64,000 bases of DNA, taken from positions 992,001 through 1,056,000 of the forward strand of contig BQFW01000009.1 in the NCBI GenBank assembly GCA_020891255.1, in the 5' to 3' direction. Of this stretch, positions 1 to 64,000 are shown piece by piece. Numbering within the stretch: position 1 is the first letter of the stretch; each line of letters begins with the position of its first letter. The stretch is from Entomortierella parvispora E1425. Taxonomy: Eukaryota > Fungi > Mortierellomycota. The position numbers and the translations under genes were made by a program. Below the pieces are notes generated by a model that worked only from the letters and a program-made list of their open reading frames with translations, did not search any database and had not been told where the DNA came from.

Positions 1-177
1 GGGGGCATGACCTGCACTTCGCCACAACAGTCAAATGAGCAGGGACGACCCATTGCCCCCAACCCGTACAAGAGCCGAATATAAATACTTTCGCCCAATT
101 CTTTTTTTTTTTCTAACCATTCATCAACAAGAACTTTGCCTTCCCTTCCATCACACCCAAATCTACCATCAGTACCA

Positions 178-1903
178 ATGGCCAGTCCTCTTGACATCCC
201 GGAATTGCTTTTGAAAGTTGGTGGCTACCTCCCACTCTGGTTTCCAGATGACACAAAGTACGAGGTGAACCGTCCATCGTATTACAAGAGATTCAAGATG
301 CATCCGCAGGATCTTGTGGCCTGTACCTCTGTAAACCGGATCTGGCGTCACACACTTCTGCCTCTTTTATGGGCTATGTATGAGGAACTCGAGATGAGAG
401 ACTTGGAGATATCTGTCGATGCTCGAAGATGCAATAGTAAAGGCCAAGGGAAGAGCACGAAGATTGAATGATGTTTATTGATATGAAGTCCGGGTATTTA
501 TACTAAAGGTTGCGGTGGTGGCAATGGTGGCAATGGTTGTAGTTGACCCTTTGTTTGTGGCTTTGTGAGTGAAGGCGCTGCACGGTCAGTCTGATTTGAC
601 TGTTGCACGAGGTCTATTTGTTTGCAGAAGAACACACGAGGGTTGGAACGGCAATGTAGGTTTCAACAATTGGGACATCCCTGCCAAGATCCTGGAAGCC
701 CAGAGCATTCATTTCAAATACGTAACCCTGACCATGCCATGGCCCCCAGGTACACTAAAGGCAACCAAGATTCGGGATCTTACAACGACCACAGCCTTTC
801 TCCAAACAAATATGGATTTGTTGCGCTCCAACCCGCAATTGTCGGCGCTGAACTTGAAGTGTTGCTGGCGCAATCATTTCGATTCTCTTCATCCAGCCTT
901 CGAGTCTGTTTCAAGTCTGAAATCCCTCCAGGTCACCAATGCAACCATTGGCGACCCAAAACGATTCATTCGATTCTTGAGCCACAACTATGGATTGGAG
1001 AAACTGACGCTATCAGAAGTGAAAGGACTGGTGGTCTTTGAGAGCTGTGAGCGCTTGAGTCAGATGACGGACATCCGGCTCCTCGATATCTCTTGGCGGT
1101 CCAATTCAGGCCTTGTTCAGCTTTTCCTGTGCACTCCGAACCTTCGCACCCTAGATGTCTATGTCGACGACGACTGCCCTTTTGCGGAGCTGGCACGGAC
1201 CCTACAAAGACGCTGTCCACAGCTCGCGTCGATCAAGTGTCGGTGGTGCGAGCGTGAAGAGGCCGAGTCCGAGACGGTTGCCATAATCCAAGCAGCTTCT
1301 CGACTCACACACTTTTCATCGTGTCCTTCCGCGCTCACCGATAACATTTGTGATGCGTTTCTCGCACATGCAAACTGGATAGAAACCATAGACTTGGTTT
1401 TTGATGGATGGAATAGAGAGTATACTGCGCCGAGCCTGGGTAGGATTATGGTTCATTGTCGAAACCTCCGACACCTAAAGATCCGTCATGGTCATGGACA
1501 CCACGATAGGGAATCCACGCCTCCAGAAGAAGTGCAATGGCCTCGTGAGCCTTGGGGCTGTTTGCAGCTTGAAATAATCGCCCTAGGCGGATTTGTTTTT
1601 GAACATGAACCTTCTCTTTTTGTTGATCCTACGGACGAGGAGCCGGCTTTGGACGAAAGTGAGGAGGTCATACCCCACCATTCCAAAGTCGACATGCCAT
1701 TCATCAGAGACATTTCGAGCCGAGGTTGGGTGTACACGGTCAAGTACCCAGATTTTGTTTGCTCAACGTCCACAAATCTGCGGCTTATGAGGAACTGGAT
1801 CTTTGAGCACACACGCGACTTTTCAGAGCTGCACACGATCAAAGCTGAAAACTATGAGTACCTGAACTTGGGCAGGAAGAGCAGGATGGCATACAATAAA
1901 TAA
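178..1903 (+). CDS. F-box/LRR protein, interrupted between ~400 and ~670 (possible 250-nt intron 378-627 or rearranged pseudogene)
   Basis: ATG at 178 gives MASPLDIPELL...VACTSVNRIWRHTLLPLLW (F-box motif). The frame stops at 471 and an LRR-like frame resumes in ORF 569-1903 (NNWDIPAKILEAQSIHF...). GTATGA at 378 and TTTGCAG at 621-627 would join them in frame. Confidence 0.65.
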
Positions 1904-2478
1904 AGCATATACAATGCCTTCCGTTTCTCTCGTTGTTCTCTGTCAGCAATCCACACCAAATATTCTTTCTTTACACTTTGTTTTATTATTGTGTTTTCCT
2001 TGTAATGTACTGCATCATATTGGGAAAAGCCCACTCTTGGCAAAGGGGGGAAAAGGTTAAGAGTGAGATGTGCGCTCTAAAATGCGATGTATCTGCAGCT
2101 GTTGGTCTCAATGATGTTAGAAGTCTAAACAGGGAAGCAGGTGGCTAACCAGGGTTTGTACACTTGGCCAAGGTCACGACGCGAGGTCTGCTGGAGGCCA
2201 TGGACAACGGAAGTGTCGATCTTGAATCCACATTGTTCTGTATGCCTGGATCCCACGGCAGACCAAATTTGAATAAAGCTGCGACTTGTTCAATTCTCGC
2301 CAGGGCGTTGCGAACACACGCGCTGAGGAGGGATGACGAATGGCCGGGGACATTGAACGAGAACCTTGATCCAGCTACTAATGATTGGAGCGCAGGCACG
2401 ATAGACAGAAGATAGTCCTTACCAACGACTGCTCGAGGGAGGACAGAGGAAATTGCAACGAGGTTGTTCATGAAGGGT

Positions 2479-4431
2479 TCAACTAGCTGTCCATCCGGTT
2501 TCCATGCCTGGGTCAATGTCTTCATCGAGGTCGTCGCCATCACGAGCATCTTGGGATGAAGTCTTCTCGGCGACAGCCACAGCATCAGCAGAGGCAGCAG
2601 CGAGGGCAGCGCAAGAGTTGTTGCCTGTAAGCGACAAATGCCTACGCAGCCCATCAAGTCGAGAGAAAGGTTTAGAGCAGATAGAACAACCGTAGTTTCG
2701 TTCACCCTTGTGAACAGCAGCCTCGTGGCGCTGGAGATCATGTTTTCGGGAGAAGGCCTTGGTGCAAGGGTCGAAGGAACAGACGAACGGTCGAACTGGG
2801 TCTGGGTCATGGGTTTTTTGATGAGAACGTAAATTGTATAGACGGGCGAACTGAAGGTCACAGTCCTCGTGTGGGCAGGTGAATCGCTTGGGTGCCGTGA
2901 GTCTCGAAGGATTGGGTTTTCGAATCCTGCGTTTCTTTGGCTTTGGAGCTGGTTGGGATGAATCGCCAGTGTCCGCTGCTGAGGAAGCGTTGGATTTGAG
3001 ACGGAGACGTATGATAGCCTTCCCCCCAGACGGACTCGCCAACGTAGGGCGAGTCCTCTTGGATGGCGAAGGAACGCACTCTCCTTCGGCTTTAATTTCG
3101 GCAAAGGTAGGGGATGTAGTAGCTGCATTGGATTGGAACTTATCTAGGGCCTTGCGCTTGAACCGAGCCACAGCCAAGGCCAATGGCCGCGAAGGCACAA
3201 ACTCGTCATCATCATCGTCTTCCTGCTCTTCTTCCTCTTCCTCCCCGTCCTCTTCAGAGAACAGCGGCTCGCCCTCCTCAGAACTGAGAGCAAGAGTGCC
3301 CTCGATCTTGGGAGACAACGACTGTTCGGATGTCGTCGATAACAGTGAAAGGTCGTCGTCATCAGAGCTGTAAACGCCAGGGGGAGCGCAACCGTGTCCG
3401 GGAGTCATGTGGAGAGTACCTGGAGAGATGGTGTGCTGTCCCCCAAAGGTGGGTTCAAGCTGTGCCAAGAGCCCATAGTCATATTCTTGAAAGAGCGAAT
3501 CAAAACCTTGGCGGTGATTCATACTAGACAAGGGACTGTCGAGGTCTAGGACAATCGCGCTCGCGCAGCCGCTGTCCAGGGGCATCATGGCCAGACCAAA
3601 GTCCTGCAGATATGGCGTCTGGAAAGGCGTCTGGAGATAAGGCGACCCAGGGGAATCGATCAGGGGTTGCTCGCGGAGCTGCTGCTGTTGATGATGATGA
3701 AGTTGCTGTTGTTGTTGTTGCACAAGCAGGGCCTCAAAGGCGACACTGTCGTGGCCAGTGACGAGATTCAACTGATGCTGATTCATCGACAATGCATCGA
3801 CACTGGTGTCGTCTAGGAATGCAGCCAGGCCATCGAACCCAAAGGTGCTTGTCGGCTCTGAGGGGGAAGCCATGTTACTGAGGCTCGACGTGGCAGTGCC
3901 AGCGCTTGGGTTTGGGATGGTAGAACAGAAGAAGTCGAGGGAGGGTGTCTGTGGGGTACAGAGCGGATTGTTGCTGGTACTGTTGCTGTGTGTCGAAGAA
4001 AGAGTCGAGGAAGGAGTGGGGGTTGGGGAAGGAGCAGAGGGAGGAGGAGGGAGGGCGAGAACAGGAGCGGCTGGGGAAAGGCCATTGCTATCCACCGCGG
4101 CAGGCATCTGACGCATTTGGCGAAGCTGAAGCTGGAGTTGAAGCTGCTTGTTCTCATCAAACAGTGGGTAGTCAAAGGAGGGCTCGTTGGCACCAAAGAG
4201 GAAGAAGTCGCGGTCGACGGTGTTGGAAGATGTCGTTGCGATCGCAGCAGAGACTGCGGTGGCACCTGCGTCCGGAGGTGGAGGAGGACGGGTTTGACCC
4301 TGATCCGTCGGGTCTTGAAGCAAGGATTGCATCAACCAAGAGGCGTCCGCGGGCGAGAGGACGACGCGGACAGGGGAGGCAGAGGCAGGGGATGGGCAGC
4401 GAGAGCTGTGGAGCGAGGATTGGGCAGACAT
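2479..4431 (-). CDS. C2H2 zinc-finger transcription factor, Crz1-like finger array (3 fingers)
   Basis: Fingers FARLYNLRSHQKTH / FSRKHDLQRHE / FSRLDGLRRH near the C-terminus, with S/P/Q-rich and acidic regions and a basic NLS-like patch (PKPKKRRIRK). Start placed at MSAQSS (ATG 4431); the upstream ORF extension is CT-rich 5' leader. Confidence 0.85.
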   Translation of the reverse strand: MSAQSSLHSSRCPSPASASPVRVVLSPADASWLMQSLLQDPTDQGQTRPPPPPDAGATAVSAAIATTSSNTVDRDFFLFGANEPSFDYPLFDENKQLQLQLQLRQMRQMPAAVDSNGLSPAAPVLALPPPPSAPSPTPTPSSTLSSTHSNSTSNNPLCTPQTPSLDFFCSTIPNPSAGTATSSLSNMASPSEPTSTFGFDGLAAFLDDTSVDALSMNQHQLNLVTGHDSVAFEALLVQQQQQQLHHHQQQQLREQPLIDSPGSPYLQTPFQTPYLQDFGLAMMPLDSGCASAIVLDLDSPLSSMNHRQGFDSLFQEYDYGLLAQLEPTFGGQHTISPGTLHMTPGHGCAPPGVYSSDDDDLSLLSTTSEQSLSPKIEGTLALSSEEGEPLFSEEDGEEEEEEQEDDDDDEFVPSRPLALAVARFKRKALDKFQSNAATTSPTFAEIKAEGECVPSPSKRTRPTLASPSGGKAIIRLRLKSNASSAADTGDSSQPAPKPKKRRIRKPNPSRLTAPKRFTCPHEDCDLQFARLYNLRSHQKTHDPDPVRPFVCSFDPCTKAFSRKHDLQRHEAAVHKGERNYGCSICSKPFSRLDGLRRHLSLTGNNSCAALAAASADAVAVAEKTSSQDARDGDDLDEDIDPGMETGWTAS

Positions 4432-4996
4432 TGGGCGATGAGGAGGAGGCACAGTCGATGGATGGATTGGAGGAACGCAAGGATTGGGGTGCTCTGGTGA
4501 GGAAGGGAAGAAAAGGAAGGAAGGAACAAAAGAAAGGGAAAGGGAGGAAACAAAGGACCTTTTGGGCAATGGTGGGTGGGACAGACTTTGGTGGCAAGGA
4601 GGCAAACGAGTCGGGCCAGTGGGTGGCAAACGCAGGGACACGCTCGCTCGTCCTGCCATGGAGCAGCCCATGAGGCAATGAAGGGATGGCCAGAGGGAAG
4701 GATGGATGGGTGGGGGGAGAGGGATGAATGAATGACACTCATGCGACACTGATGCTGTCTGTTCCTTCGGGTCTGGTCCCACTGAAGGGAAGAGGGATCG
4801 CTCGGCGAGGGTGACGAACGGCGATGTGCATTTGCATTTGCATTGGATTTGTGCGCACTCCCCGGTCGGGCCGCAGTCGACCACTCCAACACTGCCTTTT
4901 TCGGTTTCTCTCTGTGTTTCTCTGGGCTTCTCTGTGCGAAGGACAAAGGTTTCTTCCCTGGCGGGCTTGCAGCAGCAAACAACAATAACAGCAATC

Positions 4997-5015
4997 CTCT
5001 CTCTCTCTCTCTCTC
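4997..5015. repeat. (CT)n microsatellite in the zinc-finger gene leader/promoter
   Basis: About 9 CT units read directly. Confidence 0.8.
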
Positions 5016-5614
5016 TTCTCACTCCTCCCGCGCTCGCGCGCGACGTGTTGGCTTCTTTGTCCTTGCTGTCTTTGTGACTCCGCAACGTGTCAAAGACCTG
5101 GCCGTCAAACGTTTTCTGTTTGTCCTGGCAGTCCGTCTGTTTGTCTGTCTGTCTGTCTGAAGGTCTGCCTCTCCCTCCTCCTCTCTTCTCTTCTCTCTTT
5201 CTTTCTCATTGCCCTTTTCCCTCTCGCATTCCATCCCTGATTGAATGACCCAAGCAGTTTAGTCCAAATGAGCCACATTCATCCCATGCCTGCCAACATG
5301 CAACAGTTCTTACTCGGAAATAAAAAGCCCTCTTCTCGCACGCTCAATTCTTCAGTGTCTGTGCCACAGAGCTGGACAGGGCAGATAAAAGCAGTGCCCC
5401 CTCTGTCCAAATGATCGCTTGCGCCTCCAGGAGGTCCTTGTCTCGCTGCTCCAACCCCTCCGATGACTCAAAGAAGGCGTCCATTGGGTTCTTTCTCCAA
5501 CCGTGGACATGGTCTTTTACCTCATAAATACCTGTCGAGTCGCCCTCCTCTCGTACTGTAAAAGGATCTTGATCACGCCTTCCTTCAGCTCCTTGCTCAC
5601 TGTCTTCTTGAATC

Positions 5615-7888
5615 ATGGCAGCACAACCGCTCCAGCTGCCCGAGGTCCTTTTTGCCTTGGGTGCCTACCTCGATGCCTCACAGCTCCTTCAGTGCTCCAG
5701 AGTGTGTCGGTCCTGGTACGAGGCATTCGCTCCTCTCATCTGGGAAGACCTCCACGTCCACACCGACCCCCTAGAAGATCGCAAGGATCTCTCCCACTCT
5801 TCTATTCATGCTCGTTACATTTCCTTCTGCCACCCAAACCCCACATCTTCCTCAAATACAGACTCCAGAGAACCTGGTCCAACGGACAAAGAGGTGGGAT
5901 TATCTGAACTCCTCCAATCAAAGGGAGCATGGTTGCGATCTCTCTGCTACCATGGCCACGGATCCACTTTGCAGTTCTCACTTGGAAAGGATTGTACCAA
6001 ACTCAGATCTCTGAGTCTCAAAGGCCCGCTTCCTTTCCTAGGGAATGAGAAATTGCGCTTCTCCAATGCAGACAAAAGCATTCGCCCTCTTTTAATTCAT
6101 GGCGACGGCGGGGGGCCATATCTTCGCGACTATCAAGAAAGATGCAAGGTCCTATTCCGCCAAAATCGAGAACACCTCCAGCACCTGACCCTTCGGGATT
6201 TTGAATGGAGAGAGGAGTTTAGGCTTCAGCCTGGTCTCCCAGCGTGGAACCCTTTGTTTTCCTGCGGATCGGGATACCACCACCTTCGGTCGCTGTCTCT
6301 GATTCGATGCGGCCTTCGGGGACGAGAACTAAAGGCGCTCTGGGCCGTTGGATCTACCTTGGAGACGCTCACCATGGAAAGCGTTCAGATAAATATAGGT
6401 CATTGGATGCACCGCAGATATCTGCGCGATAAATCAACAAATTCGGATCAACCAAAGGGACAGGAGAGTGACGAAGACGACGACGATAACGTCCTAGGAA
6501 AGGACCGAATCTTTCCGCAACTCCGAGAGCTCAAACTACACAAACCTGGAGATATGGGCAAAGTATCTGAGATAATGGAGTATATTGTGAAAGAGTGTCC
6601 TCGTCTTCAAGCCCTGGAATGGCGCGAGGTCTCCCATGGCAGAGAGTTTTCATACGAGGTCTTTGCAGATATCCTTGAAGAAGGATTTTGGCCCCATCTG
6701 AGCTCCATTGACATCAAGGAATTGCCGTGGTTGCAGGATTCAACTTTGCAAAGGATTCTCAAGACTTACCAACAACCAATTGTGACGCCACCGACAACAC
6801 CCCTACTATCGGCAACATCAACGCCTCCACAGACACCTACTTCCTCGCCACCCACTCCTCTCCCTTGGCATTATGGCTCTCCAAAACCCAAACGTCAGTT
6901 AGTACGAACAACTTTGACAAGGTTAGACGTGCCGATTCTGCACTTGTACGAATCTACTTTTGATCTTATCCGGCCCCATTTCACGACCTTGAGGCATATC
7001 AACCTGCTGAACGTCAATACGTCAACCCGTACCTATGTCTTCGAGGTTCTTATCAATTGTTCCACACTGGAAGTTCTATACTCCAACCTGATGACCATTG
7101 GCGATTTTATCGATCTTTTGCCCGATCCAACCAATAACCCTCCGAATAACCATGACCCAACGCCTGGAAAGGTCGCAGACACAAAGGCAAACGCGGGGCA
7201 AGAGTACAGAGAACCTAAATGGAAGAAACCTTGGATTTGCAAAAATCTGCAAGAGTTACACATGGTTCTTGACATGGGAATCGACGAGCCAAGCTTTCGT
7301 CCGTATATGCTTACTCCCTACGCGCGACCATACACGCCGAGAGAGCTACATCTTGCTAGTTTGTTCTTCCAGCAGTTGGGAAAGCTCACTCGGCTACGCG
7401 TCCTCGACATGGGCTTCCATAGATATATCTCAGGCCCTCGCGTCACTCACACGTCTGTATTGCCGTTCCAGTTGTGCGCAGGTCTCAGTCATTTGCAATC
7501 CTTGAGATCTTTGGAAGTCGTGCAGTTCAGGGGTCGCCAAGACTTGAATCTGTGGGACCTGCAGTGGATGTTGGATTATTGGCCGGGATTGAGGGAGATC
7601 GGAGGCTCTCCGTTGAGTGCACGAGTCGACCCAGAGATTGTGTCTGGCGAAAACAACACATCGCCGTTGATATATCACCTTGAGTTCGCACGGATACTCC
7701 GGGAGAGAGGCATCAAGATAATTCCTTGGACAACGTCGTACTACCACAACACCAACTGCTCCCACAAAAAGATGAGTGAACTCGATCAGGAATGTGTTGC
7801 TCGTTGGAGAGAAAGGATGCTTTTGGAAGCTGAGGAACACAAAGCGCTAGGGCAGGGCGCTGATTTGATGGGGCAATCCACCGATTGA
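5615..7888 (+). CDS. F-box/LRR protein (757 aa, intronless)
   Basis: N-terminal PLQLPEVLFALGAYLDASQLLQCSRVCRSWYEAFAPLIW. Family C-terminal motifs WICKNLQEL, QLGKLTRLRVL, LPFQLCAGLSHLQSLRSLE, WMLDYWPGL. Confidence 0.9.
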   Translation: MAAQPLQLPEVLFALGAYLDASQLLQCSRVCRSWYEAFAPLIWEDLHVHTDPLEDRKDLSHSSIHARYISFCHPNPTSSSNTDSREPGPTDKEVGLSELLQSKGAWLRSLCYHGHGSTLQFSLGKDCTKLRSLSLKGPLPFLGNEKLRFSNADKSIRPLLIHGDGGGPYLRDYQERCKVLFRQNREHLQHLTLRDFEWREEFRLQPGLPAWNPLFSCGSGYHHLRSLSLIRCGLRGRELKALWAVGSTLETLTMESVQINIGHWMHRRYLRDKSTNSDQPKGQESDEDDDDNVLGKDRIFPQLRELKLHKPGDMGKVSEIMEYIVKECPRLQALEWREVSHGREFSYEVFADILEEGFWPHLSSIDIKELPWLQDSTLQRILKTYQQPIVTPPTTPLLSATSTPPQTPTSSPPTPLPWHYGSPKPKRQLVRTTLTRLDVPILHLYESTFDLIRPHFTTLRHINLLNVNTSTRTYVFEVLINCSTLEVLYSNLMTIGDFIDLLPDPTNNPPNNHDPTPGKVADTKANAGQEYREPKWKKPWICKNLQELHMVLDMGIDEPSFRPYMLTPYARPYTPRELHLASLFFQQLGKLTRLRVLDMGFHRYISGPRVTHTSVLPFQLCAGLSHLQSLRSLEVVQFRGRQDLNLWDLQWMLDYWPGLREIGGSPLSARVDPEIVSGENNTSPLIYHLEFARILRERGIKIIPWTTSYYHNTNCSHKKMSELDQECVARWRERMLLEAEEHKALGQGADLMGQSTD

Positions 7889-9163
7889 TCGAGTTAGGAC
7901 GAATTGCCTGTGTTTTGCTGACCAACCCAACACACGACGGGCTTGATAATAAACTAAGACCTGCGCTTGCAGAATGGACTCATCTCGCCTCCATCAGAAG
8001 AAACTTGCGTGTTTTACCCGAGATTTCATAAAACTCAAATGAGGACAAGCAGTCTGTCCACAGTCTCGAACTGTGGGACAAGGCGACACAGAGGCATGTC
8101 GCGTCCAATTGGTCGTAGCTGTGGGGCAAGCACGAGTGTTTACCCTAGATTAAAGGAGTTTGAATCGAGTTCGGACACGGAAGATGGAAAGGCGACAAAA
8201 AGAGAAATTCCTCAAAGTGTACCTCCAGACTCCGGAGACATGAGCAAAGTAGGTACTGAACAGAGCCAGTTGGAGTGCAAGAAAACACAACAAAGAAACA
8301 ACGTTTTCCCTGCATTCCCGGGTCTTCGGTGAAATCAAAAGGAAAAAAAATTCAGTGAAGAACGTTCTTCCACCGCAACGACACACACCGAAGAGGGCTC
8401 TCTGCAATTTGTACTTAGCGTCAATTTTTCTCCTTTGTTTTCCCCGATCTTTTTTGCTCATTCCGTTGTTGGCTTTATTCCCCTGTGTTTTGCCGTGCAT
8501 GATATGCCCAGACTCAGTCAAGGTCCAACAGGACAGGGCAGTTCTCCTTTTGGCTTTGGACTATATCCAATGCGGTTTTTTTTTTTGGTTTTTTTTTGTC
8601 AGGTCCAGAACGTGAACCCTAATGTACTATAACAAGCCTTTTTTGCGCCTCCCTCCTCATCTACCAGCGATTGCACCCTTCTAGACAGACAAGCGCGGTT
8701 CCCGCGCTCCAAACTTGATTAAATTGTGGTAAAAAGGGACAAGAGATCTGCTTGACGAATCCGACGCGTTTGGTCAGGGGCAGGGGCAGGGGCAGGGCAG
8801 ACAGTGCTGTAGACCACAGCACTTGCCCCTAACAAGTACGCCACTGCAGTACGTCCTCCACTGATACCCTTAGGTGTCTTGGGATCTTCCACAAAACAAC
8901 AATTCTCCGGAGCAAGTTTTGAATATAAGGTAGGGACCCAAACCGTCAAAGTGAATCGGTTCTCTCTTCTTTTTTTCTTGTGCCTCGCAAATTCACTCGC
9001 CTCATTCCACCCGTACACCTCCCTCTCACTCTCTCTTTCCCACATACCCTCTCTCCCTGACCGTTGCACTAGAAATCCCCTCAGCAATCGCCAGATAGCC
9101 TCATCAATCTTCATATCTCATCTCCCTCACTATACCCTAATCCCCCCTACATTCTCATTCACC

Positions 9164-10041
9164 ATGAAGTTCACCACTATTGCTAGCAGCTTGGCTCTCG
9201 CCTTCCTCTCCGTGACCTCGGCCCACATGGCCATCTCCAACCCTCCCGGTCAAGCCGGTCCATGGTCAACTGATCCTCAGGACAATGTTCACGCCTGGAT
9301 TGGATACGAAGGAAAGCCCTTCCCCTGCGGTAAGTTGAAATGTCTTCCTCCCTCCTTTTTTTCAAAAAGAAAGGGTATTTGAGTCTCTACTGGAGAATGT
9401 CCTGCCGTTCAACTCGCTAACGACAATTTCCACCAAACATGACAACATAAAAAAAAACCACAGGTGGTTACAAGAAGGGACCCGTGACGACCTACAAGGC
9501 CGGCGAGGTTATCCCTGTCCGCTTCTGGAACTTTGAAGTCACCGACTACACGAAGTTCCCCCCACCCGCCGGTTTGTCCCAAGCTCGCCACGGTGGTGGA
9601 GCCTGCGAGTTCTCGCTCTCGTACGATGGTGGTAAGACCTTCCACGTTATCGGTCAGTACACCAAGACCTGCCCCGATCTCTACTACGAGTGGCCCGTCA
9701 CCATCCCCGCGAACGCCCCCGCCTGCACGGATTCCGACATGTGCTTGTTCGCGTTCTCCTGGACCGCATATAACGTTGACCAGTTCTACCATCACTGCGC
9801 TAATGTGATGATTGAGGCTGCCGACAACACCGAGCAGAAGAACTTGCCCGAGCTGACCATGACTGTCGTTGATGTCGCCCAGTTGGGCGAGAAGGTGGAT
9901 ATGCACGCTGCCGGTGATACTTTGAACACCAAGTCCACCGGCCCTAACAAGACCGAGCAGGCGCTCAACGAGAACGGTTACTTCTTCTGCGGTGGTGGAG
10001 CTGGAAAGCACGGACTCGACCTTGGACTCGCCCTTCCCTAA
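9164..10041 (+). CDS. Secreted lytic polysaccharide monooxygenase, AA11-like
   Basis: Signal peptide ends VTSA|H, giving His1. Second His in ARHGGGACEFSLSYDGG; axial Tyr in QFYHHCANV. Intron 9330-9463 (GTAAGT..GCTAAC..CAG) joins PFPCG|GYKKGP in frame. Confidence 0.8.
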
Positions 10042-10458
10042 ATAGTTCCAATGAAAATTCCCCCGCTTTCCCTATCGCAGGTCGAATGGCAGAAGCTAGC
10101 AAAAAACTAAAATGACGTCTAAAAAAAACCAAAAAAAAAAAACCAAAAAAAAAATTGCAATAAAATTCTGTGGATCAGACGTTTATCGCAAAAAGTTGTT
10201 CCGTTTCTAATGGCGATGTGTGGCGTATGCACTGCAGCTGTACCTGTACGCCATGGGCTAGTGTGTGTGTGCGTGTGTGTGTGCCTGAGGAGTAAAGTTG
10301 AAGGAATGACCGTGCATGTTTCAAAAGTCGATCCTCCCGGCTGAATTTCGAAGACAAGTCATTGGCTCGACTGTACAGTATTATATAATGAATTCTATTT
10401 TATTGTGGTTGTTCCTGCGATCCTTTTGATTAGACACTTTGGCCTTTGATGTCATGGT

Positions 10459-11626
10459 TTACGCGACGGGCGTAGGGGCAGTCTTGCCCAAGATCCTCCA
10501 GTTGTCCTCAGGATCCGTAATATAGCGCTGGAAGACAATGTACTCAAGCACTGGCACAGGCTTCTTCAGATCTCCAGCAATCAACTTGTTCTTCTTGTCA
10601 AAAACGCCCATGCTCTATTATCAGACACTTTTGTTAGACACTCTCCGGAAACAAAGAAACATGCATCATCCATTGGGGACCGTAAAACACAGCCAATATC
10701 TACCTGGTTTGAATGCAAACGAACAATCATTTGGATCAAGACATGTCCTCCGATCTGGCCCTGACGGATTGATACAATCTGGGGTTTCTCCAAAAGACCG
10801 TGGTAACGCCACTCGTAACGACCAACACGCTCCTTGAGCTGTCCCTTCAGCTTTGCGTACATGGAAGGTGTGCAGATCTCCTCGAGGTATTTCCTGTCAC
10901 CCTTTGCGAATGCTTCGTTCATTCCAATATACGCTTCCTCAGACTCTCCCAAGAAACGTCCTGTAATTCCGAAATCCTTGAGCTTCCAGCACATACCCAA
11001 CGTACTATTTCCGTAATTGAGGCACCAGAAAGTTAGTTGCAAGCCCTGAACGGAATAATAATATACCTCTGATCCGCCTCCTGTCCTTGCTCTGCTTTAC
11101 CTGGCAGCAGTCATTCCAGTGTTCCGCATGCGGAGCTTGGCGTACTTGATCCACTTCTTGTAATCGCTGAAGAGAGAAGGGCGGTTCTCCTTCTCAGGAA
11201 CAACATAGGGGTCTATACGATGAAGGATATTCGAGTTAATCAACAACCTCTATAGTTGAATCCTCACTTTGATTCAGTGAGTTTTTTTTTCTTTTTTCTT
11301 TTTTTTTTTTTTGCACAAAACAAAAAAAATCCCCAGAAAAGTTGGTGGCGCCGAGCCTTCCCCAAACACATTCGACAAGATTCAGGCCTAAACATTGAAG
11401 CAGTTCAATTACCCATGATGCCAACCTCCTTGAGAGTCATTTGTTGAGTCATTTGACGCGGTACGCTAGAGTAGGGAGCAGATTGTGCAAGGATTCCAGT
11501 CATGGCACGCATGCGGATCAAATGGGCGGCGGATCCAGCAGTCTGATTGTTGGCCATGGCCAAGGTCCTGACGCATTGGACAGCCTGGGCAGCGTTGTTG
11601 GAGACACGGGAAGTCAGACGGAACAT
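10459..11626 (-). CDS. Mitochondrial Tim44-like domain protein (Mba1/MRPL45 family), multi-exon
   Basis: Arg/Ala-rich presequence-like N-terminus. Tim44-domain motifs AYIGMNEAFAKGDRKYLEEICT, QMIVRLHSNQ, EYIVFQRYITDPEDNWRILG. Internal exon boundaries approximate. Confidence 0.75.
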
Positions 11627-12188
11627 GGCTGGCGACAGTGTGTGCGGTGAAAAAAAGAAGTAGAGAGGGCAGGGCGTTGGGTCGTCTTGTCCTGGTGAAT
11701 CGAAGGAGGGGATCGGATTGATTGCCGAACGGTGGTGGTCCTGGCCGAAAGAGGAAGGCAGCGTGTTTTCTCCGAACGGGGTGCCTCAGCCACCATCGCG
11801 TCTGCGTAAAATCAAGAGTGGATGGCGGCTTAGACTCAGGCATGGACATCACATTGCTCCTAACAAGAAAAAGCAGTTCGAAGAAACGACAGGTTTCACT
11901 GATCCAGACGGAGTTAGATCCTGGCCTTCCTCGACTTCTCTTCATTCTCCTGCGATGGCCTATCCATCGTTAACACAAACGTGCCTGACACCGAGACCCC
12001 GGCTCACCGACTGAGTGACAGCTACAGCTAGCCCACTCGCCAGCCAAACAGACCCGATGGCGGGAGGACTGCGTGCATCTGTTTGCGCTGACGCCAGGGC
12101 CTGATGTTTTATGTTGGCTCTAGTTCTTGTTTTCAACTCTTTACCTCCTTCCCTCCACTTTTTACCCTCTCCAAAAACTCACCTCACC

Positions 12189-13609
12189 ATGGGTCTCTTC
12201 AATAAGTTCTTTGGCGTGATCGAGCCCTACACCGGCGCTCCCGTCCTTGCTGCCATCTATGCCATTCTTGGCCTCGTCTTCATGATCCTCTCCGCTGGTC
12301 GCTGTAAGTGCCATTTTCCCCACTCTCCACTGCAACCCGGATATTCAGGGTACATGTTCTATAGTCTTTCGCATTACGCCTCTACTTCTTCATCACCATC
12401 CTTATCCTTCTTCACTCCCAAATCCAAATCACCCTCGCGATTATCCCCGAGTTGTGCACTTCCTTTCTCATATTGCTACACTTCCCAGCAAATCACCAGT
12501 TCCTGGACCTGGCTGAACTGAGCTCATTCACATCGAACAAACCTGCTCTGTCTCTCGGCTTGTCCCTGATGTTTGGATGGCAGCTATTACAATTACACAC
12601 ACTACCTTCCATGTCCTTGTTCCTTTCAGGATTCCTGTACGGGTCCCCTTGCAGCACAGCTATTTTTTTAAAAAAATCAAAAAAAAACGGGCAGCCTTCC
12701 TATGTCATTCTGTGCTGTACTCCGGTGAGCCCAAGAGGGCTGGAGTGAATGCATTGATTTCTCATCTGCTGTCGCCCTCCACAACTGCATCTCTTGTGCT
12801 GTCCCTGCATCATTTTTTCCCCGATTGTTTATTATTGTTTCTCTTCGAGTTGCTGAGATTCCTTCATCAGATTTCTGCTCTTTTATCAGTTTCCTCACCC
12901 ACCTTCAACTCCCACCCCCTGGTGGTGGTCTGCCTTTTGTCGTGTTTCGCGCTCTTTTACCGGGAGTCGAAAATAAGCCAAAGAACAGAAACATGACCTT
13001 ATTCAATTCCTATTCACCTTTACCTTTTTTCTATGAGGCCCTGCTGGGACCCGGGGATTGAAAACACTCTGAGACGACCAAACTTACCGAAACACTGCCA
13101 AACAGAACACTAACACTTTTTTTTCGCTTTGGTTGAAAGGGATCATGCCCCATGCCGAGTCTGATCTCTCCATCCCCTGGGCCGTTGTCTGCTTCTTGTT
13201 GCTCCTCACCGGTGTCTACGGCTACTGGGCCACCACCCGCGGCAGCACCTGGCACCATCGCCAGTTCGTCTCCGCCTCCTGGGGATTCTTGCTCATGTTC
13301 TTGTGCTGGGCTATTGTTTACATTGCTGTAGAGGATCACCACGTTGAGAAGGTCAACGACGGCTGCATGGCCCACAACCCTTCGTGGGGTTTGAAGAAGT
13401 GCGATGACCGTCGCAAGACTGCTTCCTTGATCGCCACCATCCTTGTCACCATCGGCATGGTCCTTGGCTTCTACCTTACCTTGGTTGTCTCCAAGTGGGT
13501 CACTGCCATCGAGTGGGCTGAGCATCTCGAGGAGGAGCGTCGTTTGGAGGAGTACCGCAGTGGACACACTCAGGAGAAGTTCGCCATTCAGGCCGAGGAG
13601 GCTGTTTAA
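12189..13609 (+). CDS. Multi-pass membrane protein of unknown function (2 exons, 836-nt intron 12304-13139)
   Basis: Exon 1 ends CGC T|GTAAGT; CACTAAC branch then AAAG|GG ATC ATG gives SAGRWIMPHAE in frame. About 4 hydrophobic helices and a Cys pair in a luminal loop. Confidence 0.75.
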
Positions 13610-13794
13610 AAATGGAGGAATATAATCTTTCCTCATTCCTTCTTTTTAATCCCCCCCACTTTTTTCATATCTCTACCGTAATCAGTCTTCATATTAAAAA
13701 AATTCGTATCTATGGCCACTGTATCTACTGTACTACGAAAGCGTCAGTTCGAGCCCGCTGTCAAAAGTCTGCACTATGCCACTTTGTTGACAGA

Positions 13795-15583
13795 TCAAAG
13801 AAGGAGGGCCTGTTCCTCCAACATAGCTCTCACGGGTTCCCAGTCTTCAAGGACCGTGGTCTTCCAGTTGCTAATAGCTGCACGAATCGCGGGACGACCC
13901 GCCCAAACAGTGGGGGAGAAATAAGCAACACCGGTCTTGTTCATTCTTCCGAGAAGAGTGGCGTTCCTCTGCTCTAGTTCCTTGTTTGAGACGGATGAGG
14001 AAGAGCAGGTTCTCTCGAATACGACAATGTTCAGGGGACAATCCTCTGTCAAGACCGTGTACAGTTCGGGTCGGGAACGCATCCAGTCATACATGGTCTT
14101 TGCAAAGGCACAATTCTCCTCCACGATGGCGCGGTAGCCTTCACGACCATAGGCTCTGAGGGTTGCCCAGACAGGCAAGGCTCTAAACCGCTGAGAGTTC
14201 TCGATGGAAATGTTCATGGGGTGAGAAAAGTGGGCATCCGCTGAAGAAGGTCGGAGGTACGCGGCCGAGGACGAAAAGAGTGGCTCCATAATGGACTTTT
14301 CAAGCGAACGGCGATAAAGGAAGAAGCCGCAATCATAAGGCACATTCATCCACTTGTGGCCGCAAGCTGTCGAGTTGAACAAAAAAAAAAAAAAATCGTC
14401 AGAACATTTGCCAAACTCATTGTTGCTTCACATCCAGATATAGGATTCATTTCTCGCCAACGAACCTGTAATGCTGTGTGCCAGCTCTAGACCGTCAGCC
14501 AACTGAGCGTACTTTGGCGAGCAACGAGCGAAGATACCAAAGGCTCCGTCAATATGAAAATAGCAATTGTATGTTTGACAAATCTCGGCCACCTTGCGCG
14601 TGTTGTTGGGGAAGATACCCTATGAGACACGATTGCTCACAATATCAGTCGACATTCAAACCAAACCCTGAGCTCATTGCAACCAAAATGAATCTTCCGC
14701 ATTAAAGACTTACAGTATTAACCTCCCCAAAGGCCAGGAACACCATAACGGCCTTGCCGGCCGCCTGCTGCTTCTTCACTTCGGCTTCCAGCTCTTCTTC
14801 TTTGCCGTCCTTTCCATTGCCCATTCCCATTGAAGGAACCTCGATGACTTGCTTTCGTCCAATGCCCAGGATACTTGCGGCCTTCCACACAGTGGCATGA
14901 GCCATGTTGGTCACGACCACTACCTGTCCGTCATATCCGTCCTGTGAGTAGTCAACCCCTCGAACATGGATCCCAAGCCATTGCCGACCCACCCCCATTC
15001 CCACCAGGTTCGAGGCCGTAGAGCCCGTAGTGGTCATTGCTCTAAACAGGTGGTCGCCTCCGCCGGAAACAGGGCCGCCGCGACCTCCCAGAGGTCCGTC
15101 TGTTTCTCTGGGCAAAAGGAATAGATCCAGGACCATCTGCATGGCCTGATCCGTGATCAAACTATAACCTGACATGGCCTCCTCTGAATGCAGGATTGTG
15201 TTTTGGTCATAGAGACTGACGATCCAGTCCGCCACCAAAGCAGCTGGGGTGACGCCACCAATGACAAGACCAAAGTACCGAGGACCTGCGCAGTTGGACA
15301 GAGAGGGCCCAACCCTTTGCAAGAGTTCGTCCAAGGTCGACTCGAGTCCAACCCCGGTGCCATCAGATAGCTTTAGGGTGAGAAAATCCCGCGTGGCAGG
15401 GTCAAGAGATTCGAGGTCAGAGGACGAGAAAGAGCTCGAGTTGATGGAAGTAGGGAAAGGCGACTGAGCAAGCGTTTCGCGACCAGTGGGCAAGCTGGAC
15501 TCTGCCGTGATCCGCGTTGCCGCGTGCTGGGCTACCAGAGAGAAACAGGAGGCGAGAGTGTCAGTGTCGTAGGGAAGAGACAT
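13795..15583 (-). CDS. Group II PLP-dependent decarboxylase (aromatic amino acid/glutamate decarboxylase-like), 3 exons
   Basis: GPRYFGLVIGG, TTTGSTASNL, HIDGAFG (middle exon ~14447-14619), CGHKWMNVPYDCG (PLP lysine) and RFRALPVW motifs. Confidence 0.85.
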
Positions 15584-16120
15584 TGCGACAATAAGAGTTG
15601 AGGAAGGAGATGATGCAACATGTCCATTCATCCGTTCATCTCGTTTTCTCGCGCTGTCAGGAACAGTCACCCTCCCCACTCCGCAGTCGTTCCTACGCCC
15701 ACAGATCGCAAAACACGAAACCGCCTGATATTCTTCACCAATGGTGAATGCCGGAGCACCCTGACTCAGAAAACGCTGCTTTCTTATCAAAACTGCCACT
15801 TTTGAAGACCTGGGACCCCGGCAGTACTAGTAAACCCGCCATCGAGGCGGTATGGGTTTGTTGTAGGGGATGCGTCCGTTTAATTTGCTTTTATTCTCGT
15901 TCCCTCGTTGGATCCTCTATTACCAAAGGTTCATCCAAAGGACCGTAACTAGTTTTCTTTGTTTTTGACATTTTTTTGTTCTCATTCTCTTTTCTCTCCC
16001 GGTTCTCAACGAACACAAAAGGTGTTGCGACAAGAATCAGGGTATAACAAAACTGGTTTCCCAGTAGGAGGCACTGCGACAAACTTGGGCAGGTGTTCCA
16101 TAGAGTCAAGCCAATGGCTT

Positions 16121-18946
<2,826 letters not shown>

Positions 18947-19144
18947 TTAATGGAGCTCTAGAGTCTTTTACATATCATATGGGCATAGATGGATGTTTCG
19001 AATAATTTATCTGTGAATACTTTTATACGACAAAACTTTCCAGACTAGTACCATTTGAGAGCCTGGGTGCGAATCAAGGTGATGAGATCGTGAGGATCGG
19101 TGTTCATGGCCAAGGAGGCAGTGATAGTTCCTTGTTGCTATTGC

Positions 19145-20413
19145 TCAATCACGATCAAACTTGCTCAGCAAAGGTGACACGACAACACGCAGGTTTGCGA
19201 TCTCGTTGATAGCCCTGACCACCTGTGGACGCATCCAAACGTGGTCATCCAGCTCAAGTTGACGGAGACGCCTCATCGCCCGCCACTGCTCAATCAGTGG
19301 CTCCAGATCGTCAGTTCCAGCCACAATCCCAACCGATGCCATGTCCAGGAACTCGAGGCGATCCTTGCATGCCCAAGGCTCTTTGTTCGAGAAGGCGGCG
19401 ATAGACACCTTGCGACAACCCTTAACTTTTAACTCGCGGAGCTCTGCAGATTTCTCGAGCACCTGCTTCAAGCCTTCCCCCGTCAATCGAGTGCACCCTG
19501 TCAAATCTAATCTCGCGAGATGTGGGCATTGACTAGCCAAAGTTGCCACAGCCGTATCCTGCACTAACGTGAAAGAGATGTCGAGGTCGAGAAGTGATGA
19601 ACAACTCTTGAAAACTTGCTCAAAGGCCGTCGTTGAAAAACTTTTTGAGTTCCGTAGACCCAGTCGCTCCAAACGAGGGCAGCTCTGGGCGATGGTATGC
19701 AATATACCATTCGTGTTGGCGTTGCTCAGCAGAGTTAACGCTGTCAGTGATGGACATTTCTTCAAAAGTCGACCGAGAGCTTCAGCAGACATGAAGGTCG
19801 ATATCAATTGCAACTCTCGCAGCTTCAGAGCGGAGGGATGCCTTTGCAACTGTAGAAGATGTACATGCGACAGATCAGGGCCTTTGATTTCGAGTATTTT
19901 GAGTTCCGGAAAACGAGTCAGGAGGTGGACCAGATGTTCTTCACGCCAGTCTCCCTGGCCCCGCTCTTGTGTAGGAACAATAACCTCCAGTCGAGAGAGG
20001 CAAGTCAACCTCGAGAGTTTTTCGACAATGCTACTCTTTACCCCAGGGCAGCGATCCAAGGTCAGACTTTCGATGAGAAGACTACCAACACAGAGAACTT
20101 CCAAGGTTCCAGGCGTCATCGCGCAGTGTCTCAAGGAGAGAGTCTGCAGATTGGGGCATTGCTGAGCAATGAATCGCGCATCGCCGCCGATTAATCTGTG
20201 TGTTGCTTCCAGATGGCGAATCATGGAAGCATGCGCATCAAAGATAGCGTGGTGTTCGCCATAGAGTTCTGCTGTGAAGAAGCACGTTTTCCACAGAAAA
20301 GGAATGCAGATCTTGGACCAGGTGTGGCAGACAAGAGAGGCGGCTAGAAGCGTGCTCTTGTCCATCTGACTGCAGATAATTGTCAAGAGTTCGGGGATGT
20401 TAACAGGATTCAT
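19145..20413 (-). CDS. F-box/LRR protein (422 aa, FBXL-like repeats)
   Basis: MNPVNIPELL..AASLVCHTW F-box, regular CPxLxxLxLxxC repeats and WACKDRLEFL motif. Confidence 0.9.
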   Translation of the reverse strand: MNPVNIPELLTIICSQMDKSTLLAASLVCHTWSKICIPFLWKTCFFTAELYGEHHAIFDAHASMIRHLEATHRLIGGDARFIAQQCPNLQTLSLRHCAMTPGTLEVLCVGSLLIESLTLDRCPGVKSSIVEKLSRLTCLSRLEVIVPTQERGQGDWREEHLVHLLTRFPELKILEIKGPDLSHVHLLQLQRHPSALKLRELQLISTFMSAEALGRLLKKCPSLTALTLLSNANTNGILHTIAQSCPRLERLGLRNSKSFSTTAFEQVFKSCSSLLDLDISFTLVQDTAVATLASQCPHLARLDLTGCTRLTGEGLKQVLEKSAELRELKVKGCRKVSIAAFSNKEPWACKDRLEFLDMASVGIVAGTDDLEPLIEQWRAMRRLRQLELDDHVWMRPQVVRAINEIANLRVVVSPLLSKFDRD

Positions 20414-21344
20414 ACTAGTGGATGTTGAACTTGGGTTGTTGAAGAGAAAGGTATGAGGGGAAGAGGGTCGAGGAAAAGTAGGAGCTTTTTTTTTTTTTTT
20501 TTTTTTTTTTGCAGTTTTATCTAGCTGGTGACGCTTTCTGGCGCACCTGCGACATGCTGTCTGTGCACGATCGGCGCATGGTAGAAGCGATCAAAGTCTA
20601 CCACCAACTCGCGACTTGTCGCCAGCCCAATATGAACATCGCAAAGTATATTAAGAACGATTGAAAGGCATACAGAAATCACCGACCAAACAAAACGACC
20701 CTTGCAACCCGTACTTTCCCCCATACAACAAGTAGTCGCGTCCTTCAAGGCAGGAACCCAAATTCACTGAGTCGCGAACGCGACGCGTTTGTGTCAGAAC
20801 CTCCCTCTGATCTGGGAGATGCATGCCATGTGCGCAGGGGCACGGCTCGCTCTGCCTTGCCCGCCTTCCCTCCCTCTGGCTGCGATCCCCCTCCAGGAAT
20901 GTAATTTAAGGGGGGCCTGTCTGTCTGCATGCGACCATCAGCAGAGACCTGGCATCGAGCAAAGAGCAGAGAGCAAAGTTGGAGTCCAATAGTTGATCTT
21001 GCCCATTCCTTCGACTGAGCTGCAGGGCTGTCTGTTGAGGGCAGGCGGGTAGCACATCCTGTTTGTGCTGTCTGTTTGTAGGCTATTTGTCTCTTGCCTT
21101 GTGAGCATCCATTCCTGGCTCTGGGACAGATCAGCGCCATGCTATGGACGATCGACTATTTGGCTGAGCAGCCCCATGGTCACGCCCATACTGTTTTTTT
21201 TCTCTTTCTTGCTCTCTCCCTCTTTCTCTTCTTCCCCTCCCCTCTCTTCTCTTCTCCTCATTCTTCTCCTCACTCCCTTTTGTTTCGACTCATCCCATTG
21301 CACTTCGCTAATTCACTCCGTCCCTCACCCCATTATTTGCCTGA

Positions 21345-23249
21345 ATGCTGCACCAGCTGGACCCCTCACACAATCGCCGTCAGCACGTTCAGCAACATCA
21401 GCACACCCTGCTCCAGGACCATCTTGCCCCCCATTCGACCCCATCCTCCTCCTCCTCCGCCTCGTCTCTTTCTCCCGCCCTGCGCGCTTCCACGCCCTTC
21501 GACTCTACGTCGCAAGCACCTTCTCTTGCCACAACTCTAGGTTTCGGTCAGGACCCTGTCCAAGAAAGTTGTTCGGCGGTGCATCATTGGCCCATTCACC
21601 AAGACATGTCGGCAATGCTCGAGCCACCCTCGCCCCTGTTACTGAACCCCACCATTGTTGCATCTCAGTCGCAGCAGCCCAAGCCAAATCCGTTTCCTCC
21701 CCACCTGAGTCAATACCATGACCAAGGCATGGTCCACCCGCATCACCAGCATCTACAGCAACCCCAGCAACAGCTGCATCATCACCGCAGTGTCTTTCAG
21801 CTGCAACAGCAGTACAATAACCAAAGCAACGACGAGGGGGAGCGAGGTCGTGCAGGTGACAATGCTGCACAAGGTGTTCACCGGAAACGGAGCCATTCAG
21901 TTCCATTGTTGCAGCAGCAATTGGCTGCAGCGTCATCATCATTAGAATCATCGCACCTGCAAGAGGGGCAAGGAGGCCAAGGCCAAGAGCAAGGAGAGGG
22001 CCAAGGTGACGATGGCGACCAGGACATGGAAGGCACAGAGGACGAAGGCGTGACCACCATCACTGCAATGACTTCGGAACTGATGTCAGACGGGCCAAGG
22101 ACCAGTGGCGGCGCGACCGTCTACGACTATAGCGCGCTGGCACTGCCGAGGGAATCCCTTTTGGCGACTCTGCCCCGAACCCATCGTCATCGAGTCTACG
22201 CCTCAGGGGCAGAAAACGACCCGACATTGGTCTCTTCGGCATCAGACCAACCCCATCCACATGCACTGTATTATACGCTTCCTAGTCAAAGCCGAGCCCC
22301 GGCGCTGCGTTTCAGCAGGAACAACTTTGCCCATAACAACAACCACCACCATGGCACCAGTCTGTACCGGGAGAACAGTTATATCCGCAACAGGTTTCCC
22401 CCTTACCAGCAATGGCCGCATTCTGCGCAAAGGGACTTTCATATGGCTACCATGGGACCGCTGAATGTGAACGGAAGTCCCACCAGTGGAATAACTCGGA
22501 GTGGTCTCTTGTCACCAGCATCTGTCCTGGGGACAGACGCAGTCCTCCGATCTGCGATCGCGTCTTCGGGTAGTATCAATAAGGCAGCGACGTACAAGTC
22601 CCGTCTGCCGGTACATCTTCGACACATGACGTCCCGTTCGAATCGGAGGTCAGCGATATGTGTGAACCCATTCCAGCCAAATCAGAATGCGTCCCCCCAT
22701 CGACAACCTCAACCACAACTATCAAATATCTCGACACCTACAAATACTGTTGGGCAAACGGACACGGATCGCCTCCACCCAGCATCGGTATTGTCTCCAA
22801 GGCCATTGACTCCAATCACGACTTTTAACGCCGCAAATGTGGCGGCGGCGGCGGCGTTGGAGACGATGAATCAACGGAAACGGATATCAGACTGGAAGAG
22901 AGTGTCTGTCCAGGTATTTGACATGGACGAAAACGACCCTCGACAAGGCATCATGCGACTGAGTAATGCAGGCACCATTGGAGGCGGCACAGTTTATTCC
23001 AGCGGCTCATCCTCAAGTCTCACCAGCAGTATTAGCAGCGGGGGTGGTGGCGCGCATCCGATCAGAGGACGGCATTGGATGAATCAAAGAGCTGGATTGA
23101 TGAACCTGACTAGAGTCGGTCCTATGGGAACAGCAAAAACTTCAAACAGCCAGGGGGCTGGATCATCAGCCCAAAGCAATCTAGGAACCGGCCAGCCTAC
23201 CAGCACGGTGGATCGTCTTGTAGAAGAAATGAACAAATGGTCGGTCTAA
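21345..23249 (+). CDS. Hypothetical low-complexity Q/H/S-rich protein (634 aa)
   Basis: Long uninterrupted ORF after a CT-rich leader; no recognisable folded domain. Confidence 0.7.
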   Translation: MLHQLDPSHNRRQHVQQHQHTLLQDHLAPHSTPSSSSSASSLSPALRASTPFDSTSQAPSLATTLGFGQDPVQESCSAVHHWPIHQDMSAMLEPPSPLLLNPTIVASQSQQPKPNPFPPHLSQYHDQGMVHPHHQHLQQPQQQLHHHRSVFQLQQQYNNQSNDEGERGRAGDNAAQGVHRKRSHSVPLLQQQLAAASSSLESSHLQEGQGGQGQEQGEGQGDDGDQDMEGTEDEGVTTITAMTSELMSDGPRTSGGATVYDYSALALPRESLLATLPRTHRHRVYASGAENDPTLVSSASDQPHPHALYYTLPSQSRAPALRFSRNNFAHNNNHHHGTSLYRENSYIRNRFPPYQQWPHSAQRDFHMATMGPLNVNGSPTSGITRSGLLSPASVLGTDAVLRSAIASSGSINKAATYKSRLPVHLRHMTSRSNRRSAICVNPFQPNQNASPHRQPQPQLSNISTPTNTVGQTDTDRLHPASVLSPRPLTPITTFNAANVAAAAALETMNQRKRISDWKRVSVQVFDMDENDPRQGIMRLSNAGTIGGGTVYSSGSSSSLTSSISSGGGGAHPIRGRHWMNQRAGLMNLTRVGPMGTAKTSNSQGAGSSAQSNLGTGQPTSTVDRLVEEMNKWSV

Positions 23250-23410
23250 TAACGATCCAATGTAGCATTAACTTACTATTTGACTTGGAACCTTCACAAC
23301 TTGTACATAAATTTGAAGTGGTCCATGACATTCTTTGTTCGCAGAACTACTGAATTGAGCTATGACTTTATTCGTACAGAATGGCTTTTGCAAAATGTGA
23401 GGAGGTTTGC

Positions 23411-26346
23411 CTATAGTTTATCAGCGGTACAGCAGCTGACACCCTCGACATTGCCCGAACTGCAGTCATCGATGTTAGAGGGCGCCGGGTCGCTCAAGGG
23501 ATGCGTCGAAGCACTGTCGGAGGAAGGCTCGAGAAGTCCAACACGGGATCGCATCTCAGAATAAAAGATCAAGTCCTCGTGCACCCCGTTGCCTTGGCAG
23601 TACGCCGAGGGCGGATCAGTCGATACATCCGACGATGGCTCGCCATCCTTGCGATTCATCTGATTTGGGTACAGGCGCGTTTGTGATGACTGAGACAGCG
23701 GCAGATGTTGCATATGAAGCATGTACTCGTTTGCCCCAAGTGCACGTCGCGCTTCTGCGTAATCCGAGCTTGTGGGAGAGCTCTGCTGCACGACATTAAA
23801 TTGATCTTGATCCACAGTGCTCCAGTCAAAAGTGTTGATCGGGAACTCTTGCGATTCTGGAGCGGGCGAAAAGGTCTGGGGGTCAAGCGGCGATTCTTCT
23901 TTCAGATGCTCACGCTGGTATGGCGGATCACCTGACTCTTCCGGTGTCGCTGGAAAAGATTTGGTGCCAGCTTGAAGTTGATCAGTCGGACCGAAATATT
24001 CAATAGATGTCTCCATCGTTTGGGGTCCGTCCGCAGTATCTACCAAGGTCGGAGCTGAGACTGCGACGTCAAAGTTCTCGCTTTTCACTTCACAAGACTC
24101 AAATGGACTACCACTTAAAGTATTTTCGGGCTCGCCACACGCAGCAAAAGAGCAACATTCGCAGGGTCCAGAAGTTGACGGCATTCCTTCCATAATGGGA
24201 GCCTCTACTTGATGTGGGATATCGGAGGAATACCAGACCTGCGGATGAAATGTGACATTTTGGCTTGAGGACATTAATCCGGCAGTATGAAAGGGCATTT
24301 GCTGGTGCAGCGACGCGCCAATGTGGTATTCAGTGGCTGGGTCAACGTCGGGACATATGTGAGAAGCACCTTTTTGAATTGGGCGACTGTACTGAGATTC
24401 GTAATAATCATCTGGTCTGTACCGGGCGTCTGACACTTGATGGACATTTCCAAAGTCTTCGCGGTCATTGTAGTTGGCATGATGTGCCAAGCCCCATGCA
24501 GCAAGATCCTCCGAATGACTAGAGTCCGAGTTTCTTCCAGAACTTGAACCCGGGTAAAGAAAGGCGAGTGTGCGAGAGGTCTGGGACGAACCTAGGCTGT
24601 GATTCGAGTCATGGCGAAAATATCCTTCCTGGACACTGGACAGCCTATCCGGGACCAAGTCGTACTCCAAAGATGGTGAGAAAGAGCGGTGGGCACCACT
24701 CTTGGCCAACTGGGAAGAGGGATAGGATTCGGCCGTCGTTACTGGCACATGCGAGTGCAAAAGATTTGATCCCTGCCTCATCTCATCAGTGTCTGGTATG
24801 GACGGAAACATGCCTCTTCTTGGCTGCCTCTTCGATAAGGAGCGGAAGTAAGGTGCAGTTCTCGATGCCCTCTCCTGCCGCAGGTTTTGTATTCGCCTCT
24901 GAACGTTACGCGTAAGATATGGGTGGCCTGCCACATCATAGGCATCATATGCATCCGTGGAAACCATGGGAGTGTCCTCGTTCTTGTATCGGTCTGGTTC
25001 CGGGCAGGCGAAGCTCTGTTCTTGAGGTGGATAACCTTGGTTGGAACGATGAAAGCCATCATCTTCTACTTGTTCTCTGCCGTCTGGCTCAGCCTCATCG
25101 TCGTCGGCGTAATCCTCGGCATCAGAGAGCTCTGATGAACCATCCTCATATTCGAGATCCAGACGCCTTTTCACATCGACCGTCCGTGCTTCTGTTTTTG
25201 CGTCCTTGCTTCCTTTTGGAGTTGTTCTTTGAGTGTGCTCCGAGATACGGTCAGCGGTGACATATTCATCAAACGGGTCAAAAATACCATCGGCCGATGG
25301 TGGAGGACGAATCTCGATTGGGTTTCTGTATTTCTGAGTGATGATAAAGCTCTTGCTCAGAGTAAGATCGCGAAGCTCCTTATAGTCTCGAGGACGATGG
25401 AGGTTTTCCATGGCTTATTAATGATCAAGAAAGTCGCCTAGAGTTAGAGTCTGCATCCTCCAAGGTAGGAAACCTCCTTGGCTTCAAATACAAGAGTGAA
25501 ATTACCTCCAGACTTCTCATAACAAACCAAGTGCTGCATATCACCGACCGCAAACCCTGGAGGGTAGCCGTTTTTGCTACAACTCTTCCCCTGGAGTTTC
25601 TGGAGCTCGTGTGGCATCGGCACCGTCGCACCCTTGACACAGATAGTCTTCTTGATGAGGCCATCCTTCTTGAGAATAAACGTTCCTTTCACGCAGCCCA
25701 TGACAGTAAGACCATCCTCCTCGACTTTTTGCTTCAGCAACTTGTCCTTGAGTGCTGCTCCATTTTTCATTCGAGCCTTGTCCGCTGGGGTGTGACACTT
25801 TTGATTCGGAACCTTTCGCAAGAGCTCTCGGTAAACCAAAAAGTTTCCACAGATTCTGGAAGGTGACCAGATCCGACCATCTGTCCAGCGATAGATACCA
25901 GACTCACCCTCATCAAAGACAAACACCGAACCTGGCATGATCAAAGGTGTTTGTTTTGGCGCGCCAGTGTCCTTGGACGTTGCTGTTGAGTTTGCTCCCG
26001 AGCCATCGACTTGCTGGTCATCTTTCGACTCTGACGATGAAGACAAATGTGCTGGATCACCGCGCTCAGCTGCCAAGAGCCGCCGAGTGAGTGTAGGCAA
26101 AATGCCCTGGCGGCAGCCCTCAAGGATTATGAGGGCATCAAGGGTGTCGTCAATCCTGCCTGTGAAGTGAAAAGGGAATAAATGACGATCAGTGTCCGCG
26201 TGACATCCGTGTCCACGAAGCTGCCCACAACGACACACGTAAACAAATACTCCGAGCGCGCACCAATCCCCAGAGAGGGGCTCGAGCGGCTGTACCCTTT
26301 GGCCTTCACCGTTTGCCGTCTACTTACCATGGAATGCCTTAGCCAT
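23411..26346 (-). CDS. Gti1/Pac2 (WOPR) family transcription factor, 3 exons
   Basis: A 19-nt first exon (26328-26346) splices to give MAKAFHGRIDDTLDALIILEGCRQG. WOPR motifs PGSVFVFDE..GIYRWTDGRIWSPSRICGNFLVYREL, LIKKTICV, HLVCYE. Intron 25414-25505 joins to a long disordered tail. Confidence 0.9.
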
Positions 26347-26997
26347 TGTCCCGCTTCAACTTGACCGCGCAGAAGATACGAGTACACTATATCAGTGTCC
26401 ACAGGGCCGCCCTGTTTTTGGGTAGTCTCAGCCCCGTACTTCTTTCTGCAGTTCTGGTGAAAAAGAAGAACCCAAAGAGACAGCTAGCTCTGGGATCAGA
26501 GATAGAGTAGTCGACGTTGTATTAGTCTCGACGATGATTATTAAAGTATGGCCTGGCACTGCGCTGCAAAAACGTGGCCCAAGCGTACACTTGTTGCAGA
26601 TTGCTGTGTAGTGACAATGTGATGTAATGAATAAATCTCAAGAGTGTGGGAATGAGAGTAGGACGCAGAAGGGACGATGCGAGAAAAGGCAGAAAGAAAG
26701 AAGGTGCTTGCCGGGAGCAGAGCAAAGTCAGAGCAGAGAAGTCCGAGTCAGAAGCAAAAAGAACAGAGTGATCGTCTCTGTTTTCTTCTCATCCTACTGA
26801 TGTACTGATCGCCGGGTGTGTGCTTCAGATCATTACTGTACCCATCTGCCACGCCATCTGCGTTTTTGAATGCATCCCTCTTGGCGCTCATACTTTATTG
26901 ATACACTATCTACATGGAATGGACAATAGTCAAGAGAACAGACACGGCTGTCGCTAGCGGCCCAAAAGTGCCTCCAATCTGAAAGTCACTCCTATCT

Positions 26998-27543
26998 CTA
27001 GTTTGGGGGCAAAAGCTCATCATAGTCGGGCTCGCCACTTGCAAAACCTGGAGGGTTCTGACCAGGTCGACTGGCTCCTGTACCACGACTGGAGAATTCT
27101 TGGCGAGAGCCTTCGGGCATGATGGGATCAAATCGAGCACCCTGGGGCACCGCACCAGGTGGCAAGAACGCATGGTTATCAGGTCCAGCTCGGAAGGGTC
27201 CATTGTTGCCAGTGTTGGCGCGGCCACCTGAGTAAGGAGTAGATGGATCATGGCGGAGGCCTGGACCAGAAAGTGGGAGCCTTCCACTACCATCAGGACC
27301 GCCAATGATACTGGAAGTCCCTCCGTGTGGGTTGTGGTGAGCATTTTGAGAAGAATCGGCCAGCATTGGTTGGCTTTGGCTGGCACTACCATGCCATGAG
27401 GGATTATCGGGGGTCAACACCATGTCTCCGCCGCGATTGTTCGCTGGGTTAACTGCCTGCTGAAGAGGGTTCCCGCCTGACGATGAGGTTTTGTTGCCAC
27501 CAAAGGCAGGCATACGATCGCTGCTACCGAGGTTGAAGGACAT
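26998..27543 (-). CDS. PI31/PSMF1-like proteasome inhibitor, C-terminal proline-rich part only
   Basis: LPPGAVPQGARFDPI and GEPDYDELLPP match the PI31 C-terminal signature. No N-terminal FP domain is visible. Confidence 0.7.
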   Translation of the reverse strand: MSFNLGSSDRMPAFGGNKTSSSGGNPLQQAVNPANNRGGDMVLTPDNPSWHGSASQSQPMLADSSQNAHHNPHGGTSSIIGGPDGSGRLPLSGPGLRHDPSTPYSGGRANTGNNGPFRAGPDNHAFLPPGAVPQGARFDPIMPEGSRQEFSSRGTGASRPGQNPPGFASGEPDYDELLPPN

Positions 27544-27909
27544 ATTTCCACTTGTATTCCGTTATCTTGCTTGGAGTTTGGGGTTGGGATTTCTTGAAGA
27601 GGTAATGTGTTGAAAGATGTGATGAATGAGAGGATGGTATGGAGAAGACAGAAGAACAAAGCCATGCTTGACGCAAAGTCGACTTTAAACTGAGGTGCTT
27701 GAAAATGCAAGACATTTGGGAGACACTTTGCCACCAATCCTGAAAGTGTGGCTGCGACCGGAGCGTCGGACACGTACGTTGCCCCTTTCTGTTGTACGTG
27801 AAAGCCAAAGACGCTTTTTTTTCGGCGCTCCTCCGCCTCCCAGCTGCCCTCACTCTTTTGCAGCACTCACACACTCTCTCGCCTTTACCCAACTACGACA
27901 AATCGCACC

Positions 27910-30857
27910 ATGTCGCGCCACAGGAACGTACGCAACCTCGACATCGATGGTAATGTCTCCCACCGCCATTACCGCTGACTGCTGCTCGAAATTGACACGC
28001 GGCGACGAGATTTGCCAAGAAAGATCACTTTTTCCTCTGGCGAATCTCGCGTTTGAATGGGACAATCAAACTTACGCTGCATGCATGCACTTTGCGTCGC
28101 TCATACCTCGTTCCCTTTTGAATTGCCTGTAGATGTCATGGACGATGGATACGATGAGGATGATTATGCTGAGGAGCAGCCCATGAGCGCAGAAGACCAA
28201 GGTATGGAGACGAGAGCAAAAGAGTATGGACAGAAGCTGTCTACAACTGACTCGCGATTCTAACTGCCAACACTCCCCTTTGACTTTTCCGACGTTGCGA
28301 CTTTCTGATTCCCCAACTGCGCCTTCGCCTTCATAAATGACTGGACTATGGGATCAACAGCTCAGATGGACGATGCCACAGAGGAAGTCAAGGCTATTCT
28401 TGCCGGATCAAAAATTTCTGTCAAGGAGATCCAGGATGCGCTCTGGCACTACTACTTTGATGTCGATCAGACTGTTGCGTATCTTGTTGGTAAGAAGATG
28501 ATAGCAGCCTTTGTTTAACTGTGCCTTCGATCTCAACATTGTTTTGACATTCGCTTTGGTTCTAAAAACAGAGGAGCTTGCTAAGAAGCAGAAAGCCGCT
28601 ACGGCTGCCGCAGCCAAGAAAAACACATCGACTCCCAAACTCTCTCAGAGCGGTGCTGCAACACCCACGCACGCATCCACCAAGACTTTCTCTACTCCCA
28701 AACGTGAGTAGCATGACCGACTTTGCAGCTGACGCAACTGTATTTACTCATTGTCTGACTAAACGGCCTCTGACTGACACTCGCTTTTAGATAATGACGC
28801 TTCAAAAGCGCAATTTACGACACCAGCCACACAAGACGACGATATTGTAGAGTTTTTAGAAGACGACGAAGTGCCATATGGACAACTTCGCTTTGACATG
28901 TCGGCTATGAACTTTGGATCATCACTAAAGCCTGCTTCGGCTGCAAAGAAGATATCGGGTACAGGAACGAAAACAACCTCATCAGCGTCAGGAACGCCAC
29001 TCTTGTCCACTGACCGCTCAGGAATGTCAACGCCTGTAGAGTCGGCTCCCCCCTCTGGTGTCTCGACTCCATCAAAGGCAGCAACGAAGCTCGGCAAGAG
29101 GATTGATGTTGTGACAGAATACCAAAAGCGAGTGGCGGAGAAAGAGTCTCTGAACTTGGTTGTAATTGGTAAGCAGACAACATGAACATATCGGGAGTGT
29201 CAGTCATACCTTGCTCTGAATACAGCCCTCTGACTGAAATTATTTAATCGGCTCGTTATAGGACATGTTGATGCTGGAAAGAGCACGCTCATGGGCCATA
29301 TGCTTTACCTTCAGGGCGAGGTGAACGAAAAGACTATCCGAAAGCATGAACGCGACGCCCAAAAGATTGGAAAGGCTTCTTTCGCCTTTGCTTGGGTTTT
29401 GGATGAGACTGGAGAGGAGCGAGCCAGAGGAATCACTATGGATGTTGGCGTGACGAAGTTCGAGACGGAGCACAGACGATTTACATTATTGGATGCACCA
29501 GGTCACCGCGACTTCATTCCTAACATGATTTCTGGAACGGCTCAGGCTGATGTTGCTATCTTGGTTGTCGACTCCACTACTGGAGAGTTTGAATCTGGAT
29601 TCGATGCCAATGGACAGACTAAAGAGCATGCCCTTTTGGCTCGCAGTCTGGGCGTACAACAACTTGTCATTGCTGTCAACAAACTGGACTCCGTTGGATG
29701 GTCCGAGGCACGGTTCCTTGATATTGTGCATAGATTGGAAGGATTCTTGGTCAAAGACGCTAGCTTCAAGAAGTCAAACTTGATCTTTGTCCCTTGTTCT
29801 GGATTTACAGGCGAGAACCTGGTGAGGAGATCAAAAACTGGTAGCATTTGCAACGGATCTGCAGTCACTGATGCACCTGTGGGTGAAAGCGTGGCGAAAG
29901 TTGTTCAGGACTTTGCATGGTACAGGGGACCAACTCTTATCCAGACAATTGACAAATTGGACGCACCTACTCGAGCAGTGGAGAAACCCTTCAGGATGTC
30001 AGTCACTGATGTCTTTAAAGGAGCAGGCGGTGTTGCTACAGCAGGTCGCTTGGAGGCTGGACATGTTCAAGTTGGAGAAGCAATCATGGTGATGCCTGGC
30101 GGGGAGATGGCAGTTGTTAAAAGTATGCGAAATTTTTTGACACGATCCCCACATTGTATGATCTTGGAAGAGAAACTAACATGATGTTGTAAATGAATAT
30201 TTAGGCATGGAAATGAATGACGAACCAACACGATGGGCTGCTGCTGGTGACTCTGTTCTATTAACACTCTCGGGTATTGAACTTTTGCAAGTCAGGTAAG
30301 TCGTAATCCAATGTGGATACAAAATCCGCCCGTCTGATGCGGCTATTAGGGATGCAACCTAACGCACTCTGCTTTCCTGCATCTTTATAGCACTGGCTCT
30401 GTGTTGTGCTCTAGAGACGCGCCCATCCCAGTTACGACTCACTTTGCTGCCCAGATTGTTGTCTTTGACGTCAAGATCCCCATTACCGTTGGCTTCCCTG
30501 TATGTGAAAACCAAACACTTCCCCGTGGTCTTAGCAGACAGGCGCGAAAGCTCGTACTCATCCAACATCTTATTTTTATCATTATAGGTTATCATGCACC
30601 ATCAAAGCCATAACGAACCGGGAACGATCTCCAAGTTAGTAGCAACGATCGACAAGGGCACTGGCGAGATTGTTAAGAAATCGCCAAGGCATTTGGGAAA
30701 GAACACAACCGCCATGGTAGAGATCAAGCTTTCTGGTCGGGCTATTCCTCTGGAAACTTTCAAGGACTCCAAGGAACTTGGACGAGTCATGCTTCGGAAA
30801 GGAGGCGAGACCATTGCCGCTGGTATTGTTACCAAGATCTTGAGCTATGGGTCATAG
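27910..30857 (+). CDS. HBS1: Hbs1 (eRF3/EF1A-like GTPase of ribosome rescue), multi-exon
   Basis: MSRHRNVRN N-terminus, DALWHYYFDV motif, GHVDAGKST, ERARGITMD, DAPGHRDF, NKLD, and C-terminal LGRVMLRKGGETIAAG. Confidence 0.95.
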
Positions 30858-31014
30858 ATGGAAGGTAGTTGACGGGGAAGGCGCAACATCATACAACATA
30901 AACCCCACCTCGTTCCGTACATTAAAAACAGTTAGATCTTTTACCCTTCATATTGTACTGTGCGTGCCCCACTGTTTTTATTTGAAGAGTTATATCTGGA
31001 CTGCGTGGTGATGG

Positions 31015-33106
31015 TTAAGGCTCCTTGTGCTGCCCATGCTCCTCCTCGTGTCTCCTGGATGGCTTTTGCGGCAGAATATCGATTGTGCCCCTCTTTGGTG
31101 CCAAAGGCAGGAAACTAGATTGAGGTCTGTACGCGGCATCTTTTTTGATGGTAGAGTTCTTAATGCTGGCTGGGATCCAGTGAAAAACGATGTACCGAAC
31201 GAATCGCTCAAAGTATGTCTATCGTTCACACAATAGAAAGCAGAGATAGAATGAGGGTTAGAAACGAGAACAGTTGTGCTCGATGATCACGCATCAAAGG
31301 GTAAATAGTGGCCTAATATTACCTGACCGCTCAAGAGCATTTGCATTGTCCGGCTTGCTTCAACCTGCTGTTCAACGTGAGGTTGTCTTCAGAGACGCAA
31401 GAAAGAGCGTAAGATGTTGGTTAACAGGGTGGTCAGAGACTGGATAACAATGGACGATGCTTGGTTGGGTCTTTACCTTTGAGATTTGTAGTCCTGCAAA
31501 GCTTCCTTGATGGACTCGAGTGAGAGCGACTTCAGATCATACAGACAGTTGGTCAAGATAACGGCATCTAATGAGGCAACCTGTGTGAATAAACATAGGA
31601 CGTTTGACATTGAGAACTGGAAATTGACGGCTGCCCATGTATTTTTTACCTTGCATGGCACACACTGCTCCCATTCCACCGCTTGGGAGAAGTTTGTGGG
31701 CAGCTGTTTGTTGTTGTTGTTGTTGTTGTTGTTGTTGCAAGGAGGGGAAGGATCCAAATGTAAAATTTTTTTTAAAAAAAAAAAAAAGAATTAGATGCCG
31801 CCTCACGCACTCTCAAAATATGACAAGGTCGCTGCTCCTTTACCATCGCCGATGAGAACTGTGCGGCCGTGGGTCCACGTCAAAAACAGCTTATCTTCCA
31901 AAAAGACCCTTGAGATGCTATCCTTGGGCGTATGATCGATCATATTGCCGATCGTTCTACCCCCAGGCAATCGAAACTCCCTGACTACTTTGATCGCCTC
32001 ATCATTCAACTCGGACTTCCATTCGGGATTGCGGAACTTTACTGCGTCGGCCTCGGCTTGCGAGTTCAATTGCTCCACGACGAACCAGCAAACACGATTG
32101 TCAGGCACATTGAACTCTGCCCACTAGTTTGTACATTGTAGATACGATTAGGAACATCTGGGCTGTAATAACCTCTGGTCGAAGCGACAAGGAGACACAT
32201 CTTTTTTTTTTTCTTACACTGTAGTTTGTGCCTCGGCCAATGACCTGTGAAAAGACACAGTTCTCCTTAGCCACGAATGGATATTCCTCGGGATTCAAAG
32301 GATCACTTGTTCCAACAAGACAAATGTAACCCTTGGGCAACTCCTGTTCATCCGAGGGAGGAAGCAAGTTTTCTTCCTTGAGAGTCTTGAACAAGGACTG
32401 ACGAACGCCACTGTAAGCACCATCAGCACCCACGAGCAAGTCACCCTTGTAGGTAGAACCGTCTGCACAGGTGATATGGACGCCATCCTTGTCCTCGGCC
32501 ACAGACACAACATCTTTGTCGTAGTGAATCCTCTCTGCGGGAACCTTGGATAACAGAAGCTTGTGCAAATCAGGGCGGGGGAAGAGGTGGAACTCGTACC
32601 CGATACTAATAGAAAATAATATAACCTCATGAGCTGTCATTATTGAAAGCCGTCGATAACCAGCCTCATCGCCCTGGGAACCAGAACGTGAACAAGAAGG
32701 GAGGTCACTTACGCGCCATCAAGGTTTGGGTCTGGCAAGGCCGCAATGATGTCCAAGTTATCGTACATGATGTTGGACTGGTGATGACTTCCTTGGATCG
32801 ATATCGCCTTCAGTTCCTCGTAGAGACCAATCTGCTCAATTGAAGCGAGGATGTTGGCGCTCAAGGACATAATTGAGCCTGACGTATGCATACCCATGTT
32901 AGGTGCAATGGACTGTGGAAGTGGGGAAGCCTCTCTACAACAACAGGTATGGAGTCTTGAAACTCACCTAGGGGCTTGACTTTGCTGGCCCTTTCATAGA
33001 TCTCGTAGGGGATCCTAGCCTTGTCAAGGAGGATCGCAAGATAGAGTCCACCGATACCTGCTCCTGCGATAAGCACTTTTGGTGCTGTGTATTCTGTCGT
33101 GAACAT
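31015..33106 (-). CDS. FAD-dependent monooxygenase (salicylate hydroxylase/zeaxanthin epoxidase-like), copy 1
   Basis: VLIAGAGIGG (GxGxxG), LVGADGAYSGVR (DG motif), VLIGDAAHKLLPSGGMGA (GD motif). All exons join in frame. Confidence 0.9.
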
Positions 33107-33556
33107 TGGTTGAAGTGTCGACACCGGTCAGACGTGTAAGGAGTGGAGTGTGGCTGGTCGTGAGAGAAGGAAAGGAAGAAGAAAAGAAAAAACGAAAAAA
33201 TGGGCAAAAAATGATACGGCTCTTGGGCGGAAGGGAATCGAGAGCTGCTGCTGAGTAGGACGGCAGACCAAAGCACTACACAGCATCGATGAGTGCATGC
33301 ACAATGGACTTTGGGATTGCTCTCATTTTCGTTGAGAGACTTTCATCGGTCACCCATGCACCTCATACACCTTTACCTTCAAGTGCAGATACCACTTTTT
33401 GCATCATGAAACGGCAAAAGCACCATCTGTGATCGAGGACAGTGCTGTCCGTTGTCGAGATATGGGTAATGAAGTGGCCCATCTTTTATTCTGGTATAGA
33501 AAGTCGTGTATATGGAAAGCTGGCGTGCTCTAGAAGCGCGGTTGACCAATGGACAT

Positions 33557-35854
33557 CTAGAGAGCAACAGCCGGCGCTGGCTCGTTGCTCTCTCCCCTCT
33601 TCTTTTTCTTCTCTTCTTCATAACGCCGAGAGGGACGTTGAGGAAGAACGTCAATTGTACCTCGTGTAGGCGCAAGAGGCATGAAGTTCAGCTGCGGACG
33701 GTATGCAGCGTCCTTTCTCATCGAAGCATCCTTGATACTCGATGGCATCCAGTTGAAGGCAATTTTGCGGATGATACGCTCCACCAACGTCTATCCAGAA
33801 GCAGCAAAAGATGTTAGAGACCTGGATCCCTCCCATTGGTGGCGCTCTCGCCTTCTTTGAGAAGGTTCACGGTTCACTTACCTGGCCATTCAAGAAGATG
33901 GCCATGAGTTTGCTGGCTTGAAACTGTTTCTTGACATGAGGGTATCTAAAGGAGGACCAACAGTCAGAGTTTGTCACATTATGAACACCCTTACTTTGTT
34001 GAACGCTCTTACCTCTGCGACTTGAAGTCTTGGAGGGCCTCCTGGATGGATTCCGGTGCCAGAGACTTTAGATCATACAGACAGTTGGTCAGGATTACAG
34101 CATCTAATAAGGCAACCAGTGTGAATAAAAACATGGGACCCTTGACATTGAGAATGGAGATTGGAGGTGGTCCTTGTATTTTTAACCTTGCATGGCACAC
34201 ACTGCTCCTTGCCCAGCGCTCGGGAGAAGCTAATCGATGGAACGATGAGTTTAAATAGAGTAAGAATGACGGACAGAACGAGGGCGGGGCTGAAGAACAA
34301 ACCAGACAGCAACAGAAAACAAAACTAATGCACGAGAGCAACCACCCCACCTTGTGTGCAGCTGGGTGAAGGACGTGAGAGCGAACAAGTCAGATGTGAT
34401 TAGTACCCTGTTCTTTTTTTTTTCTTCGTTTTGTGCTACGACATGCAAATGGGAACCCACCGTCTCCAATGAGGACAGTTCGCCCATGCGTCCAAGTCCG
34501 GTACACTTTGTCTTCAAGAAAGACCCTCGAGATGTTGTCTCTGGGCGTATGATTGATCAGATTGCCAAGCGTTCCGCTTGGAAGACGAAAGCCCTTCACA
34601 GCCTCAATCATATGACCATGGAACTCGGGTCCCCATTCAGAATTTCGAAATTTGATCTCCTCAGACTCGGCCTCATTTGCCAGCTGATACACAACAAACC
34701 AACAGATACGATTATCCGGCACGTTGAATTCCGCCCACTACAAGATGATGAATCCATTCAATAATTAGAAAATAGAGTGCTCAAAGTTTTAAGAGTCAAA
34801 GGTGAAGGGTGCAGACGTTCCACTCACGCTGTAGGCGGTGCCACGGCCGATGACCTGAGAAAAGGTACAATTTTCCCTTGCTACAAGGGGATACTCAGCA
34901 GGGTCCAGAGGGTCTGTTGTGCCCAGCAAACAAATGTACCCCTTCGATATCTCCTTGCCATCAGATGGAGGCAGTTGATTCGAGTCTTTAAGAGATTTGT
35001 ACAGCGACTGCCTGGAATGGACAACAAACAGAAAGATCAGAAAGCTGCCATCCAACAGCAACTGACCCATCCTCGAAAATGGTACCTGACTCCACTGTAA
35101 GCGCCATCTGCCCCTACTAGAATGTCTCCATGGTAAGTGGTATCGTCAGCGCATCTGATCATAACTCCCTCTTTGTTTTGTTGGATGGACAGCACTTTTT
35201 TGCTGTAATGGATTCGCTCGGGAGGTACTTTCGAGAGAAGTAGTGAGTGAAGAGCAGGGCGAGGGAATAAATGAAACTCATATCCGATTCTAAAAAGAAT
35301 GGGACAACAATTAGCTCACCCATTTCTCCCTTGGCGATTGTTTCATTTTTTTTCCCTCCCGTACAAGAACCTACGCGCCATCGAGATTTGGGTCTGGCAA
35401 GGCCGCAATGATCTCCATGTCATCATACATGATGTTGGAATTGTGGTGGCTTCCTTGAATTGATATCGCCCTCAGCTCCTCGTAGAGGCCAATCTGCTCA
35501 AATGAAGGTAGAATGTTCGCACTCAAGGACATTATAGAGCCTAACAGAATGTCAGCCTCTCTTATCTTCTCGTTTCTCTTTTGTTGTGTTAAGACCGTCC
35601 TACTCACCCAGTGGTCTGACAACCTTGGCTCGTTCAAAGATCTCATAAGATATACCAGCCTTTTCAAGGAGGATTGCAAGGTAGAGTCCACCGATACCCG
35701 CTCCAACCTAGAGCATGGAGATTCTACAAGGCATCAGTCGGCTGCGTGAGTACAGGAAGTGGATATGATCGCGACTCTACAACTTTACGATCATAACATG
35801 CGGGGTTTTTCCGTCACTGGCAGGCGGAAGCTTGGATGGATATTTGGTGGACAT
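33557..35854 (-). CDS. FAD-dependent monooxygenase, copy 2 (tandem paralogue with three extra introns and an 11-nt micro-exon)
   Basis: MSTKYPSKLPPASDGKTPHVMI|VGAGIGG, GADGAYSGVR|QSL, LIGD|AAHK|LLPSAGQGA. Micro-exon 34351-34361 is flanked by CAG and GT. Confidence 0.88.
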
Positions 35855-36298
35855 ATCGGTGAAGAGGCAAGTTTGATGCTTAATCTGTTGGGAGGGAAAT
35901 ATGGGTGACGAGGACGAGAAGGAGAGAAAGACCGCAAACGAGCGGGCAGACAAATTAGAGGCAAAAAGTGAAAAAAAGTGGATTCTGCGCAGACTGATCC
36001 TCTTTTATTATCGTTGTACCTGCTACAAACGTGTGTACAGAACAAAATGAGCATCGTCGAGCCCCTCCCGCCACTCCGCTTTGGCCATTTCCGTCGCTCT
36101 TTCCCCACGGTAGATCAGAACTCTGTTGGATCCCACGCCTGAAGAGTGTCAATTGCCAGATCAATAGTATGAACGACTTTTTTCTTTGCATTTGCTTTTA
36201 ATAACATTGCTTCTATTCCATAATGATACTTTACAGGTGTATTTGTGTGAGTGGGGGGGATTGAGAGGCATGATATAAAGCTGTTGGATCATCGATAT

Positions 36299-39200
36299 TT
36301 AGCGGCGATCCCAGCGAACGAAGCGGACAGAGACAAAGACCATGACAACGTTGAAGACCAGGTAAATGCAGAGGATACCCATATTTCTCCAGCGATGACT
36401 GAAATCCATGTTCAAACTAGCAGTGAAATCATCACCAACCGAGTACTGGCAGTACTGGCAGTTGTCGGTGGCGTTGGGGTTGTTGATGTAACCTGTGGCG
36501 GTTTCCAAGAACTTGGCGGCGTACTCTCCGCAGGTCTGACCGACGGGGGTGTGGAAGATCGAGAACTCATCACTAGCGCAGTGGACGGGGACGTTGTGCA
36601 ACTGGGAGGAGACAAGACCCTCAATGATGTAGTGGTAGGGATCCAACCAGTACATCCAGGAGCGCCAGAACTTGGGCATTTGAGCATAGGGCATCATGAC
36701 ACCGCAGAACAAGTTGAGAGACGAGAAGATGAAGGGGTTCAACAAGGCGGCAACAGTGGTAGAAGGCGTCAAGGCGGCAATGAGCTGACCAAGGGTGATG
36801 GCGAACATACAGAAGATGGTAATCATCAACCAGGTGTAGAAGGTCAAGACAGAGTCCGAGACGAAGCCGCAAGTCCAGTAGAAGACAACAAAGAAGATCG
36901 TGCTCGAAAATACCACATAGGGAACCTCAATGACCAAGATTGAGATGGCAAAGGGCTTCCATCCGTAGTACTTGCCAGCCAACTCACGGTAGAACCACTG
37001 GCGCTCCATGTGGAAACGGGGCTGAACCATGTTGACAAGCAAAGCGGCCATGACCATGATCTGGAAAATGACGAAGACACGGGACTGGAGATCGACCTTG
37101 GTGTTGTTGAGCTTGTAGAAGGAGAAACCATTGAGGAGGGCAAAGACCAACATCATGAAGATACGACCAAAGTTGTACTGGGGAAGACGCCAGTAGGTGT
37201 TGGCCATGCGACGGAAGACATACTTGATCTGCATCTTGGTATCAGCAGCATACTCGAGAGCCTCGTTCTTGGCAGCAGCAGCAGCGGCAGCGGCATCACC
37301 AGTAAGGGTCTTGCGGGTGGCCTTGATATCCTCGAGCAAGCGGACCTTCTCGGGAGAGGCATTCCAGATATCGGGCCAGTTCAAGTCAGAGTGACGAGAG
37401 TTGACAACGTCCAAGATGTATTCGGCGGGGTTGGCATCAGAGGCGCAGGTGGGGGCACCGTTTTTCTCAAAGTAGTGGATCAAGTCCTGAGAGTCGCGGC
37501 CAAGCTCACCAAAGAAGACAGTGCGACCACCCTTGGCGAGCAAGAGCAAGTCATCGAAGAAAGCAAACAACTGGGACGAAGGCTGATGAATCGTGCAGAG
37601 AATAGCCTGACCCTGATCAGTCAACTTGCGCATGAAACGCATGATGTTGTAGGAAGCCTGGGCATCCAAACCAGATGTAGGCTCATCCAAGAACAACAAC
37701 TTGGGCTTGGCGACCAGTTCGACACCGATGGTGAGACGCTTGCGCTCCTCGACCGAGATTCCGAGTCCAGACTCAGTGGTACCAATCAAAGCATCGGCGA
37801 TGCTCTCCATTTCCAAAATATGGATAATCTCCTCAACGTAAGCATCCTTCTCAGCCTCGGGAACATCAGCAGGCTGGCGAAGACGAGCAGAGAACTGGAG
37901 AGCCTCACGGACAGTGCACTCGGGTACATGGACATCCAATTGCTCGCAGTATCCGGTGGTGCGCTGGAAATCACGGCGAAGGGCTTCACCATCGACTTCA
38001 ACCTGCCCAGTAATGGTACCAATGTTCTTGCGCTGAGCGAGGACATCCAAAAGAGTGGTTTTTCCGGCACCAGAGGATCCCATGAGAGCAGTCATAGTAC
38101 CGGGTTTGACAAGACCAGCAATGCCAGTCAACAATTGCTTCTTGCCAGAAGGATCAGCTTTGTAAGGGACAACATAGTCGAGGTTCTCCCAGGCAAAGAC
38201 GGATCCCTTGGCCATCTCGAGCTCAATGCCAGAGCCTCCCTTGACCTCAGCCGCGGCCTCGATAGTGGAGACTTCAGAGGCACCAGTCTCCTCATCGACC
38301 TTGGCAGACAGGTTAACGGCGCCACGCTTGAAGACGTTGGTGGAGAAACCACCTTTGCCGAACTCAACCTTCTCTAAGGCAAGGCAGGTAACGCTGACAA
38401 AGAAGATCCAGAACAAGGCAACGGCAAGGACATCGTACCACATTTGGTCGGTCTTGTAACGGTAAGAGGCATACAGGTAGTTGGAACCATCGACATAAAT
38501 CTGACCAGGCTCAGAACCGGCAAGGGAGCAGACCTGGTACTGGACATCGGTGTAACTGGGACCGCTGGGAATCATAGTAGGACCAGAGCAGTCAAAGTTA
38601 AGACCGCGCATTTCGTTGGAGATCAGGGCCTTGAAGGCGTAAGCCAAAGGATTGATCCAGAAGATCCAGATAAACCAGGGGTGCATGGCTTGGTAAGGAA
38701 TCATATAACCAGAGTACAAGATCAAGGCCAGCAAGATCAGACCAGAGTTACGCGAGGCAGCATCGAAGGTGGCGGAGACAGCAGCCCACATGCGGAAGAA
38801 TGCGGTCATGCAGAGGGCAGTCAAGAACAGGATGAAACAGAAGAAGAACCATTTGCCAGCCTCCAGCTGGAGACCTGCCATAAAGTAGAGGACGACGGAG
38901 AAGAGCAGAATCTGGACAATAATCAAGGGGATATCGACACAGATTTGGGCAATGGCAAAGGCGGAAGGGCGGTACATGGCAAAGTTCTTGTGCTTGTACA
39001 GGATTGGACGACCCTGCATAGCCATAGGCAACTCTGCCTGAGAGATCAAGGCGTTGAACAGAAGAGCAAAGAAGAGAACACCTCCACGGGTAAAGGTTCC
39101 GCTGGCATCGGTCTTGAGCTGCAAGAAGACGGTACCGACAATGATAGCCTTAATGACGTTGGAGGCGTAACGGGAGATGACCGAGGTCATATCACCACGA

Positions 39201-40977
39201 GTCAATTGAACCTGACGAACAGTCAAGGCCTTGACCTGACCAGCAAAGGAGATCTGGTAAGGGTTCTTGCCAGAGACGTGCTTCTGCTTCAACTGCTTGG
39301 TGGCATCCTTGAAGTCCTCGGCAGGGTTGTGCTCTCGGACAGAGGCCTGGTACTCAAGACGCTGCTGCTCGCCGTTGGCGTAGCAGACCGATGCCTTGAA
39401 GGCCTGCTCGAACTGCAAGGGAGTGTGGGGGACCTTGGATTCAAAACCGGGGCGGGCACGACGCTCATGAGGATCAGTGCAAGCGGTAAGGAAATCAGCG
39501 GTGGTCTGACGAGCAGGGCACTCGAATCCGAGGTCAATGAAGTACTGACGAGCCATGTTGGCGGGGCCAAAGTAAATGGTGTGACCCTCGTAAAGGAGCA
39601 ACACCTTGTCAAAGAGATCGTAAATGTTCTCAGACTATTTGGCAGTAAAGAGCAAAGAGAGGAATGAGTATCGATGAAAATAAGCAGTAATCGTAGGTTG
39701 ATGAGAAAACGTGGAACTTACAGCCTGGTAAATAGACACCATGGTGGCCTTCTTGAGGAGGTTGGTCTGGACACGAAGGGACTTGACGTAGTCAAGAGCC
39801 GAAGAGGCATCCAAACCACGAGTGGAACCATCCCACATGTTGATCGAGGAACGGGTGGCCATCTGTTCGGCAATGGAGAGACGCTTGCGCTCACCTCCAG
39901 AGATACCGCGGATGAAAGCGTTACCGACCACAGTCTCAACCTGCTTGGTCAAGCCGTACATCTTCGTGAGCACATCCAAGAACTCATCGACGAACTGCTT
40001 CTTGTGCGACTGCTCGGGAAGACGCTTGCCGGGAGTCTTGGTCTTCAAGGCCGTGGTCAAAGTCTGACGGACAGTCAAGGTAGGATAATGGAAATCATCT
40101 ATTGCGATTATCGATCAAGAGTTAGAGGCAAGGCACTGCTATGACCATGGTGAGTTTTCAAAAGACAGAAATACATACCCTCTTGGTTGTACAAAACTTC
40201 ACCGCGGTGGTGCTCGCCGATCTCTTCAGCAGAGAAAGGACCATAAGTGATTTCACCAGTGACAGACTTGTAGTTCTTGTGGTCGTTAGCGAGGACACGA
40301 AGAAGAGTAGAGCATCCAGCTCCGGGACGACCAAGAACGAGGATCATCTCACCGTCCTTGCAGAAACCGTTCATGGGGTGAATGATGGTCTTTGTGATGG
40401 TGGCAGGCTGCTTAGGACCCTTGGAGAAGATCTTCTTGCCCCAGAAGATGGGGTTGACGAGGTTTGAGATGCCAATGAAGGGATCGGCAAAGGTCTTGAT
40501 GTACTGAGCACCAACACCCTCGCCGAGAACCTCGAGGTTCTCCCAGACAACACCGAGGTTGCGGCGCTTGATACCAGCATTCTCGGCACGGGGCATGACG
40601 TCCTTGAGGTAGTCAGTAAGATCGAAATCACCGCCATCGTTGGCCTTCTTCTCGCCGGTTTGGGTGCGGTAGATCGAAGAGCGCTTCGTGAGCTGGCGCT
40701 CCAGGTTCTTGAAGTCCTTCTCGGCTCCAACCACATTCACGCGCGATGGGCCTTCACCCCAGCGACCGCTGACAGCATCCTCGTAGGTGCCGGTCTCGGA
40801 TTTCTCGTCTTCCTCGTCATCGTCGGTCTCTGCATCTTCAAGGACCTCCTGCTTGTCGAAGGAGATGACAGTTTCTTGTTGTTGTTGCTGACTTTGTTGA
40901 TGGGATGCGTTGCGCAAGATACCCGTGGGTCGCTTAGACTCAGGTGCACCCAAAGTGCTTTCACTTGGGTTGGACAT
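36299..40977 (-). CDS. Full-size PDR/ABCG (Snq2/Pdr5-like) transporter, 3 exons
   Basis: NBD1 GRPGAGCSTLL and ISGGERKR; NBD2 GSSGAGKTTLL and SVEERKRLTIGVEL; two TMDs and PDR extracellular Cys motifs. Confidence 0.95.
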
Positions 40978-43529
40978 TGATTGGAAACGTCAGAAATCAA
41001 GGGAAAGAGATGAAAAGATAGTTGATGTGCTGTGGGGAGAGAGTGAATGAAGAAAGAGTGGGGAGTATTTATGAGTATGGATGGTACAAAAGAGGTGGAC
41101 AATGCAATGGAGGGGGGAGAGTGGTATTAATGTGGTGGTGGTAGTAGTACAAAGCAAAGAAGAATGAATAAAAAAGCAAAAAGCAAAGGAAGATGATAAT
41201 GAAGAAAAAAAAAAGGAGAGAAGAGGACGGGCCTGGCCATCCTTTATATCTTTTTCTCTGATCGTTTCCTCGGCAACTGCGGGACAGGGGTGGAAATCAG
41301 GGACCGAAAGATCCGCCCTTCTTCATCATCATTGTCTCCACTATCGTTGTCGCTGTTGTCATCATCCCCGGACGGAGAGAGGGCGGATGCAGATCGGAGA
41401 ACGAAGTTGCTTGATTGAATTGTGACTGAATATAAAGCAGCGACTGCTCGGGCCCATTTGTTCCGGTGTCTCTTTCCGTGTGTTTCTTGCGTTATCGAGT
41501 CCAACTGACACACCACTACTCCCATCCCCTCTGCGTATCTTTGTCCAACTGTCTCTCACTGACTGTGCATCCACTGTCCGCCTGCGCTCTCTTGCTCCCC
41601 TTGTTCCTGTCGTATTTCTGTCTTTCTCTTTGTCTTGCACCCTAACCTTCAGATATCTGACAGTTTTCTTTTTTTGTTTCCCTTCTCCTGTCCTTCTTCT
41701 TCCGAGTCTAGGAGCATTGCTGACGTGGAGGAAAGCAAAGTTGAAGACAGAGGGCCGTGGATCGGCATTCTGAGGCCGTTCCACCGCCAAAGCGTCCTTC
41801 TTTGCACCAGGGGTAATCTTCACCCGGCGGGTACGTCGTAGATTCAAATTCAAAAAATCTTATTTTGGCCACGCTGTGCCACACCATCGATGCCCACTGC
41901 TGTTGTTGTCTTTGACCCTCTTTCAACCCTTGAAATCCAATTCTAGTGACGCTACTCTTGCATGCCACCATCACTATAACTGCCTCTACAGAAATGGCAA
42001 GAAGGCATCCAATTGCTCGTCACTTTCCAGACCATTGGCTTTATTCGCTCTTGAGGTTCTTGCTGTAGTCCTCCAAACCGCCCTTTTGGGTCTGATTTGT
42101 AAACAGCGCAACAGTCAATGCTTTCTCATTTTACTTTTTATTTGGTTTGTTAGTCTCCACCAGACACACAGCTCTCTGGGCGGATATTTTTTTTGTGCTA
42201 ACCAAATGGGATTTCTATCTTGCAGCCAGCAGGGGGCCAAAAATGAAAATAAGAATCTGCCCACAGTAGAAACGTGCACTTCGCTCTCATTTTTTATTTT
42301 TCTCACAGTGTCCACTCTCGCGCTCAATTGCTCGTCAATGGTGCAGCTTCAAACAACCCCTAATCCCTGGCTGCAGAAACCATCCCCCCATGCATGCAAT
42401 AGCGCCACCTTCGGGGATATCGGATTTTATGTTCCGTGGCAATGGCAACACCTGAGACGTGGACAAGAATAGTAAATATAGGGCGCGGTTTGTGAGAAGG
42501 ATGGATGAAGATGAGAAATACAGCAAAAACAGCCCACACAAGGAACGTCGGACAGATCGGGGCGCCGGGATTTATATTCTTTTCCACGGGTCGTTCGTTC
42601 CTTTAATACAAAAGAAAAGCATATCAAAAACCACTATCAATAGTCATGCCCAGCAGCAATACTGATACACGAGCTTCGAAAGGCACTCATTTCATGCACC
42701 CTATTGACGGAGATAGGGAAAACGAAAACCTTGTCTAGTGGACTCGTTGATCCAATTTATTTTCTCTTTTTTTCTTTCTTTCAAACCCCCATAATCGCGC
42801 TTTCCACGAGCACCTTGCAGATGGGGAATATATAAACCGCGCCTTCTCTTGCCGGCGCCCACTCACCCAATTTATTTTAAAGCTCCTGGATTTACTGAGC
42901 CTTGATTTCTGAACGCCTCGAAATACCATGACTCTCGTGGACACCCCCCACAATTTTTTTTCTATTTTGTCTTTTCCACCATTCGAGCACTCGCATGAAC
43001 AATTGTGCCCCTTGGTATTAGTTGCACACCCACGACGCGATGGGAGTGGTTTCTGCTCGATTGTCCACGACAATGAGCAGCTGCAAAACAAAGATTGGAA
43101 GACAAAAAAAAAAGAAAAGAAAAGAATACTCAGATGAATGAGACTCGGGATCGGACTCGGCTGAGAATTTACCCTCCGTCCCTCTTTGACTCTCGATCAC
43201 CTTTTTCATTCTTTTGCAGAAAAATCCCGACACCAGAGCGTTCTCTCATGACCCCCCCACTTCGGACTTCTCCATGCCTGCGACACTGAGCCAACCTTGA
43301 GAGATAACTCCCCTCTACTGGGTACGGCCCCAGAGACTCAAGTTGTGACACACTTTGCAGTTTGATATCGCATGGAACCATCTTTACCCGGTGATTGCTT
43401 TTGCAGAGGAGTGATTGGACGGATGAGTTTCCCCATTTGGAAAGGTCACAACAACAACCACCTTATTTTTTTTTATTTTGTTCTGGCTCATGCCCGAGGA
43501 TGTGCACCGTTGTTGATTCACCCCTGCAT

Positions 43530-44697
43530 TGCGTCACTGCGAGTACTGGGATAGGATTTCGATGGTTTCAAACGCTCTTTCTCTTCTGGCGATGGTTTGC
43601 AAGTAACAACCTGTGCAATTGTAGCCCTGTCTGTCCGCTTTAGCATTCCAGATCTATGAGAATGCTACGAGAAAATTGGTCTCTTTCCTCAGTGCCAGTC
43701 CATTGTCGTACCGTTTAACACCCACAGTAACACGAATGGGATTCTCAGTTGTTCCGCTCTTGCAGTAAGGAGGGCTTTGAGATCTCGAGGCTAGACCTTG
43801 TGAGGACAAAGCAACTTCGGGAAGGCCTCCTTGCGTCCACTGAGGTCCTAAGGGTTCTCTGAATGACATTCAAAATCAAAGAGGACTAAAACATCGATAT
43901 GAAGCGGAATAAGCGTCATTGAAGGATGATTGCAACAAATAAGACATCAAGCACTGGCACGCCCAAGATTACTCAGTACTCACCAGTGTGAGCATGCGGA
44001 CCGTTGGTGGGCCCTCCATGCTCTCCTTCTCATCGCACAAAGGACATTTCATCATAGCTACGGTATTGAAAGACGCGCTCTGATATCCTTAAAGGTTTGG
44101 CCATTTCTCATTGATATCGGGGATCGCGGGAACCTTCCGATTTCGACCAAATGTTTGAAGGAAAACTGGAAGAACCATGGCCTGTATCCCTCGACCAAAA
44201 GAAATTACCGTGCTTTCTGTGGGTCAGAAATGGCGAAACCTCGTAGTCAAACTAACCCAACACCATTAGCGTCTCTATGTGCCAACGAGGAATCCCTCTC
44301 CAATTGAAAAAGAATCTCAAAGAAGGGTCGATGCAAAACCTCGTCCCCAGAATTAGTGAACGACTACATATATAGTACTCTGAATCTTTAGAAGGTCATG
44401 GGTCGGATTGACATGGATTGGGGCGCTCCAATGCATTCACATGTGGGTGAGCATGACGAAGTAACATGGCAGGTCAAAAGCAATGCGAATCTCACCATCT
44501 GATCCACCAACAGGGGCATTGGAACAGGAGCAGCGGCTACGACTCCACCAAACCAGTATATAGGTATATAGGAGCAAGAGCAGCGCAAAAACTGCACCTA
44601 TGGTAACATCTAGGATAGTTAGAATAGACAAGCAGTATGCCGTACCTATGTAATAAAAGCTGCTCTTTCTGAAGACCATCAGGACACTTCGAAACAT
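43530..44697 (-). pseudogene. Possible decayed multi-exon gene (signal-anchor membrane protein)
   Basis: ATG 44697 with a hydrophobic anchor and plausible splice signals, followed by protein-like stretches broken by several stops and frameshifts. No family recognised. Confidence 0.25.
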
Positions 44698-45120
44698 TCT
44701 ACCTTAGCCCCGTGGTGCCCTCAAGGCGTCTTATGTTTTACCTCCATTCTCATGGAGCGCGAAAATAAAGTTGTAAACAGACACCACAGCGGCTAATGGA
44801 AATACTTCTCCGATCCATTGGTTTGCCCTCCTTCGTCATGTGTCTCGTCTGACGTTCCAAGAAACCAGCCTGAATCTTGAAATTTAGAGTGTTCTGCCCA
44901 TCCTTTCCATGTCTTAAAACTTCAGAACAACACTTTTTTTTTTTTTTGCAAACCTTCCCTTTCCTTTCTTGTATGCCTTCTTTCGGATGTGAAATGAACG
45001 CTACAAAGTTGAACTGGGCCATATTGAATTTCGAGGATCTTCTCAAGACGAAATATACATCGATAAAACTCGGTTTGTCCGTTTTAATACCGTCTCAACT
45101 CACGAGCGGTGAACAAGAGC

Positions 45121-47116
45121 CTATGGAATGTCTCCAACTTCGCCCACAATCTCTTCTCCTCCGTCATCCACGATTTCTTCCTCGGCTGCAACATCCTGTT
45201 CTTCCTGATACTCGTCATACTCTCCATATTCACCACCACCCTCCAGCAGAGCTGCCTCTGCCCTCTTCTCGAGTTCTTCCTCGTGCATCTTCTTAATGGT
45301 CTCTTCAACATCGTCGATTTCAGGGAAATCTTTCGCTGTAAGAGCGGAGTACTCTTCCAGATCTAACAAAATATAAAGGTCAGTTAAATTTCATGCATCT
45401 CAAGGTTTTGAAGACGGCTAGGTTGAAGCCTGGGTGCGTCTCTAGATTCGTTAATAAAACTGTCGTCCTTACCCATGGGTGTTCGATTGTTCAGAGCATG
45501 TTGGACCCTGGCATGGTTCAGTCTATCCTCCCGCTTAAACTTGTTGCGCACATTGATCCTAGACTTATTTTTGAACATTTTGTGAATGATGCCAAAGTCT
45601 GTGCCCCATTGAGCAAGGGCCTGCACATAGAAAAGAGTAAAAATAAAAAATAAAAAAATTGGTTAGAAAAGGAACGTGAAAAGTCACTCGCACTATTTTG
45701 GCCCAAGGAGCTCGTATCAACGCTACCTTGTAGAAGAGTTCAGTGTCCTCATCCGACCATTTCTCCCCTTTGTTTCCCTTTGAAAAACTGGCACTGTTGA
45801 CGAACCGGGTAGTTGACGATTCCTCCACGTATTCCATTGGGCCCTGATCGCCTGCATCCACAGTTGCGTGATCTACTGTCAAGGAATCAATGTCTAGCTC
45901 GATTCTTCCATCAACAAGTCGGACCTGAGGAGCAAACCTATACCAGATTTTGTAAAAAAAAATAGATTGTTAGTCTACATCCTGACATTTTCAAAATTTT
46001 TGCTCGAACTTGGAGTGCCATCGTCTTTCTTACGTTCTCGTTGCAGGAGCCGGAATACTCTGCTCACGTTTGGCCTTTTTCTCTTCCATAGCAGGCGTCC
46101 CTTGTCGGCTGGGCAGATCGTCATGGACACCCTCATCTTCTACCTCTTCCCCAGCATAGGGTCCGGGTGTCTGTGAAGCCCTCAAGGACACTTCTCTCTT
46201 TTCGAGCTTTGCTATCCGCCGTTGTTCGTCGATTTGCTTCTGCCGTTCCAAGAACACGGCCGATCTCCGTCCTACGCCCATATCTTTCACAAACTCGTAC
46301 ATGGGCGTGTTTGAGTAGTCTGGAAATTCTGGATCGCCTTCCTCCTCCTCTCCTTCCCCTTCCTGTTCTGCTTCGTCGATTTCGTTCTCATCGATGTGTT
46401 GTTGTCGTGACCGCGCAGTGCCGATCGCTTTGCCCCGAGCGCGCTTTCGATTTGAAGTCGAAGAGGCTGCGTCTCCGTTCTCTATATCGTCTTCTCTTTC
46501 GGCGTGCGTCCTTGTCGAGGGGACCGAGATGATAGAACCTCCTTTAGCTGAATTTGGAGAGGATATTACGGACCTTCGTCGGGTGAACTCGTCAGTTCCA
46601 GCTTCTTCTGATAGTCCTGAAGTATTATTGTTCGTCTGCCCAGGTCTTTGGATGTGGGATTCGCTTGTGGAAGGTGTTAATGAGGGAGTCGATAGAGTTG
46701 AAGACCCTGGTATACTCTCAATGTGTGAAATAAACGTGCTCCTATCCGGTTGTGTGGCTGCTGGGGTTGGCGGGGCGACGATGGCGGTGGTGTAGCTCGA
46801 GACTGGAGAAAGGATCGGACTGGAGGTTTCTGACTCCAGTAGCAAAGATGCAAAGCTTCCTGCTTCGCTGGTGGTGCTACCGATCTGAGGGGTGGGTGCC
46901 GGCGTGCTGTCTTCTGATGCTGTAGTCTTGTTGCGGTTAGGACGCGCCTTCAACTTTGGCGCGAATCGGGTCTGGCCTTTATCTATGGTCAAGAAGGTGA
47001 AATAAGAGAAAATAACATGTATATACAATAGAGTCAGGATTTAAGACGAATTGAGGAAATGGCACTTCACATTGGATTGGATTCAGCGTACCGATGCGGG
47101 TGCTAATGCCGGACAT
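45121..47116 (-). CDS. BDP1: TFIIIB subunit B'' (Bdp1), SANT/Myb domain, multi-exon
   Basis: MSGISTRI|DKGQTRFAPKLK N-terminus, APQVRLVDGRIELDIDSL, VNSASFSK..KWSDEDTELFYK|ALAQWGTDF..KFKRED. Confidence 0.93.
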
Positions 47117-47264
47117 TCCTGCTGCTATATGTGCTTGTCAGAGTTTCAGGGTTAGGGTCCAATTGATGGGCTGTCTGCTTGCATGCATGCCTGCCTGCCG
47201 GCTTTTTTTTTTTTTTGGTCGCAGTGTGGCTTATTAATCATGTGATTCATTGTTGCCACCAATT

Positions 47265-49823
47265 TTATTCTCGTATCCTCTTGCAGGTTCTGGTCTTCCA
47301 AAAATCATCAACTGCTTGACCAAACTTTGGCCAATTCTCTTTGACCCATACCTGCTCTTCTACCCTGTCAAAGTTGACCGCCATCGACTTCAATCCCACA
47401 CACCGCATCTCCTTCAGATCCTTGAGCTGATCCAGTCCGGCTGCCAATGACATGCTCAGGCAATCGTACTGGAGTCTGAATTGTGCATGGTTTCTGTCAT
47501 AGTACTCTGCCTCGGCAATTCTCTCTGCGTCGTAGAATTCGTAGTTATTTACATTAACCGTCTCTTCATGTCCCAAGATCAACTCTTGTAACTTCGTGAG
47601 CTTGCCAAGCTGATTATAGACCGTGCGCTCGCTTATGGTTGGAAAGTTCCTCTTGTGAGCCGCCCTTTCCGCGTCTGTGAAGGGTCGTCCATTGGTCCTT
47701 GTTACCAAATCCGGGCGAGGAATACCCCTTATCATTAACATTAACGACTCGAGGGTATCGCAACAAGCCCACTCGGATCGTAGCATGTCCTGAGCTTCAA
47801 GGAAGGCAGGTATACTGAAATGACTGTATCTGGCAGGCAACAAACAAAGTCGCTTGAGGCGAGGAGTACTGCACAAGATTCTCTGGATGGCCTTGCTGGA
47901 GGGAGAGAGAAGTACGTCAATCAGCAAGTTTTCGAGCGTATCGGCATACTCCAGGACTGTGTCCAATATGAGTGGAGTGAAAGGTATCCCATCAAAGCTC
48001 AGCGTCTTCCAGCCGCCGACACTTGACTTCAGTAGCTCTACCCAGTCCTTCTCCTCCAAGGTCGGGCATGGACCAGAAGCATTGAGCTCGCACAGTCGAG
48101 GACAATGCCTCTTTAGTGTTTCTGCTAGCAAAGGTACGTCGTAACCCATTGCAGCTTCAATCTGGAATCTCTCTAAAGATCCACACTGCGTCAAGATTTC
48201 TCGCAGGGATCCCGTACTTAACGCAGAATTGACATGGAGAGATCTTAGGTGAGGCAGTGATCTAATTGACATTGGCTGGATAGCACTTCTGTCATAACAA
48301 GAACCATCGTCCGCAGAGGGATCTCTGAATGGGTTGGAAGGTCGACTGATTACCAAGGTCTCGATAGTGTCTGGTAGAGATTCGACAATTCGATTCAAGC
48401 AAACCTCGGTAGATCCCGGGAATCTGGCATACACGCGAGACACTAGACTTCCATGGATTGACAGAGATCGCAGCTTCCTGTTTCGTTGAAGAACAAGGGC
48501 TAGATATGATCGATCTTGGGAAGGCGCGGGAGCCGCCTTGGTTGGTGGCACATATTCCTGGACAGTGGAGTGAGCCCCTCCAAAGACCGGGGTCGGGGCA
48601 TATGTTCGCGAGACACCGAACGTGAAAGAGGGCGGGCGAGGAGTTGCAGGGTGTAACCCTATTGAAGCTTCGGGGGAGTGACCAAATGTAGAGGGCCCTG
48701 GTTGCGAAGCTGCTGACTGAGAAGGCACGGAGGGCTGACCTGATACCTGACCAAATGTGAAAGATGGCCGAGAAGCTATAGTATGCGAACTTCCTGAAGA
48801 GAAAGTGGGTTGAGGTGGCGCCTGACCAAATGTGAAAGTCATCGACTGAGACACTGCAGGTGGTATAGTCGTCGAGCCAGTCGCCAAAGGCTCGGAAAGC
48901 TGGGGTTGCACTAGAAGGTTTGCACCGGGAATTACTCTTGTAATTGACGAAAACGCTGGTTCTCCGAAACGCACTGTTGAAGCTGCTGAAGTCCCTGCTC
49001 CTGGACTCGCAGTTATCTGAGTTGGTGATTCGGGGGATGCGTCGGCCAGTGTCATGGCGGAAAAGTTGGAAAGTGGATCAACGGCTGAAGCAGTAGAGGC
49101 CGTAAACGCCTCTGTCTGATTTCCTAGCTGCTCCACTGGCTGTGTTGCTGGCTGTGTCCTTGACGTCAATTCCAGATTTTCAAAGGTAGAGACCAAAGAT
49201 GATGTCGTGTCAACGATATTATTCTGGTTCGATGATGAGGGAGCGCCCGCTGTGGGTGAAGCTATTGGCATCGATCCAAATGATGAGAAAAGAGCGGGGG
49301 CAGCAGGCGTCGTCCCTAACAGAGGTGTGGGTGCGGATGCTGATGTAGCTCCAAACAATGAAGGACCGGTGGCAACAGGTCTCGTCGCTGGAATCGGCCC
49401 AAACAATGGTGCAGCCCCGGTTACCGCCAGATCTTGCCCAAATAAACCGTCTCCAGTAGAAAAGTACCGTGGCACTCCGAATGTTGACGAAGACAGGTTC
49501 GACTCGACCGAGAGCTCGACCAAACGTGTGCAGGTCCGACCCAACTTAGCGATGTGTTCGATGGTTACATAGTAAGCAGTATCCAAGGTTCGAATATGGT
49601 GACCATTCCTGATGAGTGCGCCTTCCTTGACAGAATCGGTAAATCGGCGCATGGTCTTCTCGTCGCGGATCTCAACGTTCTCCCACAAATAGGGCGAAAA
49701 GTATTTGAGCCAGGAAGTGGAGACTCGTACAACTTGCGTGAGGTCGTGTCGAGTTAGAAGAGGGACAATCATGTCCGCAATCTCCTGTGGCAGCCTGACA
49801 GGATCTGCAATGGGGAGCTGCAT
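47265..49823 (-). CDS. F-box/LRR protein with a ~300-aa FG/FxFG-repeat insertion
   Basis: RLPQEIADMIVPLL..VRVSTSW F-box, then about 11 FG motifs in an S/T/P/A-rich block, then LRR and WACCDTLESL / VYNQLGKLTKLQEL / GLDQLKDLKEM motifs. Confidence 0.88.
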   Translation of the reverse strand: MQLPIADPVRLPQEIADMIVPLLTRHDLTQVVRVSTSWLKYFSPYLWENVEIRDEKTMRRFTDSVKEGALIRNGHHIRTLDTAYYVTIEHIAKLGRTCTRLVELSVESNLSSSTFGVPRYFSTGDGLFGQDLAVTGAAPLFGPIPATRPVATGPSLFGATSASAPTPLLGTTPAAPALFSSFGSMPIASPTAGAPSSSNQNNIVDTTSSLVSTFENLELTSRTQPATQPVEQLGNQTEAFTASTASAVDPLSNFSAMTLADASPESPTQITASPGAGTSAASTVRFGEPAFSSITRVIPGANLLVQPQLSEPLATGSTTIPPAVSQSMTFTFGQAPPQPTFSSGSSHTIASRPSFTFGQVSGQPSVPSQSAASQPGPSTFGHSPEASIGLHPATPRPPSFTFGVSRTYAPTPVFGGAHSTVQEYVPPTKAAPAPSQDRSYLALVLQRNRKLRSLSIHGSLVSRVYARFPGSTEVCLNRIVESLPDTIETLVISRPSNPFRDPSADDGSCYDRSAIQPMSIRSLPHLRSLHVNSALSTGSLREILTQCGSLERFQIEAAMGYDVPLLAETLKRHCPRLCELNASGPCPTLEEKDWVELLKSSVGGWKTLSFDGIPFTPLILDTVLEYADTLENLLIDVLLSPSSKAIQRILCSTPRLKRLCLLPARYSHFSIPAFLEAQDMLRSEWACCDTLESLMLMIRGIPRPDLVTRTNGRPFTDAERAAHKRNFPTISERTVYNQLGKLTKLQELILGHEETVNVNNYEFYDAERIAEAEYYDRNHAQFRLQYDCLSMSLAAGLDQLKDLKEMRCVGLKSMAVNFDRVEEQVWVKENWPKFGQAVDDFWKTRTCKRIRE

Positions 49824-49933
49824 GATGTCTGCTGGAAATGGGTGAAATGAGATGAGGGAAGGCAGTGTTGTGAGGGAATGGAGGTTCATAAAATCGACTG
49901 CGCCTGGCAGAGGCACGGTTTTTTTTATCTTAT

Positions 49934-51757
49934 TTATTGCTGTGAGGCTATGTTCCTGGTGCTTAGAAGACGCGATAGTTCCTTGTGGTCAGCTTTTGTT
50001 CTGCCAAGTCGGCCCTCGACCAACTTCAAAGACGGCCAATGGTCCATCATCCACTGAACTGCGCTCTTTGACATGTTCATGGAGTGTGTCTGCAAAAATC
50101 GAACCGTCTCCAGTTCTGTCAAGGTCGCGAGCAAATTCAAACCGCGTTTTAGTTGCCACTCCAGAGTTTGAATTGATTGACCCCGTTCTCGGATGGGGAA
50201 AACAAGATCCAAATCCAATATCTCAAGGCTAACCAAGGCTGAGAGGCGCTCAAAGACCACCTGCTGTTGACCCTTTGAACCCAAAGTCATTGCTGGAGAC
50301 CCTTTGCTCACTTCGTTCGTAGATTGGGTCGAATCGATATGGATGCGCCAGCGCTTGAGATTCCTACATGCCCAGGGTATGCCCAGAGCAATGGCATCGA
50401 CTCGAATAACGTTTCCGGCTATCGCCTCTAGTCTCGGGCATGATTCCAAGATCTCCTCCAGCATTGCACTAGTGGCATTGATGCATCGTACTAGATCCAC
50501 CTCGACTAATACTTGGAAATGCTCTCGATTTCTCAAAGAATTGAACGCCTTGGGCCCAAATCCGACTCCCTGTAAGCACAGTGTCCTCAGCGGACTACAG
50601 GATGCGGTTCCTTCTTGTCCAATGTTCTCCAGCAGCAACTCTAGGACGATATCTGAGATTCCTCCTGTTCCCCGAGTACTCGTGATAGTAACAGATGCCA
50701 AATCTGGCCAGCGACGACAGGTCTGGCCTCCAACAATACCTCGCCCTGTTGCCGGATCCTGGAATTTTGGATGAAGCAACATTGCCGTCGTTGTAATATC
50801 CAAGCCTCCTCCATTAGCCGTCATCCAAAAGTCTGTTGACCGATGTAAATGCCACACCAGCCTCTGAAGTTTTGGCGCCTGAGAAATAAACAGGCGGATA
50901 GTCAGGTCAGGGCCAATTCCACGAACCTCATCCAGGATCAAGTCCCGAACGGTTCCTTCCCTTAGGGTATATTCCGGTCTAAATCCGCCAATTTCATCAA
51001 CCGTGTCATTCTCCTCGAAGTGCTGCAGCGATTCTTCTTCCCACATCACCTCTGGATGTAAGGTAACAGATGAATTTACAAAGGCCCAGCATCTCCGCCT
51101 TAGCTTGCTCAACTCTGCTTCCTTGCTGATCATGTTCCTCGGTCGTTTGGGCATCATTCCGGTCAAGTCGCCTTCATTCACCTTATTCCCGGCAGTGTTG
51201 TTGAGACTGATGTCATTCAAGCTGTCCTGCATATGTTCGTCCGTATCGTCAGAATCTTCTCCCATACACCAGAACTGGGGGAATATTTCAAGTTTAGAGG
51301 CCGGATAGATCTCCAGCAGAGGTCCTCTGACTACCTCACATCGGATGAACTCGAATTTTTTGACCTGAGTCTGCGCGGCCTTCCAGATCATCAGCATGTC
51401 CAGCAGGGGCATATCAGCCCAGCCCAAGAACGCCATCCTCTCGAGGTGAGATCTGGCGTGCCCGCAGAGCTCGACCAAACTCCAGAGGAACTTTGGTGTC
51501 GTAGCTAATCCTGGCAGACTCATCCGGAACTCGATTTGCCTCAACGTTGTTCGGTTATCCTCTATTAACTCCTGGAATGTTCTCCAAGGGGAGTCGCGGT
51601 AGCGCCTGGACTGATATCCAGCTTGGCGACACATCATGGTGGACTGGATAGTAGGCCCGATGAGACAAAGCTTTTGAAGACGAGTGCAGTGGGGCCCAAG
51701 CGAAAGACGCCAAGCAGGAACCACAGAGCCTTCAAAGATAAGACTGCGTATGTGCTG
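49934..51757 (-). pseudogene. 3' (LRR) half of an F-box/LRR gene split by a Harbinger insertion
   Basis: Stop-free LRR frame (WACRNLKRW, VFERLSALVSLEIL, WMMDHWPSL) that begins at the CTG target-site copy 51755-51757. Confidence 0.85.
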
Positions 51758-51798
51758 GGCATTAGATGTTTTTCGCAGCCCGAAAATCACGCCCAATT
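51758..51798 (+). repeat. Left terminal inverted repeat
   Basis: GGCATTAGATGTTTTTCGCAGCCCGAAAATCACGCCCAATT. Confidence 0.9.
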
Positions 51799-51921
51799 GA
51801 ACGGCATGGGTGTGGCTTAGAAGCCTGATTTTGTTTCTAATTAAAAAGGTTTTTTCTCATAAATGGAGGTCTTCTCCCCTTAAGAATATCTCGTGACTTC
51901 GATTTCGATCTGATCGTTCTG

Positions 51922-53145
51922 ATGTCGAGTTCGACATGGAGACATCTATGTCCACCCACCCGACTTGCCACTGGTGGCCACCGAAGGTCGTCCAATCACC
52001 CAAGCTACATGTATAACCTTGCTCTGTTAATGGGATTGGCGCACCAAGCTATTGAGTATCGCCTCCTAGATCCGGATTTTATCCTCAACCAACAAGAAGA
52101 GGACGAGGACGAGCAGGATGACGAGGCAGAGGAACAGGATGCTCCTCGACCAATACGACCTTTTCCTCTGGACCATTCGTTCGACGTTCGGGCTTATTCA
52201 GACACCTATTCAATCCAAGAGTTCCGCTTTACGTGTGCGCAACTACAGGAGATAATAGGTCTGCTAAGGATCCCTCCATTTATTGTCACGCCATCCAGGG
52301 ACAAAGTCGACTCACTCACAGTTCTATGTATGGCGATGTATCGCTTGTCATTCCCGGAACGCCTTAACCGCATGGAGCGTATGTTTAGACGATCTGCTCC
52401 CTCGATATCTCGGCTGATAAATCAGATTGTTCGATGGGTGATGCTGCGGTGGGATCGACTTTTGTATTGGGACGAACATCGCTTGACCAGGGAGAAGTTG
52501 AGCGAGTATGCCGATGCTTGTTACCATGCCAGCGGAGGACAGTGCAACAACGTCTTCGCTTTCGTCGATGGAACAGCTCGAGAGATACAAATGCCCACTA
52601 TTAATCAGCAGGCGATGTACAGTGGACACAAGTGCCATCATTGCGTTAAGTATCAAGGGATTGTTGCTCCGGATGGAATTCTCTTGCACCTCAGCTCAGC
52701 CTTCTCAGGAACCAACCACGATATGACTATATTCGATGGCACAGGATTTCAGCAAGTCCTGGATCAGTTTGCGTATGATCAGAACGGTGTCGCTCTTGCA
52801 ATATATGGAGACTCGGCCTACACCGCCAATGGCCACGTTTTGATCGGCTATCGAGGAAACGGACTGACTCCAGACCAGATCGCATTCAACCGCGTCATGT
52901 CCAGTCTACGTGTCACGATCGAGTGGACCTTCAAACACATCACGCAACAGTTCATGGGAATTGACTTTCCTCGGACTCATCGACTCCTGTCCACATGGAT
53001 CGAAGGTCACTATAGATTCGCAGCGTTGTTTTCCAATATCCACACATGCTACAATGGTGGAGAGGTGAACACATATTTCAATATCAATCCTCCCACAGTA
53101 CAAGAGTACATTAGTGCAGCAGCAATGAGAAACGTTTTATTTTGA
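51922..53145 (+). CDS. Harbinger DDE transposase (DDE_Tnp_4/HARBI1-like)
   Basis: Catalytic motifs FVDGT, GTNHD, YGDSAY, RVTIEWTF and YSGHK, preceded by an HTH region; uninterrupted 407 aa. Confidence 0.93.
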   Translation: MSSSTWRHLCPPTRLATGGHRRSSNHPSYMYNLALLMGLAHQAIEYRLLDPDFILNQQEEDEDEQDDEAEEQDAPRPIRPFPLDHSFDVRAYSDTYSIQEFRFTCAQLQEIIGLLRIPPFIVTPSRDKVDSLTVLCMAMYRLSFPERLNRMERMFRRSAPSISRLINQIVRWVMLRWDRLLYWDEHRLTREKLSEYADACYHASGGQCNNVFAFVDGTAREIQMPTINQQAMYSGHKCHHCVKYQGIVAPDGILLHLSSAFSGTNHDMTIFDGTGFQQVLDQFAYDQNGVALAIYGDSAYTANGHVLIGYRGNGLTPDQIAFNRVMSSLRVTIEWTFKHITQQFMGIDFPRTHRLLSTWIEGHYRFAALFSNIHTCYNGGEVNTYFNINPPTVQEYISAAAMRNVLF

Positions 53146-53186
53146 GATAAAATTATATTACAATGAAGAACTGTAGCATGTCAAAG

Positions 53187-54500
53187 TCATTTTTTGAAGG
53201 ATGCCATCATTTCAGCGAAGGCCTTAGCTTGCAGCATGAGGGCCTCTGCCGTCTTAGCTGCAGCCTCCGCCTGAATCTTGGTCGCTTCCGACTGATTCTT
53301 CAAAAAGGCGGAAAGTTCAGCTTGTTGAGCACTCTGGGCAAGATGTCGCCTTTCTTCCGCTTCCATCTTTTCCTGGAATCTCCTCCTTTTTTCGATACGA
53401 TCTTCCTTCCATTCATTGAGATGCTGCTCCTGTAATTTGAAGTGTTGCTCCTGCATTTCTGCTTGTTTCGCTCCATTTGCCATTGCAGCTTGCATGTTCA
53501 AAACCAACTGGGCTTGAGCAGTTTTTCTCTTCAGAGCAGGCGTTCGTGGCTGGTGCGATGCAGTACTTGACTCTGACTCTGTTCCAGATGAAATTCGACC
53601 AGATTGTGTAGGCGAAGGCGAAGAATTATCCTGTATGTCTGACTCCAGTTCATTAAGTATGACATCCAGTGGTCGTTGCCGTGGTGTTGTTGGCGTTGGT
53701 GTTCCGGATCGAGATGAGCTTGGGGACGCAGATCGAGACGAGTTCGGGGTTGATGTTGAAGACAGGGCATACCGAGGTCCAGCTCGAGACCGTTCCAAGA
53801 GTTCTAAGCCATTCGCCTTATTGGTTTCCACGCGTTCCCTTGCCAACATCCTTTGATTGCTCCGTTGCGAGTTTGCCTCTCGAGCTGCAAGCTCATGCTC
53901 ATATACAGATTTGCTGTACTTTAGGACCTCAGTGAGCTCAGGGTTGATTCCTGTACCCGTCTTGCGTCGACGTTCATATTCTTGATAGGCTTTGGACAGG
54001 GCATTCCAGTTCTCCCTACAAGTCCGTGTTGTGACGCCCTCAAAAACTCTTGGTTGTCCTGCCTTCTCTTGATCGTCATCATAGCGATGAAGCTGCACAA
54101 CGACCAACCCCCAAGCCTCTTCTGTCTTGCCATAGCCAGCCGCAAATGGCCTCACAACCTCCAACACCTTGAGAAGCTCTATCTGCAACCTGTCGTTCCT
54201 CTGGAACCCGCGAAATGATGGCTTGGATTTCCTCTGTTTATCCATGGGTACGCTCATAATGTCGGTGGAGGCTTCAATTTCCATTGCAAGAAGGCCGTCA
54301 GCTACGTCCGGCATATTTCCTGTCCCCTCATTTGCCTCGTCTGCATGGACCCCAGAATCAATGTTGGACAGCGATGTATCGTTTGATGTGTTCCTAATTC
54401 CTTGGTTGAGATCAAAGTGGTCCAGATTCCCTTGATTCCTGTCGTCGAGGTGGTTCATGATGGTGGGAGGATGAGAAGGATCAGTGCGTTCTGCCTTCAT
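53187..54500 (-). CDS. Harbinger second ORF, Myb/SANT-like DNA-binding protein with coiled-coil tail
   Basis: ELLKVLEVVRPFAAGYGKTEEAW..TCRENWNAL Trp-spaced helices and a C-terminal E/Q/R coiled coil. Own ATGs at 54500 and 54458. Confidence 0.8.
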   Translation of the reverse strand: MKAERTDPSHPPTIMNHLDDRNQGNLDHFDLNQGIRNTSNDTSLSNIDSGVHADEANEGTGNMPDVADGLLAMEIEASTDIMSVPMDKQRKSKPSFRGFQRNDRLQIELLKVLEVVRPFAAGYGKTEEAWGLVVVQLHRYDDDQEKAGQPRVFEGVTTRTCRENWNALSKAYQEYERRRKTGTGINPELTEVLKYSKSVYEHELAAREANSQRSNQRMLARERVETNKANGLELLERSRAGPRYALSSTSTPNSSRSASPSSSRSGTPTPTTPRQRPLDVILNELESDIQDNSSPSPTQSGRISSGTESESSTASHQPRTPALKRKTAQAQLVLNMQAAMANGAKQAEMQEQHFKLQEQHLNEWKEDRIEKRRRFQEKMEAEERRHLAQSAQQAELSAFLKNQSEATKIQAEAAAKTAEALMLQAKAFAEMMASFKK

Positions 54501-54657
54501 CTCGAACGCGATGCGCGTTTTTTTCACATACAAGCCACACGGTTTTTCCTTCAGAAAGAACGTCCCTCGGCGTACTTTTGAGCAGAAATTTACGTTGAAA
54601 TAGAGTTCAACCTCGCTAAATTGATGACCCAACCTCTTTATTTGATTATTTACGTAA

Positions 54658-54698
54658 AATTGGGCGTGGTTTTCGGGTTGCGAAAAACGTCTTATGTC
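54658..54698 (-). repeat. Right terminal inverted repeat
   Basis: Reverse complement GACATAAGACGTTTTTCGCAACCCGAAAACCACGCCCAATT; 5 mismatches to the left TIR. Confidence 0.9.
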
Positions 54699-55067
54699 CT
54701 GAATCAGCGACGGAGCCAGAGGGACAGTGTGAGCATGAAGGCCCAACGAGCCATACAGCCTTTGAAGCTCAATATTATACGCGGCATGGGTCGCATCATA
54801 TCCACTGACTTGGACGTCCTCATCTTCCTGCCGCTGTTGGAGCTCAGAGTAAAAGGTTGTGTCGTAGCTTACGGTGAGCTCGCGCCACACCAAAGGAGCA
54901 AAGGTACTGAGCCACAGCTTCGAGACCCTGAGGCAAACGGTCAGATCCTGGAGGGGGAGAAAGGAGCCAACTCGGGTTCTGATCTCGGGAAGGTCGAGTG
55001 CATTGTCGAGCATGAAACGAGGGTCGAGATGCGAGAGAAGAGGAATGGACAAACGAAGTGCACTCAT
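54699..55067 (-). CDS. 5' (F-box) half of the split gene, reading in frame into the transposon
   Basis: NALDLPEIRTRVGSFL..CLRVSKLWLSTFAPLVW F-box; host sequence ends at codon CAG (target site, 54699-54701). Confidence 0.85.
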
Positions 55068-55149
55068 TCATGTTAGCGACTGGCCAAAAAAAAAAAAAGG
55101 GTGGCTGAGCGAGGATGTGACGCCACCAATTTTTTTTCAACAAGGTCAT

Positions 55150-55458
55150 TCATCCTGGCTTTCTGTACCGCCCTTCAGGCTTGTTCTGGTGAGAGATAGG
55201 ATTGTGTCCCATAGTCATCAGCCCTCCTTCTAAACATTTCAGACTTGGCACATCCTCTGCCCCCATGCTCTCATCGCCTATGAGCCAGACCAGCTCCAGG
55301 CTCTTCAGGCTCCGCAATAGTGTGAAACCCATGTCCAAGGTGAAAGGTAGATCTTGCATGACCACGATCTGCGTCGACGGGTTCCCTTTGGCCGTAGCCG
55401 GTGAGGACCTCTGAAGATCGGCGTTCGGATCCAAGGTGCTTTTGTTGATCCAGCGCAT
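55150..55458 (-). pseudogene. C-terminal remnant of another F-box/LRR gene
   Basis: QDLPFTLDMGFTLLRSLKSLELV..MGAEDVPSLKCLEG resembles the family C-terminus but lacks the usual W-M-x-x-x-W segment. No matching N-terminal part was found upstream. Confidence 0.6.
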
Positions 55459-55767
55459 CTGTCTTTTACAGCGGACGACAGACGACCGGAGAAATCATCG
55501 GCAGATAGCTATATCCTTCTTGGTAGTCAAACAGGTCTGCACTTAAGAACTTCTGGTTACCATAGTATCGTCATGAATGCAAATTGGGTGAAGATGAGAG
55601 GTAAGATGGAAGGCAGGCGCGCTGGTACCAGTCTAATACTCTTGCAGCAATTGAACACCGAAAGGCAAGAGCGAAATGGTTTTCGTACAGAATTTTATTT
55701 TGATTGATTATTGAAAACTGGATGGTACAAATGCAAATGAAAGAAAAAAATAGGGATGAAGACGAGC

Positions 55768-56774
55768 TCAGGCACGGCTGGTCAAGGCAGCATGGGCCTC
55801 GGCAAGCTTGGCCTCGAGCTGTGCGATACGCACGCTCTGCTCAGCCTCCTTAACCAAGTGACCGTTCTTCTCAGTCTCGAGAACAGCAACCTTCATCGTC
55901 AGACGCGTGTTAGTGGTCTCAAGTTCAGCGACCTTGGACTCCAGGGTCTCGAGCTTGACCAGCTTCTTCAGACGCGAACGACGAGCGGCATCCGTGTTCT
56001 TGGCACGCTTGGCAACAATCTCGTCCGTCTCATCCTCGGGGGAGAGGGAGCGCTTCTTCTGGGCCCTGTTGGCATCCAGAGTAGCAGCAGATTCAACGGG
56101 CTCGACCTTAGGCACCACAATGGTGGGAACAGTGTTCAAAGAGACTGGGGTCGAGTGGTTGGCAGCTTGCGCCATGACGGCCAGCTCCAGATCGTGGCTC
56201 CAAGGGATGTTCAAGGCCGCAGCGGCTTGCTGAACAGCAGCAGTCGTCAAGGCAGGGCGGGCTGACTTGATCTGGGCAACTGGGGCAGCGACGACGGGGG
56301 GAACGGGAGCAGACATCTCCTGAACGGGGAAAGTTAAGGGCATATCAAAGAGTGAGGCACCAATTGTTGAACCATAGCTGTCAAAGCCCAAGACGGGGGA
56401 ATCGTCCGTGGCAGTGAAAGGGCTAGAGGAGAGCGAGAGTGCAGGAGAATCATCGCCTGCAAGCAGACCGAACTGGAAGTCCGAGGCCAACCATTCATCA
56501 AAGCCGTTGACTCCGTTTGAGACGGAGACAGGCGAGAGGAGGTTGTTATCGACGGTGCCTACAGCGGCAGCAGAGGGGATCTTGCCGACTGTCGATTGGA
56601 ATAGAAAAAATTCAAACGCAATTAGAAAGGGTCTAGAATAGAACGGTTTTTGAGATTTTGGGCAGACAGATCAAAGGACTTACACTGGGCAAGGGCGGAC
56701 TCGAGCGAGTCGGCCGATTTGGTGAGCTTGGGGTTGGTCGTATCAAACATTGGAAAATCGATGGAGAACGACAT
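55768..56774 (-). CDS. bZIP transcription factor, GCN4/CpcA-like; intron 56589-56683
   Basis: Basic region KRAKNTDAARRSRLKK plus leucine zipper. Exon 1 MSFSIDFPMF..ALAQ F|GKIP joins in frame; uORF-containing leader. Confidence 0.88.
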
Positions 56775-56814
56775 ATCGGGGAGATTCAAAGGTTGAAGCT
56801 TGGGAAGCGGTTGC

Positions 56815-56928
56815 TTAGGAGTGTAAGGATAAAGGATATACTACGATATTATTGTAGTCGATGTTGATGATGCTGATATTGTTGTAGTTGTTGATAAAAA
56901 TCGTGGTGGGGGCGATTGAGGAAACCAT
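56815..56928 (-). promoter_or_regulatory. uORF2 (37 aa) in the bZIP leader
   Basis: GCCACCATGG context; MVSSIAPTTIFINNYNNISIINIDYNNIVVYPLSLHS*, ending 40 nt before the main ATG. Confidence 0.75.
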
Positions 56929-57075
56929 GGTGGCTAGCTTTGGGGGGACCGTAAAGGTGCGTAATAGATAGGTGGGGGACTGGGGGGGTGCGCGATGCGA
57001 GGGGGAGGTAAAGTCTTATTTTTTTTTTTTTCTGTCTGGTGCGAGTGGGGGGGTGTGTACACGAGGTACTGGCGT

Positions 57076-57096
57076 TTAAGCGGAAAGGGAGGCCAT
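57076..57096 (-). promoter_or_regulatory. uORF1 (MASLSA*) in the bZIP leader
   Basis: AACATGG context; short Met-Ala uORF; no other ATG between it and uORF2. Confidence 0.75.
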
Positions 57097-58564
57097 GTTG
57101 GCAAACTCAAGGGTGCAGGTGGAAGAAAAGGGGTTTTAGAAGGGTGGAGAATACGTCCACAAAAAAAGAAGGCAGAAGGTGGGAAAAAAAGTCAAAAGGG
57201 AGCTAAAGCTGACTGCTGTGTTGTTGTGGAAAGGTTGAAAGAAAAGTGAAGAGTGAAGCGAAAGAAGTAAAGAAGGAGAAGAGAAGAGAGAAGAGAAGGA
57301 GAAGAAAAGGCAGAAAGAGACCTGAGAGCAGGAAGAAAGGAGCGGACCCGCGCGATGACTCTTTTCATTAAGGGCATTATCGGACGAATCCGCGCTGTGT
57401 GATTGGCGGGATGGACATCTTCTCGGCGTGCCTGTCTGTTCTGCGCCGCTTTTTTTCTTTGTTTCTGGCCCTCCCTGACAATTGCTGGCTTCAGCTTCTG
57501 TTCCTGTTGTTCAGAGAAAAGACAGCCAATGGACCCCTTTGTAGCTGTAGTTGTAAAAAAAAAAAGGCCCCTTGTGCCTTTTGGCCAACACACGATAACA
57601 AAAGTTGTCTTTATCACACAGCAAAGCCGTCCCTGAAAACCCGCGCAATCTCATCTTTCCACCCACAGAGCGCTGAACATCGGAGATCCAAACGACCTCC
57701 TCGGTGTGTGGTGTGGAGATTGAGTTTCGGTCTCTGTCTTGTCTGGTGTGGTCTAGGTCTGCGCCCAATCTTCATTCTTTGTTTTCCTATCCCCTCCGTT
57801 TTTAGGAACAAGCGCTCGCCACGCGATAGCGCGCGCATCCGCACCATCATTGCACGGGTAGCCTAGAGAAACGCAGGGGATGTCTGTGCGCTGAATGACC
57901 GTATCACCTCCAGATGCAGAAGGACGAACCTCGCTGGTCTCCTCCATTCAAACTTGTCCTGAGCCCTGCCGATCACTTCGAGGCTGCATTTTGTCGAACA
58001 GCATTCCATTTGGACCAAGCACGGAAACATTCACAGTGACCAGTACTGTACTTTCCTCTCCTCAATTCGCCCGAATTGCCATTGCAGGACCCTTGCAAAA
58101 TGAACGGGGCCCTTTGTTTGCCCTTCTCTGTTTTTGTCAAAATCGACAGCCAGTCAACTGTTGTGCCACCTTCAACGCCCATTTTTGCTTTTTTTTACGT
58201 ATATGGACGCTCACACAACCAACCATGAGATCTAAAAGGATTTGAGTGAGGCAAGCATGCAAGGCGAGAGTTGGCACATAGCATCCGTAAGGTCCTTATT
58301 TTCAATGGTCATGAAAAATAAGGGTATCGCTTGGCGCACAAAAACAAGTATAAAACCAACCTGGCCTAGCGTGGCGGCCCAAGCTTCCCACAGCCCATCT
58401 CTTATCCACCGCCGAAGATCTTAATCCCAGCGACATTTCCTGCACAAGAGGTAGAGGTGCTTCTGGTGCTTCATAATTGAACCAAACTTGTATATGGACT
58501 CTACTGCATATCTTGATAGAGCAGACACGATGTTTACAATTTTTTTCTGTTGCATAGAAACAAA

Positions 58565-59299
58565 ATGACAGTTGACAACGTCTGTTCCATGCCTGTCGCC
58601 ATCCTTGATCAAACACACGTCAAGAACATTGGGCACTTTGAGATATGCTGCGACCGTGCCATGTACCTCAAGAACGAAACCTGTCTCTCCGAGGCCGAGG
58701 TGACAGAAGCCATCGATGCCGCTCAGTCTGTGTTAGATATTATCCAGAAGTATCTCTACTTTCGAGTTTTGAAGAACTGCACCCTGATGCACTTTGATCT
58801 CAAGAGTGGCAAAAAAGTCCTGATCAAAGTCAGAGACCAGTACTGGTCCGAATGGAAAGTTCTGGATGATGAAAGAGCAGAAAAATGGAACCTCTACCTG
58901 GATGAAAAGGACCGACTTGAGGAGGAAGCGGAAAGGAAGGCGGCCGAGGAACAAGGTATCGAGTACGCTGCCATTGTTGATTCGGACGATCGTAGCACTT
59001 GTTTGATGCATAGTCACTACCTGTCCAGAACCTACATCAAGGAGATCGGCCACTTTCAAGTCTCCTGTGATCGCCCCATGTACTTGAAACGCGAAACCGT
59101 TCTTTCGGATTGTGAGGAGAAAGAAACAATGGACGCAGTCCATCGTATGCTCGACGCTTCACAGAAGCATTTTTTCTTTGAGACGCTGAAGACGATTCAA
59201 TTCATGAAGGTATGGACTAAGCGTGACAAGCTCGTCTTGGTTCAGATCAAGCCAGAATACTGGAAGCAATGGAAGGAGGCCGAAGATAGGCGGTTGTAG
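58565..59299 (+). CDS. Intronless hypothetical protein made of two tandem copies of a ~100-aa domain
   Basis: IGHFEICCDRAMYLKNETCLS..IQKYLYF..VLIKVRDQYWSEWK versus IGHFQVSCDRPMYLKRETVLS..SQKHFFF..VLVQIKPEYWKQWK. Confidence 0.75.
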   Translation: MTVDNVCSMPVAILDQTHVKNIGHFEICCDRAMYLKNETCLSEAEVTEAIDAAQSVLDIIQKYLYFRVLKNCTLMHFDLKSGKKVLIKVRDQYWSEWKVLDDERAEKWNLYLDEKDRLEEEAERKAAEEQGIEYAAIVDSDDRSTCLMHSHYLSRTYIKEIGHFQVSCDRPMYLKRETVLSDCEEKETMDAVHRMLDASQKHFFFETLKTIQFMKVWTKRDKLVLVQIKPEYWKQWKEAEDRRL

Positions 59300-59955
59300 G
59301 GGTAGAACCCCATGATCGACGAAGAGGCACTTTGACTTGAAGCAAGTTGAGAGAGGCGTTTGAAGAATGAGAAAGTCCGAGAAAATTGAACATTGGCGAA
59401 ATAAACTGGGAATAGAACATTTGAATATGCCAAGAGGATAAGGAACGTGGCCGCGCGAATCAAGAGGCGAGTGTAGAATCCACTTGTCTTTTTTTTCTTC
59501 GCCTTTTTTTTTCTTGTCAAAGGTCCCTCGCAAACGTGGGAGATTTATTATATTCAAGTTGTAAGCGTCGGGGGGCCACCACTTTGGACGCCCTGCTTGC
59601 CCAAGTGAAGACTATCCTAAAGTGCTTTCTGTGGTATACCCTCCTTTGGTAATCCTACGTGCCTCTTGTATCCATCGAAGCGACCTCTGGGGTGGCGTCA
59701 ACCGATTTCCGCACTTTCTTCTTGCTTCCATCAGGCCCTGTCCTCAAAGCGGATTTTCCGTCCATTCAGACTGGCATTCTCCGGTCCCTCATGACAACCC
59801 ACATTCCTTTTTTTTTTTTTTTCCCGTTCTCCAGCGCCACCAGCGCCAAGCACGTGCCGTTATCACGTGATCAGCACATATGGTCATTCAAAGAGGACTG
59901 GCTTTCAAGTTAATCAAAAATTCGTAGCCAATCAGATTCAATGATTGATTGCATA

Positions 59956-60028
59956 GGAGGATTGGCGCAATTGGCAGCGCGTCCGTCTCCAAAGCGGAAG
60001 GTCGGGAGTTCAAGTCTCTCATTCTCCA
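59956..60028 (+). tRNA. tRNA-Trp (CCA), intronless
   Basis: Complete cloverleaf: GGAGGAT/ATTCTCC acceptor stem, GCGC D-stem, loop CT-CCA-AA, GGGAG-TTCAAGT-CTCTC T-arm, followed by a TTTTT Pol III terminator. Confidence 0.95.
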
Positions 60029-60200
60029 TTTTTGTTTTTGTACTTCTCCCGATTGGTGGCGCGAAATATCACGTGCTGCAGCAGGATTGGCTGATTTTTG
60101 AAAGCAGCCACCAAACAACAAAAAAAAAAAGAAAGAGCTTGCCCCTGCAGGGACATGCATCTCTCGACAACTCTTCCTTCATCCCTCGAGTCATCTCATT

Positions 60201-63011
60201 ATGTCCTCGGCATCGTCCAACCTGCAGCTCTGGAAGGAGTACCGCATCCCTCTGGTCTGCTTAGCCCTCGGTGTTGCCACTCTCTCCATCGTTCTCTCAA
60301 ATAAGAACAATGCCTCCTCGGACGATTCCAACAACGATGCCAAGGATAAGAAGACCAAGGTCGACAAAATTGTCAAGGACATGGAGCAGGACCTTACTAT
60401 CCCCGACCTATCCCAAGAAGCGACTGCCAGAGTGGTTGAAAGCGCAACCGCGGACCAAAGACCTCTTCAGCATCAGGGTCTTAAGAAGGCCGACTTTCGC
60501 AAACTCCCGAAGGTGATCCGTAAGAAGCCGAAGAAGAAGCAGGCTGAGTTGGATGCTGCCCCAGCAGCTTCTGGTTGCTGTGGAGGCAAGAACAAGCCCG
60601 AGGGTGATAATTCAACTGGATGCTGTGGCGGAAAGTACAAGTCCAACGACGCTGCTGCTGAGAATGCTGTAGTCTCATCTGGCTGTGCATGCTCATCCAC
60701 TGTCGAGCAAATCCCTGCCCCTGTCTTGGCCAAGATCGATCCCTTGTTGTTGCCAGAGCTGATCGAGCCCATGAAGATCTTTTTCAGTACAATTACCGGA
60801 ACTGCCAAGGTCTTTGCTCAGCAGTTGGCCGCCTCTGCTGTCGCTCGTGGATTGCCTCAACCAAAGTTGATCGATATTGTGGACTATGATACTGAGGACT
60901 TCTTGACGGAATCCAGCCTCTCCATCTTTATTCTTTCTACTTACAATGTGGAGGGACCAAACGATTGGTTCTTGAAGTGGCTCGAGGATACCCGATTCGA
61001 CTGGCGTGTTCAGAAGGAGTCTTTGAGCAAGCTCAAGTTCTCAGTGTTTGGCTTGGGAGATTCTGCCTATGGCGAGGAGTTTTGTAACGGACCTCGATCT
61101 GCTGACAAGTGGCTCGGACAGATGGGGGCGCAGCGTGTGTGGCCATTCGGCGAAGGAGACAAGAACGGAGGTAAATCTGGTTCACTGCTGACATTGCGAC
61201 ATTGCGATGTGCATGTTGTTTAACTTGAAGGAGATATTTACGTCATTTCTACTTGTTCTATTTAGACCAAGGCGGTGCATTCAAACAATGGAATGACGCT
61301 CTCTTGGCATCTCTTTTGGACCCTAACCAGAGCCATACTCATGAGGCCTACTTTTCATCGGACGAGGAAGATGGCGCTTCAGCTTCTGAGCACGACGACG
61401 ACGATGAGGTCGATGAAGATGGCGAGCCTGTGAAAAAGACCAAGGAAGAGAAGCTGGGATTGCCCACAATCGACGGAGGCGATGCTTCTGAAGGCGAGAT
61501 GGTCGACCTTGAGGATATGGGCAATGTTGCTATCAAGATCAAGCAGGCCAAGGAGGAGAAGGCTTTGGATGAGGAGGCCTATGCCAACCAGAATGTCCGT
61601 GCCAAGCGCAGCGTTGGTGAGACTAAGGACGGAAAGGCCCTCAAGGTCCGTGAGGTCCGCGAGATGGTCAGCCCCTTGCTTTACAAGTCTTTGACTAAGC
61701 AAGGATACAAGATTATTGGATCGCACTCTGGTGTCAAGATCTGCCGCTGGACCAAGGCCGCTCTTCGTGGACGCGGTTTCTGTTACAAGCACTCTTTCTA
61801 TGGAATCCAGTCGCATCTTTGCATGGAGACCACTCCATCCCTGGCCTGTGCCAACAAGTGTGTCTTCTGGTAAGTTGAATATTACTTGACTAACCATGTG
61901 GATCTATGATCTGAGAACTAATTCCTATTTTCTGTACTCTAGTTGGAGACATCACACCAACCCTGTCGGCACTGAGTGGAGATGGAAGGTTGACGATCCC
62001 GAGTTCATTTTGGAAGGTGCTTTGGATAACCACTATGGAATGTTGAAGCAGCTTAAAGGAGTTCCCGGTGTCCGTGCTGATCGCTTTGTCGAAGCTCAGC
62101 AAGTCAAGCACTGCGCCTTGTCCCTTGTTGGAGAACCTATTTTCGTAAGTTTTTATTAATTTTTTTTTAAAAAAAAATTGTTTGCAGATTTATCATTTGG
62201 TACTAACCAGTCTTTGCTCTGTAACTCATGTCGTTACTAGTACCCTCATATCAACGAATTTGTGAAGTTGCTCCATAAGAAGCATATTTCCTCGTTCTTG
62301 GTGACAAACGCTCAGTTCCCAGATGCCATCGCCAACATGGATCCCGTTACTCAACTTTATGTTTCTGTGGACGCCTCGACCAAGGAGTCACTCAAAAAGA
62401 TTGATCGACCTTTGTTCCGTGATTTCTGGGAGCGTTTCTTGGACAGTTTGGACGCTCTTGGCAAGAAGGGACAGCGCACCGTGTACCGTCTGACGCTCGT
62501 CAAGGATTTCAACACGGACGAGATTGCCAACTACGTGGAGCTCATCCGTCGAGGCCAGCCTGACTTTATCGAGATCAAGGGTGTGACCTACTGCGGATAT
62601 GGAGGAGCTTCAGGACTGACTATGGCCAACGTCCCCTACCACGCTGAGGTGGTTCGGTTTGTGGAGTTGATTCAGGAACAGTTGGGCGCCGGTTACGAGA
62701 TTGCAGCAGAGCATGCACACTCATGTTCCATTTTGGTCGCGAGCACAAAGTTCAAGAAGGGCGACAAGTGGTATACCCATATTGACTACGACAAGTTCTT
62801 TGAGCTGGTCGAGTCTGGCCAGAAGTTCACAAGCTTGGATTATATGGCAGAGACTCCTGAGTGGGCCTACTTTGGAGCACCCGAGGGCGGCTTTGATCCC
62901 GAGGAGACGCGCTATTTCAGAAAGACTAAGGAGCAGCGCAAGATCGAGCGGGAGAGACGCGAGGAAGAGGAGGAGCAGCAGCAAGACGACGAGGAAGAGG
63001 ATGACGAGTAA
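60201..63011 (+). CDS. TYW1: tRNA 4-demethylwyosine synthase (flavodoxin + radical SAM), 4 exons
   Basis: N-terminal TM, flavodoxin (STITGTAK, VFGLGDSAY), GSHSGVKICRWTK, CANKCVF|CWRH radical-SAM motif, HCALSLVGEP, IEIKGVTYCG. Confidence 0.95.
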
Positions 63012-63228
63012 GCCAAAGCTGAGGCCTACCATGTATTTTTCCGTAATAAATCATCATTCATATCATCTCTTGTTCAACTGCAAGGTTTTATATACATATA
63101 TAGGGTATGGGGTATGGGGCATGGGTCTAGTATTCTATCCAGTCCAACTGGAAACCACAACGATGACCATGTTATCTCAGGGGGTTATGACTTGTCAACG
63201 GCAGAAGGAGGTAATCCAATAGCTTCCT

Positions 63229-64000
63229 TCAAACATAATCCCATTGCGTACAATCATCACAGACATCCTGAACGGTACATTTGGGTACTATTTCTCTGCC
63301 TTCAGTCATATTCGGCCAGTTCTCGACCACGTTGATAAAGGTCAAGATAGTATGAGCCTGAATGCTTTGACGCCAGCCAAGTTCGGCCATTGTATCATAA
63401 TTGCAGAACTTTCCAATATGACATTTGGTTTCGAGGGCATATCCTGCAGAGTAACAGCTCGAAGAAGCGCCATTGCAAGTTCCCATGTAGACGGGGTCAG
63501 CTAAAAAAGAGGGGACAGGTAATGTCAGAGACTGTAAAGAAAAATTAGAGGTCCTTGCTCTGACAAAATCTTACCACTATGTCCAAACTGCCAGACCGCC
63601 AGCTTTTTGTGATCAGCGATGGACATGTCGGCCTTCACCAGTCCAATGCGCTGAGCATATCGTTTATCACCAGGCGACTGGAAGGTAAATACCGGATATC
63701 CACGGGTAACACCGATCATCGAAGCTACACTTCCTCCAAGGGAATGTCCCGTAAGCCAAATTGTAGCGTCTGGGTACAATCTCTTGGCGGCATCTACCAC
63801 TTTCTAATAGCAGCCCAAAAGGAAAAAAATGATTGCATTAGATTTGGCGTCAGATCCCAAACACAATAATGGGTGAAAAGTAAGTTGATGGAGGACGCCT
63901 TACCAGTCCTATGCCAACATAGCTCTCTTCCTCATCTCTGTCCTTGATGAGATCGTCGACCAGACACTGTTGGTTGCACTGGTTTCCGCCCATGTAACAG
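63229..64000 (-). CDS. Class 3 lipase, Atg15-like (3' part; 5' end outside the window)
   Basis: IWLTGHSLGG nucleophile elbow, TFQSPGD, ADPVYMGTCNG..C..AGYALETKCH, and C-terminal C-x-x-C-x-x-W. Confidence 0.85.

Follow-up and report, generated by a model that had tools for sequence, protein, structure and literature searches.

A chimeric F-box::ORF2 reading frame on a young Harbinger insertion allele of Entomortierella parvispora E1425

The window analysed here comprises 64,000 nucleotides of contig BQFW01000009.1 (assembly GCA_020891255.1) from Entomortierella parvispora E1425. On its minus strand, an F-box-like coding sequence continues without a stop into the second ORF of a PIF/Harbinger transposon. 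Does this frame represent an early step towards a new gene, or is it an incidental outcome of the insertion? Recomputation bore out the initial annotation in its central observation, as 53187..55067 (minus strand) is a single ORF of 626 codons without internal stop. It leads from host coding sequence through the terminal inverted repeat (TIR) and leader into the element ORF2, all in one frame.

Boundaries and recent mobility of the element

The following features define the element and its target site.

51764..54692, no strand assigned: complete autonomous PIF/Harbinger element, 2,929 bp, delimited by copy comparison and the X3 empty site
51764..51803, no strand assigned: TIR on the transposase side, 40 nt
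54653..54692, no strand assigned: TIR on the ORF2 side, 40 nt; the minus strand starts AGACGTTTTTCGC
51761..51763, no strand assigned: target duplication copy on the transposase side; plus ATT, equal to minus AAT; host codon Asn
54693..54695, no strand assigned: target duplication copy on the ORF2 side, degenerate; minus ATA, not AAT; encodes Ile125 of the fusion
51922..53145, plus strand: Harbinger transposase ORF, 407 aa, convergent with ORF2
53187..54500, minus strand: element ORF2, 437 aa from the ATG at 54500, stop included; the deposited annotation uses the ATG at 54458 (423 aa)
54501..54692, minus strand: element leader (TIR and subterminal DNA), 192 nt; 64 stop-free codons in the ORF2 frame, no ATG

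The transposase ORF matches Pfam DDE_Tnp_4 (PF13359) with an E-value of 1.4e-23, and an identical copy carries the NCBI name “nuclease HARBI1”. With two intact TIRs and an undisrupted transposase ORF, the element is not immobilised. The two TIRs match at 35 of 40 positions, and the terminus AGACGTTTTTCGCAACCC is also present in the distant relative L007. An earlier TIR length of 46–47 nt is corrected to 40 nt, the outer bases of the longer repeat being host DNA.

The empty site was found in an 8,885 nt contig (n = 1) of run X3, which represents another strain. Here, position 51762 is joined to 54695 with a skip of 2932, and the minus strand reads ...ATT CAG GAC AAT GCC CAG CAC ATA..., i.e. flank, one AAT, and flank, with the host frame uninterrupted. 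A single indel, of 3 nt, was seen between X3 and the window in the host coding part. Run X3 contains the host gene in intact form and lacks the element altogether. In two further runs under the same species label (X10 and X12), the host gene was left uncovered at ≥85% likeness; these runs are uninformative.

Three full-length copies of the element are present at unrelated sites of GCA_020891255.1, and the transposase half shows a word depth of 3.0x that of the flanks. The other two copies are 100% (L004, 0 differences) and 99.93% (L005) identical to the copy in the window. Both have perfect C-AAT/element/AAT-G junctions, whereas ATA/AAT flanks the copy in the window. Like that copy, L004 is inserted in open coding DNA, so that two of the three copies lie in coding DNA, and the orientation of its host gene is opposite to that of ORF2. 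A Pfam search upstream of L004 returned weak XPG-I-like matches only, and nothing Fanzor-like. The Harbinger insertion is recent and strain-specific, and the element is active.

Other placements of the target duplication were considered. The initially proposed junction at a target-site CAG gave way to AAT, CAG being ruled out by the X3 empty site and by the junctions of the other two copies. A TAA duplication within a palindromic CA-TAA-TG target predicts an empty site that is 2 nt longer and out of frame, and was rejected. Ends of the form CAAT...AATG with a GAA duplication fit L005 only, predict a too-long, out-of-frame empty site, and were likewise rejected.

The interrupted host gene and the composition of the fused frame

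The insertion divides the host gene into two parts.

54696..55067, minus strand: host F-box-like N-terminal part, fusion codons 1–124; the ortholog start lies at Met19
49934..51760, minus strand: host LRR part, severed from the F-box; the NCBI call is 567 aa from an internal Met at 51637

The N-terminal part is 50% identical to the Gryganskiella ortholog P0051 and collinear with its residues 1–124, and the LRR part is 56% identical and collinear from residue 125. P0051 is uninterrupted at the equivalent of the insertion point, which falls within the single coding exon of the host gene, between Asp124 and Asn125. A word-indexed homolog search listed at least one host-gene ortholog and at least one relative of ORF2 among its matches.

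The F-box assignment of the initial annotation holds in a qualified form. The motif at residues 28–65 reaches 19.1 bits against PF12937, below the cut-off of 24.3, with 21.4 bits for the ortholog. Still, a profile built from two orthologs matches the F-box of KDM2B (E 3e-4), and the Atlas features give a score of 0.94 with an F-box-like identity for all of the best ten named matches. An AF2 model of the 124-aa piece, based on a two-sequence alignment, has a pLDDT of 37 and is unusable. The LRR part matches the SKP2 LRR with E 7e-4 and PF24758 with 20.9 bits, under its cut-off. Judged from these similarities, the host gene is a conserved FBXL-type F-box/LRR gene and a candidate SCF substrate receptor. 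Given the intact gene in X3 and the collinear ortholog, the simplest view of the window allele is that of a recent knock-out.

The LRR part is absent from the fusion ORF. Of the 626 codons, 124 come from the host, one (Ile) from the duplication, 64 from the leader and 437 from ORF2, which corrects an earlier count of 123 host and 66 element codons. Between the F-box-like part and the ORF2 domain, the fusion would contain the 64 leader residues and about 95 residues that are predicted to be disordered (AF2). In the deposited annotation, ORF2 is a separate gene of 423 aa and the F-box part is not called. The gene annotation of E1425 made use of RNA-seq hints (PMC8759367), and the RNA-seq data of the strain are available as DRA013164. 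In an exact-sequence look-up among annotated proteins, neither the 626-aa fusion nor the 407-aa transposase was on record.

ORF2 and its open leader

Two structural features of ORF2 are relevant to the fusion.

53958..54209, minus strand: three-helix Myb/SANT-like core, ORF2 residues 98–181 (alignment A1, AF2)
53781..53930, minus strand: long helix after the core, a probable coiled coil, ORF2 residues 191–240 (AF2)

In Harbinger elements, the Myb-like protein binds subterminal DNA and the transposase. ORF2 was initially described as Myb/SANT-like, a view that fold and feature evidence favours although Pfam gave no match to ORF2 even at an E-value of 10. Among relatives, of which phmmer retrieved 41, MADF was matched by two of 30 at E about 0.006. 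Trp130 and Trp165 are invariant in the core (alignment A1), and the AF2 model of the core has a pLDDT above 90. Foldseek returned the DNA-binding domain of S. pombe Sap1 as the best PDB match, which is weak, along with weak fold matches to TSNARE1 and MSANTD2. In the Atlas, the core shows a structural TM of 0.69 to a cluster auto-named Myb/SANT-like, and its features fall with MADF and Myb_DNA-bind_3/4 clusters. Based on the modelled fold, the assignment leans towards a Myb/SANT-like (or MADF) second ORF. Family-wide conservation does not extend to the first 90 residues of ORF2, and relatives begin at comparable ATGs.

The chance of an open leader had been put at about 4%. That an open leader is improbable was confirmed, but a calculation at the leader's own composition (42% GC) gives a lower value, P = 0.013–0.016 for 64 open codons. 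The other two frames of the leader contain five and four stops. As a sign of selection, the initial annotation had named stops in other copies but not here, with equal openness counting against it. The leader proved equally open in both other copies: it is identical in L004 and differs in L005 by one substitution (V to I). At all three copies, the ORF2 frame extends open into the flank, by 21, 11 and 125 codons. Conversely, the related elements L003, L007 and L008 have one, three and at least four stops, respectively, in the ORF2 frame of the leader. By sequence comparison, the open leader is thus a property of the subfamily and is not conserved among related elements. A short stretch (NFCSK...) is conserved with L003 in the same frame. 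As the open leader is common to all three copies, only orientation (1/2) and frame (1/3) are left to chance at this locus, and insertion of this element into any coding exon results in an in-frame fusion in one of six cases. For the low P of the leader itself, we have no positive explanation beyond chance in one lineage.

In most respects, the element resembles autonomous PIF/Harbinger transposons. It has a DDE_Tnp_4 transposase, TIRs, a 3-bp duplication, recent mobility, and a second ORF, convergent with the first, whose predicted domain has three helices and contains Trp. It differs in the target, where all three copies have AAT within CAATG instead of the usual TWA, in an ORF2 without a Pfam Myb match whose best match among solved structures is the DNA-binding domain of S. 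pombe Sap1, and in a leader whose ORF2 frame stays open as far as the terminus.

Interpretation of the fused frame

The chimeric ORF is probably incidental to the insertion, on an allele that arose recently. In the sequence of events that we propose, an active autonomous PIF/Harbinger element integrated recently at a CAATG site in the F-box/LRR exon of E1425. Its 192-nt leader happens to lack stops in the ORF2 frame, leaving every copy to read open into its flank. At this locus the flank happens to be sense coding sequence in the matching frame, the 1-in-6 outcome, which accounts for the 626 open codons. The chief effect is that the host gene is lost, its F-box being severed from the LRR part that would bind the substrate. 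ORF2 is most likely still translated from its own ATG. Judging from the frame, the host promoter could in principle drive a transcript for the fusion, and if that promoter is active, a read-through mRNA for an F-box–leader–ORF2 protein may well be made, a sizeable prospect that falls somewhat short of an even chance. Any such protein would be an unselected by-product. We infer that the fusion has no selected function; at 100% and 99.93% identity, the copies are too young for selection to have acted. At zero divergence between copies, absent selection and too little elapsed time look alike and cannot be distinguished.

As it stands, the event is ordinary: a gene was disrupted by an active DNA transposon, and a chimeric frame resulted. 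The locus nevertheless documents an active Harbinger family in one member of the Mortierellaceae, with a precise empty site, three near-identical copies and the unusual CAATG/AAT target. It is also a concrete case of the raw material thought to yield F-box::TE-domain genes, at a polymorphic stage that is rarely seen. If a junction-spanning transcript existed, the allele would offer a ready natural setting in which to ask what a newly formed fusion does.

The initial annotation went further and suggested a self-made degrader directed against the transposon, or the beginning of domestication. On this reading, the host promoter would express an F-box–ORF2 chimera, the F-box would recruit Skp1/SCF, and the Myb/SANT-like part, perhaps together with the coiled coil, would bring in the transposase, TIR complexes or TIR chromatin. 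The ORF is intact and in frame, the F-box-like motif (residues 28–65) lies wholly within the retained part, the ORF2 core is modelled as a three-helix Myb/SANT-like domain, and functional F-box genes with captured TE domains exist in nematodes and zebrafish (PMC12062965). If true, a newborn, still polymorphic SCF adaptor would damp the element that created it, an observable first step in the capture of a transposon protein by an F-box gene. However, the suggestion found no support in the present data and we regard it as very unlikely. The RNA-hinted annotation leaves the two parts unjoined, and the predicted domains are set apart by the leader and the disordered stretch. Moreover, the insertion is strain-specific and absent in X3, the copies are near-identical with no selection visible, the leader is equally open in all of them, and the element is still fully mobile.

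Comparison with established gene fusions points in the same direction. The Caenorhabditis F-box::Mariner-HTH family and zebrafish F-box::CxC7 are F-box genes with captured transposon domains (PMC12062965). As in the E1425 frame, an N-terminal F-box is joined in one frame to a TE-derived DNA- or protein-binding domain. Unlike the E1425 allele, they are fixed, transcribed families under purifying selection from which the transposon has been lost (PMC12062965), whereas here a single strain-specific insertion with an intact mobile element shows no sign of selection. Host-transposase fusion genes (bioRxiv 10.1101/2020.05.07.082677) similarly combine a host domain with the DNA-binding domain of a DNA transposon. 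These vertebrate genes arise chiefly when alternative splicing joins host and transposon exons; the E1425 fusion is a direct in-frame exon insertion that reads through the TIR and involves the accessory protein, not the transposase. NAIF1, MSANTD2, TSNARE1 and plant HDP2/ALP2 (PMC9392472, PMC5339849) are derived from a Harbinger second ORF, and TSNARE1 is itself such a domain fused to a host domain. In contrast to these ancient, immobile and conserved genes, the E1425 fusion is days-to-millennia young, polymorphic, and located within a transposon. A domesticated gene is expected at a fixed orthologous position, with mobility lost and purifying selection; here, the insertion is absent in X3 and the Gryganskiella ortholog is uninterrupted, TIRs and transposase are intact, and there are 0 differences from L004.

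Alternatively, the open leader might be a designed feature of the subfamily, with ORF2 translated from upstream by a non-ATG start or by trapping of host exons. The absence of stops from 64 codons, against five and four in the other frames (P about 0.015), the location of two of the three copies in coding DNA, and the NFCSK... stretch shared with L003 in the same frame are consistent with this notion. We nonetheless consider it highly improbable, as L003, L007 and L008 have stops in the ORF2 frame and the conserved stretch is explained equally well by subterminal motifs at the DNA level. Furthermore, the N-terminal 90 residues of ORF2 are unconserved while the ATGs of relatives are comparable, the sole leader substitution between copies alters an amino acid (V to I), and the host gene of L004 runs opposite to ORF2.

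An assembler might be misled by the presence of three identical copies of 2.9 kb, but a repeat mis-join in the long-read assembly that placed the element in the F-box gene is exceedingly improbable, since a 3-bp duplication flanks the element, X3 gives a precise empty site, and short-read contigs of run X1 (probably the same sample) cross both junctions without mismatch, at 50700–51789 and 54663–55700.

Insertion anatomy and element boundaries

The minus strand at 53187..55067 holds a single ORF of 626 aa, according to both ORF listing and direct reading of the sequence, which bears out the in-frame F-box::ORF2 frame through the terminal inverted repeat (TIR) proposed in the initial annotation. 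The host sequence encoding its first ~124 residues resumes on the far side of the element, in another minus-strand ORF (49934..51796), and between these two host pieces lies a plus-strand ORF of 407 aa with a DDE_Tnp_4 domain (Pfam, E 1.4e-23). Before trimming, an inverted repeat pair was apparent at 51757-51803 and 54653-54699; the TIR core occurs only twice within the window, both times at the element ends. A PIF/Harbinger element is thus located inside a coding exon, and the frame crosses from host sequence via the terminal repeat into ORF2, the second gene of the element. By its transposase, TIRs, 3-bp target duplication and mobility, together with a probable Myb/SANT-like second gene, the element qualifies as an autonomous PIF/Harbinger transposon.

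Contigs of four sequencing runs were compared with window positions 50700-55700. Run X3, from another strain with the same species label but ~4.5% divergent, provided a contig of 8,885 nt that covers 50700-51762 and resumes at 54695-55142, skipping 2,932 nt. On the minus strand this empty site reads ...TCG CTG ATT CAG GAC AAT GCC CAG CAC ATA... (SLIQ-DNAQ-HIRSL), i.e. exactly flank, single AAT and flank, with the host frame kept. Element and duplication are therefore delimited as follows.

Element and target duplication
51764..54692, no strand: element, 2,929 bp (X3 empty site; equal length in the full-length copy L004)
51761-51763 and 54693-54695, no strand: target duplication copies, AAT (ORF2-side copy reads ATA)

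The empty site also assigns "CAG...CAG" to the host, together with the 5-7 outermost nt of the apparent TIR (CAGGAC / GCCCAG), and shows the ORF2-side duplication copy of the window to be degenerate. The trimmed TIRs comprise 40 nt with 35 matches. The CAG target-site junction claimed initially does not hold, as X3 and the junctions of L004 and L005, a further full-length copy, give AAT (C-AAT/AGACG...CATCT/AAT-G, slashes marking element ends; window copy, C-ATA/AGACG...CATCT/AAT-G). The distant relative L007 ends in the same terminus, AGACGTTTTTCGCAACCC, which supports the ORF2-side end of the element.

The usual PIF/Harbinger target duplication is TWA, whereas the present element shows AAT in CAATG at all three sites. 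The C-AAT-G site has a constant orientation relative to the element in the three full-length copies (L004, 7764-7766 / 10696-10698; the L005 ends are alike). The ATA of the window corresponds to a two-base swap versus AAT, and the ORF2-side flanks of the relatives L007 and L008 read ATT and AGT, respectively.

With these boundaries, the fusion consists of 124 host codons, one duplication-derived Ile, 64 codons of the leader preceding ORF2, and ORF2 from the ATG at 54500. The open in-frame join described initially stands, while the proposed 123 host and 66 element codons are replaced by the counts from the empty site.

The interrupted host gene and the identity of ORF2

An ortholog of the host gene, P0051 of Gryganskiella cystojenkinii, was identified with the C-terminal piece. 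Its residues 1-124 (ending ...LAPSLIKD) are 50% identical to the N-terminal piece, and the remainder from residue 125 (HAHHIRSL...) is 56% identical to the C-terminal piece across 585 aligned residues; the gene is accordingly one continuous exon over the insertion point, conserved between genera. The N-terminal piece scored 19.1 bits against PF12937, below the cut-off of 24.3 (P0051, 21.4 bits), but a two-sequence profile matched the KDM2B F-box in the PDB (E 3e-4), and by Atlas features (score 0.94) the 10 best named matches all fell in the F-box-like family. The AF2 model of the 124-aa piece is too low in confidence for use (pLDDT 37). The C-terminal piece matched the leucine-rich repeats (LRR) of SKP2 (E 7e-4). 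In X3 the coding part differs by substitutions and one 3-nt insertion only, larger indels being found upstream of the ATG. As the insertion parts the F-box from the substrate-binding repeats, the allele is most simply read as a knock-out of the host gene. In the deposited annotation the LRR part is a separate 567-aa gene called from an internal Met (51637-49934, minus strand) and the F-box piece is left uncalled; what is annotated here is thus only part of a gene that the transposon has disrupted.

ORF2 returned no Pfam match. An exhaustive phmmer search with its first 250 residues gave 41 relatives, conserved over residues ~90-245 with two invariant tryptophans (W130 and W165); two of 30 relatives matched MADF (E ~0.006). 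With the family alignment, AF2 predicted helices 103-116, 126-146 and 158-181 and a long helix 191-240 at pLDDT >90, residues 1-97 being disordered. Among solved structures, Foldseek ranked S. pombe Sap1 first, through its DNA-binding domain (E 0.05, probability 1.0, TM 0.63 by target), and Swiss-Prot models gave the Harbinger-derived TSNARE1 and MSANTD2, Sap1 and Myb proteins with weak scores. Atlas features placed ORF2 near MADF and Myb_DNA-bind_3/4 clusters, and structural comparison gave a TM of 0.69 to a cluster named Myb/SANT-like. On the basis of these matches and its position inside the TIRs, convergent with the DDE_Tnp_4 gene, ORF2 is best read as a Myb/SANT-like Harbinger partner, with no single test above a curated threshold. 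The Sap1 match spans the ORF2 core (53958-54209, minus strand) and the long helix, and in Sap1, too, a coiled coil comes after the DNA-binding domain; a relationship between Sap1 and Harbinger partners is thus conceivable.

Copies of the element and the open leader

Exact sequence matching assigns the window to contig BQFW01000009 of assembly GCA_020891255.1, from strain E1425 (PMC8759367). Two full-length copies were found beyond the window, both on BQFW01000014: L004, 100% identical to the window copy over 2,933 nt, and L005 (= L002), 99.93% identical. The L004 insertion interrupts coding DNA (6564-7838 and 10639-13412, both minus strand), the ORF upstream giving weak XPG-I-like Pfam matches. 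L001, on BQFW01000001, is truncated, lacks TIRs and is 94% identical. Among the candidates listed by a word-indexed homolog search, the ORF2 protein has one close relative, a 412-aa hypothetical protein of Entomortierella parvispora; the annotation calls ORF2 as a 423-aa gene from the second ATG (54458) in all three copies. In run X1, probably from the assembled sample, word depth over the transposase half was 236.7 against 78.9 in the flanks, and this 3.0-fold excess agrees with three full copies. Contigs of single-copy depth in X1 carry GGGCG inserted in the ORF2-side TIR (54661) and a 3-nt deletion plus 7-nt insertion between the element genes (53130-53149), and a loose end at 54692 runs into an unplaced flank; these point to more partial or diverged copies beyond the full ones and L001.

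The 64 open leader codons have P = 0.013 (shuffling) or 0.016 (analytic) under their own composition, the other frames containing 5 and 4 stops. Such an open run is improbable by composition, more so than the ~4% estimated initially. Comparison of the leader codons found L004 and L005 equally open, an outcome initially equated with lack of selection: the L004 leader is identical, that of L005 differs by one non-synonymous substitution, and the ORF2 frame stays open into the flank for 21 and 11 codons, respectively. The open leader is thus not peculiar to the window insertion. Nor is it a trait of the wider family, given the stops in the ORF2 frame of L003 (1; transposase 57% identical in aa), L007 (3) and L008 (at least 4). 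In L003, a Logan contig, one in-frame TGA (2431-2500, minus strand) parts a 96-aa acidic N-terminal ORF from the conserved core, owing either to decay of that copy or to an error in sequencing.

A leader stretch (54560-54600, minus strand) is common to L003 (~2900-2950, minus strand), the translations being NFCSKVRRGTFF and NFCSKLHRWMFF, both with NFCSK.... This is most simply taken as a conserved subterminal DNA motif, which would be either a protein-binding site or a promoter. The leader contains no ATG, and the relatives' proteins begin at ATGs ~90-110 residues ahead of the conserved core, as does ORF2 from 54500 or 54458. Once the subfamily existed, only orientation and frame were needed, so that any exon insertion has a 1/6 chance of an in-frame sense fusion. 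Exon insertions are not rare for this element, since the L004 junction is spanned by an open segment of 425 codons once that copy and a single AAT are taken out.

Origin and possible expression of the fusion

The fusion is best explained, with good confidence, as a chimeric ORF that arose by chance on a recent knock-out allele. The initial proposal of a transposase degrader or a first step of domestication, sound in its anatomy, appears very improbable. X3 has the empty site, the element is mobile with both TIRs and the transposase ORF intact, and the copies are identical; hence, there is no sign of selection on the fusion. At ≥85% likeness, no X3 contig matches the element interior (51869-54540), apart from a low-complexity acidic stretch. 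The subfamily may thus be absent altogether from that strain, by recent gain in the E1425 lineage or loss in X3.

Host genes are well known to have captured transposase domains (bioRxiv 10.1101/2020.05.07.082677), and Harbinger Myb-like proteins were domesticated repeatedly (PMC9392472, PMC9710019, PMC5339849). Caenorhabditis F-box::Mariner-HTH and zebrafish F-box::CxC7 represent a described class, with 820 candidate F-box/transposon-domain proteins flagged across eukaryotes (PMC12062965). Unlike domesticated or fusion genes, the allele in the window is not fixed or immobilised and shows no visible selection.

The deposited annotation was generated by AUGUSTUS with RNA-seq-derived hints (PMC8759367), and its separate calling of ORF2 and the LRR part, with the F-box uncalled, argues weakly against the fusion being the main transcript. 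Given an active host promoter, mRNA reading through both parts would be plausible, as it would contain no intron and be terminated by ORF2's own 3' end. The protein would join the F-box-like motif, via a ~160-residue and probably unstructured linker, to the DNA-binding part and probable coiled coil of ORF2. By analogy with F-box proteins and Harbinger partners as established in other systems, its binding partners might include Skp1, the transposase or the TIRs.
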